DNA from: Dehalococcoidia bacterium
GTDB lineage: Bacteria; Chloroflexota; Dehalococcoidia; UBA2979
Assembly: GCA_965219085.1 (NCBI GenBank)
Contig: OZ244720.1
Span: forward strand, 3,040,001-3,104,000
Direction of reading: 5' to 3'
DNA length: 64,000 nucleotides
The notes under the pieces were generated by a model. That model was given only the letters and a program-made list of their open reading frames with translations. It made no database searches and was not told where the DNA came from. Shown piece after piece: positions 1 to 64,000 of the stretch; position 1 is the stretch's first letter; every line of letters starts with the position of its first letter. A program made the translations under genes and the position numbers.

Positions 1-50
1 TCCTGCCAGGCGATGTTGAGCGCGAGCCGGTACGTCATGGGGGAGGCCAT
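1..50 (-). CDS. N-terminus of a gene running off the window (MASPMTYRLALNIAWQ...), possibly LLM-class flavin oxidoreductase
   Basis: Open frame from ATG at 50 to the window edge, co-oriented with the cox cluster; only 16 codons visible. Confidence 0.3.
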   Translation of the reverse strand, partial: MASPMTYRLALNIAWQ

Positions 51-141
51 TCCATCGTGGAGCGCCGAGGTGGGCGAGATGCCGTGGGGGAGCGGGTCGC
101 GCGCCGCGGCCCGGGATCACCGGGCCGCGGCGCGGGAAGTG

Positions 142-987
142 CTAGCGTCGCGCGGCCGAGGTGATGGCGCGGCCGGTGAAGACCTGCGTCATCGCCCGCC
201 GGTACGCCTCCGAGCCCGCGAGGTCCGCGTTGACGTCGTCGACGGCGGCGGCTCCCGCCGCCGCCGCGATGGCGTCATCGTCGAGCGACGACCCGGTCAA
301 GGCGTCCTCGACCGCCGCGAGGCGCTGCGCGTGCGTCGAGGCGCCGGTGACGGCGACGCGAGCGCCCGTGCAGACGCCGCCGTCGACGCTGAGCGAGGCC
401 GCCACACCCACGATCGCGAAGTGCGAGGCGGGGTGGCGGAGCTTCGCGTAGGCCGCGTGCGAGGGCGCGTCGAAGCTGACCGAGGTGATCATCTCGTCTT
501 CCGCCAGGTCGACCTCGAAGAGGCCCTGGAAGAAGTCGCCCGCCGCGACGCTGCGCTCACCGCCGCTGCCGGTGATGTGGATCGTTGCGTCGAGCGCGAC
601 GACCACGGCCGGCAGGTCGGACGCCGGGTCGGAGTGGGCGAGGCTGCCACCGATGGTGCCGCGGTTGCGCACCTGCTGGTCGCCGATCTCGCCCGCCGCC
701 TCGGCGACGACGGGTGCGGACGCGAGGAGCACCGCGTTGGACTCGAGCTCGGCGTGCGTGGTGAGCGCACCGACGGTGACGCGCCCGCCGTCCTCGCTGA
801 CGCCGGAGAGCCCCGGGATGCCGCTGATGTCGATCAGCAGCGTGGGCTCGGCCAGGCGCAGCTTCATCAGCGGGATCAGGCTGTGGCCGCCCGCGATGAA
901 GCGGGCGTCGCCGTCGTGCCCTTGCTTGAGCGCGAGCGCCTCCTCGACGGAGCCGGCGCGCTGGTAGTCGAACGCTGCGGGGATCAT
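142..987 (-). CDS. coxM: Xanthine dehydrogenase/CODH family FAD-binding (medium) subunit, CoxM/CutM-like
   Basis: MIPAAFDY start, AGGHSLIPLMKLRLA and QVRNRGTIGGS FAD motifs; 4-nt overlap with large subunit gene. Confidence 0.9.
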   Translation of the reverse strand: MIPAAFDYQRAGSVEEALALKQGHDGDARFIAGGHSLIPLMKLRLAEPTLLIDISGIPGLSGVSEDGGRVTVGALTTHAELESNAVLLASAPVVAEAAGEIGDQQVRNRGTIGGSLAHSDPASDLPAVVVALDATIHITGSGGERSVAAGDFFQGLFEVDLAEDEMITSVSFDAPSHAAYAKLRHPASHFAIVGVAASLSVDGGVCTGARVAVTGASTHAQRLAAVEDALTGSSLDDDAIAAAAGAAAVDDVNADLAGSEAYRRAMTQVFTGRAITSAARR

Positions 988-3352
988 GCGTCGCCTCCGT
1001 GGATAATGTTCCAGAGCTTCTCCGGCCGCAGCATCATGTCGACGTGCCGCACGCCGAACTCGCTGAGCGCGTCGACGGCGGCGCTGACGAGGCTCGGCGT
1101 CGAGCCGATCGTGCCGGCCTCGCCGATGCCCTTCACGCCCATCGGGTTGAGGGGCGAGGGGGTGACGGTGTGGTCGAGCTCGAAGCGCGGGAAGTCGCGC
1201 GCCCGCGGGATCTGGTAGTCCATGAACGATGCTGTGAGCAGCTGCCCGCTCCCCTCGTCGTAGACCGCCTCCTCGGTCATCGCCTGGCCGAAGCCCTGCG
1301 CGATGCCGCCGTGGAGCTGCCCCGCGACGATGAGCGGGTTGATGACGTTCCCGCAGTCATCGACGCCCACGAAGCGCTGCAGCTCGATCTCACCGGTGTC
1401 CCGGTCGATCTCGACCTGCGTGATGTAGCAGCCGAAGGGCCACGTGAAGCCCTCGGGCTCCCAGAACGCCTCCTCGCTCAGGCCGGGCTCGGTGTCCGGC
1501 GGGAGCGGGAGCGGGATGTAGGCGAAGCCGGCGACTTCGGCGAAGCCGACGCCGGTGTCCTCCTGCCCGGTCGGGCCGATCATCCCGTCGCGGAACGAGA
1601 GGTCGGCGGGCTGGGTCTCGAGCATCTGCGCGGCGAACTTGCGCATCTTCTCCTTGACCTTGCCGCTCGCCATGAGCAGCGCGGTGCCGCCCACCACCTG
1701 CGAGCGGCTGCCGAAGGTGCCCGTGCCCTCGCGCACCTGCCCGGTGTCGCCGTGGATGATCGCGATGTCGTCCATCGGGATGCCGAGGTCGTCCGCCAGC
1801 ATCTGCGCGAACGTCGTCTCGTGGCCCTGGCCGTGCGAGGACGCGCCGGAGGTGGCGCGCACCTTGCCGTCACGCTCCACACTCAGGCTTGCGTGCTCCC
1901 ACAGCCCGACGGTCGGCATCGCCGCCGAGGGGCCGAAGCCGCAGATCTCGGTGTAGAACGACATCCCGAGGCCGACGATGCGGCCCTCGGCGCGCGCGGC
2001 GTCGCGGTCGGCCTTCATCTGCTCCCATCCAGAGTTCTCGAGTGCCTGGTCGAGCAGGCGCTCGTACTCGCCGGAGTCGTAGACCATGCCGCCGGCGGTG
2101 GTGTACGGGAACTGGTCGGGCTGGATGAAGTTCACGCGCCGCACCTCGGCGGGGTCCATGCCCAGCTCGGATGCCAGCATGTCCATGCCGCGCTCGAGGA
2201 AGTAGATGCCCTCGGGCCGCCCGGCGCCGCGATAGGCGTCGGTCGGCATCTTGTTGGTGAACACCTCGGTCAGCTCGGCGCGCACGACCGGGATGTCGTA
2301 GACGCCGCTGATCATGAACGCGACCAGGGTGGGGATGGCGGCTGTCAGCACCATCTCGTAGGCGCCGATGTCGGCGATGAGCCGCATCTTGACGGCAAGC
2401 AGCTTGCCCTCGCCGGTCGCGGCGATGTCGATGTACCCGATCACGTCGCGGCCGTGGATCGTGGTCATGAACGCCTCGGAGCGGTCCTCGATCCACTTGA
2501 CCGGCCGCCCGAGCGCGCGCGAGATGGCAGCGGCCGCGAAGTCCTCGCCGTAGACGTTGATCTTGCTGCCGAAGCCCCCGCCCACGTCCGGGGCGATCAC
2601 GCGCACCTCGTGCTGGCCCATCCCCAGGATGGCGGCCAGCAGCGTGCGCGCGATGTGCGGGTTCTGGGTCGTCGACCAGGCGGTCAGCTCTTCCTTGCCC
2701 GGCTCGTAGTGCGCGACGATGCCGCGAGGCTCCATCGCGTTCGGCACGAGACGCTGGTTCATCATGCGCTGCGAGATCACGACGTCGGCGCGCTCGAACG
2801 CGTCGTCGAGCGCCGAGTTGTCCTCGATCTCGCCGGCAGCGTTCACGCCGGTGCCGGCCGGCGCCAACGGGACGGCGAGGTTGTTCTCGAACTCCTCGTA
2901 GATCGTCGCCGGCTCACCGGCCATCGCCCGCTCGGGGTCGATGACGGCGGGCAGCTCCTCGATCTCGACCTCGATCGCGGCTGCCGCGTCGGCGGCGAGG
3001 TAGCGATCGGTGGCGACGACGACGGCGACGGGCTCGCCCACGTAGCGCACGCGCTCCGGCGCGACCGAGTGGTGGTCGGGCGCCGGGAACGGCGTCGCGA
3101 CGGGCATCGGCGGGACCATGTCGGCGATCTGGGCGCCGGTGTACACCGCCTCGACGCCGTCCATCGCCTCGGCGGCGCTGGTGTCGATCGAGCGGATGAT
3201 GCCGTGCGCGGTGTCGCTACGCTTGAACGCGAGGTGCAGCATGCCCGGCAGCTTCACGTCGTCGACGTAGGTACCGTGACCCTGCACCAGGCGCGGGTCT
3301 TCGCGCCGCCGGACGCGCTGTCCGACGAGCTGGCCCGGGGTTGCGGCCATGG

Positions 3353-3356
<4 letters not shown>
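984..3356 (-). CDS. Molybdopterin-binding large subunit, form II CoxL-like molybdenum hydroxylase
   Basis: RREDPRL N-terminus, [16 protein letters not shown] loop, GVKGIGEAG; ATG at 3356 overlaps coxS stop (ATGA). Confidence 0.9.
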
Positions 3357-3816
<460 letters not shown>

Positions 3817-3820
<4 letters not shown>

Positions 3821-4278
3821 GTGGCTGCCCCCTCCTCTGTTGCCGCTTTTGCGTCTCGCTCGATCGCCTCGAAGAACTGGCGCGCCATCCCGCGCGCCGA
3901 CGAGGTCAGCAGACGGCCGCCGACGCGCCCGAGGGCGCCCCGGATCGTCACGTCCGCGTCATAACTGAGATGTGTGCCGTCGCCGTCCTCGGTGAGTTCG
4001 ATCCTGGCATCGCCCGTCGCGCCGCCGGGCCGGCCGGAGCCTTCCGCGTGCAGGGTGTAGCGCGTCTCGGGCTCCTGATCGCTCATGGCGACCTTGCCCT
4101 TGAACGCGCCTCGTACCGGGCCGATGCCGACCTGCGCGGTGAGTTCGTACGTAGCGGGCGCGACTTCGTCGAACGTCTTGCAGCCGGGGACCGCCTGCCG
4201 GATGACGTCCGGGTCTTGCAGCAGCGCCCACACGGTGGTGCGGGGGAGGGAGAAGCGGTGCTCGCCTTCGATGCGCAC
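3817..4278 (-). CDS. coxG: CoxG / SRPBCC family protein
   Basis: [11 protein letters not shown] motif; GTG at 4278 preceded by GAGGAGG; first gene of the cox-like operon. Confidence 0.85.
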
Positions 4279-4350
4279 GCAAGACCTCCTCGCCCCCGTG
4301 AGGCGGGCGGATGATACCACCGATGCGAGGCGTCCGGCCCCGGCGTTACG

Positions 4351-5805
4351 TCAGCGCCGCTCGGGCCGCACTGGCCCCGGCCGGGTCACGAACGTGCACA
4401 CCAGCGCGATCGCCAGGAACAGCGCCCCCAGCAGGTAGGCCGCGCGCCAGCCGTCGAGGAACGCCGCGCTCGCGCCGGCGGTCTCTCGGACTTCGCTCAA
4501 CGGAATGTCGAAGCCCTGTCCCGCCATCACCGCCACGACCACGCCGGCGGCGACGGCCTGCCCGACGACGTTGCCGACGTTTCTTGTCAGGTTCGAGAGT
4601 GCGCCGACGACGCCGAGACGTGAGGGGGCGACGGCGCCCATGATCACGGCGTTGTTGGGCACGTTCCAACTCCCCATGCCCAGCCCGTTGATGAGGAGCA
4701 GCACCGCCACCACCCAGATAGGCGTCGCGTTCGACAGGAACGCGAACACCAGCGCGGCGCCCACCATGATCGCGAATCCCAGGAGGGTGAACCGCCTCGG
4801 CCCGAAGCGGTCCGAGAGTCGCCCCGAGGCCTGCGCCGAGGTGCCCATGCCGACGAACATCAGGAACAGCACGCCGCCGGCCGCCGCCGTGTCCAACCCT
4901 CGCAGGCTGATCAGGTAGATGGGCGCCATCAGCTGCGTGACCGTCGCGCCGAGGAACCCGAGGAACCGAGCCACCACCGCGAGGGTGAAGATGCGCTCCC
5001 TGAACATCCGCAACTGGACCATCGGCGCGCGGTGGCGGAGTTCCCACCGCACGAAGCCGGTGAACAGCACCGCCGCCGCCACGAGCGCACCGAGGGTGAG
5101 CGGCGAGGTCCAACTGAGCGCGAACGGGTTGTTGATCGTCACCACCAGCAGCGCGATCGCTACCACCGAGACGCTGATGCCGACGTAGTCGAACGGCGGC
5201 CGTTCGGCCTCGCGCGCCTGGCCCAGCCGCTCGTCGGTGAGGATGAAGTACCCGGCGACGAACGCGATTGCGATGGGAATCTGCACCATCCAGAAGAGTG
5301 CTTCCCACGGGAGCACCTGCAGCACGAAGCCGGCCACGATGGGCCCCGAGGCGCCGCCGATCGCGACCGCCGTCGTCTGGCTGCCAATCGCCTTGCCGCG
5401 CTCTTCCGGCGGGAAGGCCGAAACGACCATCGCCGTACCGACGGACTGACCCATGGAGTTGCCCGCCGCCATCAGCACCCGCGCGGCAATGAGCAGGCCA
5501 AACGTCGGCGCGAGCGCGACACACAACGCGCCACCGGCGAAGACCACGAGGCCGGTCAGGTGGACGCGCCTCCAGCCGATGATGTCGGCGAGGCGTCCGG
5601 CGGGCATCATCAGCGCGCTGATGGTGAGCGCTTGCGCCACCACCACCCAGCTCACGGCTCGCAACGTCACGCCGAAGTCGTCGGCGATGGCCGCCAGCGC
5701 CACGAACACCATCGACTGGCTCAGTACCTGCGTGACGAACGAGATGCCGATGGCGGTGAACGCCGTCCACTTGTAGCTGTAGTCACGCTCGATGGGAGGC
5801 TTCAT
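4351..5805 (-). CDS. MFS transporter (DHA2/EmrB-like, ~14 TM)
   Basis: GRLADIIGWRR motif A, many hydrophobic helices; start at 5805 or 5829. Confidence 0.88.
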   Translation of the reverse strand: MKPPIERDYSYKWTAFTAIGISFVTQVLSQSMVFVALAAIADDFGVTLRAVSWVVVAQALTISALMMPAGRLADIIGWRRVHLTGLVVFAGGALCVALAPTFGLLIAARVLMAAGNSMGQSVGTAMVVSAFPPEERGKAIGSQTTAVAIGGASGPIVAGFVLQVLPWEALFWMVQIPIAIAFVAGYFILTDERLGQAREAERPPFDYVGISVSVVAIALLVVTINNPFALSWTSPLTLGALVAAAVLFTGFVRWELRHRAPMVQLRMFRERIFTLAVVARFLGFLGATVTQLMAPIYLISLRGLDTAAAGGVLFLMFVGMGTSAQASGRLSDRFGPRRFTLLGFAIMVGAALVFAFLSNATPIWVVAVLLLINGLGMGSWNVPNNAVIMGAVAPSRLGVVGALSNLTRNVGNVVGQAVAAGVVVAVMAGQGFDIPLSEVRETAGASAAFLDGWRAAYLLGALFLAIALVCTFVTRPGPVRPERR

Positions 5806-5987
5806 CCCGCCGTGCGTGAATGGGTTCATGACGGGGGCGTTCACAGACGGCGTACCAACATGGAGCCCCTGTCGAGTGTCGAGAGATCGACCGACGCGGC
5901 ATCGAGGAGTGCGGCGTGGGATCGAGTCTACCCGTGCCCGGAACGGGGCAACACGGGACGGCCCAGCATCCCGGCCCGCCTCGCGAC

Positions 5988-6020
5988 TACAATGATCGCG
6001 GCAACATCCCGCGAGGAGGA
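5988..6020 (+). promoter_or_regulatory. Putative -10 box (TACAAT 5988-5993) and Shine-Dalgarno (GAGGAGG 6013-6019) of hflX
   Basis: Motifs read directly from the sequence. Confidence 0.5.
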
Positions 6021-6024
6021 CTGC

Positions 6025-7323
6025 ATCCCGAGGAAGCGCCCGCGTAACGGCAGACGCAACGGCGAGAACGGCCGCGGCACGAACGGCACGGCCGGCTCGC
6101 GACCCACGCGCCGCTCGACGCACGTCACCACGCCCGCGCAGGAGCGCGCATACCTCGTCGGCCTGGACTACGGGCAGCGCTCGACGATGGGACCGCGCGA
6201 GTCGCTGCGCGAGCTCGCGAGGCTCGCCCGCACCGCCGGCGCGACCGTCGTTGGGCAGACGCTGCAGCGTCGCAAGCGGCCCGAGCCGGCCACCTACATC
6301 GGCGCCGGCAAGCTCGAGGAGATCGGCGGCCTGCGCGACGAGACCGACTACTCCGTCGTGATCTTTGACGAGCAGCTCTCGCCCGGCCAGCAACTGCGCC
6401 TGGAGTCCGCGCTCGAGGTGAAGGTGCTCGACCGCAGTGCGCTCATCCTCGACATCTTCGCGAGCCGCGCGAGCACCCGCGAGGCAGCGCTGCAGGTGGA
6501 CCTCGCTCAGCACGAGTACCTCCTGCCGCGGCTGCGTGGCCAGTGGCAGCACCTCGAACGACTCGAGGGCGCGATCGGATCGCGCGGCCCCGGCGAGACA
6601 CAGCTGGAGACGGACCGGCGGCTGATCGGCGGACGCATCAGCCGCCTCAAGCGCCAGATTGGCGGCGTGCGCCGTCAGCGCGAGCTGCACCGCAGCCGCC
6701 GTCGCCGCGAGGGCATCCCCGTCGTCGCGCTCATCGGCTACACGAACGCCGGGAAGTCCTCGCTGCTCCAGTCGCTCGCCGGCTCCGAGACGCTGACAGC
6801 CGACGCGCTCTTCGCGACGCTCGACCCGCTGACGCGCCGCGTCGGGACCGACGACGCCGAGACGTTCCTGCTCACCGACACGGTGGGCTTCATCCAGAAG
6901 CTGCCCACGCAGTTGATCTCCGCCTTCCGGGCCACCCTCGAGGAACTCGAGAGCGCCGACCTGCTCCTCCACGTCGTCGACACGACCTCCGAGGCGGCGA
7001 GCGCGCAGAGCGAGACGGTGCTCGACACGCTCGCCGGGCTCGGGATTGCGGGCACGCCGATGCTGACGGTGCTGAACAAGGCCGACGAGCTCGTGTTGCC
7101 CGACGGATCGCCCCCCACCTGCGAGGCCGACCTCGCGCGGATCGCGATCGACAACCCGGCGCGCGAGGCCGCCGAGGCGCACGCCGAGATGCCGAACCTC
7201 GGGACGGTGCTGGTCTCCGCGCTCACGGGCTGGGGCGTCGCCGAGCTGCGTGCGCGCCTCGGCTACGAGCTGTTCGGCAAGGGCCTCGCGGCGTCCGGTC
7301 CGGCGAGGGCGCTGACGACCTAA
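6025..7323 (+). CDS. hflX: Ribosome-splitting GTPase HflX
   Basis: TYIGAGK, DIFA.RA.TREA.LQV, RGPGETQLETDRR, GYTNAGKS (G1), DTVGF, NKAD; start ATC 6025 (after SD) or ATG 5992. Confidence 0.95.
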   Translation: MPRKRPRNGRRNGENGRGTNGTAGSRPTRRSTHVTTPAQERAYLVGLDYGQRSTMGPRESLRELARLARTAGATVVGQTLQRRKRPEPATYIGAGKLEEIGGLRDETDYSVVIFDEQLSPGQQLRLESALEVKVLDRSALILDIFASRASTREAALQVDLAQHEYLLPRLRGQWQHLERLEGAIGSRGPGETQLETDRRLIGGRISRLKRQIGGVRRQRELHRSRRRREGIPVVALIGYTNAGKSSLLQSLAGSETLTADALFATLDPLTRRVGTDDAETFLLTDTVGFIQKLPTQLISAFRATLEELESADLLLHVVDTTSEAASAQSETVLDTLAGLGIAGTPMLTVLNKADELVLPDGSPPTCEADLARIAIDNPAREAAEAHAEMPNLGTVLVSALTGWGVAELRARLGYELFGKGLAASGPARALTT

Positions 7324-7330
7324 CCGCCGG

Positions 7331-8149
7331 CTAACCGCCGGAGCGGCCGCGCGGCGCGCGCAGGGCGAAGCGCTCCGGATCCTGCAGCCACGGGCGATTC
7401 GAGAACTGTGTGTGGAGCGCGGAGGCAAGCTCGCGCAGCACGTCGGGCGCGGCCCGGGCGGCTCGGCGCTGCGCATCCTCGTCGCCCGTCAGGCCATCGA
7501 GCCACGGCCGGAGCCAGCGGCTGCGCTGCGTCGCGCGTGCGGCGGGATAGAGCCACTCGGCGGGCGGGTAGCTCCCCTCGTCGAGCAGGCAGGCGAGGCG
7601 CGCGACGGCGCCGGCCGCCTCGCCCGCGACGATGAGCGTGTCTTCACCCGCGTGCGGCAGGGCGTCGAGGGCCGCGAACACCTGCAGGTAGAGCGTGCGC
7701 GCCGCGCGCTCCAGCGCCTCGACCTCCAGGCGGGCGGCGGCCGACGCGATCCCGTCGTGGCGTGCGCGAGGGTCGTGCAGCACCTCGGCGTGCCGGAGTG
7801 TCCAGCGCACCTCGAAGGCGCGGCGGGTCGTCGCTTCCAGCAGGCCAGCGCAGCCCTCGGTGGTGACGACGGTGAGTTCGCCGTCATCGTCGCCGACGCG
7901 CCGCAGGCCGTCGCGCATGAGCGGGCTGAGCCACGGCTCCGGCAGTGTGCGCGCGTCGGTCGCGTCGATGAGCAGCCAGAACGCGGGTGTGAGGGCGGCC
8001 ATGTCCGACGTGTCCGCCCAGTCGGCGAGCGGCGGGCGGATGAGCAGCAGCGTCACGTCGCGATACAACTCGTCCCACGGCGGCTCGCCGAGCAGCGCGA
8101 GCCGGGGGTCCACCTCGACGGGACGCGGGTCGGCGTGCTCGCTGGTCAC
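7331..8149 (-). CDS. Hypothetical protein (possibly degenerate nucleotidyltransferase-associated)
   Basis: GTG at 8149 overlaps upstream stop (GTGA); no clear motif. Confidence 0.55.
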   Translation of the reverse strand: MTSEHADPRPVEVDPRLALLGEPPWDELYRDVTLLLIRPPLADWADTSDMAALTPAFWLLIDATDARTLPEPWLSPLMRDGLRRVGDDDGELTVVTTEGCAGLLEATTRRAFEVRWTLRHAEVLHDPRARHDGIASAAARLEVEALERAARTLYLQVFAALDALPHAGEDTLIVAGEAAGAVARLACLLDEGSYPPAEWLYPAARATQRSRWLRPWLDGLTGDEDAQRRAARAAPDVLRELASALHTQFSNRPWLQDPERFALRAPRGRSGG

Positions 8150-8652
8150 GACGCCTCGAGCCGCATGGCGAGCGTCGCGACGCGCCAGCCGAGCGTGCGC
8201 GCCTGGTCGCGGTCGTCGTTGGTGAGTTCGCCGCTCGCCGTGGCGCCGTAGAAGGAGCCGGAGCGGCGCATGCGCTCCGTCCACTGCAGGCCGACGAAGA
8301 CCATGCCGTGCCCCACCAGCAGGTGCAGCAGTTGCTGCAGGGTCACCTCGAGGCCGCCGCGCGGCGACCAGCCGGCCGCGAACGCGCCCCCGGGCTTGCC
8401 GGCCAGGTCGCCGCTCTCCCAGAGGTCGCCGGACTCGTCGAGCCAACTCTTGAGGCGGCCAGTCACGCCGGTCCAGTTCGGCGAGCCGAGGATGAGCGCG
8501 TCGGCCTGCAGCAACTCGTCCTGGTCTGCATCCTCCACGTCGAGCAGCACGGGAGTGGCGCCGCGCACCAGCGCGACGCCCACGCCCACGTGCTGCGCGA
8601 GCCCGCGAATCAGGTTGGCGCGGCCGTCGTAGACCACCAGTACGCGCGCCAC
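8146..8652 (-). CDS. Flavodoxin-fold / WrbA-like NAD(P)H-dependent oxidoreductase
   Basis: ADALILGSP, LAGKPGGAF, GGLEVTL, YGA motifs. Confidence 0.8.
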   Translation of the reverse strand: MARVLVVYDGRANLIRGLAQHVGVGVALVRGATPVLLDVEDADQDELLQADALILGSPNWTGVTGRLKSWLDESGDLWESGDLAGKPGGAFAAGWSPRGGLEVTLQQLLHLLVGHGMVFVGLQWTERMRRSGSFYGATASGELTNDDRDQARTLGWRVATLAMRLEAS

Positions 8653-8679
8653 GGTCGTACCCGGGCCGGACTACCGAGG

Positions 8680-8949
8680 CTAGCCGTCGGTCCCGGTTTG
8701 CTCGGTGACGACGCGGCGGAAGTGAGTCACGCGCTCGTCGTCTTCGTCGATCACCAGGTCCTCACCCTCGACGGTCTCGCGCAGCCAGGTGATGACCGCG
8801 GCGGCGCCGCCGTAGGCGACGAACCACTCGAGACCCTGTAGCAGCGCGAGCAGGCCGACGCGGTCGCTGTTGCGATAGCGCACCGTGCCCCAGGCGATGC
8901 CGCCGGCGAGTGCGGCGAGGGCGAATCCCAGTTGCTGCTTATCGCTCAT
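8680..8949 (-). CDS. Small membrane hypothetical protein
   Basis: Two hydrophobic segments; AAGGAGG upstream. Confidence 0.6.
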   Translation of the reverse strand: MSDKQQLGFALAALAGGIAWGTVRYRNSDRVGLLALLQGLEWFVAYGGAAAVITWLRETVEGEDLVIDEDDERVTHFRRVVTEQTGTDG

Positions 8950-9197
8950 CACGCGCCTCCTTCATGTGCATTCCAGGCTCGGCCTCATCGTACGTGGCGA
9001 GGGCGCGCGCGGCATAGCATGTGGCTGGAGCCGCGGGAACGCGGGCGAGGGCAACGGTTCGGGCGGGGCGGTGGCGTGTCCTGCCTAGTTCTGACACACT
9101 GCGCCCCGAAATCGGGAACCTTATAGGCGCGGGGTGACGTATCCTGCGCGATGACGCGCGCCCAACGACGCGCGTCGCAGTCGGGAAGGGGAAGCGT

Positions 9198-10091
9198 TTG
9201 CAGGCACTCACAGTGGAACGCCCCACGTCCATTCAGGAAGCGGTGCAGTTGCTCAACGACGGCGGCGAAACCGCGAAGGTGCTGGCCGGTGGGACGGACG
9301 TGATCGTCATCGCACGTTCGCGGCGGCGCACGATCGACCTGTTGGTCGACGTCAAGCAGATTCCAGAAGTCATGGCCGTCTCGTGGGATCCGGGTTCGGG
9401 CCTCACCATGGGCGCGGCCACGCCGTGTTACCAGATCTACGGGGACGCGGACATCAACGCGAACTACCCGGCCATCATCGACTGCGCGTCGCTGATCGGG
9501 GGGACGGGCATCCAGGGCCGCGCGAGCTTCGGCGGCAACCTCTGCAACTCCTCGCCCTCGGGCGACACGATCCCAACGCAGATCGTGCTAGAGGCGGTCG
9601 CGAACATCGTCGGCCCCGGCGGTGAGCGGCAGGTACCCGTGGAGGACTTCTGCACGGGCCCCGGCCGTAACGTGCTGGAGCAGGGCGAGTTCCTGGTCTC
9701 GTTGCACTTCCCGGTGCCCGAGGCGGGCAGCGGCGCTCGCTTCCTGCGCTTCATCCCGCGCAACGAGATGGACATCGCGGTCTGCAACTCGGCCTCGGCC
9801 GTGAAGATGGACGGCGACACCGTGCGCTGGGCGCGCGTCGTCATCGGCGCCGTCGCGCCCATCCCGCTGCTCGTGCAGGGGGCAGCCGACGCGCTCGTCG
9901 GCAACCCGCTCAACGACGACACGATCGCCGCTGCGGCCGAAGCTGCTCGCGAAGCCGCCAGCCCGATCGACGACATGCGCGGCTCGATCCGGCAGCGCAA
10001 GCACCTCTCCGCGGTGCTCACGAAGCGCACGCTCGAGCAGGCCGGAGCACGCGCACGCGGGGAGGACATCCCCTCGGTTGGAGGGCACTAA
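9198..10091 (+). CDS. Xanthine dehydrogenase family FAD-binding subunit
   Basis: LAGGTD, RASFGGNLCNSSPSGD, RNEMDIA, PIDDMRGS. Confidence 0.9.
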   Translation: MQALTVERPTSIQEAVQLLNDGGETAKVLAGGTDVIVIARSRRRTIDLLVDVKQIPEVMAVSWDPGSGLTMGAATPCYQIYGDADINANYPAIIDCASLIGGTGIQGRASFGGNLCNSSPSGDTIPTQIVLEAVANIVGPGGERQVPVEDFCTGPGRNVLEQGEFLVSLHFPVPEAGSGARFLRFIPRNEMDIAVCNSASAVKMDGDTVRWARVVIGAVAPIPLLVQGAADALVGNPLNDDTIAAAAEAAREAASPIDDMRGSIRQRKHLSAVLTKRTLEQAGARARGEDIPSVGGH

Positions 10092-10092
10092 G

Positions 10093-10557
10093 TTGGCCAG
10101 AGCGATTATCTCCGCCACCATCAACGGTGAGCCCATGGAGTTCCTCGCCGACACCCGCGACAGCCTCCTGGAGGCGTTGCGCGATCGCATCGGACTGACG
10201 GGGACGAAGGAAGGCTGTAACGACGGCAACTGTGGCGCGTGCTCGGTCATCATGGATGGCCGGCTCGTGAACTCCTGCCTCGTCATGGCCGCCGAGGTCG
10301 ATGGCGCCGACGTGATCACGGTCGAGGGCCTCGCCACAGAGGACGGGCTGATCCCGCTACAGCAGAGCTTCCTGGAAGAGGCGGCCCTACAGTGCGGCAT
10401 CTGCACCCCGGGCTTCCTCGTGGCCTCCAAGGCGCTGCTGGACGCGAATCCGAACCCCACGGAGTTCGAGGCTCGCTACTGGCTCGCCGGCAACCTCTGT
10501 CGGTGCACCGGGTACGACAAGATCATCCGCGCGGTGCTCAAGGCCGCTGAGGCCTAA
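10093..10557 (+). CDS. (2Fe-2S)-binding subunit
   Basis: [31 protein letters not shown]; TTG start. Confidence 0.92.
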   Translation: MARAIISATINGEPMEFLADTRDSLLEALRDRIGLTGTKEGCNDGNCGACSVIMDGRLVNSCLVMAAEVDGADVITVEGLATEDGLIPLQQSFLEEAALQCGICTPGFLVASKALLDANPNPTEFEARYWLAGNLCRCTGYDKIIRAVLKAAEA

Positions 10558-10625
10558 GCCGCCAATCTGACGGCCGCCGCGAGGCGGCCGTCCGGCATCA
10601 CGCCACACGCACGAAGGAGTACCGA

Positions 10626-12914
10626 GTGGTCACCACTGACAAGCCCGAGTACAAGGTCGTCGGCACCCGCCCGATCCGCCCCGACGGGGCAGACAAGGTC
10701 ACCGGCCGCGCCGAGTACGGCGCCGACTACCACGCAGCCGACCTGCTGCACGGCCGCGTGCTGCGCAGCCCGCACGCCCACGCCAGGGTCCTGAGCATCG
10801 ACACCTCGAAGGCCAGGGCCCTCGACGGCGTGCGTTCGGTCATCACCAACGCTGACTTCCCGCAGGCCTCCGACGAGGTCGTCGACCTGGGCGAAGGCGC
10901 CGCGACCAGCGCGCGCTGGCTGCTCGACAACGTCCTCGCCAGCGACAAGGTGCTGTACCGCGGCCACCCCGTGGCGGCCGTCGCAGCCACCGACCCGCAC
11001 ATCGCCGAGGACGCCCTCGACCTCATCGAGGTCGAGTACGAGGTCCTCGAGCCCGTGCTCGACGTGATCGAGGCGATGGACGAGAACGCACCGCTGCTGC
11101 ACGACTTCCTCCGCACGGAGGAAGTCGCCGGCATGTTCGACCCGCCCGGCGGCCTCGGCGACACGCCGACCAACATCGCCAAGCACGCGAAGTTCGAGGC
11201 GGGCGACGTCGACGCCGGTTTCGCCGAAGCCGACGTGATCATCGAGCGCGAGTTCCGCACCTCGATGGCCCACCAGGGCTACATCGAGCCGCACAACGGC
11301 AGCGCGTTCTACAACCGCGACGGCCACCTCACGGTGTGGACGAGCACCCAGGGCTCGTTCGGCATCCGCGAGATGATCGCCACGCTGATGGACATGCCGA
11401 TTTCGAGCGTGACCTGCGTGCCGATGGAGATTGGCGGCGGCTTCGGCGGGAAGATCCCCGTCTACCTCGAGCCGCTCGCGGCGATGATGTCGAAGCAGAC
11501 CGGCCGCCCGGTCAAGCTCGTCATGACGCGCCAGGCCGTGCTCGAAGCCACGGGGCCGACGTCCGGCACCGTGGTGCGCGCCAAGATCGGCACGAAGAAC
11601 GACGGCACGATCACGGCCGCCTCCGTGTGGCTGGCGTTCGAGGCCGGGGGCTACCCGGGCTCGCCGTTCACCGCCGGCGCGATGTGCGCGCTCGGGCCGT
11701 ACGAGATCGAGAACGCCGTGGTCGAGGGCTTCGACGTCGTGGTCAACAAGCCGAAGGTCTCGGCCTACCGCGCGCCCGGCGCGCCGCAGACCGAGTTCGC
11801 CGTCGAGTCCATCATCGACGAACTGGCCGAGCGGCTGGAGATGGACCCGATGGACCTGCGGCAGAAGAACGCCGCCACAGAGGGCACGCGCCGCGTCGAC
11901 GGCGCCGTCTTCGGGGTCATCGGCAACGAAGAGGTCATGGACGTTGTCAAGAACAGCGACCACTACCGCTCTGAGCTGCAGGGTGAGAACCGCGGCCGTG
12001 GCGTCGCCATCGGCTTCTGGTTCAACGTCGGGTTCGAGTCCAGCGCCTACGCGAACGTGAACCCGGACGGCACGGTCAGCCTGGTGCTCGGCTCGGTCGA
12101 CATCGGCGGCACGCGCGCCTCGCTCGCGATGCAGCTGGCGGAGACGCTGGGCGTCGCCAGCGACGACGTGAAGCCGCACGTGGTCGACACCGACTCGGTC
12201 GGCTTCACCGGCGTCACCGGTGGCAGCCGCACGACCTTCGCCGGTGGCTGGGCCTGCTACGAGGCCGCGATGGACATCCGTCGCCAGATGGAGGAGCGCG
12301 CTTCCCAGATCTGGGAGGTTGACCGCGACTCCGTCTCCTACGGCGACGACGGCGTCATCCGCGGGCCCGGGGACGACCAGAGCCTCACCTTCGGCGAGCT
12401 GGCTGGCCAGCTCCCCGCGACCGGCGGCCTGATCCAGGGTCAGGCGGACGTCTCGCCGCTGACGTCGGGACCGGCGTTCGCCGGCCACATCGTCGATGTC
12501 GAGGTCGACCCCGAGACCGGCAAGGTCGACGTGCTCCGCTACACCGCGGTCCAGGACGTCGGCACGGCCATCCACCCCTCGTACGTCGAGGGGCAGATGC
12601 AGGGCGGCGTCTCGCAGGGCGTCGGCATGGCGCTGACCGAGGAGTACTTCTACTCCGACGACGGCACGATGCTGAACTCCAGCCTGCTGGACTACCGCAT
12701 GCCGACCGCGCTCGACCTGCCAATGATCGAGACGCAACTCGTCGAGGTGCCGAACCCCGGTCACCCGTACGGTGTGCGTGGCGTCGGCGAGGTGCCGATC
12801 GTGCCGCCGCTCGCGGCGGTCGCGAACGCCGTCTCCGCGGCGCTCGGCCAGCGCATGACCACGCTGCCGCTCACGCCGCGGCAGATCCTCGAGGAGACGG
12901 TGCTCGAGGAGTAG
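10626..12914 (+). CDS. Xanthine dehydrogenase family molybdopterin-binding subunit (paralog 1)
   Basis: RPDGADKVTG, HQGYIEP, GGGFGGK, AYRAPGAPQ, GVRGVGE. Confidence 0.92.
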   Translation: MVTTDKPEYKVVGTRPIRPDGADKVTGRAEYGADYHAADLLHGRVLRSPHAHARVLSIDTSKARALDGVRSVITNADFPQASDEVVDLGEGAATSARWLLDNVLASDKVLYRGHPVAAVAATDPHIAEDALDLIEVEYEVLEPVLDVIEAMDENAPLLHDFLRTEEVAGMFDPPGGLGDTPTNIAKHAKFEAGDVDAGFAEADVIIEREFRTSMAHQGYIEPHNGSAFYNRDGHLTVWTSTQGSFGIREMIATLMDMPISSVTCVPMEIGGGFGGKIPVYLEPLAAMMSKQTGRPVKLVMTRQAVLEATGPTSGTVVRAKIGTKNDGTITAASVWLAFEAGGYPGSPFTAGAMCALGPYEIENAVVEGFDVVVNKPKVSAYRAPGAPQTEFAVESIIDELAERLEMDPMDLRQKNAATEGTRRVDGAVFGVIGNEEVMDVVKNSDHYRSELQGENRGRGVAIGFWFNVGFESSAYANVNPDGTVSLVLGSVDIGGTRASLAMQLAETLGVASDDVKPHVVDTDSVGFTGVTGGSRTTFAGGWACYEAAMDIRRQMEERASQIWEVDRDSVSYGDDGVIRGPGDDQSLTFGELAGQLPATGGLIQGQADVSPLTSGPAFAGHIVDVEVDPETGKVDVLRYTAVQDVGTAIHPSYVEGQMQGGVSQGVGMALTEEYFYSDDGTMLNSSLLDYRMPTALDLPMIETQLVEVPNPGHPYGVRGVGEVPIVPPLAAVANAVSAALGQRMTTLPLTPRQILEETVLEE

Positions 12915-12950
12915 CACCGACGCGCGTGAGCGCGTACGACGGCAAGTACA

Positions 12951-12980
12951 CACTGGCGGCGCCAACCGGCGCCGCCAGTG
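12951..12980 (+). terminator. 13-bp stem hairpin CACTGGCGGCGCC-AACC-GGCGCCGCCAGTG
   Basis: Perfect inverted repeat 36 nt after the stop of paralog 1; no U-tract. Confidence 0.5.
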
Positions 12981-13082
12981 CCGTGTTGCAGGCATCCACT
13001 TGGCGGCCGTACGATCGAGGTGGTGAGGCGATCCCACATCGGGCGCGCCGCGGACGCACCCTCATGCAGTCGGGAGTAGGCG

Positions 13083-13340
13083 ATGGCCAATCAGGGAGCG
13101 ACTCCGCCGACCGACTCTGACTCGGACCCGACGGGTCCCCAGTCCGAGCGTCGTGGCGCGTCGAACGGACGACGGCGCCTGATCGATCTGGAGCCCGGGC
13201 CCGAGGAAACGGTGTTCAAGGGGATATATCCCGGGTTTCGTGACGCCGACCGAACCTGGGTAAACGCCGCCGAAACCGCCGCGAGAGCGATGATCACGGC
13301 GTCTACCGCAAAGGCCATGGTCGCCACCGAGGCGAGGTAA
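13083..13340 (+). CDS. Small hypothetical protein
   Basis: GGGAG upstream of ATG; no recognisable motif. Confidence 0.35.
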   Translation: MANQGATPPTDSDSDPTGPQSERRGASNGRRRLIDLEPGPEETVFKGIYPGFRDADRTWVNAAETAARAMITASTAKAMVATEAR

Positions 13341-13423
13341 CCCTTTCTCTTCAGCCTCCGTTCATTGAAGGCTATCGACAGCATTGTCTCCTGGGCGATC
13401 CACCTCCGGACTGTCGGCTCGTC

Positions 13424-13762
13424 CTAGGCGTCCGAGTGGTCCCGGAGCGTGGGGAGCGCGGGGCGCACACTCCAGCGTGAACCCATGTAGGCCAGCACCG
13501 TCACGGCCACGACGACGAAATATACGGCGACAGCCAGAACGTACAGCACTCTCGCCGCGCCCTCGGTGTCCGCAAACACAAAGAGAGCTCCGAACAGCGG
13601 CGCGAGTGCGGCGATGAGATAGAACATGTTGGCCACCTTCGTATCGAGCGCGTCCACTCGGCGGAGTTGCTCGTCGAGGCGCCAGCGGGCGATGTCGTAG
13701 AAGGCATTCTCTGCCGTCGCGGCGTCGACGACGTCGCCGGTCCCCGACTCGTTTGCCGGCAT
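13424..13762 (-). CDS. Small two-TM hypothetical protein (possibly truncated)
   Basis: EQLRRVDALDTK followed by two hydrophobic helices. Confidence 0.5.
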   Translation of the reverse strand: MPANESGTGDVVDAATAENAFYDIARWRLDEQLRRVDALDTKVANMFYLIAALAPLFGALFVFADTEGAARVLYVLAVAVYFVVVAVTVLAYMGSRWSVRPALPTLRDHSDA

Positions 13763-13903
13763 GTTGGGCTCCGGAATCGCGGTGGGGCGGCCCCGATACT
13801 CTACGACAGCGTGGCGAGTGAAGCTGCGAGGCCTCGCCGTCGCCGCGCCCGCGAGCGGGTACAATCCCGGCGAACTGATTCACCGCGCCCAGGGAGGTTC
13901 CCC

Positions 13904-16198
13904 GTGGTAACCACCGAGAAGCCCGAGTACCGGGTCGTTGGAACGAGGCCGGTCCGGCCGGATGGCGCCGACAAGGTCACCGGACGGGCGCAGTACGGCG
14001 TCGACGTGGCACTGCCGGGCATGCTCTACGGCCGCGTGCTGCGCAGCCCCTACGCCCACGCCCGCATCCTCAGCATCGACACCTCGAAAGCCGAGGCGCT
14101 CGACGGCGTGCGCGCGGTGACGAGCTTCGCCGACCTGCCGATCCGCGACGAGGAGACTGTCGTCGACATCGGTGAGGGAGCCGCCGAAGGGCGCTGGATG
14201 GCGCGGCTGGTGTTCGCAGACGACAAGGCACTGTTCAAGGGCCACGCCGTGGCCGCCGTCTGCGCCACCGACCCCCACATCGCCGAGGACGCCCTCGAAC
14301 TGATCGAGGTCGAGTACGAGCCGCTGCCGGTGGTCCTCGACGCGCGCGAGGCGATGGACGAGAACGCACCGCTGCTGCACCCGGACCTGCTCACCGAGGA
14401 GGTCGCCGGCTTCGGCGTCGGCGACGTGTCCACGAGCAGGCCGTCGAACATCGGCAAGCACTGCGAGTTCGCGATGGGTGACGTGGACGCCGGGTTCGAG
14501 GAGGCTGAGATCATCCTCGAGCGCGAGTTCGAGACCTCGGCGTACCACCAGGGCTACATCGAGCCGCAGAACGGCGCCGCGATGTGGAACGCGGACGGCG
14601 AGCTGACCGTGTGGGTGAGCAGCCAGGGCCCGTTCGTCGTGCGGGCGCAGCTCGCGCAGTTGCTCGACCTGCCGCTCAGCAAGGTCAAGGTCGTGCCGAT
14701 GGAGATCGGTGGCGGCTTCGGCGGCAAGATCCCGCTCTACATGGAGCCGATGGCCGCCATCATGTCGAAGAAGACCGGCCGCCCCGTCAAGATGATCATG
14801 ACGCGCCAGGAGGTCCTCGAGTCGACCGGCCCGACGCCGGGCTCGTGGGTGCGCGCCAGGATCGGCGCAAAGCGTGACGGCACGCTCGTCGCGGCCGATG
14901 TGGCGCTCGCGTTCGAGTCGGGCGGGTTCCCGGGTTCGGCGTTCGTCGCCGGGGCGCGTTGCGCGCTCGGGCCGTACGACATCCCGAACATGCACGTCGA
15001 GGGCTGGGACATCGTCGTCAACAAGCCGAAGGTCGCCGCCTACCGGGCGCCCGGCGCGCCGCAGACCGAGTTCGCCGTCGAGTCGCTGATGGACGAGCTC
15101 GCCGAGACGCTTGAGCGCGACCCGATGGAGCTGCGCCGCCAGAACGCGGCTGTCGAGGGCACCAGGCTCGCGGACGGCACGGCGCTCGGCGTGGTCGGCA
15201 ACACGCAGGTCATGGACGCGATCACGCAGAGCGACCACTATCGCTCCGAGCTCCAGGGTGAGAACCGCGGCCGCGGCGTCGCGATGGGCTACTGGGGCAA
15301 CGGCGGCATGGAGACGAGCGCCCTCGCCAACGTCAACGCCGACGGCACCGTCAGCCTCGTCGTCGGCACGGTCGACATCGGCGGACTGCGCGCGACGCAC
15401 GCGATGCAGCTCGCCGAGACGCTCGGCCTGTCGTACGAGGACGTGCACCCGAAGGTCGTCGACACCGACAGCGTCGGCATGACCTCGGTCACCGGCGGCA
15501 GCCGGAGCACGTTCGCCGGCGGCTGGGCGATGCACGAGGTCGGCATGGACCTCCGCAGCCAGCTCGAGGCGCGCGCGGCGCAGATCTGGGAGGTCGACCC
15601 CTCGGACGTCACGTACGGCGACGATGCCGTCGTGCGCGGCCCCTCGGACGGTGACGAGGAGCGCAGCATGACCTTCGGGGAGCTCGCCGGGCAGCTGGCG
15701 ATGACCGGCGGCATGATCCAGGGCAGCGCCTCGGTGAAGCCGACCACCGTCGGCGTGACGTTCGCCGGCCACATCGTGGACGTCGAGGTGGACCCCGAGA
15801 CCGGCAAGGTCGACGTGCTCCGCTACACCGCCGTGCAGGACGTCGGCACCGCGATACACCCCTCGTACGTCGAGGGGCAGATCCAGGGCGGCGCGCTGCA
15901 GGGCGTGGGGATGGCGCTGACCGAGGAGTACTTCTACGACGACGACGGCGTGATGCGGAACTCGAGCCTGCTCGACTACCGCATGCCGACGGCGCTCGAC
16001 ACGCCGATGATCGACGCGATCCTCGTCGAGGTACCGAACCCCGGCCACCCGTACGGGGTGCGCGGGGTCGGCGAGGTGCCGATCGTGCCGCCGCTGGCGG
16101 CCATCGCCAACGCGATCCACGATGCCGTGGGCGTGCGCATGGCGAAGCTGCCGGCCACGCCGCGCGCGATCCTCGAGGAGCTGGAGCCGGACGCCTAG
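13904..16198 (+). CDS. Xanthine dehydrogenase family molybdopterin-binding subunit (paralog 2)
   Basis: Co-linear with 10626-12914; GTG start after GGGAGG; TACAAT at 13860-13865. Confidence 0.92.
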   Translation: MVTTEKPEYRVVGTRPVRPDGADKVTGRAQYGVDVALPGMLYGRVLRSPYAHARILSIDTSKAEALDGVRAVTSFADLPIRDEETVVDIGEGAAEGRWMARLVFADDKALFKGHAVAAVCATDPHIAEDALELIEVEYEPLPVVLDAREAMDENAPLLHPDLLTEEVAGFGVGDVSTSRPSNIGKHCEFAMGDVDAGFEEAEIILEREFETSAYHQGYIEPQNGAAMWNADGELTVWVSSQGPFVVRAQLAQLLDLPLSKVKVVPMEIGGGFGGKIPLYMEPMAAIMSKKTGRPVKMIMTRQEVLESTGPTPGSWVRARIGAKRDGTLVAADVALAFESGGFPGSAFVAGARCALGPYDIPNMHVEGWDIVVNKPKVAAYRAPGAPQTEFAVESLMDELAETLERDPMELRRQNAAVEGTRLADGTALGVVGNTQVMDAITQSDHYRSELQGENRGRGVAMGYWGNGGMETSALANVNADGTVSLVVGTVDIGGLRATHAMQLAETLGLSYEDVHPKVVDTDSVGMTSVTGGSRSTFAGGWAMHEVGMDLRSQLEARAAQIWEVDPSDVTYGDDAVVRGPSDGDEERSMTFGELAGQLAMTGGMIQGSASVKPTTVGVTFAGHIVDVEVDPETGKVDVLRYTAVQDVGTAIHPSYVEGQIQGGALQGVGMALTEEYFYDDDGVMRNSSLLDYRMPTALDTPMIDAILVEVPNPGHPYGVRGVGEVPIVPPLAAIANAIHDAVGVRMAKLPATPRAILEELEPDA

Positions 16199-16231
16199 CG
16201 TCCGGCGCGAACCTGGGCCGGGAGGCACGAG

Positions 16232-16495
16232 ATGGCGAAAGTCTTCGTACCCGCGCTGATGCGCAAGCTGTCCAACGACGAGCCCGTCGTCGACGTACCG
16301 GGCAAGACGCTCCGCGAGGTCGTCAACAACCTTGAGGAGACCTGCCCGGGCATGAGGGACCTGATCATCCAGGACGGCCGCGTGCGGCCCGGCCTCCAGC
16401 TCGCCGTCGACGGCGTGCTGTCGGCGACGGGCCTGATGGCGAAGGTGCCGGAGGACGGCGAGGTGCACATCCTGCCCGCCCTCGGCGGCGGGTAG
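16232..16495 (+). CDS. MoaD/ThiS family sulfur-carrier protein
   Basis: Ubiquitin-like size, C-terminal ILPALGGG. Confidence 0.88.
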   Translation: MAKVFVPALMRKLSNDEPVVDVPGKTLREVVNNLEETCPGMRDLIIQDGRVRPGLQLAVDGVLSATGLMAKVPEDGEVHILPALGGG

Positions 16496-16741
16496 CCAGC
16501 CCCTCGCATCGGCGAGGCGCAACGGGCCGGAGCGTTCCGTGGCGCGGGGGCACGGCCGGGCCGCCTCGCGCTACCGCACGACACGCCCGGCACGCCCGGA
16601 GGACGCCACTCTATCGATTGAATGTGGCCGCGGCGAACGCCGCCGTATCCGCGCGCGATGCGGCCCGCGCGCTCAGGACTGTTATCCTCCTGTCAGCGAC
16701 CCGCCCACGTGGGGCGGGCGTGGTGCAACGGGAGGTGCCGT

Positions 16742-17032
16742 GTGCCGAGCTACCTGTCACTCGCGAGCTGGACCGACCAGGGGATACGCGACCTGAAGGA
16801 TGCCCCGGACAGACTGGACGCCCTCAAAGAAGCCGTGTCGGCGGCGGGCGGCCGCGTGATCTTCTTCTACATGCTGATGGGCGAGTACGACATGGCGACG
16901 CTCATCGAGATGCCGGACGACGATGCCGCCGCTCAAGTCGCGCTCCGCACGGGCATGTCCGGGAACGTGCGTACGCAGACGATGAAGGCGTTCACCGAGG
17001 AAGAATTCCGCACCGTCATCGGCGGGCTGTAA
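16742..17032 (+). CDS. GYD-domain protein
   Basis: WTDQGIR, MGEYD, TQTMKAF; GTG after GGAGG. Confidence 0.85.
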   Translation: MPSYLSLASWTDQGIRDLKDAPDRLDALKEAVSAAGGRVIFFYMLMGEYDMATLIEMPDDDAAAQVALRTGMSGNVRTQTMKAFTEEEFRTVIGGL

Positions 17033-17293
17033 GCCTGGTCTTGATTCGGTTCGACGCGCAACCTGGCGAGGCCACCCGAGCGGACGGCCGCCCGCCTCCG
17101 GTGCCCCGTATTCGGCGGGTGTTGGCTCTCCGGTCCTGACAGACGTCCCGCGTCCGGAGGCGGGCGGGATCGCTCACGCCGCGGGCCAGTCTGCTAGACT
17201 GCGCCGCGACGTAAGCCGCTTCGCGGGCAGGTGCTCCGCGTTGCGGGGATGAGCGGGCGGCTACCCGCACAAGCAAGACACAGGAGGTGCAGA

Positions 17294-18151
17294 TTGACGC
17301 AAGACAGATTCGGCGGAAACATCGACGCCCCGATCGAGCGAACTCCGCTGCCGGACTGGCCGTATGAGGAACTGCTCTACGAGACCATCGACAACGGGCG
17401 CATCGCGCTGATCACGATGAACCGCCCCGAGCGGATGAACTCCAGCGACCCGGAGATGGGCGAGCGCTTCTATCGCGCGTGGACTACCTTCGCCGAGGAC
17501 GACGATCAGTGGGTCGCGATCGTGACCGGCGCAGGCGACCGCGCGTTCTCGGCAGGCCAGGACCTCAAGATCCGTGCTGAGCTGGAGCTGGAAGGCGGCG
17601 ACGCGCCATACCAGCGGCGTGCGCCGAACGTCACGCCGCTCGGCGAGAAGCTCGGGTGCTGGAAGCCGACGATCGCCGCAATCAACGGCTTCGCAATCGC
17701 GGGCGGCTGGGCCATGGCCCAGAACTGCACGTTCCGCATCGCCGAAGAGCACGCGGAGATGAACATCGCCGAGGCGCGCTGGAACCAGGGCGCGGGCTTC
17801 GTGGCCTGGCTGCCGCGGCTGATGAGCACCTCGCACGCACTCGAGGTCTGCATCATGGGCGACCGGCGCGTCAGCGCGCAGCGGGCCTACGAGATGGGCT
17901 TTGTGAACAAGGTGGTGCAGAAGGGTCAGTCGGTCGAGGAGGCCGTTGACTGGGCGCGGACGATCTGCCGGATGGCGCCGCGCGCGGTGCGCAACTTCCA
18001 CCAGCTGATCTTCCAGTGCTTCAACATGAGCATCGAGGAGTCTCAGCAGGCTTCGCAGGCGCTCGAGTTCAACCTCCGCGGCATGGAGGACTCGGTCGAG
18101 GGCCCGCTGGCCTTCGCCGAGAAGCGCCCGGCCGTCTTCAACAACCGCTAG
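17294..18151 (+). CDS. Enoyl-CoA hydratase/isomerase family protein
   Basis: ITMNRPE, RAFSAGQDLK, KPTIAAINGFAIAGG, AFAEKRP; TTG after AGGAGG. Confidence 0.9.
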   Translation: MTQDRFGGNIDAPIERTPLPDWPYEELLYETIDNGRIALITMNRPERMNSSDPEMGERFYRAWTTFAEDDDQWVAIVTGAGDRAFSAGQDLKIRAELELEGGDAPYQRRAPNVTPLGEKLGCWKPTIAAINGFAIAGGWAMAQNCTFRIAEEHAEMNIAEARWNQGAGFVAWLPRLMSTSHALEVCIMGDRRVSAQRAYEMGFVNKVVQKGQSVEEAVDWARTICRMAPRAVRNFHQLIFQCFNMSIEESQQASQALEFNLRGMEDSVEGPLAFAEKRPAVFNNR

Positions 18152-18170
18152 GCCGCAGCGAGCGAACAAC

Positions 18171-18229
18171 CGGGCGGCCCTCCAGGGCCGCCCGACACCA
18201 CAAGGGCGGCCCCGAGGGGCCGCCCTTTG
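18171..18229. terminator. Two tandem GC hairpins between convergent genes (bidirectional terminator)
   Basis: CGGGCGGCCCT-CC-AGGGCCGCCCG and AAGGGCGGCCCC-GA-GGGGCCGCCCTT. Confidence 0.65.
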
Positions 18230-18276
18230 GTATATCCCGGGCATGCGCGCCCGGGATCCATGTTACATAAGCGGGA

Positions 18277-18822
18277 CTAGTCGCCGAGCGTTGTGTCGTA
18301 GCCGAGCGCGCGGATCTCCTCGACGTACTCGGCGCGCCAGCCCGCGGCGGGGATGCGGCGGTGCAGGCTACGGAACTCGGCGTGGTAGCGCAGGTACTCT
18401 TCCTCCAGGCGCCGCCGCCACTCCGCCTCCTCGCGGGCCGCGTCAGGGGCGACCTCCTCGAAGGGCAGCTCGAACTGCTCCTCGGCGAGCTCGTACTCGT
18501 CGCGCCAGTACTCGGCGAGGTAGTCGAGCGAGTCCTCGAGGTCGCGGCGGCAGTCGAGCATGTACGTTTCGAGGAGCTGTCCGGCGTCGGCGACCGTGCC
18601 GCGCAGGCGCTCGCTGCCGGCGCACGGCGTGCAGAGGGTGGTGAGCTTGCGCGCCTCGCACGCGTCGCCGCGCGGGCAGTTCTGGTGCCGAGGGGCGAAG
18701 GGCGAGAGGTCGGGCTTGCGCGAGTATCCGACGACCAGTTCTTCCACGTCGGCCTCACAGCGCGGGCAGGTGAGGCGTCGCGCGAAGATCTGGTTGATGG
18801 CGTTCTCCCAGTCGATCTGCAC
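18277..18822 (-). CDS. Hypothetical Cys-rich (putative Zn-binding) protein with acidic helical C-terminus
   Basis: CPRC, C-x5-C, CTPC; GTG at 18822. Confidence 0.7.
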   Translation of the reverse strand: MQIDWENAINQIFARRLTCPRCEADVEELVVGYSRKPDLSPFAPRHQNCPRGDACEARKLTTLCTPCAGSERLRGTVADAGQLLETYMLDCRRDLEDSLDYLAEYWRDEYELAEEQFELPFEEVAPDAAREEAEWRRRLEEEYLRYHAEFRSLHRRIPAAGWRAEYVEEIRALGYDTTLGD

Positions 18823-18994
18823 GTCGCACGCTCCGATCAACCGATGACGGCGTTCGGCGCAGACCCGCCGCGTCGAGTTCCGGCGAGCCGGCTGCCCGAT
18901 CGATGGTACGCAGGGCGTGGAAACTGTCAACGCGGCCAGGCCGGCGACCCGAAGCACCCGGCTGTACCATGGTGAGGCATGGGAGCGCGCAGGG

Positions 18995-19552
18995 ATGACC
19001 ACCACCGAGACCAGGCTGCTCACCGCGGACGACCTGCTGCAACTCTACGGCCGAGGCGTGCGTGGCGAGCTGATCCGGGGGGTGCTCTGCGAAACCATGT
19101 CAACGGGACAAGAGCACGGCGAGATAGCGGCGAACCTGACCATCGCTCTCGGTACCCTTGTCAAGCCTCGCAAACTCGGACGGATCACCACGTCAGACGC
19201 GGGCGTGCGGCTTGAACGGGATCCCGACACCGTACGAGAGCCGGATGTCGCGTACTTCTCCGCTGAGCGGATGCCACCTGGCGTTCGGGTTACGGGGTAC
19301 TCGGAAACGGTTCCTGACTTGGTTGTCGAAGTCGCGTCCCCCAGCGACAGCCGCCGCGAGGTCAACGACAAGGCACGGATGTGGGTGAGCTACGGCGTCC
19401 GCCTCGTGTGGGTCGTGCACCCGGACACCCGCACGGTGGACGTCCACCGACCCGGCGAGGCCGTCGCCACCCTTGGCGAGGACGACGCGCTCGACGGACT
19501 GGATGCGCTGCCGGGCTTTATGTGCCCGGTCAGCGACGTCTTCGCCGAGTAG
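18995..19552 (+). CDS. Uma2 family (PD-D/ExK) endonuclease
   Basis: REPDVAY, PDLVVEVASPSD, GVRLVWVVHP. Confidence 0.9.
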   Translation: MTTTETRLLTADDLLQLYGRGVRGELIRGVLCETMSTGQEHGEIAANLTIALGTLVKPRKLGRITTSDAGVRLERDPDTVREPDVAYFSAERMPPGVRVTGYSETVPDLVVEVASPSDSRREVNDKARMWVSYGVRLVWVVHPDTRTVDVHRPGEAVATLGEDDALDGLDALPGFMCPVSDVFAE

Positions 19553-19573
19553 CCAGAGCCAGGTTCCGAGGTA

Positions 19574-20098
19574 CTACGAGCGGAAGGTCGCCGGCCAGTC
19601 CGGCTTGAGGTGGCGGGCGTAGCTGCCGCTCTGTCCGGGCATCTCCTCGATCTCCACGTCGATGCGCGTGAGGTTGCCGTGGTCGCCCGCAGCGAGCGAG
19701 GCGAGCACGCGCCGGGCGACCCACTCCGCGAGCAGTTCGGCAGTGCTGTTCTCGATCGGCAGCGCGACGACATCGCTCGCCGGGAAGCGGTACTCGCGGT
19801 CGCCGAAGCGGATCGTCCAGCCGTCGGCGTCCTCGACGATGTCGAGCAGGCGGGAGTCGCGCTGGAGCAGGAAGCGGTGGTCCAGCGCCTCGCACGCGTC
19901 GCGGACGGCGCGCTTGAGCGCGCTGAAGTCGATCACCCAGCGGTCGGCGGTGAGTGCGCCGTCGACGCGGCAGCGCGCGATGTAGTTGTGCCCGTGCAGC
20001 GGCTCGAGGTCGTCGCCAAGCGTGGCCATGTGCGACGCGGCGAACCGCAGCCGCACACCCTCGACGGTGACGGCGCGGGAGACCTGACTCTCGTTCAT
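19574..20098 (-). CDS. 6-pyruvoyl-tetrahydropterin synthase family protein (ExxHGH, PTPS-III type)
   Basis: FAASH, EPLHGHNY, LDHR, NSTAELLAEW; ATG overlaps helicase stop. Confidence 0.85.
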   Translation of the reverse strand: MNESQVSRAVTVEGVRLRFAASHMATLGDDLEPLHGHNYIARCRVDGALTADRWVIDFSALKRAVRDACEALDHRFLLQRDSRLLDIVEDADGWTIRFGDREYRFPASDVVALPIENSTAELLAEWVARRVLASLAAGDHGNLTRIDVEIEEMPGQSGSYARHLKPDWPATFRS

Positions 20099-21942
20099 GC
20101 GGTGTCCGCCAGCAGCATGCCGCGCGACTGATAGCAGTCCGGGTCCAGATCGTCCAGCAACTCCGACCGGGTCCTGGGTCGGCACACGATGGTGAGTGCA
20201 CGGCTTGAGCGCGTCAATGCGACGTACAGTTGCGCCCGATTACTGTCTGTCGATTCGCCGCGTGGCTCAAAGTCCAGCAGGTACACCGATGAGAAATCGA
20301 GCCCTTTCGCCGAGTGGACGGTGAGCACGGAAACGTGGGATCCATCGGGGGCTGAGCCCGAAACAAGTGCCGCGTCGACACCGTGGCCCTCGAGGTGGCT
20401 TGCGATGCCTCGGGCGCGCCTGTTCGTTGAGGTCAGGACTGCAATCTGTGAAGGCGGGCGTCCGTCATTGATTTCCTGTCGCACCGAGTCGGTGATGAAG
20501 GCCCGTTCCTGTTCCGCCGTCGGGAAGTGCGCGAGTACGGGGACGGGGCCGTCACGCTCGCTAGACTGCATTTCGCCAACTTCGCGCTGCATCTCCTCGT
20601 CGCTGTCGTAAAGGGACGAGGCGAGCGCGTGGATCTGACGCGTTGATCGATACGGGATGCGCAGGATCCGTACGCGCGAGCCGGGAGGCCGCAGTTCACG
20701 TTGAGCCCACGTGAACCCGTGGGCGTAGATCGACTGCGCGGCGTCGGCGAAAACCATCATCATGTTCTCAGAGCCACGCGCAAGGGCACGTGCGAGGCGC
20801 GCCATGACCGGACTGCAATCCTGCGCCTCGTCGACGATGAGGGCGCGGTAGGGTGGGGGCTCCGCGTCGCTCTCCAGCAGGGTCCGCGCGTGCTCGATCA
20901 GATCGTCCCACTGGTAAGGGCCACCGGCTTCCGGCCGGATACGTTTCTCCAGTTCCCAGATCGCCAGGCGCTGAGGCCGCCTCAAAGGCCGCAGGCCCTG
21001 GCTCCGTGGGCGCGTGATGTCGAGGTAGGGAGCGCTGTCCGCGAATTGGTTGGGGCGTAGCACGTTTAGGATTTCCTCGGCGAGTTCATCGTCGGAGAGG
21101 TCGGCGATCTCCTCCTGGTGTTCGTCGGGGAGGCTCGCACGGCCGATCGTGACGGCGGTCCTGAGTTCCCGGCCGAAGGCGTCGACGGTGATGCTAGCGC
21201 CTCTGCTTCGCGCATACCGCGCTGCCCAACTGTGGAAACTCGTCACCTCGATGGCTTCCGCGGCGGCAGGGTCGGCGATGGAGTCGATCGCTTGACGCAC
21301 CGTCTCCATCAGGACGCGGTTATAGCAGAGGTACAGGACTGGGCCCGCGCCCAGAACCGGCGTGGTGGCGAGATGGATCGCGCGCCGGATCGCGATCGAG
21401 CTCTTGCCCGTCCCAGCACCCCCCTTTACGAACGCCAATCCGCCCCAGTTGCTCGTGTCGAGTGTCACCAGCGCCGCTTGGCGATCATCGAGCGCAGTGA
21501 AGTACTCCGAGAAGCCTTGCTGGGCCATCTCGACTAACAGGTCGGTGCTCGCGATTGGCACCGGATCTTTGGGCGACGTCCTCGGTATCGCCGCCGGGGC
21601 ACCGGTGCCTGCGGTCCTCATTTCCGCCGCCCGCTCGACCAGCGAAGCGATGGTGGATCTGTGCCGGTCCGCCCAGTCGTACGCCTCGCCGTGGTTATCG
21701 ACCCAGAGCAGCACGAACCTATCTTCCAGGCTGGCGAGGATAAGTCGATACTTGCCTGTGACCCGGATCGAGTCGACCCGCGCGTCCCCGAGGTTGTAGA
21801 GCCGTTCCCAGTTGAGGCCGGGGCTCAGCGGATCGTCCGCAAGCCGCTGCCACGCCTCTGCCGTTTCCGCCGCTAGCCGTTCAGTGAGCCGGTCGAATCC
21901 CTCCATAAACGTCGGTGCTACGAACAGGTGCCGCTCGGCCAT
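20095..21942 (-). CDS. UvrD-like SF1 helicase with N-terminal RelE-like domain
   Basis: GGAGTGKS, IVDEAQD, DAAQSIY, YRST, TVHSAKGLDF, LYVALTRS; N-terminal PGLNWERL..SIRV..YRLI..HGEAYDWA. Confidence 0.85.
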   Translation of the reverse strand: MAERHLFVAPTFMEGFDRLTERLAAETAEAWQRLADDPLSPGLNWERLYNLGDARVDSIRVTGKYRLILASLEDRFVLLWVDNHGEAYDWADRHRSTIASLVERAAEMRTAGTGAPAAIPRTSPKDPVPIASTDLLVEMAQQGFSEYFTALDDRQAALVTLDTSNWGGLAFVKGGAGTGKSSIAIRRAIHLATTPVLGAGPVLYLCYNRVLMETVRQAIDSIADPAAAEAIEVTSFHSWAARYARSRGASITVDAFGRELRTAVTIGRASLPDEHQEEIADLSDDELAEEILNVLRPNQFADSAPYLDITRPRSQGLRPLRRPQRLAIWELEKRIRPEAGGPYQWDDLIEHARTLLESDAEPPPYRALIVDEAQDCSPVMARLARALARGSENMMMVFADAAQSIYAHGFTWAQRELRPPGSRVRILRIPYRSTRQIHALASSLYDSDEEMQREVGEMQSSERDGPVPVLAHFPTAEQERAFITDSVRQEINDGRPPSQIAVLTSTNRRARGIASHLEGHGVDAALVSGSAPDGSHVSVLTVHSAKGLDFSSVYLLDFEPRGESTDSNRAQLYVALTRSSRALTIVCRPRTRSELLDDLDPDCYQSRGMLLADTA

Positions 21943-22025
21943 AGGTACCCGCCTCCATCAGTCTTGTGATGGCGAGTGATTCTACGGCACGTACCGGTTG
22001 CTCGTAGAGGCCTCTCTCAGGGCAG

Positions 22026-22055
22026 CAGAATGGCAGCCGCGTGGCTGCCATTCTG
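22026..22055. terminator. Hairpin CAGAATGGCAGCC-GCGT-GGCTGCCATTCTG downstream of the oxidoreductase operon
   Basis: 13-bp perfect inverted repeat. Confidence 0.55.
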
Positions 22056-22109
22056 GTTGTGCGCCGCGAGGTCGGGAAGGGGCGCGCCCGCGCCCGCTTC
22101 TCGGCTCCG

Positions 22110-22982
22110 CTAGATGGCCAGCGTGTCGAGCATCTCGTCGACGGTGCGCTGGCGGGCCTTGGTGCGCTCGCGCGCCTCGGTCAGGCGGTCGTGCATCGGG
22201 ATGCTCTCGTGTGCGCGATAGAGCAGGCCGATGGGGATGCCGCCTTGCTGGGCGATGTCGAGCGCGCCGGCGAGGTTCGCCGGGTCGTGGCTCTCGGGGA
22301 TGTCCCAGGAGCCGGGGTCGATGCCCTTGGCAGGGTTGCCCTTGAGTGCCTCGTACGTGTCGTTGTACGTCGTGCAGGGCGACTGGACGTGGATCATCGC
22401 GAAGCCGGGGTAGTCCATCGCGTTGCTGATGTGCTGAGCGAGGACACGCGGCTGGGTCGAGACGGCCGATACCACATACTTGACGCCGCACGAGAGGTAC
22501 AGCAGCAGCGGGTTCATCGGGTCGTCGAGCTTGCCGTAGGGCGTGGTCGGCGTGACCATGCCGAACTCGGTCGTGGGTGAGGCCTGACCCTTGGTGAGGC
22601 CGTACACGCCGTTGTCCATGATGATGCAGGTCACGTCGAGGTTGCGCTTCGCCGCCGGGGCGATGTGCTCTCCGCCGATGCTCAGGAAGTCACCGTCGCC
22701 GGCGACGACCACGACGTTGAGGTCGGGACGCCCCGTCTTGATGCCGAGGGCGATCGGGAGCGTGCGGCCGTGGATGCCGTGGATGCCGAACGGCTGCGGG
22801 CCCTCCTGCAGGTGCACGAGGTTCCCGGAGCAGCCGATCCCGGCCACCATCACGGTGTCCTCGATCGGCCGGTTCTTCGTGTTCACCCAGTCCGCGAGCG
22901 CGAGTTCGACGGAGCGGACAACGGCGAAGTCGCCGCAGCCGGGGCACCACTTGAAGTCATAGTCGGGGTTTCGCTTGGTCAT
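22110..22982 (-). CDS. 2-oxoacid:ferredoxin oxidoreductase subunit beta
   Basis: WCPGCGD, GIGCS, HGR, GDGD...MDNGVYGLTKGQASPT (TPP motif), SPC. Confidence 0.93.
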   Translation of the reverse strand: MTKRNPDYDFKWCPGCGDFAVVRSVELALADWVNTKNRPIEDTVMVAGIGCSGNLVHLQEGPQPFGIHGIHGRTLPIALGIKTGRPDLNVVVVAGDGDFLSIGGEHIAPAAKRNLDVTCIIMDNGVYGLTKGQASPTTEFGMVTPTTPYGKLDDPMNPLLLYLSCGVKYVVSAVSTQPRVLAQHISNAMDYPGFAMIHVQSPCTTYNDTYEALKGNPAKGIDPGSWDIPESHDPANLAGALDIAQQGGIPIGLLYRAHESIPMHDRLTEARERTKARQRTVDEMLDTLAI

Positions 22983-24685
22983 ACCGTGGCCAGCCTTTCG
23001 GCGCCGCTGCGTGCACGGATCCCCGTCACCAGGTCGCTGACCTTGAACGGGAGCCCCGTGATCTGGGTGATTGATTCGGCCTGGACGCCCTGCTGCCGCA
23101 GCCAGCCCGAGAACTGACCGAGGTAGTTGAGCTCCGGCACGATGACCAGCTCCTTCGTGCGCAGCTCATCGAGCAGCGCCGCCGGGAGTGGGTTGAGGTA
23201 CATGGTGTAGTACCAGCCGACATCGACGCCCGCGGCGCGCATTTCTTCGAACGCTGCGCGCGAGGTGCCCTTGGCGCCGCCCCACGGCATCACCGCGACG
23301 GAGGCGCTGGTGTTGTCGGCCTCGAAGTCGTCCTCTTCGAGGAGGTCGAGCTTGCCGAAGCGCCGGCGCGTCATCGGCAGGTGCGTGTGCGGCTGGTGCA
23401 CCGTGTCGCCCTGCTCGTCGTGCTCCGACGCGTTCGCGACGTAGGCGCCTGGGCCGCCGGGCACCGGGAAGGCGCTCACCGTCTCGCCGGCGTAGCGCCG
23501 GTTGGCGACCGAGCCGTCGGAGACGATGCGGTTCTCGATGGTCCACGCCGCCGGGTCGGGCCGCACGATGTCCTGCGCGCGCTCGGCGATCTGCATCTCG
23601 CTCAGGACGATGACAGGGCCCTGGTACCGCTCGGCCCAGTTGAGTCCCATGATGCCGGCCTTGAAGCACTCCTCGACGGTGCCGGGGGCGATGATGGGGA
23701 GCCGCATGTCGCCGTGGCCCGGGTTGAGGCAGGCGAACAGGTCGGACTGCTCGGTCTTGGTCGGGAGCCCGGTGGCGGGGCCACCGCGCTGCACGTCGAC
23801 GATGACGCACGGGATCTCCGCCATCCATGCAAAGCCGATCCCCTCGCCCATGAGGCTGAAGCCCGGCCCGGCCGTCGAGGTCATCGCCTTCTTGCCGGCG
23901 AAGCCCGCGCCGATGATGGTCGAGATCGACTCAATCTCCGAGGTGGCCTGGACGACCACCGTGTCCTCCCCGTGGAGGTTGCCCTCCATGAATACGAGGA
24001 TGGTGGTCGCCGGCGAAATCGGGTATCCGACGAAGATGTCGAGCCCCGCCGTGATGGCGCCGAGGGAGAGGGCGTCGTTGCCCTTGATGACGACCCGCGG
24101 GTGCGTCTCCTCCGGCGGGTCGTCGAGGTCGGCGACCCTGAAGCCGGCCTTCGTGACCTCGTCGAAGCCCAGCCCGAGCGCCTGGATATTGGCCGCGATG
24201 ATCTGCTCGTCGTTGGGGCGGCCGCGGGTGAAGCGGACGGTGATGAAGTCCTCGAAGTAGTCCGGGGGCATCCCGCCCAGCGCGGCTACAGCGCCGATGA
24301 CGACCATGTTCGCCGCGCGGGGGTTGCCCGTGGAGCGCGCGAGTTCGTCGACGGCGAGGCCGATGGCGTTGCCGTTCGACTCGAGCTCGAAGTCCTCGGC
24401 GTTGTACACCAGCACGCCGCCGTCGCGGAGTTCGCCGATGTGGTCCTCGTAGGCCTCACGGTTGAGGACGACGAGCACGTCGAGGGCGTCCCCATCGTGG
24501 AGGATCGGATCGGTGGAGATCCGGGTCTGGGCCCACGTGGGGCCGCCCTTGATCTGCGAGGGGTAGGTGGCATACGTCTGTACGTGGTAGCCCACGCGTG
24601 CTGCCGCCTCGGCGAGCCCCTCGGCTGCCGTGACCTGACCCTGCCCGCCTTCGCCGGCGAACCTGACGATGAGATCCGTACTCAT
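22979..24685 (-). CDS. 2-oxoacid:ferredoxin oxidoreductase subunit alpha (gamma-alpha fusion)
   Basis: AGEGGQG, YPSQIKGG, GYPISPAT, QRGGPATGLPTKTEQSD. Confidence 0.93.
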   Translation of the reverse strand: MSTDLIVRFAGEGGQGQVTAAEGLAEAAARVGYHVQTYATYPSQIKGGPTWAQTRISTDPILHDGDALDVLVVLNREAYEDHIGELRDGGVLVYNAEDFELESNGNAIGLAVDELARSTGNPRAANMVVIGAVAALGGMPPDYFEDFITVRFTRGRPNDEQIIAANIQALGLGFDEVTKAGFRVADLDDPPEETHPRVVIKGNDALSLGAITAGLDIFVGYPISPATTILVFMEGNLHGEDTVVVQATSEIESISTIIGAGFAGKKAMTSTAGPGFSLMGEGIGFAWMAEIPCVIVDVQRGGPATGLPTKTEQSDLFACLNPGHGDMRLPIIAPGTVEECFKAGIMGLNWAERYQGPVIVLSEMQIAERAQDIVRPDPAAWTIENRIVSDGSVANRRYAGETVSAFPVPGGPGAYVANASEHDEQGDTVHQPHTHLPMTRRRFGKLDLLEEDDFEADNTSASVAVMPWGGAKGTSRAAFEEMRAAGVDVGWYYTMYLNPLPAALLDELRTKELVIVPELNYLGQFSGWLRQQGVQAESITQITGLPFKVSDLVTGIRARSGAERLATV

Positions 24686-25065
24686 CTAGCGACCTCGTTA
24701 CGCGGTGATCCGGTTTCCAGGGAACCCAGTTGCATGGACAGACGGGACGTGTTCCGAGGACCAGACGACTCTTCCGCCGAACCCGGCGGAGCATGCCCCG
24801 ACAAAGCATGCACTGTGCCGCGGGCCTGCTGGCTTGGAGACCTTGGTGCTCGTCGCTGTCTCATCCGGCATATCCGGTGCGCTGAGCGTCCCCTGATGCA
24901 AGCACGCTGGCGTGCTCGGATGCGAGTATCCGCCTCGCATGCGGATATGTTCAACCTATCCCCAGAGTATTGCGGGGGTCCGGCTATGATATTGGCCCGA
25001 GAGTCGCCTTGCTCGCCCCCTGAGCGCGCGTCCAGATGGCCTCGAGCACACCGCGGGAGCGTTGC

Positions 25066-25323
25066 GTGGTCAAGACCTACGTGCTCATCGTGACCGACCC
25101 GGGCCGCACGCGACATGTGACGGCCGCGCTTGCCGCCATCGAGCAGGTGGAGGCCGTGAATGAGGTCATGGGACCCTACGACATCGTGGTCGAAATCGTT
25201 ACCGAGAGCCTCACTGACATCCGGCCCATCCTCTCCGACCAGATCCGCGTCCTCGAGGGCATCGAGTCGACCACGTCGCTCGTCACGCTCCCGCAGGACG
25301 CACCACCCGACAACTTGACGTAA
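25066..25323 (+). CDS. Stand-alone Lrp/AsnC ligand-binding domain protein
   Basis: VMGPYDIVV, IRVLEGIESTTS. Confidence 0.8.
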   Translation: MVKTYVLIVTDPGRTRHVTAALAAIEQVEAVNEVMGPYDIVVEIVTESLTDIRPILSDQIRVLEGIESTTSLVTLPQDAPPDNLT

Positions 25324-25436
25324 CTACGTCCCTGGCAGGAGCCTCTTCGCCGAGTGGCGAGAGCAGGTGGAGCGATTCGCGCATCGGCCGCATCGGGCGG
25401 TTGTGAGTCGGGGACGCCGCGCCTACGCTCGACGGC

Positions 25437-26315
25437 GTGAGACGACACCTCGATCGCTGGCGGGAACTCGTGCGCACGCGCCGCGAGCAGATGGACCGCC
25501 AGCTCGACGCCCTCGGCGGTCCGCCCGAGGACTGGTGGGCGGGTCGTACGGCGCTGTTCACGCGCGGCATCGGTGACGTTGCCGCGTTGCCTCCCCCGGG
25601 GCTTGAGGCCATCGTCGAGCGGCTCGAGCGTCACCACACGCTCATCGACGTCGGGGCCGGCGCGGGCCGCTACGCGGCCCCGCTCTCGCGCGCGGTCCGC
25701 CACGTCACGCTGGTTGAGCCGTCGCCGGCGATGGCGCGGCTCGCCCGGCAGCAGCTCGAGCAGCTGGGACGCGATAACTGGACGCTCGTCGAGCAAGGCT
25801 GGCTGCAGGCAGACGACCTCGATCCCGCCTCAGCCGTGCTGTTCGCCAACGTGCTCAACCCGCACGAGGACATCGAGGACTGGATCGACCGGGCGCTGTC
25901 GCTCGCGCGGGGGTGGCTCTTCATCGTGCACGGCTCGATGCCGGAGGTGATGCCCCACATGCAGCGCGTCGCTCGCGCCCTGTACGGCGAGGAGCGCGTG
26001 GCGCAGCCGGGCATGAGCGACCTCATCCCGGCGCTGCACGACATGGACATCTACCCGGACGTGGTCATGTTCGAGCGCCGCTTCGCGCGGTCGTACAGCG
26101 ACACGGACGAGGCGGCCCGCGAGATCGCCTCGACGCTGCTCATCGAGCCCTCGGTGGAAGCGCTCGGGCGCATTCGCGAGATCATCGAGCCGGACCTGCT
26201 TGTGCGCGCGAACGGGCGTGTCGCGCTGCCGGCAGTCACGGCGCCCCACGCGCTGCTGATCTGGCGCACGGCCGGCCGGGGCGTTGGCCGACGCTGGCGA
26301 TGGCTGCGAGACTAG
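25437..26315 (+). CDS. Class I SAM-dependent methyltransferase
   Basis: LIDVGAGAGRY, VEPSPAM; start uncertain. Confidence 0.82.
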   Translation: MRRHLDRWRELVRTRREQMDRQLDALGGPPEDWWAGRTALFTRGIGDVAALPPPGLEAIVERLERHHTLIDVGAGAGRYAAPLSRAVRHVTLVEPSPAMARLARQQLEQLGRDNWTLVEQGWLQADDLDPASAVLFANVLNPHEDIEDWIDRALSLARGWLFIVHGSMPEVMPHMQRVARALYGEERVAQPGMSDLIPALHDMDIYPDVVMFERRFARSYSDTDEAAREIASTLLIEPSVEALGRIREIIEPDLLVRANGRVALPAVTAPHALLIWRTAGRGVGRRWRWLRD

Positions 26316-26335
26316 TCGAGGAAGGGACGCACACC

Positions 26336-26818
26336 ATGCCTATCATCCTCGGTGCGGGCGACGCCGCCCCCACGTTCGAGCTGCCCGATCAGGACGGCGA
26401 GGTGCATCGCCTGTCGGACTACCAGGGCCAGGCGGTGGTGCTGTACTTCTACCCGCGAGACTTCACGCCCGGCTGTACCACCCAGGCGTGCTCGCTCCGC
26501 GACACCCACCAGGAGATCGCCGACGAGGGCGCCATCGTCCTCGGCGTCTCCATCGACGACGCGGAGTCGCATCAGAAGTTCCGCGAGGAGCACGGCCTGC
26601 CGTTCCCGTTGCTCGTCGACGCCGACGCGAAGGTCGCCACGCGCTACGGGGCGTGGGGCGAGAAGACGCTCTACGGCCGCAAGAGCATCGGCATGACGCG
26701 CGCCACGTTCGTGATCGGGCCGAGCGGGCGGCTGCTGAAGGTGTGGAAGCGCGCGCGGGCCGCCGACCATGGCGAAGCGGTGCTGAAGGCGCTGCGAGAC
26801 CTCGTCGGCCACGCGTAG
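26336..26818 (+). CDS. bcp: Thioredoxin-dependent thiol peroxidase (Bcp/PrxQ)
   Basis: YFYPRDFTPGCTTQAC, YGAWGEK..YG. Confidence 0.92.
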   Translation: MPIILGAGDAAPTFELPDQDGEVHRLSDYQGQAVVLYFYPRDFTPGCTTQACSLRDTHQEIADEGAIVLGVSIDDAESHQKFREEHGLPFPLLVDADAKVATRYGAWGEKTLYGRKSIGMTRATFVIGPSGRLLKVWKRARAADHGEAVLKALRDLVGHA

Positions 26819-26836
26819 ACCGTTCCCGCCGACCAC

Positions 26837-28618
26837 CTACCTCGCGGGCAGGCGGTCCTGCGCCTCCCAGATGCGGTCGAGGACCGGACGGCCAGCGCCG
26901 GCGGGGTCGACGAACTCCGGCCGGTAGATCCAGTGATAGTCGCCGCCGTCGCCCCGGATCTCGACCGGGCGGATGCGGTAGCCGAGCAGCCGCTCGGCCG
27001 TGAACCCCAGCTCGATGACCAGTCCCTGCGCCGTCTCGTCCGACCAGTCCTGGTCGAAGACGAAGTTCCCGCCCGCGTAGGACACGAGCGCGCCCTCGAA
27101 GTGCTCGACGGCCTGCACCCAGTGCGGGTGGTTGCCGATCACCAGCGCCGCGCCGGCATCAATCGCGATGCCGGCGATCTCCCGCTGGAACGCGTTCGGG
27201 TCTGACTTGTACTCGATACCCCAGTTCGCGCCGACCACCACGTGGTCGGCGACCTCGCGCGCGGCACCGATGTCCTCGCGCAGGCTCGCGGGGTCGAGGG
27301 GCGCCGTGCCGGCCGCGACTGCCGTGGCGTGGTACCACGGCGCCATCGAGTCGTAGCCGAGGAACGCGAACCGCACCGGCCCGTTCGCGGTCTCCACCGT
27401 CACGACGGCGGGGGAGCGGGCGGCCTCGAGGTCCTCGCCCGCCCCGGCGGTCGCGATACCGGCGCCGTGCAGCCGTTCGAGCGTGTCGAGCAGCACGAGT
27501 GCGGCCGGGCAGCCGCCCCAGCAGTCGCCGATGTGATTGCCGATGGGCATGACCACGTCGATGCCTGCCTCGGCGAGTGCGTCGACGACGCGCGGGCTGC
27601 CCTGCAGCACGTACGTCTCGAGGCACGGCGTCGGCGTGCCGAGGTCGGTGAGGGACGTCTCGAGGGATGAGACGGTGATCTCCGCGGCGGTGGTCGCCTC
27701 GCGGACGCCGTCGAACATCGCCCCGTAGTCGTCGAGGTGTTCGAGCATGAAGTTCGAGCAGCGGACGGGGAGTAACTCGCCAGTGACGAGCATCCCCACG
27801 GGATCGAACACCGGCGCGGTGACGAGGCCGGCTGCGACAGCAAGCGCGGTCGCATCGTCGGGGGTCGGCGCGCGCACCCAGTGCGCCAGCTGCAGCGGCG
27901 AAAACGCGGCGAAGTCACGGTAGGGGTCGTAGCCGTCGAGGGTGAGCGCGAGCAGACCGAGTCGCATCTCTTCTGGAGCGATCAGGGCGAACGCACCGGG
28001 CGTGGTCGCCACGCGTTCCGGCACCTCGTCGTCCGGCAGCACGATCGCGGCCAGCAGGCGCCCCGGCTTGCCGAGGGCATCCGCGATAGCGGCTGCCTGC
28101 GACGCCGGGAGATAGACGGCGATCGGTTGTGGGCGCCCGCCGAACGCGGACCAATCGCTGGCGTCGCCGTGCAGGATGTCGAGGACGTCGCCGCGGCGGA
28201 GGCCCAGCACGTCGCGGCGCTGGTCGGTGACCGCAACCCAGCGCGCGAGCACGAACCGAGCCCGCGTGTCCGCCAACTCCTCGTCGGCAATCGCCAGTTC
28301 CGCAGCGTCGGGATCGGTGGCCACGACGTAGCGGGACGATGTGTTGAGCGCTCCCTCGATACGGGCTCGCTCGGCATCGTCGGAGATGAGGAGCGCGACG
28401 GCAGTGCGCGGGTCAGGCGTCGGCGTTGGGGATGGCGTCGGGGTCGGGGTGGCACGGATGGGCGTGGGTGTCGGCGAGGGCGTACTGGTGGCCTCGGTGG
28501 TCGGAGCCGGCGGCGCTTGCTGCACGCACGCCGTCAGGGTGAGGAGCAGCACGCCCACGGCGACAGCCGCCAGGCGCGCGGGGCCCGGCCGCAGCACGGC
28601 GCGGATCAGCGTGGGCAT
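26837..28618 (-). CDS. CapA (PGA_cap) metallophosphatase-family lipoprotein
   Basis: Lipobox LTAC, PT-rich linker, GNHIGD, WGIEY, GNHPHW, GNFVFDQ. Confidence 0.85.
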   Translation of the reverse strand: MPTLIRAVLRPGPARLAAVAVGVLLLTLTACVQQAPPAPTTEATSTPSPTPTPIRATPTPTPSPTPTPDPRTAVALLISDDAERARIEGALNTSSRYVVATDPDAAELAIADEELADTRARFVLARWVAVTDQRRDVLGLRRGDVLDILHGDASDWSAFGGRPQPIAVYLPASQAAAIADALGKPGRLLAAIVLPDDEVPERVATTPGAFALIAPEEMRLGLLALTLDGYDPYRDFAAFSPLQLAHWVRAPTPDDATALAVAAGLVTAPVFDPVGMLVTGELLPVRCSNFMLEHLDDYGAMFDGVREATTAAEITVSSLETSLTDLGTPTPCLETYVLQGSPRVVDALAEAGIDVVMPIGNHIGDCWGGCPAALVLLDTLERLHGAGIATAGAGEDLEAARSPAVVTVETANGPVRFAFLGYDSMAPWYHATAVAAGTAPLDPASLREDIGAAREVADHVVVGANWGIEYKSDPNAFQREIAGIAIDAGAALVIGNHPHWVQAVEHFEGALVSYAGGNFVFDQDWSDETAQGLVIELGFTAERLLGYRIRPVEIRGDGGDYHWIYRPEFVDPAGAGRPVLDRIWEAQDRLPAR

Positions 28619-28724
28619 GGGTGCATGAGGCGAAGCCCCGATACATTCGTGTCCGCGCCCATGATAGAGCGCCGCGCGACGTGGACGGCGCGGGCTCCAG
28701 AACACCTCGTGCTAGCCTCGGTGC

Positions 28725-31660
28725 ATGAGGCGCTGGGTCCTCGCCATTGCTCTCCTCGGTTTGCTGCTCGCCGGATGCCCGGGTGACGACGAAGGGTCTC
28801 CACCCTCTGCCGGTGTGCCTGCGGCCACTCCGGACGCAGTGGTGACACGCACCGCACCCTCTCCATCGCCCACGGTCGCACCGTCACCCGAAGGCACGTC
28901 CACCCCGACGGCTGCGCCGACGCTGACACCGACGCCCGAGGTCACACCGTCGCCCGCGGCAACACCAACCTCGACGCCCACGGCAGCGGCTAGGGCTGCG
29001 GTCACACCGTCACCTCCAGCCGCGGCCCCGCCTGCGCCGTCGGCCACGGCAAGACCCGCCCCGACGGCGACGACGGAGCCCGCGCCGACGCCGGCAGCTG
29101 CGTCGGGGCCGTTCGCGGCGTTCGGTGATGGTACGTTCCTCGTCGGCTCCGAGATTGCACCCGGCCGCTACCGCACGACCTCGGCCTCGCCCGACTGCAC
29201 GTGGCAGATCTCGAGGATGACCCGGTACGCATCGACGGTTAGCGGCGACCGCCCGATCGTCGACCTCGAGGCCTCGCTCACGAGCTTCACCAGCAGCGGT
29301 TGCGGGACGTGGACGAACGACCTGAGCCCGTCATCACGCCGGGGGACCCCTTCGGGGCGGGCATGTTCTTCGTTGGGCCCGAGATCGCGCCCGGCCGCTA
29401 CCGCGCGACCGTGGCCACGCAGAGCTGTGAGTGGGCGCTGTTCCGGTACGCATTCAAGCCGGACAGCAGGAGCACCCCTGGAATCTTCGCGGAGGGTCAC
29501 TCGCTGACCGTGGTCGATATCACCGAGCGGGATACCGGGTTCCTCAGCAGCGGCTGCGGCGAGTGGACGGCCGACCTGACGCCGGTCATCGAGCGGGGAG
29601 CACCCTTCGGCGCGGGCACGTTCCTCGTCGATTCCGAGGCGCCGCCCGGGCGCTACTACGCGACCTTGCCTCTGGACGCGTGCACGTGGGTGCTGATATT
29701 CGACTTCGCGAGGACGCCCGGATGGTCCGAGCACGGCACGCGCCCGATCGTCGACATCGAGCCGTCGCATGTCGGGTTCGCGAGTGCCGGCTGCGGAAAG
29801 TGGTCCTCCGATCCCGGCCCTCGCGCCCAGGTGGCCACAACGTTTGGCGACGGGACGTTCGTCGTTGGGATCGATGTCGCACCCGGGCGCTACAGGTCCG
29901 TCTCGTCCTCGGATGAGTGTGCCTGGCAACGGCTGCGCAGGTTCGGCAGAGAGGTCTACGGCAGGTCCGACGACCACATCATCGGCTGGGGAGGCGGCTT
30001 CATCCTGTACGTCGATATCGCGCCAACCGACGCTGGATTCGTGAGCGTTGGGTGCGGGACGTGGTCACCGGACCTCACGCCACGGATCACGCCCGGCCAG
30101 CCGTTCGGGCAGGGCACGTACCTCGTCGGCACGGAGGTGGCGCCCGGGCGCTCCCGGGCCGCCGAGCCCACTCGCGAGTGCCAGTGGTGGCGGTTGAGCG
30201 GATTCGGCGGCGAGTACTTCGACACCGGAGACGTGATGCTGCTGGATGCCCTCATCGACAGCGGATACGTCGAGGAGGGTGCCGCGATTGCCGAAATCGC
30301 GCCCGGTGATGCTGCCTTCCTCAGCTTCGGCTGTGGCGTGTGGACCACCGACTTCACGCCGCGCGTGTCGCCCGGGCAGCCGTTCGGGGGCGGTACGTTC
30401 CTCGTGGGCCCGGAGATCGCGCCCGGACGCTACCGCGCGGCCCTGCAGCCGGATCGGGCATGCCACTGGCGGCGGCTGAGCGGGTTCAGCGGGTTCTGGT
30501 CGTCGCAGCTCGGATACGAGCGCGTGGAGTCCGGGCACGCGATCGTCGATATCGCGCCCTCGGATGTCGGCTTCTCCAGCCGCGGCTGCTACGACTGGTC
30601 GATCGATCAGGGAGACGGCCACCTGCCGAGGACGTCATTCGGGGAAGGCACGTACGTCGTTGGCTCCGGTGTGGCGCCGGGCCGTTATCGGACTCGTTCG
30701 GCGCGCTGGTGCAGTTGGGAGCGCCTCAGCGGGTTCGGAGGATCCGCGGATGACATCCTCGCTGCTGCCTCGGCGAACCAGCGCTTCGGCGCAACCATCG
30801 TCGATATCAAACCATCGGACGCCGGGTTTTACAGCTCTGGTTGTGGGACCTGGTCACGCGATCTCTCGTCCGAGGTCACGCCCGGAGGGTCATTCGGCGA
30901 CGGGACGTACTTCGTCGGTCGGGAAGTCCAGCCGGGCCGCTACCAGACGTCCACGGCCGCCGCGTGCACCTGGAGGCGGCTGGCCGGGTTCGGCGGCACC
31001 GACCGCGACCTGGTCGAGTTCGTGCGCGTCGGTAAGTATGCGGGTTCCGCCATCGTGGACATCGCGCCGTCGGATGTCGGCTTCTTCAGCTACGGCTGCG
31101 GCTCCTGGTCACCGGTCACGGGCGCTCCCGAGCCGGTCATCGCTACTCCCGCGCCGGCCCCGACGCCCGCGCCGCCACCTGCGTCGATCGCCCGTGTCGG
31201 CGACGGCACGCACGTGGTAGGGACGGACATCCCGGCGGGGCGCTACCGTGCTGCCTCGCCGTCGGCTGCCTGTGCATGGGCGCTGCGTCGTGGAAGCAGC
31301 AGTTCCGGCGACGCGGACGGTGCCGTCACGATCCTCGATATCGAGGAGTGGGACAGGGAGTTCAGCACCAACGGCTGCGGGACCTGGACCAACGATCTGA
31401 CCCCGGTCGTCACGCCCGGGCAGCCGTTCGGCGACGGTACGTACTTCGTCGGTTCCGAGGTCGCGCCCGGCCGTTACCAAGCCTCGGATCCGGCGTCGTG
31501 CCACTGGATACGCTTGACGGCGTTCGGGGAATACTCGCGCAGTGGCGGCGCCATGCAGGTGCGGTACGGTCCGGGGGGCGGACCCGGCATCGCCGACATC
31601 GCAGCCACGGACGCAGGCTTCTACAGCCGCAACTGCGGAAGATGGACGCGCGTCCCGTAG
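28725..31660 (+). CDS. Lipoprotein with Pro/Thr/Ala linker and 10 tandem ~75-95 aa repeats (frameshift near 29330)
   Basis: Lipobox LLAGC; repeat FGxGTxxVGxxxxPGRY..C.W..IVDI...D.GF.S.GCG.W; frames 28725.. and 29300.. join with +1 C at AGCCCGTCATC. Confidence 0.8.
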
Positions 31661-31892
31661 TCGTACGGCCGGTTATGTCGAGGGCAGTAGAGGTTTAGGC
31701 TCAGTTGGCCCTGCTGCACATAATGGTAGTAGTGCGACGTGGAAGCGTCGCGCTTCCCAGTGGACACCTGCTGCGGCGCGAGCGCTCCGATCCGGGGCTG
31801 ACGCGGGCGCGCCGATGGGCACAGTCCCCTCGGGGACGCTCCCAGCGCGCGCGCCCGCTGTCTGTGGTGCAGGGTGCTCCAGGAGCTTGCGC

Positions 31893-33197
31893 ATGCGCTC
31901 GAACTTCGCGCAGACCACTCTCGCCAGTGTCCTCGCCGTCGTCACGGTCGTGCTGCTGGTCGTCGCCGGGTTCCTTGCGCGTGTCGTGACGGAGGGCGAC
32001 GCGGGGCTGGTCCAACGGATCGCCTCGCCCGAGGTCACGGAGACCGCCGACCCCGCCACACCTGCCGGCGCCGACGTTGCTCCGGACCAGCGGATAGTAA
32101 GCGTGCACCCCGGCCTGCTCGAAGAGATCATCGAGATCCTCGAGGCGTATTTCGTCGAGCCCGACCGGCTCGACCGCCAGCTCTTGTACGACGGCGCCAT
32201 CGACGGGCTCTTCCGAGCCCTCGGTGACTCCCACTCGGGCTACATCGACCCGCAGACGTGCGAGGTTCCTGCCGGGAACTGTCCGGGGCGTTCGAAGGCA
32301 TTGGCGCGACGGTGGCACGCAAGGTGATTATGTCGTGATCGTCCACCTGCTACCCGGCACCCCGGCCGAGCGCGCCGGCCTCCGCGCCGGCGACGTCATC
32401 GTGGCCGTCGATGGAGAGGATGCCGATCGCTGGAGCGTCGAGCAGGCGGTCTTGCGCATCCGTGGTGAGCGCGGAAGCGCTGTCGAACTCGCAGTGCGTC
32501 ACACCGATGGCGCCGCGGAGACGATCACGATCGTGCGCGACAGCATCCTCGTGGCCTCCGTGGATACCGCCCCGCCCGGGGGCGTGTTACGAGACAGCGC
32601 GGGCAACGAGGTTACGGACATCGGCTACATCCGGATTCGCAGCTTCACCGCCCGCACACCGCGGGAGCTCGCGGAGATGGTGGAGCAACTCGAGGATGGT
32701 GGTGGGATCGGGGCGATCATCCTCGACGTGCGCGGCAACCCCGGTGGCCTGCTCAAGCAGACGGCGGAGACGGCCGACCTCTTCCTCGACACGGGCACGA
32801 TCGTCGTGCAAGTGGACCGCGCTGGGGCCGAGTGGGTGTACCGCGCGGACCGCGGCACCGTGACCGACCTTCCGATTGCCATCGTGCAGGACGAGTTCTC
32901 CGCGTCAGGCTCCGAGGTGCTCGCCGCGGCGATCCAGGAGAACGGCCGCGGCATCGTGGTGCGTGCGACCTCTTCGGCAAGGGTACCATCAACCGCGCGT
33001 GCTACCTGAGCAACGGGGGCGCCGTCTACGTCTCTACAGCCCGCTGGCTGACGCCCGACCGCAATCTCATCGAGGGCCGCGGCGTCATTCCGGACATCGA
33101 GGTGACGCTCGCAGCCGAGGACGTCGAGGCTGCTCGCGACCTGGCCGTGCTTCGCGCGATCGATGCCCTGCGTGCCCTCCAGGGTGGCGCTGCATAG
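31893..33197 (+). pseudogene. S41 C-terminal processing peptidase, frameshifted tandem copy
   Basis: Co-linear with 33348-34664 but split over three frames (breaks near 32265-32325 and 32970). Confidence 0.8.
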
Positions 33198-33347
33198 CGA
33201 ATTCCAGCTCCTCGCTCGCACCCCTCCCGACGCTGGTGTCTCTGGACGGGCTGACGCAGCCCGCACCGGTGGTAAACTGACGATCGGAATCGCCCCCAAC
33301 CGCCGCGTCCGCCGGTGCAGGCGGACGGTCCCTCAAGGAGCTCGCGC

Positions 33348-34664
33348 ATGAACTCCAACCTCGTGCGGACGGCGCTCGTGGGCGTCCTCTCCGTCGTCAT
33401 CGCCGTCCTGCTCGTCGCGCTCGGCTTCCTCGCGCGCGTCGTGGTCGAGGGCGACCCCGAACCCGTCGAGCGGATCACCACGATCGAGGTCACCCCCACC
33501 GCCGACGACAGCGCGCCCGACAGTGCCGACGCGACCGACGACGACGACCTGGTGACTATCGATTCTGGCCTGCTCGAGGAGATCATCGAGATCCTCGAGG
33601 ACGACTTCGTCGAGCCCGACCGCATCGACCGCCAGTTGCTGTTCGAGGGCGCGATCAACGGCCTCTTCCAGGCCCTCGGCGACCCCCACTCGGTCTACAT
33701 CGACCCGCAGACGTACGCGGTTTCGCGCGACGACTTCAGCGGCGCGTTCGAGGGCATCGGCGCGACGGTGTCGCGGCAAGAGAATTATGTCGTGATCGTG
33801 CGCCCGCTGCCGAACACTCCCGCCGAGCGCGCCGGGGTCCAGGCCGGCGACATCATCCTCGCCGTCGACGGCGACGACGCCGAGGGCTGGAGCGTCGAGA
33901 AGGCCGTGCTGCGCATCCGCGGCCGCCGCGGCACCCCGGTCGACATCACCGTCCGCCACACCGACGGGACCGAGGAGACGATCACGATCGTGCGCGACAA
34001 CATCCTCGTCGCCTCCGTCGACAGCGCCCCACCCGGCGGCGTGCTGCGCGACAGCGCCGGCGATGAGGCCACGGACATCGGCTACATCCGGATTCGCAGC
34101 TTCACGTCCCGCACACCGCGGGAGCTCGCCGAAATGGTGCGTCAACTGGAGGACAGCGGCGAGATCGACGCGCTGATCATCGATGTGCGCTCGAATCCCG
34201 GCGGGCTGCTCGTCGAGACGGCGGAGACGGCCGACCTCTTCCTCGACGACGGTACGATCCTCGTGCAGGTGGACCGCAGCGGGACGGAGCAGGTCTACCG
34301 GGCCGACCGCAACGTCGTGACTGATCTCCCGATCGCGATCATCCAGGACGAGTTCTCGGCCTCGGGCTCCGAGGTCCTCGCCGCGGCGATCCAGGAGAAC
34401 GGGCGCGGGATCGTGGTGGGCGCCACGTCGTTCGGCAAGGGCACGGTCAACCAGGCGCGCGACCTCAGCAACGGCGGCGCCGTGTACGTCTCGATCGCCC
34501 GCTGGCTCACCCCCGACCGCAACCTCATAGAGGGGCGCGGCGTGGTCCCGGACATCGAGGTGACGCTGACCGCCGACGACATCGAGGCGGACCGCGACCT
34601 CGCGGTGTACCGGGCGATCGACGCCCTGCGCGCCATGCTGTCCTCGCCCGCACAGGGTTCGTAA
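33348..34664 (+). CDS. ctpA: S41 family C-terminal processing peptidase (PDZ)
   Basis: DPHSVY, FEGIG, DVRSNPGG, SASGSE, SFGKG. Confidence 0.92.
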   Translation: MNSNLVRTALVGVLSVVIAVLLVALGFLARVVVEGDPEPVERITTIEVTPTADDSAPDSADATDDDDLVTIDSGLLEEIIEILEDDFVEPDRIDRQLLFEGAINGLFQALGDPHSVYIDPQTYAVSRDDFSGAFEGIGATVSRQENYVVIVRPLPNTPAERAGVQAGDIILAVDGDDAEGWSVEKAVLRIRGRRGTPVDITVRHTDGTEETITIVRDNILVASVDSAPPGGVLRDSAGDEATDIGYIRIRSFTSRTPRELAEMVRQLEDSGEIDALIIDVRSNPGGLLVETAETADLFLDDGTILVQVDRSGTEQVYRADRNVVTDLPIAIIQDEFSASGSEVLAAAIQENGRGIVVGATSFGKGTVNQARDLSNGGAVYVSIARWLTPDRNLIEGRGVVPDIEVTLTADDIEADRDLAVYRAIDALRAMLSSPAQGS

Positions 34665-34774
34665 GCGCATACTGTACGGGTAGTTATGTCCCGTCACCTA
34701 CCCCTCGGGGTCCGCCCCCGGGGGTGCGGGCGCGTGGCGGCAAGGTGGCCCGGCGGGAGGGTGAGGCGAGCGCG

Positions 34775-35269
34775 GTGGCGAAGCGTTCCTCGACGAAGAA
34801 GCAGCCCGAGTTGCGCGAGGGTGGGACCGTCGCGACGAACCGTCGCGCCCGCTACGACTACACCATCGAGGCCACCCACGAAGCGGGCCTCGTGCTCACG
34901 GGTTCGGAGATCAAGTCGATTCGCGTCGGCCAGGCCAACATCGCCGAAGGCTTCGCCCGATTCGAGGACGGCGAGTTGTGGTTGCACAATGTGAACATCG
35001 CTCCCTACGCGCCGGCCGGGATGAACCACGAGCCGACACGGACGCGCAAGCTCCTGCTGCACCGCGGCGAGCTCGAGCGCCTGGAGCGGGCGCTGCGTGA
35101 GCAGCCCGGCATGACCGTTGTCCCGCTGCGGCTCTACCTGACCCGCGGCATGGCGAAGGTCGAGATCGGGCTTGTGCGTGGTCGTCGCCAGTACGATAAG
35201 CGGCAGGCGATCGCAAAGCGCGAGGCGGAGCGGACGATGCAGCGGGCGCTCAGACGAGACGCGCGCTAG
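34775..35269 (+). CDS. smpB: SsrA-binding protein
   Basis: NRRARYDY, EAGLVLTGSEIKSIR, RTRKLLLH, YDKRQAI; adjacent to tmRNA. Confidence 0.97.
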   Translation: MAKRSSTKKQPELREGGTVATNRRARYDYTIEATHEAGLVLTGSEIKSIRVGQANIAEGFARFEDGELWLHNVNIAPYAPAGMNHEPTRTRKLLLHRGELERLERALREQPGMTVVPLRLYLTRGMAKVEIGLVRGRRQYDKRQAIAKREAERTMQRALRRDAR

Positions 35270-35311
35270 CGGGCTTCCATCGACGCGGCTCACGTGGCAG
35301 CATAGATACAT

Positions 35312-35668
35312 GGGGACGAAAGGGGTCGACAGCGGTTAACGGACACGGTTTGCGGGTCGAGGCGCCACCAACCTCGTTAAACAGGTGGCACCTAAATAAC
35401 AGGCGATAACGAACTCGCCCTCGCCGCCTAGCTAGGCGGTGACGTCATCCCCGGCTCTTGCCTGGCGAGGTGGGAGATGGCGCCGAAATGCCGGGCTGCA
35501 ATCGCGGGCGCGCGTCACAGGCCCCGCGACCAAGACTACTGTGACTGGCCGGCAGTCTCCCTCGTCAGCGAAGGGATGCCGGTGAGAACCCACCGCTGAC
35601 TACACCCGTAGCAGATCCGTGACGAAGGCTTGCTGGACGGGGAGTTCAATTCTCCCCCGTCTCCACCA
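35312..35668 (+). ncRNA. ssrA: tmRNA, tag peptide (A)GDNELALAA* at 35402-35431
   Basis: 5' GGGGACG pairs with 3' CGTCTCC-ACCA incl. G3:U; T-arm GGGAG-TTCAATT-CTCCC; tag ORF ending LAA; follows smpB. Confidence 0.96.
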
Positions 35669-37298
35669 ACTCCATACTCTGAGTTTCCCCCGACCTCGTC
35701 GGGGTCGACGAGGGCCGCCGGGCAGCCGGCGGCCATCTCGATCCCAGACTCAATCAGCGTCCTGAACGCCGGCACGGGTGCGATGCCGACGATGTGCCTG
35801 GACCCGATATCGACGTAGACGGCCTCGACGAGTGGCCGAAGTAAGCGCCGCCGCTCGTCAGCCTTGGCCGGGTCCCACAACTCGGGCAGGTTCTCGAGGA
35901 GCTGCGCGACCTGGTCGAGTTCGATCGTGGTGGAGAGCTGCGTCATGCGCAGCTGCGCGTCCAACTCATCGAGCTCCCGTTCGTACTCTTCCTCGCTGAT
36001 CGTCATGTCGCGATAGCTGCGACCCAGCCGGAGACGCTGAGCTTCCAGCTCGGCAACGCTCGGTCCCTCTTTCTTCACAGCCCGGCGCGCGATCTTCAGC
36101 TTCCAGTCCTGTGGGAGTACGAGTGAGCCGAAGAGGTCGCGGATCTGGACGTCGATCCGCGAAGCCCCGCACGACTTGTTATTCGTCTCGCATTCGTCAG
36201 CGTGGCGCTCGCGGTACAGAGGGTTTCCAGACCTATTGACGTCGACCTGCACCCGCTTCCAACAGTGGCCACAGCGGATCATGCCGGCAAGGAGGCCGCG
36301 CGGACCCCCAGCCTTACGGCGCCCCGGCCCCCGCTTCACTGTGCGGGTCTGGACGCGCTCGAAGAGGTCGCGCGCGATGATCCCATCGTGCTGGCCGGGG
36401 AATTCCTCGTCTTTGAGCTTCACGACGCCGAGATAGAACCGGAAGCTGAGCATGTCCCGCACTGAGAACCCGGTGAACAGCTTGCCCTTACGGGTGCGGA
36501 AGCCCTGGGCATTGAGCCCGCGCGCGATTGCACTGTACGTCTCGCCCGCCGCGCGCTTCGCGAACGCCGTCCGAACCGCCTCCGCCTCCTCCGGCACCGG
36601 ACAGGGGGTGCCGCTCTCATCGTCCTTGCGGTATCCGAACGGGATCGAGCCATTCTGGAGGCCCTGCTCGGCGCGCTGGCGCACTCCCTTCTGGACAGTC
36701 GGGCGAGCTGGGCAGAGAAGAATTCGGCGAACCCTCCAATCATCGTGAGCATCAACCGGCCCTCGGGAGTCGTGTAGTCGATGTTCTCCGTGACGCTAGC
36801 GAAGCCGACGCCGGCCATGCCCAAGATCTGCAGAGCTTCGGTCTGGACCTTCATGTTGCGTGCCCACCGGTCAATGGTGTGGACGATGACCACGTCGAAG
36901 TCGCCCAGTTGGGCGTCCTCCAGCAGCTGGCGCAGCTGAGGACGCTTCGAGAGCTTATCGGTGTGGGCGCTCACCGCTTCGGAGTAGATTCGGATGAGCT
37001 CGTACCCCTGCTGCTCGCAGTAGCGCGCGATCTCCACGCGCTGAGCATCGAGGGAGTATCCCTTCGTCTGGTCCTCCGTCGAGACCCGGATGTAGCCGAC
37101 AGCCCTGCCCTTGCTCCCTGGGGTCAGATGGGAGGGGCGAAGCGCGGCGCCCATCGGCTCCGCGAGGGCTTCGGATTCAGGCGCCCCGGCCGAATCCATG
37201 CTGATCTCGTAGGCCCCCTCGAACCGGAGTTGCTCGCGGTGGGCAAGAGCCGGAGTAGGCTCCGAGGAGCGGCTCTGGTTGGAGCTGTTCTTCCTCAT
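35536..37298 (-). CDS. Large serine recombinase (island integrase), frameshift near 36698; 3' end overlaps ssrA antisense
   Basis: YIRVSTEDQ..GYSL..Q, RPQL, DRWAR, PFGY, Zn ribbon CGHC; SD AGAAAGGA before ATG 37298. Confidence 0.88.
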
Positions 37299-38065
37299 GG
37301 TTTGTGTGTCCTTTCTGTTCTGGGCTACGTGCCTGCCGGGCGCCGGGGCGGCTCCTCGACTTGGCGAAGAGCAGCCCCGGTCACCCTTGCTGCTACCTGC
37401 TTGATTTGGTCGAACGCCACATATGCCAGTCGCTTGGACTCGCATGCGTGCGCTTCGACTCTCTACGCCGCCTCCAGGTCGTGCTGGTCGCTCGCACGCG
37501 TGCGCGCCGCCGGGTACTGGCGGTGCGCACCGTGCCTCGAGCGAGCGCCGCTTGAGGACCGTGAGGGCGATGTCGGCCCATTCAGCCTGGAGTTGTGCCA
37601 GGCGAGGGTCGACATCGCGGGGACGCGAACGTCGCGCGCTGTTGCGGCCGAGCTGGCCGGACCTACGCAAGGTGTGCCTTCGGCGCGACGTTCGGGCGGT
37701 CGTCCCTGCCGTCGCGAAGGGCTATCGTTTTGGTCGTGGACATGGAGTATCTCCTCCTCGTCTGCAGGCGGTCCGGCGTTCACGCGCCGGACTGCCGTTC
37801 CTGCGTGCTGGGGCATCACCTTGCGCCGCGCGCCAGGGTCGGTGGTCGCAGAAGAGACACACCGTCCCCTCGATGGCTCCGGGCTGATTCCTTTCGCTGT
37901 CGCCAGCCCGCGGCACAGGCCGGCCCGGTGCTTCCGAACTATCCGTCCCGCCCCGGTCCCAGTTGCTGGGCGGATCTGCGGTAGTCGGAGCACTTCCTCC
38001 GTTGCTGCCGACGGTCCAGCGTTGTAGCGCCACTCCGCCGACTGCTCCCTGCCAGGCCTTGCCCG

Positions 38066-38461
38066 GTTCTCCGGCGCCAGCATCCCGGTCGCGATCTGCG
38101 TGCTCAACAAGAACAAGCCCCCAGAACGCGATGGCAAGGTGCTGTTCATCGACGCGAACCAGGAGGGCGGCTTCCGCACCGGCAAGGCCCGCAACTTCCT
38201 CGACCCCGAGCACATCGCTCGGATCGCCGACGCGTACCGCGCGTTCAGCGACGAGGAGCGCTTCGCTCACGTCGCGGACATCGAGGAGATCGCGTCGAAC
38301 GACTACAACCTCAACATCAGCCGCTACGTGGACACGACCGAGCCGATCGACGTGCCGAGCGTCGAGGAGGCCCTGGCGCTGCTGCGCGAGGCGAGGAGCG
38401 GCGCGACCAGGCGGCGAGGCGGATGGATGATCTGCTCGCGGAGCTTGGGTATGCCCGATAG
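38066..38461 (+). pseudogene. hsdM: Type I R-M methyltransferase C-terminal fragment
   Basis: SIPVAICVLNKNK..KVLFIDA, NFL..EHI.RI, NDYNLNISRYV; 5' part absent; frameshift near 38392. Confidence 0.85.
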
Positions 38462-39335
38462 CACGGGCGGAGCGGTCTGCGCGAGAGTGTTCAGGCGGGG
38501 TCTTATCGTATGACGAACCTCCGCGCGGTGAAGGACGCTACAGGGGAAGCGATAGACGAGACGGAGGACACGGATCTGTGGCTACCCTGACAGCACTCCT
38601 GCATGAGCTTGAGCCGATGATTGCGCCGCTGGACGCATACCTTGGTCGGCTGGCGGCCGAGCTGACACCACTCCTGCGCGAGCTCCAGCCGATGTCTGAG
38701 GTACTGAGCGCGGATGCCCGCGCCAACACGCACGCAGAGTGCTACGTGGAGGCCGGCACCGCTGTCACGTATGACGATGCCGTGCTGCTCGCATTCGGAC
38801 TGATGGCATTCCGGCTCCCCTACACCGGGGATCAACGCGAGCCCGAAGAAGGCGACATCAGCACCGTGCGCGACTACGAGATGATGGCAGTCTGGTCGGA
38901 GCGAGCCGGCAAGCTCGAGTCGCTTGTCAAGGAATCTCGCTCCAGTCCTCTCGCCTTCCAGGCGCTGCAACGGGTCGTGGCCCGCATTCGCGAGACGGAC
39001 GAACCGATGCCGCGAGCCCTCTCCGAGTGGGCCTATGACGTCGCGACCGGCACTCGCGAGTGCCCGACGGCTGGGCCGGGTCGGAGCCCGTATACGAACC
39101 AGGTCCGCGACGCCGTGATCGTTCGAACCATCGGTGCGCTGGTGCATGCCGGGCTCACGGCAACGCGCAATGAGGCGTCGGAACCTGAGTCGGCCTGCGA
39201 CGCTGTCTCCCGAGCGCTTCAAGGCCACGGTGAGGAATTGGGATACGCGGCCGTGGCCAAGATCTGGAGCAGGCGGTAACGGCGGAAGCGAAGCGGATGG
39301 ACGAGCTGCTCGCCGGGCTTGGGTACACGCGGTAG
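38414..39335 (+). repeat. Diverged direct repeat of the hsdM 3' end (38414-38461 and 39288-39335)
   Basis: ARRMDDLLAELGYAR* vs AKRMDELLAGLGYTR*, 39/48 nt identical by manual alignment. Confidence 0.8.
38578..39279 (+). CDS. Hypothetical protein
   Basis: 233-aa ORF with GGAGG upstream; no recognised family. Confidence 0.6.
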   Translation: MATLTALLHELEPMIAPLDAYLGRLAAELTPLLRELQPMSEVLSADARANTHAECYVEAGTAVTYDDAVLLAFGLMAFRLPYTGDQREPEEGDISTVRDYEMMAVWSERAGKLESLVKESRSSPLAFQALQRVVARIRETDEPMPRALSEWAYDVATGTRECPTAGPGRSPYTNQVRDAVIVRTIGALVHAGLTATRNEASEPESACDAVSRALQGHGEELGYAAVAKIWSRR

Positions 39336-39350
39336 GCGTACAATCAGTCG

Positions 39351-39589
39351 ATGCCGACGATCCTGAGGGAGGGGCCGTACCAGTTCTACTTGTGTCAGCC
39401 GACCGCGACGAGCCGCCTCACATACACGTGCGGCGCGACGATGGCTTCGCCAAGTTCTGGCTCACTCCTGAGGTGGTGTTGCAGAGCAGCGGCAACTTCG
39501 GCAGGGCGGAGGTGCGGCGCATCCAGACGATCGTCGAGAACAACCAGGCCATGTTCCTGCGGAGGTGGGATGGCTACTTCAATCGTTGA
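39351..39589 (+). CDS. DUF4160 family protein (putative toxin), frameshift near 39390
   Basis: MPTILREGPY.F.F.S.DRDEPPHIHV...AKFWL; TACAAT at 39339-39344 six nt before ATG suggests leaderless mRNA. Confidence 0.8.
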
Positions 39590-39914
39590 GCTGGAAGTCC
39601 CCGGAGCCACGGGCCTGACCGTCAGCGAGGACACGCTCACCGCCGAGTTGTCCGACGGCCGCACCATCTCCGTGCCGCTCGCCTGGTACCCGCGACTGAT
39701 CCACGCGACTCCGGAGGAGCGCGGCCGGTGGGAACTGCACGCCGCGGGCCAGCACATCCACTGGCTCGATCTGGACGAGGATCTGAGCGTCGAGGGACTG
39801 CTCGCGGGCCGTCCCTCCGGCGAGGGCCGGGAGTCGTTCGGGCGCTGGCTCGAGGCGAAGCGCGCCGGCCGACCGCTCACACTCGACGCCCTCTTCGCCG
39901 CCGACGAGGGGTAG
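39570..39914 (+). CDS. DUF2442 family protein (putative antitoxin)
   Basis: LSDGRTISVPLAWYPRL..AT, IHWLDLDEDLSVEGLL. Confidence 0.88.
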   Translation: MATSIVELEVPGATGLTVSEDTLTAELSDGRTISVPLAWYPRLIHATPEERGRWELHAAGQHIHWLDLDEDLSVEGLLAGRPSGEGRESFGRWLEAKRAGRPLTLDALFAADEG

Positions 39915-39928
39915 CGGCAGCGCGGCCG

Positions 39929-40273
39929 ATGAAGTTGACGTACGCCGTCGTCTTCGAGCAGACCCCGAACAACTACTGCGCCTCCGTGCCTGACGTGCCG
40001 GGCTGCGTGGGCGGCGGCGACAGCTTGGACGAGATGCGGGCCACGATCCGGGAAGCCCTCGCATTCCACATCGAGGACCTGCTGGAGCAGGGCGAACCCC
40101 TCCCCGAGCCGAAGATGTCCGTCGACGACGCGATCGCCTACCACAACGAACCCATCCCCGCGGATGTCCGCGAGTCCTACGCCGAGTACGGCGACGACAC
40201 CCCGACGCTCTCGACGAGGTTCGAGTTCGTGGAAATCGAGGTCCCAGCTCCGCAGCCGGCTCAGGCGAGTTGA
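39929..40273 (+). CDS. hicB: HicB-family antitoxin (no adjacent hicA)
   Basis: Y.VVFE, VPDVPGC..GDS..E....IREALAFHIE, GEPLPEP. Confidence 0.85.
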   Translation: MKLTYAVVFEQTPNNYCASVPDVPGCVGGGDSLDEMRATIREALAFHIEDLLEQGEPLPEPKMSVDDAIAYHNEPIPADVRESYAEYGDDTPTLSTRFEFVEIEVPAPQPAQAS

Positions 40274-41507
40274 CGCTCGACGCCACCGATATCCCTGGCG
40301 GCTGGCGGGCCGTACGCCTCGGGGATGTGGCGACTCTTCGGAGGGAGCAAGTCAAGCCGGTGGAAGGCGATCCCCGGCCGTATATTGCCCTTGAGAACAT
40401 CGAGTCTGGCGGAGCGCTCAGCGGCTACGGGGCAGCGGGAGAGTCGATCAGCAACAAGACCGTCTTCTTCCGGGGCGACACCCTCTACGGGAAGCTTCGT
40501 CCGAACCTCCGCAAGGTCATCCGCGCTGACTTCGACGGGGTCTGCTCGACTGACATTCTCGCGGTCTACGCGCGTGAGGGGCTGGATGGCTCCTTCCTCA
40601 GTCAGTTGCTTCGCAGCGACCTCTTGCACGAGCGCGCCATGCGCGGGGTGGCCGGCACCAAGATGCCGCGCACGTCATGGAAGCATCTCGAACCGTTCAC
40701 GTACCCGCTCCCACCCCTGCCCGAACAGCGCGCCATCGCCGCCGTCCTCGACGGCATCGACGAGGCGATCGAGCGCACCGAGGAGGTCATCGCCGCCACG
40801 GAACACCTCCGCGACGCCCTGGTCCACGAGCTGCTGACCCGCGGCCTGCCCGGCCGGCACTCGGAGTGGGTGGACGTGCCCGGCCTCGGAACGGCGCCGG
40901 CGTGCTGGGACGTCGTGCGGCTGGGGGATGTGTGCGAAGTCACCTCGGGGTTCGCGATGGGACCGCGGCGCACCCCCCGAGATCACCCACGGCCATACCT
41001 CACCGTCGCGAACGTGCGCGCCGATCAAGTCACCGCAGGTGAACTCCGCTACATGGAACTCACAGACGCCGAGCACGCCTCACGCTCGCTCCGCGCGGGG
41101 GATCTTGTCGTAGTGGAGGGGCACGCGCAGGTCGCTCAACTCGGCCGCGCGGCGATCGTCCCTCCTGAAGCGGAGGGCTTCACTTTCCAAACCACTTGTT
41201 CAGGGTTCGCGTTCTCGAAGGTGGCGACCTCCGCTTCGTCGCCGCCTTCATCAACCGGCCGCGCGGACGGGCGTACTTTGCTTCCTTCGGCGGGACGACC
41301 AGCGGACTGAACACGGTGAGTGCGAGGAACGTTCGGCTCCTCCCCGTTCCGTGGCCAAGCGGCACGGAGCAGCAGGCCATTACCGCGGCCCTCACGGGCG
41401 TCGCCGACAGCGTCGAGCGGGCGCGTGAGGAGCGGGCGCGACTACAATCGTTGCAGGCGTCGGCGGCGGATGCACTGTTGACGGGGCGCGTGCGGGTTCC
41501 CCGATGA
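40270..41507 (+). CDS. hsdS: Type I R-M specificity subunit, frameshift near 41190
   Basis: W..VRLGDV twice, LYGKLRP, PLPPLPEQRAIA, EQQAI, LLTGRVRV. Confidence 0.88.
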
Positions 41508-41539
41508 GGTTCCCCGAAACACCAGGTTGACTGGACTCA

Positions 41540-42349
41540 ATGACTGACGAATCCGAGGCACGAGTCAGCGAGGACAGCGGGACCCGGCGGCTCATTGCGA
41601 GCGGGGCCGAGATCGCAGGTGGAGTCTCCACCGGCCTCGCAAGCGCGGCGACAGCCCTCATTCTAGGAGGACTCGAAGGCGCCGCCCTCGGAGGCGCGGC
41701 CAGCTCAAGTCTTTCACTCGGTCTGCGATGGCTCGGCGGAGAGCTATCGGCTCGACTCCTGAGCCCGCGAAAAGAGCAGCGCCCAGGCTACGTATACACG
41801 GTGGCGGCGGCGGAGATAGCTGAGCGCGTCAAGAACGGGGAGCCAGTTCGAGAAGATGGGTTCTTCGGTGAGTCGGGTCGAGGCAGATCCGAAGCCGAAG
41901 AAGTTTGGGAAAGCATTCTGATGAAGAGCCAACGCGAGCCAGAAGAGAGGAAACTGCCTTACATGGCACATCTACTCGCGAGCTTGGCGTTTGCAGAAGA
42001 AGTCGGTGCTCACATGGCTCACCAACTCACGAAGGCCGCCGACCAACTTACGTACCGGCAACCCTGCATCCTGAAGTTGATTGCACATCAGGAACGATAC
42101 AGTCTTCGCGAGGGTGACTACACAGAACTAGACGGCAAGGCCTCAGTGGGGCTACTCTAATTGACTCACGAATACCACGATCTCAGCAATATGAGGTATA
42201 TCTTGTCGCCAGGGCTCACGTCCGGGCTCGCCTATCTGAATCCAAGCGAGGTTACGCTGCAAGCAATGGGAGAAGTGACCGTCCGCCTCATGCGCCTGGA
42301 GGAGATCCCCGAGGAAGACATCACACCGATTGTCACGGAGCTGGCGTAA
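41540..42349 (+). pseudogene. Hypothetical protein with in-frame TAA at 42158-42160
   Basis: ORFs 41540-42160 and 42161-42349 are contiguous in one frame; lower GC than flanks. Confidence 0.5.
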
Positions 42350-42497
42350 CTGATCCAATGACCCCCGCTCGGAAGCTCAACGAACTCAACTCCGCCGAGA
42401 ACCCCGCGCGAACTCCTCGAGCGGCTCGGGTACGCGTACGTGGCGTGCGAGGCTCTGGCGGCGGAGCGCGAGGGCGCAGGATAGCTGGATGGGCCGC

Positions 42498-42788
42498 ATG
42501 ACTCGCGACGAAGTCCTTGAGACGCTGCGGGCGCACCGCGAGACGCTCGCCAAACGGTTCGGCGTGCGGAGCCTCGCGCTCTTCGGCTCGTACGCGCGCG
42601 GCACGGCCACGGAGTCGAGCGACATCGACATCCTCGTCGGGTTCGACGGGCCGGCCACATCGAAGTCGTACTTCGGCCTGCAATTCTACCTCGAGGAGTT
42701 GTTCGGCCGACCGATCGATCTCGTGACGGACAAGGCGCTGCGGCCCCGGTTCCGCCCCTACGTCGAGCGCGAGGCGGTGGATGTCTGA
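42498..42788 (+). CDS. MNT minimal nucleotidyltransferase (antitoxin)
   Basis: LFGSYARG....SDIDILV, IDLVT. Confidence 0.9.
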   Translation: MTRDEVLETLRAHRETLAKRFGVRSLALFGSYARGTATESSDIDILVGFDGPATSKSYFGLQFYLEELFGRPIDLVTDKALRPRFRPYVEREAVDV

Positions 42789-43136
42789 TCCGGACGACGC
42801 GCGCGACTGGCGGCTCTACGTCGAGGACATGATCGAGTTCGGGCAACGGGTGGCCGCATATGCGCGCGGGATGGACCAGGAGGCGTTCATCGCCGACGGA
42901 CGCACGTACGACGCCACGCTACGCAACATCGAACTGATCGGCGAGTCGGCGACGCACGTCCCGGCCCCGGTACGCCAGGCGTATCCGGGGATCGAGTGGC
43001 AGCGAATCGTGGCGACCCGGAACCGGGTGGCTCACGCCTACCTCGGTATCGACGACGACGTCATCTGGGACATCATCCAGACCGACATCCCGGAACTACT
43101 CGTCGCGCTGAGGCGCCTGTTGGAGCAGGAGCGAGC

Positions 43137-43140
<4 letters not shown>
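42781..43140 (+). CDS. HEPN / DUF86 ribonuclease toxin
   Basis: RNIELIGE, RNRVAHAY (R-x4-H), overlaps MNT gene. Confidence 0.9.
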
Positions 43141-44387
<1,247 letters not shown>

Positions 44388-44391
<4 letters not shown>

Positions 44392-44442
44392 GTGTAGTGT
44401 CCCGGGACACTACAGGTGTAACGTCTGTGGACGTTACACCTG
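44388..44442. repeat. Two abutting palindromes: TGTAGTGTCCC|GGGACACTACA (44393-44414) and CAGGTGTAACGTC-TGTG-GACGTTACACCTG (44413-44442)
   Basis: Perfect inverted repeats read directly. Confidence 0.9.
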
Positions 44443-44460
44443 ATATGGAGTGACCGGCTG

Positions 44461-44760
44461 TCAAGCAGCACCGGCGGTGGTCGTGGCGATCCGGCTCCGG
44501 AACGGGGGGAGATGGACGAACGAGGGCGCTGCTTCGACGACGTGTCACTCTGATATTCGCGGGTTGCCTGTGGCCTTGCCGCATGACCGTGCTTCGCCGG
44601 GAGGGGTCGCCGTCTAGCATCGCGGGTTGACGGCGCCGGGCGCCGCTGCCGCATAGGTGTACCGCGCATCCTCCTGAGCCTGCCCTCGCTCATCCATCCT
44701 CTCCTGCTCCGGAACGGCGTACCGCCGTCTCCGCCCTCGCCGCGGACCGGGCGCGTTGTA
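44461..44760 (-). ncRNA. Putative seekRNA/bridge RNA of the IS1111-type element
   Basis: Four segments matching target and donor junctions at 44654-44661, 44614-44618, 44585-44590, 44550-44556; exact RNA ends unknown. Confidence 0.65.
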
Positions 44761-45897
44761 TCAGGCCGCCGCCTGCTCCCGGGCGCCGGCCTTCGGCTCT
44801 CCCGCGGATGCGGGGATACGCCGCAGCACCGCCCACAGGTAGCCCGCAAGTTCGCGGGCGACGGCGGTGTTCGCCACGACCGACGGCTTGCCGTGAGCGG
44901 CCAGCCGCCGGTGGCGGCGATAGAGCCGGGTCTGCGCCCGGTCGGCCAGCACCACGGCCCAGCCCGGCTGGCCCTCCCGCCGCTTGCGCAGGGCTGCGCC
45001 GACCCGCGGCGGGTGGCGGTAGTGCCAGGCGCTCTCCACCAGGATGCGGCGCACGTGGCTGTTCCCTGTCTTCGTGATCGGCCCCCGCCGCTGGCGCGCC
45101 CCGCTGCTGTGCTCGCTCGGCGTCAGCCCGAGGTAGGACATCAGCTGCCGGGCGCTGCCGAAGCGCGTGACGTCGCCGAGTTCGGCCAGCACCGTCATCG
45201 CCGTCACCGTGTCGACCCCGCGGAAGCAGCGCAGCAGCCCCACCGCCTCGCGGTAGTCGTCGCTGGCGGCACACGCGGCCAGTTCCTGCTCCAGCGTGCG
45301 CAGCCGCTCCTCCACGCCCTCGAGCGCGCGCAGGTAGTCGTCGAAGGTGGCCTGCGCGGCCGGGTGTTCGAAGCGCAGCGTCAGCAGCCAGCGGCGGTGC
45401 CGCAGCGTCCAGTTCCGCCCGTCGTAGGCGATGCCGCGCCGCAGCAGCAGCTTCGCCAGGCGGTGGCGCGCCCGCGTGCGGTCGGTCACGGCGTCCTCGC
45501 GCGCCCGGCAGAGGTCGCGCACCGCCTCCTGGTCGATGGTCGGGGGATGCACCGCCGTGAGCAGGTCCGCGCGCAGCAGCTCGGCGAGCTTCCGTGCGTC
45601 GCGACGGTCGGTCTTGACGCGGTCGCCGGGTCGCCTGGGGATCAGCGCCGGGGCGATCACCCGGCATTCGACGCCCTCGGCCTCCAGCCGGCGCTGCAGC
45701 GCGAAGCCGCCCGGCCCGGCCTCGTAGCAGGCCACGAGCGGCCCCGGCGCCATGCGCCGCAGGCGCTGCGCGAGCCGCTTCACCGCCTTCGGCTCGTTCG
45801 CCAGCTGCCACTCCTCGGGCCGCTCGGCCCCCGGCGCCAGCACCGCCACGTGGATCGCCCGCGCGTGTGCATCCATCCCTGCGTATGTGGTAGTCAT
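44761..45897 (-). CDS. IS110 family DEDD recombinase/transposase
   Basis: GMDAH, CYEAG, KTDRRDA, SEHSSG, ITKTGN. Confidence 0.93.
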   Translation of the reverse strand: MTTTYAGMDAHARAIHVAVLAPGAERPEEWQLANEPKAVKRLAQRLRRMAPGPLVACYEAGPGGFALQRRLEAEGVECRVIAPALIPRRPGDRVKTDRRDARKLAELLRADLLTAVHPPTIDQEAVRDLCRAREDAVTDRTRARHRLAKLLLRRGIAYDGRNWTLRHRRWLLTLRFEHPAAQATFDDYLRALEGVEERLRTLEQELAACAASDDYREAVGLLRCFRGVDTVTAMTVLAELGDVTRFGSARQLMSYLGLTPSEHSSGARQRRGPITKTGNSHVRRILVESAWHYRHPPRVGAALRKRREGQPGWAVVLADRAQTRLYRRHRRLAAHGKPSVVANTAVARELAGYLWAVLRRIPASAGEPKAGAREQAAA

Positions 45898-45993
45898 CTT
45901 CCTGACCGGCTCCTTTCGCATGCGGCTCTGCATGCCTCGCGTCTGTAACCCGCGAGTTTGCGAACTCGGAGCCGGTCACTCCATACGGTCTAG

Positions 45994-47170
45994 GGATGGT
46001 CTGATCAGGTGGCGTGTCGGGCGCGGTGGGTATCGATCAGCGTGCCGAGCCGCGCTGCGGGGGGGCGATGCCGCGGTTCAGGGGGCGATCCCGCTCCCAT
46101 TCCGCTGCGGGATCGCCCGCACGAGCGATTCCGGACGCAGCGCTCCCGCGATCAGGCGAGTTGAGGCTCGGCTCGCAACAGGTTCGTGAAGCCGAGCAGC
46201 AGCATGAGACGCTGGCGGTTCTTCTCAAGACCCCGGTAGCGGACCTGCGCGTACCCGAAGTGCCGCTTCACGTAGAGAAACGGATGCTCAGCCTTGGCGC
46301 GCACCGAGGCCTTGCGCCGCTCCGCCTGCGCCTCCTCGCCCCCCGGCGCCAGCTGCCGCCTGAGACCCGGGCGCAGCGCCACCTGCCAGCTCACCTCCGA
46401 CCCCGCGTGCTCCGGGCGCTTCTCCACTCCCTGGTAGCCGGCGTCGCCCCACGCCTCCGTCTCGCCCCCGTGCAAGAGGCGATGCGCCTCGGTCACGTCG
46501 GAGACGTTCGCCGCCGTCGTGCTCACGCTGTGGACCAGCCCCGTCCGCGCATCCGTGCCGGTGTGCAGCTTCATCCCGAAGTACCACTGCCGGCCCTTGC
46601 TGGTCTGGTGCATCTCGGGGTCGCGCGCACGCTCGCGGTTCTTCGTCGATGACGGCGCGCTGATGATCGTGGAGTCCACGATCGTGCCCTCGCGCACCTG
46701 CAGACCCTGCCGTGCCAGGTGCGCGTTGATCGTCGCGAACAGCGCCGTTCCCAGCTGATGGCGCTCCAGCAGGTGGCGGAAGTTGAGGATCGTCGTCTCA
46801 TCGGGAATCGGCTCGGAGAGGCTGAGACCGGCGAACTCGAGCATCGAGCGGGAGTCGTAGAGTTCCTGCTCCATGCCGGGGTCGCTGAGGTTGAACCAGA
46901 GCTGCAGGCAGTGGATGCGCAGCATCACGCGCAGCGCGTAGGGGCGGCGTCCGCGGCCGCGCTTCGGGTAGACGGGCGCGATGCGCTGCTCCAGCTCAGC
47001 CCAGGGGACGAGCCCGTCCATGCGCTCGAGGAACGCCTGCCGCCTCGTCTTGACCTTCTTGTGCTCGTACTCGACGCTGCCGAACGAACGCTGCTGCATG
47101 GGCCGCCCCTCTCCGGGTCGCCCCATGATCGCATCTGCTCACCCGCTCAGGCGAGTTGTTCAGACCATCC
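45994..47170 (-). mobile_element. IS5 family element flanked by CTAG
   Basis: IR GGATGGTCTGA / TCAGACCATCC; CTAG at 45990-45993 and 47171-47174. Confidence 0.9.
46152..47099 (-). CDS. IS5 family transposase
   Basis: PDETTILNFRHLLE, GTIVDST, WYFGMKLH, GDAGY, KVRYRGL-like motif. Confidence 0.93.
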   Translation of the reverse strand: MQQRSFGSVEYEHKKVKTRRQAFLERMDGLVPWAELEQRIAPVYPKRGRGRRPYALRVMLRIHCLQLWFNLSDPGMEQELYDSRSMLEFAGLSLSEPIPDETTILNFRHLLERHQLGTALFATINAHLARQGLQVREGTIVDSTIISAPSSTKNRERARDPEMHQTSKGRQWYFGMKLHTGTDARTGLVHSVSTTAANVSDVTEAHRLLHGGETEAWGDAGYQGVEKRPEHAGSEVSWQVALRPGLRRQLAPGGEEAQAERRKASVRAKAEHPFLYVKRHFGYAQVRYRGLEKNRQRLMLLLGFTNLLRAEPQLA

Positions 47171-47174
47171 CTAG

Positions 47175-48351
47175 TGTCCTGAGTTGTTAACGCGATAAAC
47201 AAGTGGGTATGATGTTGGTACAGCGGGGTGTTGCCCGTGTGGGGCAGACGCTGGAGTGTCATGAGTACCCGACTTGGCCGGCCGACGGTGGCGGTTGTAC
47301 TGAGCGACGATGAGCGTGAGACGCTGGAACGGTGGGCGCGCCGACCGACATCAGCTCAGGCGTTGGCGCTGCGCTGCCGGATCGTGCTTGCTGCGGCAGA
47401 AGGGACCCCGAATACCGAGATCGCCGCGGCGCTTGGTTGCCATCCGGTGACCGCGGGCAAATGGCGCAGACGCTTTGCGCAGCGGCGGCTCGATGGACTG
47501 AGCGATGAGCCGCGCCCCGGGGCGCCGCGCACGATCACCGATGCACAGGTGGAAGCGGTGATCGTCAAGACGCTGGAGGAGCAGCCTCCCAACGCGACGC
47601 ACTGGTCGACCAGATCGATGGCAGCCGCGCTCGGGATGTCGCAGTCGGCGATCTCCAGGATCTGGCGCGCCTTCGGCCTGAAGCCGCACCTCGTGGAGAG
47701 CTTCAAGCTGTCGCCCGACCCGCAGTTCATCGACAAGGTCCGTGACGTGGCCGGGCTCTATCTCAACCCGCCCGACGCGGCGGTTGTGCTGTGCGTGGAC
47801 GAGAAGACCCAGATCCAGGCACTCGACCGCACCGCCCCGATGCTGCCGATGATGCCGAGCGTTCCGCGACGCCAGACCCACGACTACGTCCGTCACGGCA
47901 CCACCAATCTCTACGCGGCGCTTGACGCCGCCTCGGGCCACGTGATCGCGGACATGACCCCGCGACACCGTGCCCGGGAGTTCAAGCAGTTCCTCACCCT
48001 CATCGACCGCAGCGTGCCCGACGCACTCGCGGTGCATATCGTGTTGGACAACGTCGCCACGCACCGCACCCCGGAGATCCAGCGCTGGCTCCGGCGTCAT
48101 CCCCGGTTCACGTTTCATTTCACCCCGACCTACAGCTCCTGGATGAACCTCGTGGAGCGCTGGTTCGCGGAGCTCACCACCAAATGGCTCAGGCGCGGCA
48201 CTCATCACGGCGTCGCTGACCTGATCCGTGCAGTGGAGGCCTGGGTCGCCGACTGGAACGAGCACCCGCGCCCCTTCATCTGGCACAAGACCGCCGACCA
48301 AATCTTCGACAACCTCACCGGATATCTCAATCGCATTCCCAACTCAGGACA
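47175..48351 (+). mobile_element. IS630 family element flanked by CTAG
   Basis: IR TGTCCTGAGTTG / CAACTCAGGACA; CTAG at 47171-47174 and 48352-48355. Confidence 0.9.
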
Positions 48352-48355
48352 CTAG
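47261..48355 (+). CDS. IS630 family transposase (stop codon supplied by the target site)
   Basis: HTH, VDEKTQIQALDR, YVRHGT, VLDN, SSWMNLVERWF. Confidence 0.93.
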   Translation: MSTRLGRPTVAVVLSDDERETLERWARRPTSAQALALRCRIVLAAAEGTPNTEIAAALGCHPVTAGKWRRRFAQRRLDGLSDEPRPGAPRTITDAQVEAVIVKTLEEQPPNATHWSTRSMAAALGMSQSAISRIWRAFGLKPHLVESFKLSPDPQFIDKVRDVAGLYLNPPDAAVVLCVDEKTQIQALDRTAPMLPMMPSVPRRQTHDYVRHGTTNLYAALDAASGHVIADMTPRHRAREFKQFLTLIDRSVPDALAVHIVLDNVATHRTPEIQRWLRRHPRFTFHFTPTYSSWMNLVERWFAELTTKWLRRGTHHGVADLIRAVEAWVADWNEHPRPFIWHKTADQIFDNLTGYLNRIPNSGH

Positions 48356-49055
48356 CAGGGTGCTGAAAAAGGGGCGGTCGTCTGGCAGGATAGGACTGGC
48401 GGCGGGGGCGTAGCCTGGAGGCAGCCCCATGCGAGGCGACGCTGAGCGTCAGACCAACATGTTGCTGGCGGTGACGCCGGACTCCTTCATCCCCGGCGAC
48501 CACCCGATTCGCCGCATCAAGCCGATCGTCGATGCCGCGCTGCGGCGGCTCTCGCCGCTGTTCGACACGATGTACGCAACGAGCGGGCGGCCCTCGATCC
48601 CGCCCGAGCACCTGCTCAAGGCGAGCCTGTTGATCGCGCTCTACTCGATCCGCAGCGAGCGCCAGTTCTGCGAGCGGCTGCGCTACGACCTGCTGTTCAA
48701 GTGGTTCTTGGACCTCAACATCTCAGACGAGCCGTTCGACGCCTCGAGCTTCTCCAAGAACCGCGAGCGCCTGCTCGCTGCCGATGTCGCGCGCGCCTTC
48801 TTCGCAGAGGTGGTGGCCGAGGCAAAGCGCCGCCGGCTGCTCTCCGCCGACCACTTCACGGTGGACGGGACGCTGCTGGAGGCCTGGGCCTCGCTCAAGA
48901 GCTACCGCTCGCGCGACGAGCAAGAGCCGCCGCCAGGCGGCGGGCGTAACCCGGACGTGGACTTCCGCGGGCGGAGGCGCAGCCGCGATACGCATAGTTC
49001 CGGCACCGACCCGCAGGCGCGGCTGTACACGAAGACACCCCAGGACGCTAAGGGG

Positions 49056-50279
49056 TCAAGCAGCGAGGTCCTCGTGGGTGTAACGGTGTCCCCAGGCGGT
49101 CGTCTCGTCGTAGGGCAAGCGGCGCTTCAGGCAGCCATGTAGGTAGCCGACGAGACGGTTGCCGAGGGCGCGGAGCGCCTGGTGGTGGAGGTCGCCCGCG
49201 GCGCGCCGCCGATCGTAGAACTCGCGGCAGCCGGGGCTGGCCTGCAGGGAGCACAGCGCCCACTGGTCGACTGCGTCGTAGAGGCGCCGGTTGCGGACGA
49301 AGCGGGCTTTCACGGTGTGCTTGCGGCCGGATGCTACCGTCAGCGGCGACGTGCCGGCGTAGTTCCTGCGGGACTTCGCCGACTCGTAGCGTTCGGGGTC
49401 ATCCCCGAACTCGCCAAGCACCCGGGCGCCGAGGACCACGCCGAGACCGGGCAGGGAACGGTAGATACCGGCGTCCGGGTGCTGCTCAAAATGGCTCGCG
49501 AGCTCGGCCTCGAGCTCCTTGATCTGACGGTTGATCTCGCCGATCACCCTCATTGCCGCACTGGTGCTCGCGGCGAATGCCTTGCTCACCGCGGGCGGAG
49601 CCTCGAGCTGCGGTGAGCGCAGCGCGTCGCGGACCTCGGCGGCGCGCCGCTCGATGTTGCGCCGGCGGCCGCCGCGGCGCAGCGCGGAGCGGATCTGGGT
49701 GATGCTCAGCCGCGCCGCCTCGCGCGGGCCAGGCGCTGTCGCCAGCACGCCCACCGCGTCGTCGTGCGCGAGGTCGGGGAAGGCCTCCAGCGCACCCGGA
49801 AAGTACTCCCTGAGCGCGTTGCGCAGCCGGTTGGTCTGGCGGACGCGGTCCCAGATCAACTGCTGGTGGGCGCGGGCGAGGATGCGCACCGCGGCGGCTT
49901 CGTCGCTGTCGCCGGCGACCTCCCGGTGGTTGTGCCGGTCGGTGCGGACGAGGTCGGCGAGCAGCTTCGCGTCGCCGGCGTCGGACTTGGCGCCGCCGAC
50001 GTGGTGGCGGTCGCGGTAACGCGACGCCGAGCGCGGGTTGATGGCGTAGACGTGGTAGCCGGCCGCGAGCAGTGCCGCGACCCAGGGGCCGCGGTCCGTC
50101 TCGATGCCGACGATCACCTCACCCGGCCCTGAGGCGTACCCGGCGACCAGTCCGTGCAGGGCAGTGATGCCCTCCACCCCTTCGGGCAGACGCCGGGCGG
50201 CGAGCCGCTCGCCCGCGTCGTTCATGAGATGGACGTCGTGGTGGTCTTCGGACCAGTCATCGCCCAGGTACAAGGCCAT
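49056..50279 (-). CDS. IS110 family DEDD recombinase/transposase
   Basis: GDDWSEDHHD, GIE, KSDAGDA, YAGTSP.T.ASG. Confidence 0.93.
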   Translation of the reverse strand: MALYLGDDWSEDHHDVHLMNDAGERLAARRLPEGVEGITALHGLVAGYASGPGEVIVGIETDRGPWVAALLAAGYHVYAINPRSASRYRDRHHVGGAKSDAGDAKLLADLVRTDRHNHREVAGDSDEAAAVRILARAHQQLIWDRVRQTNRLRNALREYFPGALEAFPDLAHDDAVGVLATAPGPREAARLSITQIRSALRRGGRRRNIERRAAEVRDALRSPQLEAPPAVSKAFAASTSAAMRVIGEINRQIKELEAELASHFEQHPDAGIYRSLPGLGVVLGARVLGEFGDDPERYESAKSRRNYAGTSPLTVASGRKHTVKARFVRNRRLYDAVDQWALCSLQASPGCREFYDRRRAAGDLHHQALRALGNRLVGYLHGCLKRRLPYDETTAWGHRYTHEDLAA

Positions 50280-50529
50280 CGTGTTTCAGTTCCTCTCCCG
50301 CTTCGCGCTGCTCGGTGCGACCCGGCGGGTTGGTTCCTGCGACGGCCTAATGGATCAGTGCTCGATGGCACGACACCCCATGAGTGCTGCAGAACAACCC
50401 GGAATACCAGCAGGGGCTCGGTCTTCGTGAAGCGGTCCAGAAGCCGCAGGGATCAGCTGAGAGCTCACCGGCTGGCAGGGTCCAGAACCAGTCTGCCAGA
50501 GAACCTCTGGCCGCTGGTCGGGCCCCATT
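50280..50529 (-). ncRNA. Putative bridge RNA
   Basis: Guide-like matches at 50448-50456 and 50423-50429 (target), 50372-50380 and 50347-50353 (donor); exact RNA ends unknown. Confidence 0.75.
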
Positions 50530-50780
50530 AGGGGTCGGGGCAGACGGCGAAACTGAGCTACATGGGCCATCTGCTGACCGAGAACCGCCACGGCCTGGTG
50601 CTGGACGTGGAGTTGACCGAGGCGAACGGGTACGCCGAGCGCGAGGCGGCGGTCACGATGCTGGAGCGCAGCGTGAGCGGCTGCGGGACGCTGGGCGCCG
50701 ACCGCGGCTACGACACGCGCGACTTCGTGGCGGAACTGCGCGCTCGCGGCGTGACGCCGCACGTGGCGCAAAACGACCGC

Positions 50781-52145
50781 GGTCACGTCCCTGCAAGTGG
50801 TGTAACAGCACCATCCTGATCATTTGCTAGCTGGCGGTCTGCAGTAGCACCTCCTCGCCTGAGGCGACCTCGGCCACGGCCGCCGGCAGCGGCTGCAGCA
50901 TCGTCATGTAGCGCCGCCCCTCCGCCCACTCGTCGTGCTGCTCGGCGAGCACGGCGCCGACCAGCCGCACGACGGCGGCACGGTTGGGGAAGATGCCGAC
51001 GACGTTGGTGCGCCGCCGGATCTCCTTGTTGAGCCGTTCCAGCGGGTTGTTCGACCAGACCTGCCGCCAGTGGGCGACCGGGAAGGCGGTGAATGCCAGG
51101 ATCTCCGGGTCGGCGTCGGCGAGCAGCGCCGCGGCTTCGGGGAAGCGCTCGGCGAGCTGCTCCACCACGCGGGCGTGTTGGGCCTGCACCTCGGCCGCCG
51201 AGGACTGCTCGTAGATCGTCCGCACCGTCGTCGCCACCAGCTTCTCGGCGCTCTTCGGCACCCGGGTCAGCAGGTTGCGCATGAAGTGCGTGCGGCAGCG
51301 CTGCCAGGAGGCGCCGGCGAAGACCGTCGCGATCGCCGCCCGCAGTCCCTGGTGGGCGTCCGAGGTCACGAGCTCGACCCCGGACAGGCCGCGCGCCACG
51401 AGGCCGCGCAGGAAGCCCAGCCAGAACGCCCCGTCCTCGGAGGTGCCGACGTCGATGCCCAGCAGCTCGCGCTTGCCGGAGGCGTTGACGGCGGTGGCGA
51501 CGACGACGCTCACCTGCACGACGCGGCCCTCCTCGCGCACGAGCTGGGTGAGCGCGTCGAGCCAGAGGTAGCGGTAGGGGCCTGAGTCGAGGGGCCGCTC
51601 GAGGAAGCTCGAGACGACCTCGTCGAGTTCAGCGCACATGCGCGAGACCTGGCTCTTGGAGATGCCGTCGCAGCCGAGCGAGCGCACGAGGTCGTCGACG
51701 CGGCGCGTCGAAACGCCCTCGACGTAGGCCTGCGTGACCACGGATACCAGGGCGCGCTCTGAGCGCCGCCGCGGCTCGAGCAGCGAGGGGAAGTAGCTGC
51801 CCTCGCGCAGCTTCGGGATGCCCAGTTCGATCGTGCCCACGCGCGTGTCCCAGCGCCGCGGCCGGTAGCCGTTGCGCCGGGTCAGGCGCGTCTCGCTGCG
51901 CTCGCCGTGAGCGGCGCCGATCTGCGCCGAGACCTCGGCGTCCATCACCGCCTGGGCGAGCAGCGCGACCGCCTCGCGCAGGAAGTCGAGGTCAGCTCCG
52001 TCCGTCTGCTTGCGCAGCAGTTCCAACAAGTCCACGCTCTCCTTGACCACAGTCGTCCTCCTCCACGTGACTCTTCTTCTTGTGAAGGATGGCGCTGTGG
52101 TCTCCTACGTCTACCTCCTGTGACACCACTTCCTGGGACGCTACT
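50781..52145 (-). mobile_element. IS256 family element with 8-bp target duplication ACGACCGC
   Basis: TSD at 50773-50780 and 52146-52153; imperfect IR CGTCCCnGnAAGTGGTGTnAC. Confidence 0.9.
50827..52050 (-). CDS. IS256 family transposase
   Basis: RNGYR, IPKLREGSYFPS, YVEGVSTR, WLDA, SDAH.GL, QRCRTHF, ERLNKEIRRR. Confidence 0.94.
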   Translation of the reverse strand: MVKESVDLLELLRKQTDGADLDFLREAVALLAQAVMDAEVSAQIGAAHGERSETRLTRRNGYRPRRWDTRVGTIELGIPKLREGSYFPSLLEPRRRSERALVSVVTQAYVEGVSTRRVDDLVRSLGCDGISKSQVSRMCAELDEVVSSFLERPLDSGPYRYLWLDALTQLVREEGRVVQVSVVVATAVNASGKRELLGIDVGTSEDGAFWLGFLRGLVARGLSGVELVTSDAHQGLRAAIATVFAGASWQRCRTHFMRNLLTRVPKSAEKLVATTVRTIYEQSSAAEVQAQHARVVEQLAERFPEAAALLADADPEILAFTAFPVAHWRQVWSNNPLERLNKEIRRRTNVVGIFPNRAAVVRLVGAVLAEQHDEWAEGRRYMTMLQPLPAAVAEVASGEEVLLQTAS

Positions 52146-52657
52146 ACGACCGCGGCCGCCGCAGCGCCGTGGATGGGCGCACCACGCGGCATCGCGGCTA
52201 CAGGCAGAGTCAGAAGCGACGCAAGATCGTGGAGCAGGTCTTCGGCTGGATGAAGACCGTGGGCGGCGGGCGCAAGCTGCGTTTCGTGGGCCGCGAGCGC
52301 AACCGCTGTTGGCTGGAGCTCACCGCCGCCGCCTACAACCTCGTGCGCATGGCCAGGCTCGGAGACCGCCGCGGCGTAGGCGCAGTGCGCCCTCCGCCCC
52401 GCCAGGGAGCCCTCAGAGGCCCCCGGGGGCCGGTCAGGAGGCCACGATCACGAACCCGGAGGCGGCCTCAAGCCGCCTCTCGCCACTCCGAGACCCCGGA
52501 AGGCGCTTCTTCAGCACCCTGCTAGCCGATATGCCGCCGCACGAGCCGCCCGGAACGCAGGCCGGAGGCGGTCCCTGCGCGCGACCGCGATCACGGCGGT
52601 CCTGGGTGCGCTCGCTTTCGCGTTTGCGCTGTGGGGAGTGCTGCCGGTATCGGGTAA

Positions 52658-53200
52658 CCGCCACGCTTGCCGAAGACCGCGGCGTGAGCCTTTGCTGGAC
52701 CGCTCCGGCGGAGGACGCTGACAGCGTCAAGCGGCTACGAGATCCTGCGCGCGGTGGGCGAGGGCGAACTGACCACCCTCGTGGCCGACACCCGGTCCAC
52801 CGCGACCGCATACACGGACGTTACCGCGACCGAGGCCGGGGTGAACTACGCCTACCGCGTGATCGCCCTGCGCGACGGGGTGAAGGGCCAACAGCAGTCG
52901 AACAAGACATCGGTCGACCCTGTTCGCGGGCACACGCCTGGTGGTTCTCGCTGATGGCAGCGAAGTGGCCCTTGATGTTTATCGAGGCCCGTTGAAGCAG
53001 ACGAAACTCGACCTCGTGGCTCCGGACGACCGTCTGGCACGCCGCGGAAGCAGGCGACGGTCACCGTATCCAGTGCACCCGCGCATGTTGTAGCTGTAGA
53101 CCTTGTCGTCGCTCGCGTCGGCGACGTACATGGCGCATCGGCCAGACCCAACCCGTGCAGGTCGGCGTCCTCCGCCGGAGCGGTCCAGCTCAGGCTCGTC
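52658..53200. pseudogene. Fragments of Fn3 / beta-propeller surface-protein genes on both strands
   Basis: + strand: VSL.WTAPAEDADSV..YEILR...YTD......YAYRVIA; - strand: MYVADASDDKVYSYNM and SLSWTAPAEDAD. Confidence 0.65.
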
Positions 53201-53874
53201 TTCATTGGCCTACCGGAACAACCTGTATGCACCCACAGAGTAAGTCGGCGCAAAGGATGCAAGTCGTGCAGGTTGGCTGTGCGTGCATGACCCGGCGGCC
53301 GTAGCGCGAAGCGACCGCCAGAGCAAACGTACCTGTCCCGGTTGCAGAAGGGCTCACCCCGGAGCAAACAAACTTGCCTCTCCGTTGTGTCGCTCGGCAC
53401 TTACGAGCTAGGTCGAGAGATCGTGAAGATGTAACGAGAATCGCGACAAGATCGTCCTGCGGCGGATGGCGGCCGTCCCCATTCCGGGCCGCAACGGGGA
53501 AGCATCGACCTTGCGCTTGGCGGACCAGTTCCTGGTGCCTGAAGCGAACGCCGCGGGGCTGCGCTTGCCCATTGCGGCAACGGCCGAACTGGCGCCCGCC
53601 CCCGATGCTTGTCCCGGTCCTGACCGGGGGTGAGTCATGATCGGCTCCCGGCGTCCTTGCGCCGCTCCCGCTGGTGCTCACCGGACTGGCGGCCCTCGCC
53701 GGCCTGGTGTTCATCCCCTGAGTTGTCCAGGCCCAAGCCAGGAGCTGACCGCTACCGCGGCCGCCACTCGCGCCAAAGCTTGCCGAACCCGGGGCGGGAC
53801 AAGGACGTGGTGGTGCGTTCCAGTCCCCGTCGGGAGCCCAAAGCGAGCCGCGATCAGGGGCTGCGGCTGAACCC

Positions 53875-56800
53875 ATGAGGAGCATGCCGCGCTGCGCCGG
53901 GTTGCCGCTTGCAAGGGGCTGCGCTCTGTTGGCCGTGCTGCTGTCGCTCGTGCTCGAGAGCGGCGGAGCAGGGGCACAGACGTCCGTCGCCGCCCCCACG
54001 ATCGAGTCGATTACCCCGGCCGACGGCTCGCTCAGCGTGGCCTGGACCGCGCCCACCGGCGTGACGGGCATCACCGCCTACGACCTGCGCCACATCCGCA
54101 GTGACGCGCCCGACAAGGCAGACGCCAACTGGACAGAGATCGAGGACATCTGGACGGCCGGCTCCGGCGACCTGACGTACACCCTCAGCGGCCTCGACAA
54201 CGGCGTCGGCTACGACGTGCAGCTGCGCACGGTCACCACGACCGACGGCGCGTGGTCAGGGACGTCGACCGGCACGCCCCAGATCCCCGGTCCCGTCATC
54301 ACCTCGGTCGTCGTCGGTGACGAGGCGCTGACGGTCGTCTGGACGGCGCCCGTGGTCGCCGCGACGACTGCGATCGGCGCCTACGATGTGCGCTACATCG
54401 AGAGCTCGGCTGCGGATAAGACCGACGACCAATGGACAGTCGTCGAGGACTTCTGGACCTCCGGGAGTCTGTACGGTGTGCTCGCCGGACTGACCAACAC
54501 CACGGGCTATGACGTACAGGTGCGCGTCGTTGCCGCGACCGACGGCGCCTGGTCGGCGACGGCCACAGGAACCCCTGCCGAGCACGGCGGCACGACTGCG
54601 ACAGCCACGGCCCTCACGCTCGGCACGCCTCTGGGTGGAACCATCGATCCGGGAACCGATGAGGACTACTTCCAGCTCGTGTTGAGCAGCGCGGCCACCA
54701 TTCTGATCCGGACCTCCGGCGACCTCGACACCGTGGGGGAGCTCCAGGACAGCGGCGGGACGGAGCTTGAAAGCAACAACGACGGCCGGCTCCCGCAGAG
54801 CCCGAAGAACTTCGTCATCTGGCGCGTCGCTAGTGCAGGGACTTACTACGTCAAGGTGTCCAGCAACGACGGCGCTACTGGGGCGTACGTCCTGCACGCC
54901 ATCGCGATAGAGGACACCACTGCGACGTCCAATGCCATCACGGTCACCCCCGACAGCTCTACGCTGGCTCTGGCTGATCACTCCAAGGACACGGACTATT
55001 TCAAGCTCACGTTGGCGGAAACCACCGAGCTCGTGATGCGCACATCGGGCCCCATTCACGATACCGAGATAGAGATCCTCGACAACAGCGCAGCTCAGAT
55101 TGCCGAGAACGACTACGGCCTGCTCCCGCCACGAACCCAGCACGCTGCTGTGCGAGCGAGCCTCGGGGCTGGGACGTACTTCATCAAGGTCAGGTCGCAG
55201 TCCGCGCACAACACCGGGCCCTACACCCTCCATGTCGATGCTCTCGCCGAGCCTGGCGATGCGACCACCGATGCAGTTCCATTGGTTCTGCACCATGCGG
55301 AAGGGGGGAACATCGACCCTGCAAGCGATGCGGATTACTTCCGTATCGACCTCAGCGAGACCACACACGTACGACTCCGGGCCGTGAGCGAAACCGTGGA
55401 CATCGACGGGTCGCTGCTCGACAGCGGCGGGCAGCCAATCCAGGCCAACATCTATGAAGAGACGCTGCTGAGCGGCGAGGCGATGGCGTTTACGTTCCGC
55501 GCAACCCTGAGTGCGGGGACGTACTACATCAAGGTGAACCGGTCCGGCGGAGCGGACACCGGACCCTACGCGATCCTGCTCGTCGACGACGCGAATCTGG
55601 AGAGGCTGCTGGACCAGTGCTCTGGACTCGACACCACCGTCAGCGACCCGCTCTACGGATGCCAGTGGAACCTGAAGAACACGGGCCAGTTCGGGGGAAC
55701 GGCCGGCGAGGACATCAATGTCGAACCGGTGTGGAACGGCGGAAACCTGGGTGCCGGCATCAACGTGGTGATAGTTGATACGTACCTGGACCACCGGCAT
55801 GAAGACCTGACGACTGACCAGTCAAGAAGCCACGAGTACCACACCCAGTCCGGCTCCGGCTACTCGACCTTCCTGCACGGTACGGAGGTGGCGGGAATTG
55901 TTGCAGCGCGCGATAACAGCCTCGGCGTGAGGGGAGTAGCGCCACGGGCAACCCTCATTGAGCACGCGGGGCTCGGACTGTCCATCAGTATCGGTCCAGA
56001 CCCGGACAAGCCGGACGCCATGACCCGCAACATGGACGTAGCGGCCGTGTCCAACAACAGCTGGTCGGGAAGCCTCGGCCCCGGGCCAGAGACCGCCCCG
56101 GACGCCTGGGAGACGGCACTGCTCACGGGTGTGACCGAAGGCTATGGGGCAAAAGGCGTCTTCTATGTGTTCTCGTCGGGCAACGAGGCGCAGTTCGGGA
56201 GTAACGCAAACCTCGACGAGTACATTAACCTTCGCCTGGTGACGGTGGTCTGCGCCGTCAACGACCTGGGGCAGCGCAGTGCGTATTCGGAGGAGGGCGC
56301 GAACCTCTGGGTCTGCGCCCCCTCCGATGACCCCACCCGGGACCGCCCGGGGATCTTCACGACTGCCGGCTACAGCGCTTACACCGACAGCTTTGGCGGG
56401 ACCTCCGCAGCGGCTCCGACCGTCTCGGGCGTGGCAGCACTGGTGCGCGCGGCCCACACGAGCCTGACGTGGCGGGACGTGAAGCTGATTCTCGCCGCCT
56501 CGGCGCGCAAGAACGACGCGAGCAACAGCGGATGGGAACAGGGCGCTCTCGAGTACGGCTCGAGCAGTCTGCGCTACGACTTCAACCACGAGTACGGATT
56601 CGGCGTCGTCGACGCAGGCGCCGCAGTGACGCTGGCCGACGGATGGACGAATCTCCCGCCCGCGATCCAGGCAACCGTCGAGTGGGATGGCGCCAGTGTG
56701 GTGATCCCCGACCTCGTGGACCCCAACATCCCGCTCGGCATCACATGGACGATGGTCGTGGGCCCCGAGGTGGAGTTCACCGAGTTCGTGCAAGTCAACC

Positions 56801-59800
56801 TTGAGTTCGTCGAGGTAAGCACTGGACTCGACGTGCCGCAGTTCCGGGAACTGGATGTGACGCTGGAGTCCCCGTCGGGCGCGGTCTCCGTGCTGGCGCC
56901 GGCCGTTACCGACGGTGTGACGTGCAGCTCCGAGGGTTCCTGCGGGCTGGAGGGCGGGCTCCGCCTTGGCTCAGCCAGGCATCTGGGCGAGAACCCCGAG
57001 GGTGCGTGGAAACTGCGCGTCTTCGACCGCGTCACCGGCAGTACACCGGGCACGCTCAAGTCGTGGAGTCTCACCGTGTACGGGCACAGGTCCAGCCCGG
57101 CTGCCCCGGTCATTGACTCGGTGACCGCGGGCAGCGAGTCGCTCACCGCCACCTGGACCGCCCCGAGCAACACTGGCGCGTCCGACATCACCGCCTACGA
57201 CGTGCGTTCCATCCGCAGCGACGCGACCGACAAGTCCGACAGCGAGTGGACAGTCGTGGACGACGCCTGGACCAGCGGTGACTTCGACTACACCATCAGC
57301 GGGCTGACCGGGAACGTGCAGTACGACGTACAGGTGCGTGCGGTCAACGCCGAGGGCGACGGCCTCTGGTCCGCCACCGAAACCGGCACCCCGACGACAG
57401 ACAAGGCCCCGACCATCGACTCGCTGACGCCCGGGGACCGCGCGGTCACCGTTGAGTGGACGGCCCCTACCAATGCCACTCTGGGAACGGTCACCTCCTA
57501 CGACCTGCGCTACATCCGCAGCGACGCCTCGGACAAGGCAGACGCCCGCTGGACTGTGATCACCTCGATCTGGACCGCCGGCTCGCTCGATTACACCCTC
57601 AACCCGACGCCCAGCCTCGTCAACGGGGTGTCCTACGACATGCAGGTACGGGCGGTAGTGGGGACCGACCAACACCCCTGGTCGGGCGTCCGCACCGCCA
57701 CACCGCGCACCACACCCGGCACTCCGACGATCGGCACCATCACCGGGACCGACGGTTCGCTCACCGTCGAGTGGAGCGCGCCCGCGAGCGACGGCGGGGC
57801 CAACATCACCGCCTACGACGTGCGCCACATCCGCAGCGATGCCACCGACAAGTCCGATGACCAGTGGACGGTCGTGGACGACGCCTGGACCCCTGCCAGC
57901 AGCACTCCGGAGTACACGGTGAGCGGACTTACGACGGACGTGCAGTACGACGTGCAGGTGCGCGCGGTGAACGCCGCGGGCGACGGTCTCTGGTCGGCGA
58001 CCGGGACCGGCACGCCGCGGACCCCGCCCGGGGCGCCCGAGGCGGTGCAGGTCTACGTCTATGTGACGGGCAAGCTGGAGGTGCGCTGGTCGGCGGCGGC
58101 ATCCCCGTCGATCACGGGCTTCAAGGTGCAGTGGCGTTCAGGCACGGAGGAGTGGGACGAGTCGCGCTCCGACGAGGTCGACCCGGCGACCGCCCACGTG
58201 GAGTGGTGGCCGAAGCCGGACAGCCGCCGCTACCGGCATACGCTGGACGGGCTCACGAATGGCGCCGAGTACGAGGTGCGGGTGATTGCGTCCAATACCG
58301 GCGTGGACGGCGAGGCGTCTGCCGTGGCTACCGGGACGCCGCGGTCCGACTCCACACACGCCCAGGCGGCAACGTTCATCGAGAACGAACTGGTCAGCGT
58401 ATACGAGGACGCCAATCCGTGGCTCCGGGTCGCGTTCGACTGGATCGACGCCGCCAGCACGGATGGCGACCCATACGGCACCAGTTCCGGAATCGAATTC
58501 GAACTCGGAAGCGCGACCTGGGGGTTAGTCGTTCATTCGTGCTTCAACAGCGCCGGCGCGAAGTTGCACGACTCGCTTTGGGACAGGTGGGCGCGGCACT
58601 GCCAGATCACCCGGATGTATATCGAATGGGATTTCGTGCATGTGATCCCGCTCATCACCCACGAACTCGCGCACGTGATGACGCTGACGAACCGTCTGGA
58701 TGGCTCGCCCGAGGCACCGCTCGCCATCGCGCAGCTGTACTTCGCCCGGGCCGACATCGGCTGCGAGGGCTGGCTGCCCGCGCGAGAGTTGCTGGCCGAC
58801 ATGCTCATGGTGAGTGTGTTCGGCGATGCCGGATTGCGGGTGGCTGGCTACATTCGGGGGAGCTATTGCAGCACGGATGAAGATCAAGTGGAGGAGGCGC
58901 TGGGAGTCGTCCGCACGGCGCTGGCGGGCGAGATGCCGGCGTGGTTGGCCGAGACCTACCAGGACGGCGAAGGCAACCTCGATCTGGAGCAACTGTGGTC
59001 CCACATCAAGGCCGAGGGGGACCCTTCCCCGGTGATGAGGGATCTGATGCGCGGCGCCTTCGGCGGCCTCTGCAGATCCGACGCGCTGTGGAACAATGCG
59101 ATACGCATTCCGTGGCGGGACGGTGGCTGCGTGCCCCAGGCGCCCCCGGGCCTGGATGCTGTCGCCACCGTAGACGGCGTCATGACGGTGTCCTGGCAGT
59201 CGCCCGACAACGACGGGGGCTCACGGATTAGCGGCTACAAGGTGCAGTGGAAGTCCGGCGCGCAGGACTACGACACCTCCCGCGAGGCGTCGGTGACCGA
59301 CCTCGCGGACCTCTCGCACACGATCGAGGGCCTGTCCCACGGCGTCGACTACACGATCCGGATCCTGGCCTACAACATCAACGGGGACGGCCCCGCCTCC
59401 GAGGTGACCAGGACCGCGGTGGGGCTCGAAGCCGCCCTCGGGACGCTGACCCTGGCCGGCACGACGCTCTACCCCGCCTTCAGCAGCACCACGAGCTCGT
59501 ATGCGGCAGTGACGGGCCATGCCGCCACGCAGATCACGATCGCCGCCACGGCGGCGGATGCCGACGCCACCGTCGCGTTCCTCGACGTCGACGGCAACGC
59601 CCTCACGGACGCCGGCGCGGCCGACGAGTTCCAGGTGAACCTGTCGGTGGGCGCCAACGTCATCCAGGTCCGGGTGACGGCGCAGGACGGCGTCGCCTCT
59701 ACCTACACCGTGACCGTCACGCGGGCGGACGAGAACACCTCGCTGAGCCCGCCGGCGAGCGATCCCGTCGCCGCGTTCCCGTCGTCTGCCCGTTATACGA

Positions 59801-62800
59801 TCACCTTCCGGGGCGACTGGACCACCGATGTCACGCCGGAGGGGCGACCGGGCGGGGCCCACTTCTCTCCGCTCATCGGCGGGGTGCACAACGCCGGCGT
59901 CACCTTCCTCGTGAGCGGAGAGGCGGCGAGCGCCGGAATCGAGTCGATGGCGGAAGTTGGACAGACGGCTCAACTCCGCAGCGAGGTCAATACGGCGATC
60001 GACGCCAGCCCGGCGACGGCCCTCGCCGTCATCAGCCCGTCCGGCAACATCAGTCCGACTGGCTTGAAGACGGTGAGCAACGTGGAGCTCACGACCGAGT
60101 TCCCGCGGGTCACGCTCACGACGATGATCGCGCCGAGCCACGACTGGTTCGTCGGCGTCTCCGGGCTGCCCCTGCTCGACGCGCAGGGCGACTGGCTGAC
60201 GTGGCTCCGCGTTTTTCTGTATCCGTGGGATGCCGGCACCGAGGAGGGCGACGACTTCTCGCTCAGCCCCAGCGTCGACACCAGCCCGCGCGGCGTCATC
60301 CACAGCATCCGCGGGACGGGCAAGTTCACGACCAGGCGGATCGCGAGTCTCACGTTCACGCTGCAGTCGATCTCACCATCCTTCCCGGACACCGAGACCG
60401 GCGCCCGCACCATCCCTGAGAACACCGCCTCGGGTCAGGACATCGGCGAACCGCTCGTCGCCACGGATCCCGACAGCGGCGACTCGCTGAGCTACTCGCT
60501 GGGCGGACCCGACGCGGGCTCCTTCGCGATCGTGGCCTCGACGGGTCAGCTGCGAACGAGGGCCGCCCTCGACTACGAGACCGCGTCCAGCTACTCCGTC
60601 GCGGTGACCGCCACGGACACGAGCGGGCTGAGCGACACCATCGACGTGACGATCACGGTCACCAACGTCGAGGAAGCAGGTGTTGTTTCGCTCTGGCCGG
60701 TGCAGCCGCGAGTGGGGACCGTGCTGCGGGCGAGCCTAAGCGACCCCGACGGGGGCGTGCGGTCGGTGTTCTGGCGGTGGCAGCGGTCATCGGACCAGGC
60801 CTCCTGGGCCAGCGTGTCCGGTAGCGGCGCACGCTACACGCCGAAGAGCGCTGACGAGGGGATGTACATCCGGGCCCGTGCGACCTACGCGGACGGAGAG
60901 GGCACGGGCAAGAGCGCCGAGGCCGAATCGGGCCAAACCGTCGGCGCGCGTGAGGGCGCGCCCGGGATCACCGTCGTCACGCTCGTCTCCGGCCTCAGCA
61001 TTCCCTGGGATCTCGCCTTCGCTCCCGACGGGACGATGCTGCTCACGGAGCGTGGCGGAGCGCTCAAGGCCCGGCTCACCGGCGGCACGGTCCAGACCGT
61101 GACGGCGGACTTCAGCGACCTGTTCGTGAGCGGGGAGGCCGGACTGATGGCGATCCTCGTCGATCCCGGATTCGCCTCCAACCGGCGGTTCTACACCTGC
61201 CAGGCGCACACCGGGCGCGTCGTGCAGGTGATCGCCTGGACCATGAACTCGGACTACACCGCGGCCACGCGTGTCGCGGATCCCCTCGTCGGGGGCATCC
61301 CCGCGGCCAGCATCCACAACGGTTGCCGGCTGCGCTTCGGCCCGCACGGGTTCCTCTGGATCGCGACGGGAGACGCTGCATCCGGGACGGTACCGCAGGA
61401 CCTCAGCTCGCTGGGCGGGAAGGTGCTCCGCGTCGATGCGTCGACGGGCGTCGGCGCGCCCGGGAACCCGTTCGCCGCCTCGGCGCGCGTCTACACCCAC
61501 GGCCACCGCAATCCGCAGGGCCTCGCTCGCCGCCCCGGCACGAACCAGATGTGGTCGGTCGAGCACGGGCCGACTGTGGACGACGAGATCAACCTGCTGA
61601 CCTCGGGCGGCAACTACGGATGGGATCCGGTACCCGGCTACGACCAGTCCGTTCCCATGACCGACCGCGTGAAGTTCCCCGACGCGGTCGAGGCCAGATG
61701 GTCGTCCGGCGACCCGACGCTGGCGACCAGCGGCGGCATCTTCCTCCACGGCCCCGACTGGGAGGAGTGGAGCGGCCGGCTCGCGGTCGCCACGCTCAAG
61801 ACCCGGTCGCTCCGGATCTTCGAGTTCACCGCGGCCGGGAGGTTCGTGAGCCAGGTGGTCGTGCCCGAGCTCGACGGTACCTACGGGCGCCTCCGGACCC
61901 CCATGCTGGGCCGCGGGGGCGCGCTCTACCTCACCACATCGAACGGCGGAGGCGCGGACCGCATTCTCAAGGTCGTCCCCAGCCGGCCGCCGGCGTTTGC
62001 GGCCACCACGGACACCCAGGAGGTGGCGGAGAACAACAGCACGTCGGCGGTCGTCGCCACCGTCACCGCCACCGACCCGGACGGCGAACAGCTCACCTAC
62101 ACGCTCGGTGGGCGTGACGCGGACGCTTTCACCGTCGCGAACCCGGCCGCCGGAGGACTGCGAGCCAACGTCCAGTTCGACCACGAGACGCGGAGTTCGT
62201 ACGAGGTCGTTGTGACCGCTACGGACCCCTACGGCCTGAGCGACAGCGTCACGTTGACCGTCACCGTGACCAACGTCGACGAGCCCGCGGATATCTCGTT
62301 CGTGGCGACGGGCGGCGTCACCGTGAACAACAACGCGCTCACCGTGGCCGAGAACCATGACGGCACGCTCGCCACCTTCAGCGCGAACGACCCGGAGAAC
62401 GACCAGACCCTCACGTACGAGTGGTCGGTGGGCGGGACGGATCGCCTCGACTTCGCCCTCACCGCCGCCGGCGTGCTCTCCTTCGTGAACGTCCCCGACC
62501 ACGAGCGCCCCGCCGACTCGGGCGGGAACAACGTCTACGGCATCACGGTCAGCGCCCGCGACAGCGACGGCAAGACGGGCAGCCTCGCCCTCACCGTCAC
62601 CGTCGACCCCGTCAACGAGCCGCCCGCGATCAGCGGCGACGCCAGGCCGGGCGTCGAGGAAGGCGGCACGCTCCTCGTCGGGACGTACCGGGCGTCGGAC
62701 CCCGAGAGCGCCACCATCGCCTGGCAACCGCTCGCCGGGAGCGACAGCGAGCAGTTCAACTTCACGTCCCCGAACGGGAGGCTGGAGTTCAAGGCAGCCC

Positions 62801-64000
62801 CGGACTACGAGGACGCGACCGACTTCGGCCCGAACAACGTCTACGACGTGACGCTGAGTGTCTCGGCCGGTGCCCACACCACGACATTGGCTGTCGCCGT
62901 CAGCGTCACGAACAGGGAAGAGCCCGGGATGCTCGCGCTGCCCGCAACGCGGCCGCAGGCCGAGGCGGACTACACCGCCACCCTCGGCGACCCCGACGGC
63001 GTGCGGTCGACGGCGTGGACGTGGGAGCGCTCGACAAGCCGCGGCGGCCCCTGGACGGCCGTCACCGGGGCCGCCGACAGCACCACGACGAGCGTCTACA
63101 CGCCCGTCGCGGGAGATATCGGCTACTACCTGCGCGCGACCGCCGCATACACCGACGGCCACGGGCCGAACAAGAGCCTCGTCGCCGTGTCCACCAACTC
63201 GGTCCTGGCAGCCCCCGTCGTCAACAACCCGCCGACGTTCACGGAGGCGAACCCGACCCGCAGCATCGCCGAGAACGCACGGGCGGATGCCCCGGTCGGG
63301 GAACGCGTCACCGCCAGCGATCCCGACCCGGGCAACACGGTGGGGTACGAGCTCGAGCCCGCATCGGATCTGTTCACGATCGACGGCGCCAGTGGCCAGA
63401 TCCGGGTGAAGGAGGCAGCATCGCTCGACCACGAGACGGCGCCCTCGCACACGGTCACCGTCAAGGCCAGCGACAGCTCCAATGCGTTCGACACCGTCGA
63501 GGTCACGATCACGGTCACGGACGTGAACGAGCCGCCGGACGCCGTCGCCGATGCCCCCGGCAGTTTCGACGAGGACACCGAGATCACCATCGACGTCCTC
63601 GCCAACGACAGCGACCCCGAGCAGGACCCGAGCGAGTTGCTGCTGACGGTGGTCACCCCGCCGCTCAACGGACGCGCGAGCGTGAATGAACCCGCGAGTG
63701 CGGGCGATCGCCGCACGATTACCTACGAGCCCAACGCCGACTACCACGGCGCGGACACGTTCACCTACCGGGCCCGGGACACCGGCAGCCCGTCACTCTC
63801 GAACATCGCCACCGTCTCCGTGGAGGTGGACCCAGTGAACGACGCGCCCGCGTTCGCGTCGCAGGCCGCGACCCGCAGCGTGCCGGAGAGCGCGGAGGCC
63901 GGCGATCACGTCGGCGCGCCCGTGACGGCGACGGATGTCGACGAGAACGACACGCTCGCGTACAGCCTCTCGGGCCCCGACGTGTTTTCGTTCGTCATCG
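53875..64000 (+). CDS. Giant secreted multidomain protein (>3,370 aa, incomplete): Fn3, PPC-like, S8 peptidase + P domain, Fn3, HExxH region, spondin_N, cadherin-like, GSDH propeller, cadherin/Ig repeats
   Basis: Absent from the ORF track, consistent with no stop in the window; all sampled segments translate in one frame: signal peptide, IVD / HGTEVAG / GTSAAAP triad, HELAH, AHFSPLIG..MIAPSHDWFVG..DAGTE, PWDLAF..GHRNPQGL. Confidence 0.9.
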   Translation, partial: MRSMPRCAGLPLARGCALLAVLLSLVLESGGAGAQTSVAAPTIESITPADGSLSVAWTAPTGVTGITAYDLRHIRSDAPDKADANWTEIEDIWTAGSGDLTYTLSGLDNGVGYDVQLRTVTTTDGAWSGTSTGTPQIPGPVITSVVVGDEALTVVWTAPVVAATTAIGAYDVRYIESSAADKTDDQWTVVEDFWTSGSLYGVLAGLTNTTGYDVQVRVVAATDGAWSATATGTPAEHGGTTATATALTLGTPLGGTIDPGTDEDYFQLVLSSAATILIRTSGDLDTVGELQDSGGTELESNNDGRLPQSPKNFVIWRVASAGTYYVKVSSNDGATGAYVLHAIAIEDTTATSNAITVTPDSSTLALADHSKDTDYFKLTLAETTELVMRTSGPIHDTEIEILDNSAAQIAENDYGLLPPRTQHAAVRASLGAGTYFIKVRSQSAHNTGPYTLHVDALAEPGDATTDAVPLVLHHAEGGNIDPASDADYFRIDLSETTHVRLRAVSETVDIDGSLLDSGGQPIQANIYEETLLSGEAMAFTFRATLSAGTYYIKVNRSGGADTGPYAILLVDDANLERLLDQCSGLDTTVSDPLYGCQWNLKNTGQFGGTAGEDINVEPVWNGGNLGAGINVVIVDTYLDHRHEDLTTDQSRSHEYHTQSGSGYSTFLHGTEVAGIVAARDNSLGVRGVAPRATLIEHAGLGLSISIGPDPDKPDAMTRNMDVAAVSNNSWSGSLGPGPETAPDAWETALLTGVTEGYGAKGVFYVFSSGNEAQFGSNANLDEYINLRLVTVVCAVNDLGQRSAYSEEGANLWVCAPSDDPTRDRPGIFTTAGYSAYTDSFGGTSAAAPTVSGVAALVRAAHTSLTWRDVKLILAASARKNDASNSGWEQGALEYGSSSLRYDFNHEYGFGVVDAGAAVTLADGWTNLPPAIQATVEWDGASVVIPDLVDPNIPLGITWTMVVGPEVEFTEFVQVNLEFVEVSTGLDVPQFRELDVTLESPSGAVSVLAPAVTDGVTCSSEGSCGLEGGLRLGSARHLGENPEGAWKLRVFDRVTGSTPGTLKSWSLTVYGHRSSPAAPVIDSVTAGSESLTATWTAPSNTGASDITAYDVRSIRSDATDKSDSEWTVVDDAWTSGDFDYTISGLTGNVQYDVQVRAVNAEGDGLWSATETGTPTTDKAPTIDSLTPGDRAVTVEWTAPTNATLGTVTSYDLRYIRSDASDKADARWTVITSIWTAGSLDYTLNPTPSLVNGVSYDMQVRAVVGTDQHPWSGVRTATPRTTPGTPTIGTITGTDGSLTVEWSAPASDGGANITAYDVRHIRSDATDKSDDQWTVVDDAWTPASSTPEYTVSGLTTDVQYDVQVRAVNAAGDGLWSATGTGTPRTPPGAPEAVQVYVYVTGKLEVRWSAAASPSITGFKVQWRSGTEEWDESRSDEVDPATAHVEWWPKPDSRRYRHTLDGLTNGAEYEVRVIASNTGVDGEASAVATGTPRSDSTHAQAATFIENELVSVYEDANPWLRVAFDWIDAASTDGDPYGTSSGIEFELGSATWGLVVHSCFNSAGAKLHDSLWDRWARHCQITRMYIEWDFVHVIPLITHELAHVMTLTNRLDGSPEAPLAIAQLYFARADIGCEGWLPARELLADMLMVSVFGDAGLRVAGYIRGSYCSTDEDQVEEALGVVRTALAGEMPAWLAETYQDGEGNLDLEQLWSHIKAEGDPSPVMRDLMRGAFGGLCRSDALWNNAIRIPWRDGGCVPQAPPGLDAVATVDGVMTVSWQSPDNDGGSRISGYKVQWKSGAQDYDTSREASVTDLADLSHTIEGLSHGVDYTIRILAYNINGDGPASEVTRTAVGLEAALGTLTLAGTTLYPAFSSTTSSYAAVTGHAATQITIAATAADADATVAFLDVDGNALTDAGAADEFQVNLSVGANVIQVRVTAQDGVASTYTVTVTRADENTSLSPPASDPVAAFPSSARYTITFRGDWTTDVTPEGRPGGAHFSPLIGGVHNAGVTFLVSGEAASAGIESMAEVGQTAQLRSEVNTAIDASPATALAVISPSGNISPTGLKTVSNVELTTEFPRVTLTTMIAPSHDWFVGVSGLPLLDAQGDWLTWLRVFLYPWDAGTEEGDDFSLSPSVDTSPRGVIHSIRGTGKFTTRRIASLTFTLQSISPSFPDTETGARTIPENTASGQDIGEPLVATDPDSGDSLSYSLGGPDAGSFAIVASTGQLRTRAALDYETASSYSVAVTATDTSGLSDTIDVTITVTNVEEAGVVSLWPVQPRVGTVLRASLSDPDGGVRSVFWRWQRSSDQASWASVSGSGARYTPKSADEGMYIRARATYADGEGTGKSAEAESGQTVGAREGAPGITVVTLVSGLSIPWDLAFAPDGTMLLTERGGALKARLTGGTVQTVTADFSDLFVSGEAGLMAILVDPGFASNRRFYTCQAHTGRVVQVIAWTMNSDYTAATRVADPLVGGIPAASIHNGCRLRFGPHGFLWIATGDAASGTVPQDLSSLGGKVLRVDASTGVGAPGNPFAASARVYTHGHRNPQGLARRPGTNQMWSVEHGPTVDDEINLLTSGGNYGWDPVPGYDQSVPMTDRVKFPDAVEARWSSGDPTLATSGGIFLHGPDWEEWSGRLAVATLKTRSLRIFEFTAAGRFVSQVVVPELDGTYGRLRTPMLGRGGALYLTTSNGGGADRILKVVPSRPPAFAATTDTQEVAENNSTSAVVATVTATDPDGEQLTYTLGGRDADAFTVANPAAGGLRANVQFDHETRSSYEVVVTATDPYGLSDSVTLTVTVTNVDEPADISFVATGGVTVNNNALTVAENHDGTLATFSANDPENDQTLTYEWSVGGTDRLDFALTAAGVLSFVNVPDHERPADSGGNNVYGITVSARDSDGKTGSLALTVTVDPVNEPPAISGDARPGVEEGGTLLVGTYRASDPESATIAWQPLAGSDSEQFNFTSPNGRLEFKAAPDYEDATDFGPNNVYDVTLSVSAGAHTTTLAVAVSVTNREEPGMLALPATRPQAEADYTATLGDPDGVRSTAWTWERSTSRGGPWTAVTGAADSTTTSVYTPVAGDIGYYLRATAAYTDGHGPNKSLVAVSTNSVLAAPVVNNPPTFTEANPTRSIAENARADAPVGERVTASDPDPGNTVGYELEPASDLFTIDGASGQIRVKEAASLDHETAPSHTVTVKASDSSNAFDTVEVTITVTDVNEPPDAVADAPGSFDEDTEITIDVLANDSDPEQDPSELLLTVVTPPLNGRASVNEPASAGDRRTITYEPNADYHGADTFTYRARDTGSPSLSNIATVSVEVDPVNDAPAFASQAATRSVPESAEAGDHVGAPVTATDVDENDTLAYSLSGPDVFSFVI

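Follow-up and report, generated by a model that had tools for sequence, protein, structure and literature searches.

Introduction

REP-like repeats are the natural targets of IS621, an IS110-group insertion sequence of Escherichia coli. [quoted passage not shown] Handshake guides pair with the non-cognate DNA after strand exchange and show no cognate pairing before it (Hiraizumi 2024), and catalytic roles have been assigned to residues D11, E60, D102, D105 and S241-G242 of the IS621 recombinase (PMC11208158). For ISPpu10, a preprint (10.64898/2026.03.19.712850) describes an LTG that tolerates distal but not core-adjacent changes together with a strict RTG. Members of the IS1111 group, according to PMC11208160, have a left end that is short, a right end that is long, and sub-terminal inverted repeats of 7-17 bp.

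Here we describe an element found in a 64,000-nucleotide stretch of a Dehalococcoidia genome (the window). We consider it, with a probability of roughly 0.93, to be an IS110-group insertion sequence that is autonomous and is mobilized through bridge-RNA-guided recombination in the manner of IS621. A literature search on bridge RNA with Mycobacterium or Chloroflexota gave no paper on this clade among the matches listed.

Anatomy of the element and its recombinase

The insertion sequence occupies positions 49033-50531 on the minus strand (1499 bp when the CT core dinucleotide is counted on either side; 1497 bp for the element proper) and its ends are shared by six genomic copies. The left junction reads CCGACCC-CT followed by AATGG, with the left core copy at 50530-50531, and the right junction reads TGGGGTGT-CT followed by TCGTG, with the right core copy at 49033-49034. 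An earlier note on this DNA had proposed CCGACCC-CT-TCGTG as the target and TGGGGTGT-CT-AATGG as the donor, and both can be read at these junctions. The left target half-site CCGACCC (50532-50538, minus strand) lies within an interrupted IS5-like transposase gene, and the right half-site TCGTG is found at 49028-49032 on the same strand. CT was observed at both junctions in all six copies, which indicates a 2-bp core rather than a longer target duplication. In-silico removal of the 1497 bp restores a single open frame of the interrupted transposase (...ARLYTKGSGQTAKLSYMGHLL...). The same peptide is encoded, uninterrupted, at six of six sampled free sites, all of them located in intact homologues of this host element in congeneric genomes; the empty site is therefore fixed by the restored frame, as had been claimed.

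The element has a GC content of 70%, and on reading of the sequence its two ends, CTAATGGGG and GGGGTGTCT, do not form inverted repeats. The left end is a non-coding, bridge-RNA-encoding region of 250 nt before the ATG (50280-50529, minus strand), and the right end extends only 22 nt beyond the stop codon. This arrangement places the element in the IS110 group and not in the IS1111 group. A purine-rich stretch upstream of the ATG, GGGAGAGGAA (50290-50299, minus strand), is a putative ribosome-binding sequence.

The recombinase gene (49056-50279, minus strand) encodes 407 residues with a RuvC-like DEDD domain (D8, E60, D100 and D103) and a Tnp domain (S317-G318), as assigned from Pfam, NCBIfam and an alignment to IS621. 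Both Pfam matches exceed their cut-offs (PF01548, 2.7e-37, 128.4 bits; PF02371, 4.1e-11, 43.5 bits), and the NCBIfam equivalog NF033542, "IS110 family RNA-guided transposase", scores 191.6 bits against a cut-off of 140. Residues D8, D100, D103 and S317-G318 align directly with D11, D102, D105 and S241-G242 of IS621 (chain 8wt6_A), while E60, located in a GIE motif, meets IS621 E60 only after a two-residue shift that was placed by eye. All six recombinase genes in the genome are intact, and the element is apparently a complete, active RNA-guided insertion sequence of the already known IS110 family. The suggestion that it represents a distinct high-GC RNA-guided recombinase holds with regard to RNA guidance; it is distinct only as a new member, as NCBIfam already names the family. 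Ms_AS-4, antisense to the recombinase gene, was the sole above-threshold Rfam match in positions 48500-51000.

Guides in the left end

All four guides are encoded in the left end, on the minus strand, and every guide string listed in the earlier note was found there at the coordinates it gives. The LTG CTGATCCCT (50448-50456) consists of CUGAUCC and the core CU, and has the sense of the left target CCGACCC-CT, forming two rU:dG wobbles; its register was taken from the alignment with relatives. The RTG CACGAAG (50423-50429; CACGA and core AG) is the reverse complement of CT-TCGTG. In the donor loop, the LDG TGGGGTGTC (50372-50380; UGGGGUGU and C) has the sense of the right end TGGGGTGT-C, and the RDG CCATTAG (50347-50353; CCAUU and core AG) is the reverse complement of CT-AATGG. 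The proposed LDG match holds for the left donor and the first core base but fails at the second core base, where the guide has G and not T. Calculated from the coordinates, the cores lie 25 nt apart in the target loop and 24 nt apart in the donor loop, in agreement with the roughly 24-25 nt given in the earlier note. The order LTG, RTG, LDG, RDG and the strand sense of each guide are identical to the description of IS621 in PMC11208160, which bears out the layout first suggested for this locus. Natural wobble tolerance, also suggested, is visible in the two rU:dG pairs but is not new, having been published for the LTG of ISPpu10 and IS621 (10.64898/2026.03.19.712850).

In 20000 dinucleotide shuffles of the left end, the wobble-aware LTG pattern occurred in 2996, the RTG in 448, the LDG in 17 and the RDG in 26; at least two guide strings were present in 78 shuffles and all four in none. 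The LTG match is therefore weak by itself, but the set of four guides is not.

The nucleotides next to the right guides are candidates for handshake guides. The dinucleotide AC (50421-50422, minus strand) in the target loop is complementary to donor positions 6-7 (GT) and not to target positions 6-7 (CC), and G (50346, minus strand) in the donor loop pairs with target position 7 (C). Across 22 aligned left ends the target-loop region shows an invariant AGAC followed by a nearly invariant YG, the donor-loop G occupies an invariant column, and C occupies position 7 of the left target in 58 of the 62 unique sites. Pairing with target C6 is not possible for the C at the second donor-loop position. 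The AC and the single G putatively show the behaviour that distinguishes handshake guides in IS621-type bridge RNAs.

Genomic copies and their insertion sites

The six full copies in the genome are 99.9-100% identical. The earlier note had named the flanks of other copies as the place where its predicted guides could fail. Five of the six copies were found at the same 14-mer, CCGACCC-CT-TCGTG, within copies of the IS5-like element, and the remaining copy (L003) is inserted at GGGATCT-CT-TCGTG, at a locus unrelated to the other five. At the L003 site the core and the right half are perfect and the left half matches at 4/7 positions; the LTG mismatches at 3/7 positions, including the core-adjacent one. 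The host-element flanks differ at 16-28 of 392 nt among the copies L001, L002 and L004-6 while the inserts are 100% identical, which implies that this site was hit independently three times or more, in addition to L003. The composites L004, L005 and L006 have identical 392-nt flanks and share a second nested element, and may therefore be one insertion copied three times.

The history of these three composites suggests a wider alternative, namely that the distribution arose mostly from copying of host element and insert together or from recombination between host copies, and that the element may be immobile now. The circle junction of right end to left end is also absent from the assembly, as such an account would have it. 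However, the differing host flanks around identical inserts, the unrelated L003 locus and the six intact recombinase genes would still need at least four recent independent insertions, and we give this alternative little credence.

Guide-directed insertion by the element itself is consistent with the occupancy of its sites. No free site matching the wobble-aware pattern was found in this genome, so that every cognate site is occupied. Seven host-element copies that are uninterrupted at this position, six of them full-length and intact, carry CCGCTCC-CT-TTGTG instead. Among 40 related genomes, 27 free matches were observed in 11 genomes, compared with five for a reversed-pattern control, and the related elements sampled in genomes with free sites (eight loci) have other guides. 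In a further relative with 83% identity (L007), a 5' truncation reaches the start codon and the frame is shifted; it has no left end for comparison.

Covariation of guides and flanks among relatives

Our set of relatives comprises 76 loci that reduce to 62 unique pairs of guide and site, belonging to 22 guide classes; loci that share a genome, or whose genomes are related, are not independent. The closest relatives have 76-86% protein identity and occur in genomes labelled Dehalococcoidia, and those from Smaragdicoccus and Actinomycetota, at 66-69% identity, share the same left-end architecture and ends. The guide register was set by the alignment columns of the left ends. Setting it by the longest hairpin was rejected as it gave shifting registers, since the stem can extend into the core. 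Some relatives were observed to insert beside a GC-rich hairpin, CTCCCGCGAGGGGAG.

The LTG is identical to the flank at 75.1% of positions with a further 13.4% of wobbles, compared with 38.0% and 14.6% when classes are mismatched. For the RTG, 94.3% of positions are paired against 27.9% in mismatched classes. On permutation of the classes, the observed guide-flank value was reached in 0 of 2000 trials. Conservation of pairing is uneven along the guides: LTG positions 6 and 7 match in 58 and 59 of the 62 pairs and positions 1-5 in 33-48, while the core and four further RTG positions match in 53-56 of 56. Contrary to the general agreement, the guide class of L053/L054 matches its left flank at only 1/7 positions with one wobble, yet its RTG matches at 7/7; L035, L081 and L088 also show a poor left-side match. 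The LDG was found to co-vary with the right end, with G changing to A on both (L078/L083/L084 versus L079/L080/L083/L084).

These data bear on the older view of IS110 specificity, in which the protein reads the target DNA directly; the strings in the left end would then be by-products of the element's own ends. Donor guides do necessarily resemble the termini of the element, and the LTG string taken alone is the one that shuffling often produces. The target guides, however, match flanking host DNA and not element DNA, and they change with the flanks over 22 classes while the protein stays 76-86% identical, with RTG pairing far above that of the controls. We regard direct reading by the protein as highly improbable.

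Structure of the bridge RNA

The consensus structure from the relatives' left ends contains a 5' stem-loop and two internal loops. The 5' stem-loop (ACCAG/CTGGT and GCCAG/CTGGC; 50487-50518, this and all following on the minus strand) has 96% of cells paired in helix 1 and 66% in helix 2, the latter being weakly supported for this reason. The target-binding loop is enclosed by an outer stem, helix 3, with its 5' arm at 50461-50476 and its 3' arm at 50406-50419 (98.4% paired, four pairs changed on both sides), and by an inner hairpin, helix 4 (GCGG...CCGC; 50432-50447), with 98.9% paired and three of four pairs changed on both sides. The stems of this loop were found independently by RNAalifold. 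The donor-binding loop has outer stems with 5' arms GGGTTG, TTCT and GCAC (50384-50400) and 3' arms GTCGC, GGAA and CAACCC (50327-50343); helices 5 and 6 are 91.8% and 100% paired, with three and one double-change pairs respectively. Its inner hairpin, helix 7 (GTGC...GCAC; 50358-50371), is invariant and therefore uninformative on covariation. The distal donor stem GGGTTG/CAACCC was seen by eye only and was left out of the pairing counts.

Overall, 94.0% of cells are paired in the consensus, compared with 25-46% with slid partners, a comparison that favours the structure as it was partly drawn by eye from the same sequences. Sixteen pairs are changed on both sides, and the observed covariation score was reached in 0 of 500 shuffles. 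The single-sequence fold of the left end was no more stable than shuffles (z = -0.24) and unlike the consensus, and in an Rfam search of 48500-51000 (E up to 10) the left end was covered by no family. The two internal loops that the earlier note expected on folding are thus given by the alignment, flanked by stems, but not by the single sequence, which yields neither the stability nor the consensus shape. That the matches are due to chance and the left end is a mere long 5' untranslated leader, as the unremarkable fold energy and the lack of an Rfam match might suggest, is practically negligible given that the four guides never occurred together in shuffles, that stems flanking both loops carry compensatory changes, and that the guides either stay conserved or vary in step with their partners, just as the bridge-RNA model requires. 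The IS621-type interpretation draws further support from the guide-flank and stem covariation, the catalytic residues and the sites of the other copies.

Candidate junction promoter and proposed mechanism

A -35-like hexamer, TTGACC (49054-49059, minus strand), overlaps the stop codon of the recombinase gene and constitutes half of a candidate promoter that would exist only once the ends have joined. Across a junction of right end and left end the sequence reads TTGACC (49059-49054), an 18-nt spacer and TCTAAT (49035-49033 and 50529-50527). The pentamer TTGAC is conserved among relatives, where 24 of 25 distinct right ends carry it at a distance of 17 or 18 nt to TCTAAT. The hexamers and spacing expected on circularization are accordingly formed by the joining, but the -10 element lacks the consensus A2: it has C at this normally invariant position, at an 18-nt spacing, and the standard promoter rule of our scan would therefore not accept TCTAAT. 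In the integrated copy, a promoter and terminator scan gave no sites, and no sigma-70-like site.

The sequences themselves show the anatomy of the element, the complementarity of its guides, the sites of its copies, the covariation and the catalytic residues; junction transcription, the formation of a circle and the chemistry are proposed from ISPpu10 and, by homology, from IS621. Excision would close the element into a circle, right end against left end, thereby creating both the donor site TGGGGTGT-CT-AATGG and the hybrid promoter (TTGACC, 18 nt, TCTAAT), which may drive a bridge RNA of roughly 200 nt followed by the recombinase. The RNA is predicted to fold into the 5' stem-loop and two internal loops. 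Its donor loop would bind the circle junction via UGGGGUGUC and CCAUUAG, and its target loop would bind the target by pairing CUGAUCCCU to the bottom strand of CCGACCC-CT, where two rU:dG wobbles form, and CACGAAG to the top strand of CT-TCGTG. As handshake guides, the two nucleotides past each right guide would assist strand exchange. The DEDD/Ser recombinase, as a tetramer, would then cut beside CT, swap strands and resolve the junction, leaving the element between two CT copies. The guide carried here appears to be programmed for a 14-bp site in the IS5-like transposase gene.

The host insertion sequence

The host IS5-like element begins on the plus strand at 48352-49032 with the N-terminus of a DUF772 transposase, and continues at 50532-50782 and 52146-52525. 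A second element nearby, element B, has IS1111-like features and targets the same host. The IS110-group element and element B interrupt eight of 14 substantial host copies, and their target sites lie about 130 bp apart in the transposase gene. The six fully intact host copies differ at 3/14 target positions of the IS110-group element. Escape at the target site was considered as a significant signal and rejected: in the comparison of the window's host copy with one intact copy there are three differences in 14 nt, but 5.5% of 14-nt segments in the 939-column alignment hold at least three. A contest within the genome may be imagined, in which two unrelated RNA-guided elements act against one IS5-like host that would serve as a renewable safe harbour and be disabled in passing, with U:G wobble widening the reach and the surviving lineages being escape variants; we hold this to be speculative and rather unlikely.

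Discussion

With regard to mechanism this element adds nothing new, as on paper it is exactly like IS621 and ISPpu10. Its value lies in a clean natural data set from a high-GC clade in Dehalococcoidia-labelled genomes with actinobacterial cousins. Proteins that are 76-86% identical and have at least 22 target guides constitute a panel of naturally reprogrammed bridge RNAs, and the cognate sites, all occupied where the guide occurs but open where it does not, provide a natural specificity control. Furthermore, the natural mismatch statistics agree with published mutagenesis in that the left guide is tolerant and rich in wobbles and the right guide is strict. For the engineering of bridge recombinases, an orthologue that is GC-rich and has a longer right guide might be of interest, and the targeting of one insertion sequence by another bears on how insertion sequences limit the cost to their host.

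Compared with IS621 (PMC11208160 and PMC11208158), the element shares the DEDD and Ser catalytic set, the CT core, the long left and short right end, the 5' stem-loop with two internal loops, the order and sense of the four guides, a candidate junction-split promoter and putative handshake positions after the right guides. It differs in its GC content of 70%, in protein length (407 residues against 326), with weak similarity confined to two short stretches (phmmer E = 5.6e-08), and in the RTG, which pairs with 4-5 bases past the core in this clade whereas IS621 is described with four. In addition, its target is a site inside the transposase gene of another insertion sequence. ISPpu10 of Pseudomonas putida (10.64898/2026.03.19.712850) resembles it in the junction promoter, a candidate one in the present element, the arrangement of the target- and donor-binding loops, the U:G wobble at the interface of LTG and left target, and the asymmetry between a tolerant LTG and a strict RTG, which the natural sites of this clade also show. 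ISPpu10 requires a stem-loop in its REP target, whereas no obvious hairpin was seen by eye at the target of this element. The IS1111 group (seekRNA, or right-end bridge RNA) shares the recombinase family and the principle of guidance by RNA, but its long end is the right one, in contrast to the 250-nt left and 22-nt right ends found here. Plasmids of Rhodococcus and Mycobacterium (such as NC_012521.1 from Rhodococcus opacus B4) carry unnamed IS110 family transposases with 66-70% protein identity over 97-100% of the length; their hosts differ from that of this element, and their guides probably differ as well.

Anatomy of element A

Element A (window 49033-50531, minus strand) is a complete element of the IS110 group and has a canonical bridge RNA. 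It comprises 1497 bp with CT on each side, and its sole gene (49056-50279, minus strand) encodes a recombinase of 407 aa. This protein matches the Pfam families DEDD_Tnp_IS110 (2.7e-37) and Transposase_20 (4.1e-11) as well as the NCBIfam equivalog 'IS110 family RNA-guided transposase' (191.6 bits, cut-off 140), and its only relative with a solved structure is the IS621 recombinase 8wt6 (E = 5.6e-08). In the alignment with 8wt6, residues D8, D100, D103 and S317-G318 lie opposite D11, D102, D105 and S241-G242 of IS621, where the roles of the catalytic residues have been described (PMC11208158), and E60 is found within a GIE motif two residues away from the aligned column. The non-coding left end extends for 250 nt up to the ATG and the right end for 22 nt past the stop codon, which is the pattern of the IS110 group and not that of IS1111 (PMC11208160). 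Element A is probably active.

An Rfam match to the Actinobacteria sRNA Ms_AS-4 was observed at 49374-49455 on the plus strand (63.9 bits, threshold 50), on the strand opposite the conserved stretch of the gene that encodes the Tnp domain. The likeliest reason for this match is that IS110 genes are conserved at the nucleotide level; an antisense RNA is possible.

Guides and structure of the bridge RNA

All four guide strings were found where the earlier note had placed them. The left target guide (LTG), CUGAUCCCU, has the same sense as CCGACCC-CT with U opposite G at two positions, and the right target guide (RTG), CACGAAG, is the reverse complement of CT-TCGTG. The left donor guide (LDG), UGGGGUGUC, has the same sense as TGGGGTGT-C and the right donor guide (RDG), CCAUUAG, is the reverse complement of CT-AATGG. 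In the IS621 layout, donor guides are built like target guides and the core is part of every guide (Durrant et al., PMC11208160); the sense and order of all four guides agree with this layout, as had been claimed. When the left end was dinucleotide-shuffled 20000 times, single strings occurred by chance 2996 (LTG, wobble-aware), 448 (RTG), 17 (LDG) and 26 (RDG) times, and all four together 0 times. The proposed empty site was also confirmed, as in-script deletion of element A leaves one continuous frame for an IS5-like transposase, whose domains are DUF772 and DDE_Tnp_1. Overall, both the observation and its interpretation were upheld.

Two short stretches that were absent from the earlier list are putative handshake guides by the rule that Hiraizumi et al. 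(PMC11208158) described. The AC directly 3' of the RTG (50422-50421) can pair with the GT at donor positions 6-7 but not with the CC at target positions 6-7, and the G directly 3' of the RDG (50346) is complementary to the C at target position 7. No variation was observed in the AGAC following the RTG or the G following the RDG in 22 aligned left ends, and target position 7 is C in 58/62 unique natural sites.

From the 22 left ends, RNAalifold recovered both target-loop stems, outer and inner, unaided and with compensatory changes. A further stem that it drew between the RDG and the first bases of the element was rejected, as this is the guide-donor complementarity itself. The structure tested consists of a 5' stem-loop, two target-loop stems and three donor-loop stems, and all guides fall within the unpaired sides of its two loops. 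Its paired cells amount to 94.0% as against 25-46% with slid partners, changes on both sides occur in 16 pairs, and its covariation score was matched in 0/500 shuffles, the donor-loop outer stems having been drawn by eye from the same sequences. Helix 2 is just 66% paired and the donor inner hairpin is invariant across the aligned left ends.

Putative junction promoter

The promoter scan found no sigma-70-like site in the integrated copy. Joining the right end to the left end creates TTGACC, 18 nt and TCTAAT, a putative promoter in which the -10 has C in place of the nearly invariant A of the consensus. The TTGAC overlaps the stop codon. Of 25 distinct right ends, 24 retain it at a distance of 17 or 18 nt from the -10. 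The Ala codon used in this stretch, GCT, is presumably uncommon in a genome of 70% GC. Junction promoters have been reported for IS621 (PMC11208160) and ISPpu10 (10.64898/2026.03.19.712850).

Copies and target sites in the genome

The genome, a single contig of 3.31 Mb with 69.8% GC, holds six full copies of element A (99.9-100% identity), all with intact genes. The flanks of the other copies, which the earlier note had itself named as a possible refutation, bore out its prediction. Five of the six copies lie at CCGACCC-CT-TCGTG, each in a copy of the same IS5-like element (the host IS), and the sixth (L003) lies elsewhere at GGGATCT-CT-TCGTG, with no mismatch in the core or the right half and 4/7 matches in the left half. 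The inserts of L001, L002 and the L004-L006 group are identical, but their host-IS flanks differ from one another at 16-28 of 392 nt; at least three separate insertions therefore took place at the same 14-mer. The flanks of L004, L005 and L006 are identical to each other, and these copies may derive from a single insertion event that was then copied.

Small differences were seen among the copies. In L004 and L005 the run of G within the left donor is one base longer (TGGGGGTGT-CT), which leaves the LDG mismatched at its most distal position only, and L006 differs by an additional C at about position 56 of the element and by a silent G-to-A substitution at position 405. A degraded 83% relative (L007, genome C1:893432-894621), 5'-truncated and frameshifted, adjoins an intact host IS at 894627-895928 and has a fragment of the element B type (described below) upstream.

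No free site fitting the guide of element A was found in this genome with wobble allowed. Its seven copies of the host IS that have no interruption here, six of them full-length and intact, read CCGCTCC-CT-TTGTG, which against the guide gives one A:G mismatch and one wobble on the left and one G:T on the right. In 11 of 40 related genomes the wobble pattern gave 27 matches (5 for the reversed-pattern control). All six free sites sampled, from three congeneric genomes, lie within intact host-IS homologues; only 83-86% relatives of element A are present there, and the eight relatives examined in congeneric genomes all have other target guides. Cognate sites are thus filled where the guide is present and open where it is absent. 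Escape of the intact host-IS copies from element A by a change of target is without statistical support, as 5.5% of 14-nt windows are as different.

The host IS and its other insertions

In the window the host IS occupies 48352-49032, 50532-50782 and 52146-52525, being split by element A and by an IS256-like element (50783-52145; Transposase_mut gene 50827-52050, 7.2e-134). The two host segments beside the latter share about 10 bp, suggestive of a target duplication. An IS630-like gene (47228-48355) adjoins the host IS.

Three composite host-IS copies (those of L004, L005 and L006) hold a second IS110-family element, element B, about 130 bp from element A (L005:3139-4500, likewise in the other two; genome C1:1204283-1205812). 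Its protein of 338 aa matches NF033542 at 228.6 bits. The left end is 164 nt before the start codon, and the long right end (339 nt) and sub-terminal inverted repeats of about 17 bp are features of the IS1111 group; by these features element B looks IS1111-like. Its right end has GUUCAAGAG, which equals the left flank plus core (8/9, one U:G), and 21 nt apart CGGUAGCG, the reverse complement of the core plus right flank (7/8). At least 11 B-type copies occur in the genome (85-100% protein identity), and six host-IS copies, one divergent copy included, are interrupted by them. IS110-family elements have broken 8 of the 14 substantial host-IS copies; the remaining six are intact and their B site is still perfect. 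A tblastn search with the element B protein also located a third, distant IS110-family type at 45019-45741 (minus strand; about 30% identity over 251 aa), with three further copies elsewhere in the genome.

Covariation of guides and flanks among relatives

One genome per species was scanned, which gave 80 loci related to element A, most of them in genomes labelled Dehalococcoidia (76-86% protein identity) and some in Smaragdicoccus and Actinomycetota (66-69%). Out of 81 sequences including the window, three were without upstream DNA and two (L036 and L050) were dropped for aberrant left ends. From the 76 used, 62 unique pairs of guide and site were obtained; they fall into 22 guide classes, and 56 of them have a right flank. 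In L050 the recombinase and right end are normal, the donor-loop region of the left end differs and the CTAATGGG start is missing; L036 is missing the normal left terminus. Both may be chimeric or rearranged elements.

Element ends and donor guides were observed to be conserved jointly, the right end TGGGATGT going with the LDG UGGGAUGU, and the target guides vary between relatives in step with the flanks. The LTG has 75.1% identity plus 13.4% wobble with its left flank as against 38.0% plus 14.6% for mismatched classes, and the RTG is 94.3% paired with its right flank as against 27.9%. The observed paired fraction of 0.908 was matched in 0/2000 class-label permutations (mean 0.571, maximum 0.766), figures that overstate the sample size since kin loci among the 62 pairs are not independent. 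Exceptions are L053 and L054, which match the left flank at 1/7 plus one wobble, and L035, L081 and L088, which are poor on the left side. At many loci (L017, L033, L038, L047 and others) the site is CCCCGCC-CT-CTCCC with a GC-rich hairpin, for instance CTCCCGCGAGGGGAG, after it; this site is seen repeatedly across genomes and looks like a REP-type repeat target.

The two target guides pair differently by position. LTG positions 6-7, beside the core, match in 58/62 and 59/62 pairs, and positions 1-5 in 33-48 of 62. LTG positions that are not identical to the flank are wobbles in 54% of cases (24% in controls), mainly guide U opposite G (50/58). In the RTG, the core and four bases are paired in 53-56 of 56, the fifth base in 46/56, and pairing is random farther out; none of the 280 cells of the first five bases past the core is a wobble. 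In 32 of the 62 unique pairs the LTG has a base other than U at the second core position (CC or CA for CU; alignment A1, columns 107-108). The LDG core of the window's element reads CG and the RTG core is AG in all.

Comparison with known bridge-RNA elements

Element A belongs to a type of bridge-RNA element that is already known. What makes it of interest is not its mechanism but the panel of guides reprogrammed in nature and the targeting of one IS inside another. The 'natural wobble tolerance' put forward earlier is real, but it is not new because a preprint on ISPpu10 of Pseudomonas putida (10.64898/2026.03.19.712850) reports the same left/right asymmetry, found by mutagenesis, and also the U:G wobble and a G:T wobble in IS621. 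The natural sites of the relatives, with a tolerant LTG and a strict RTG, resemble what mutagenesis found in ISPpu10.
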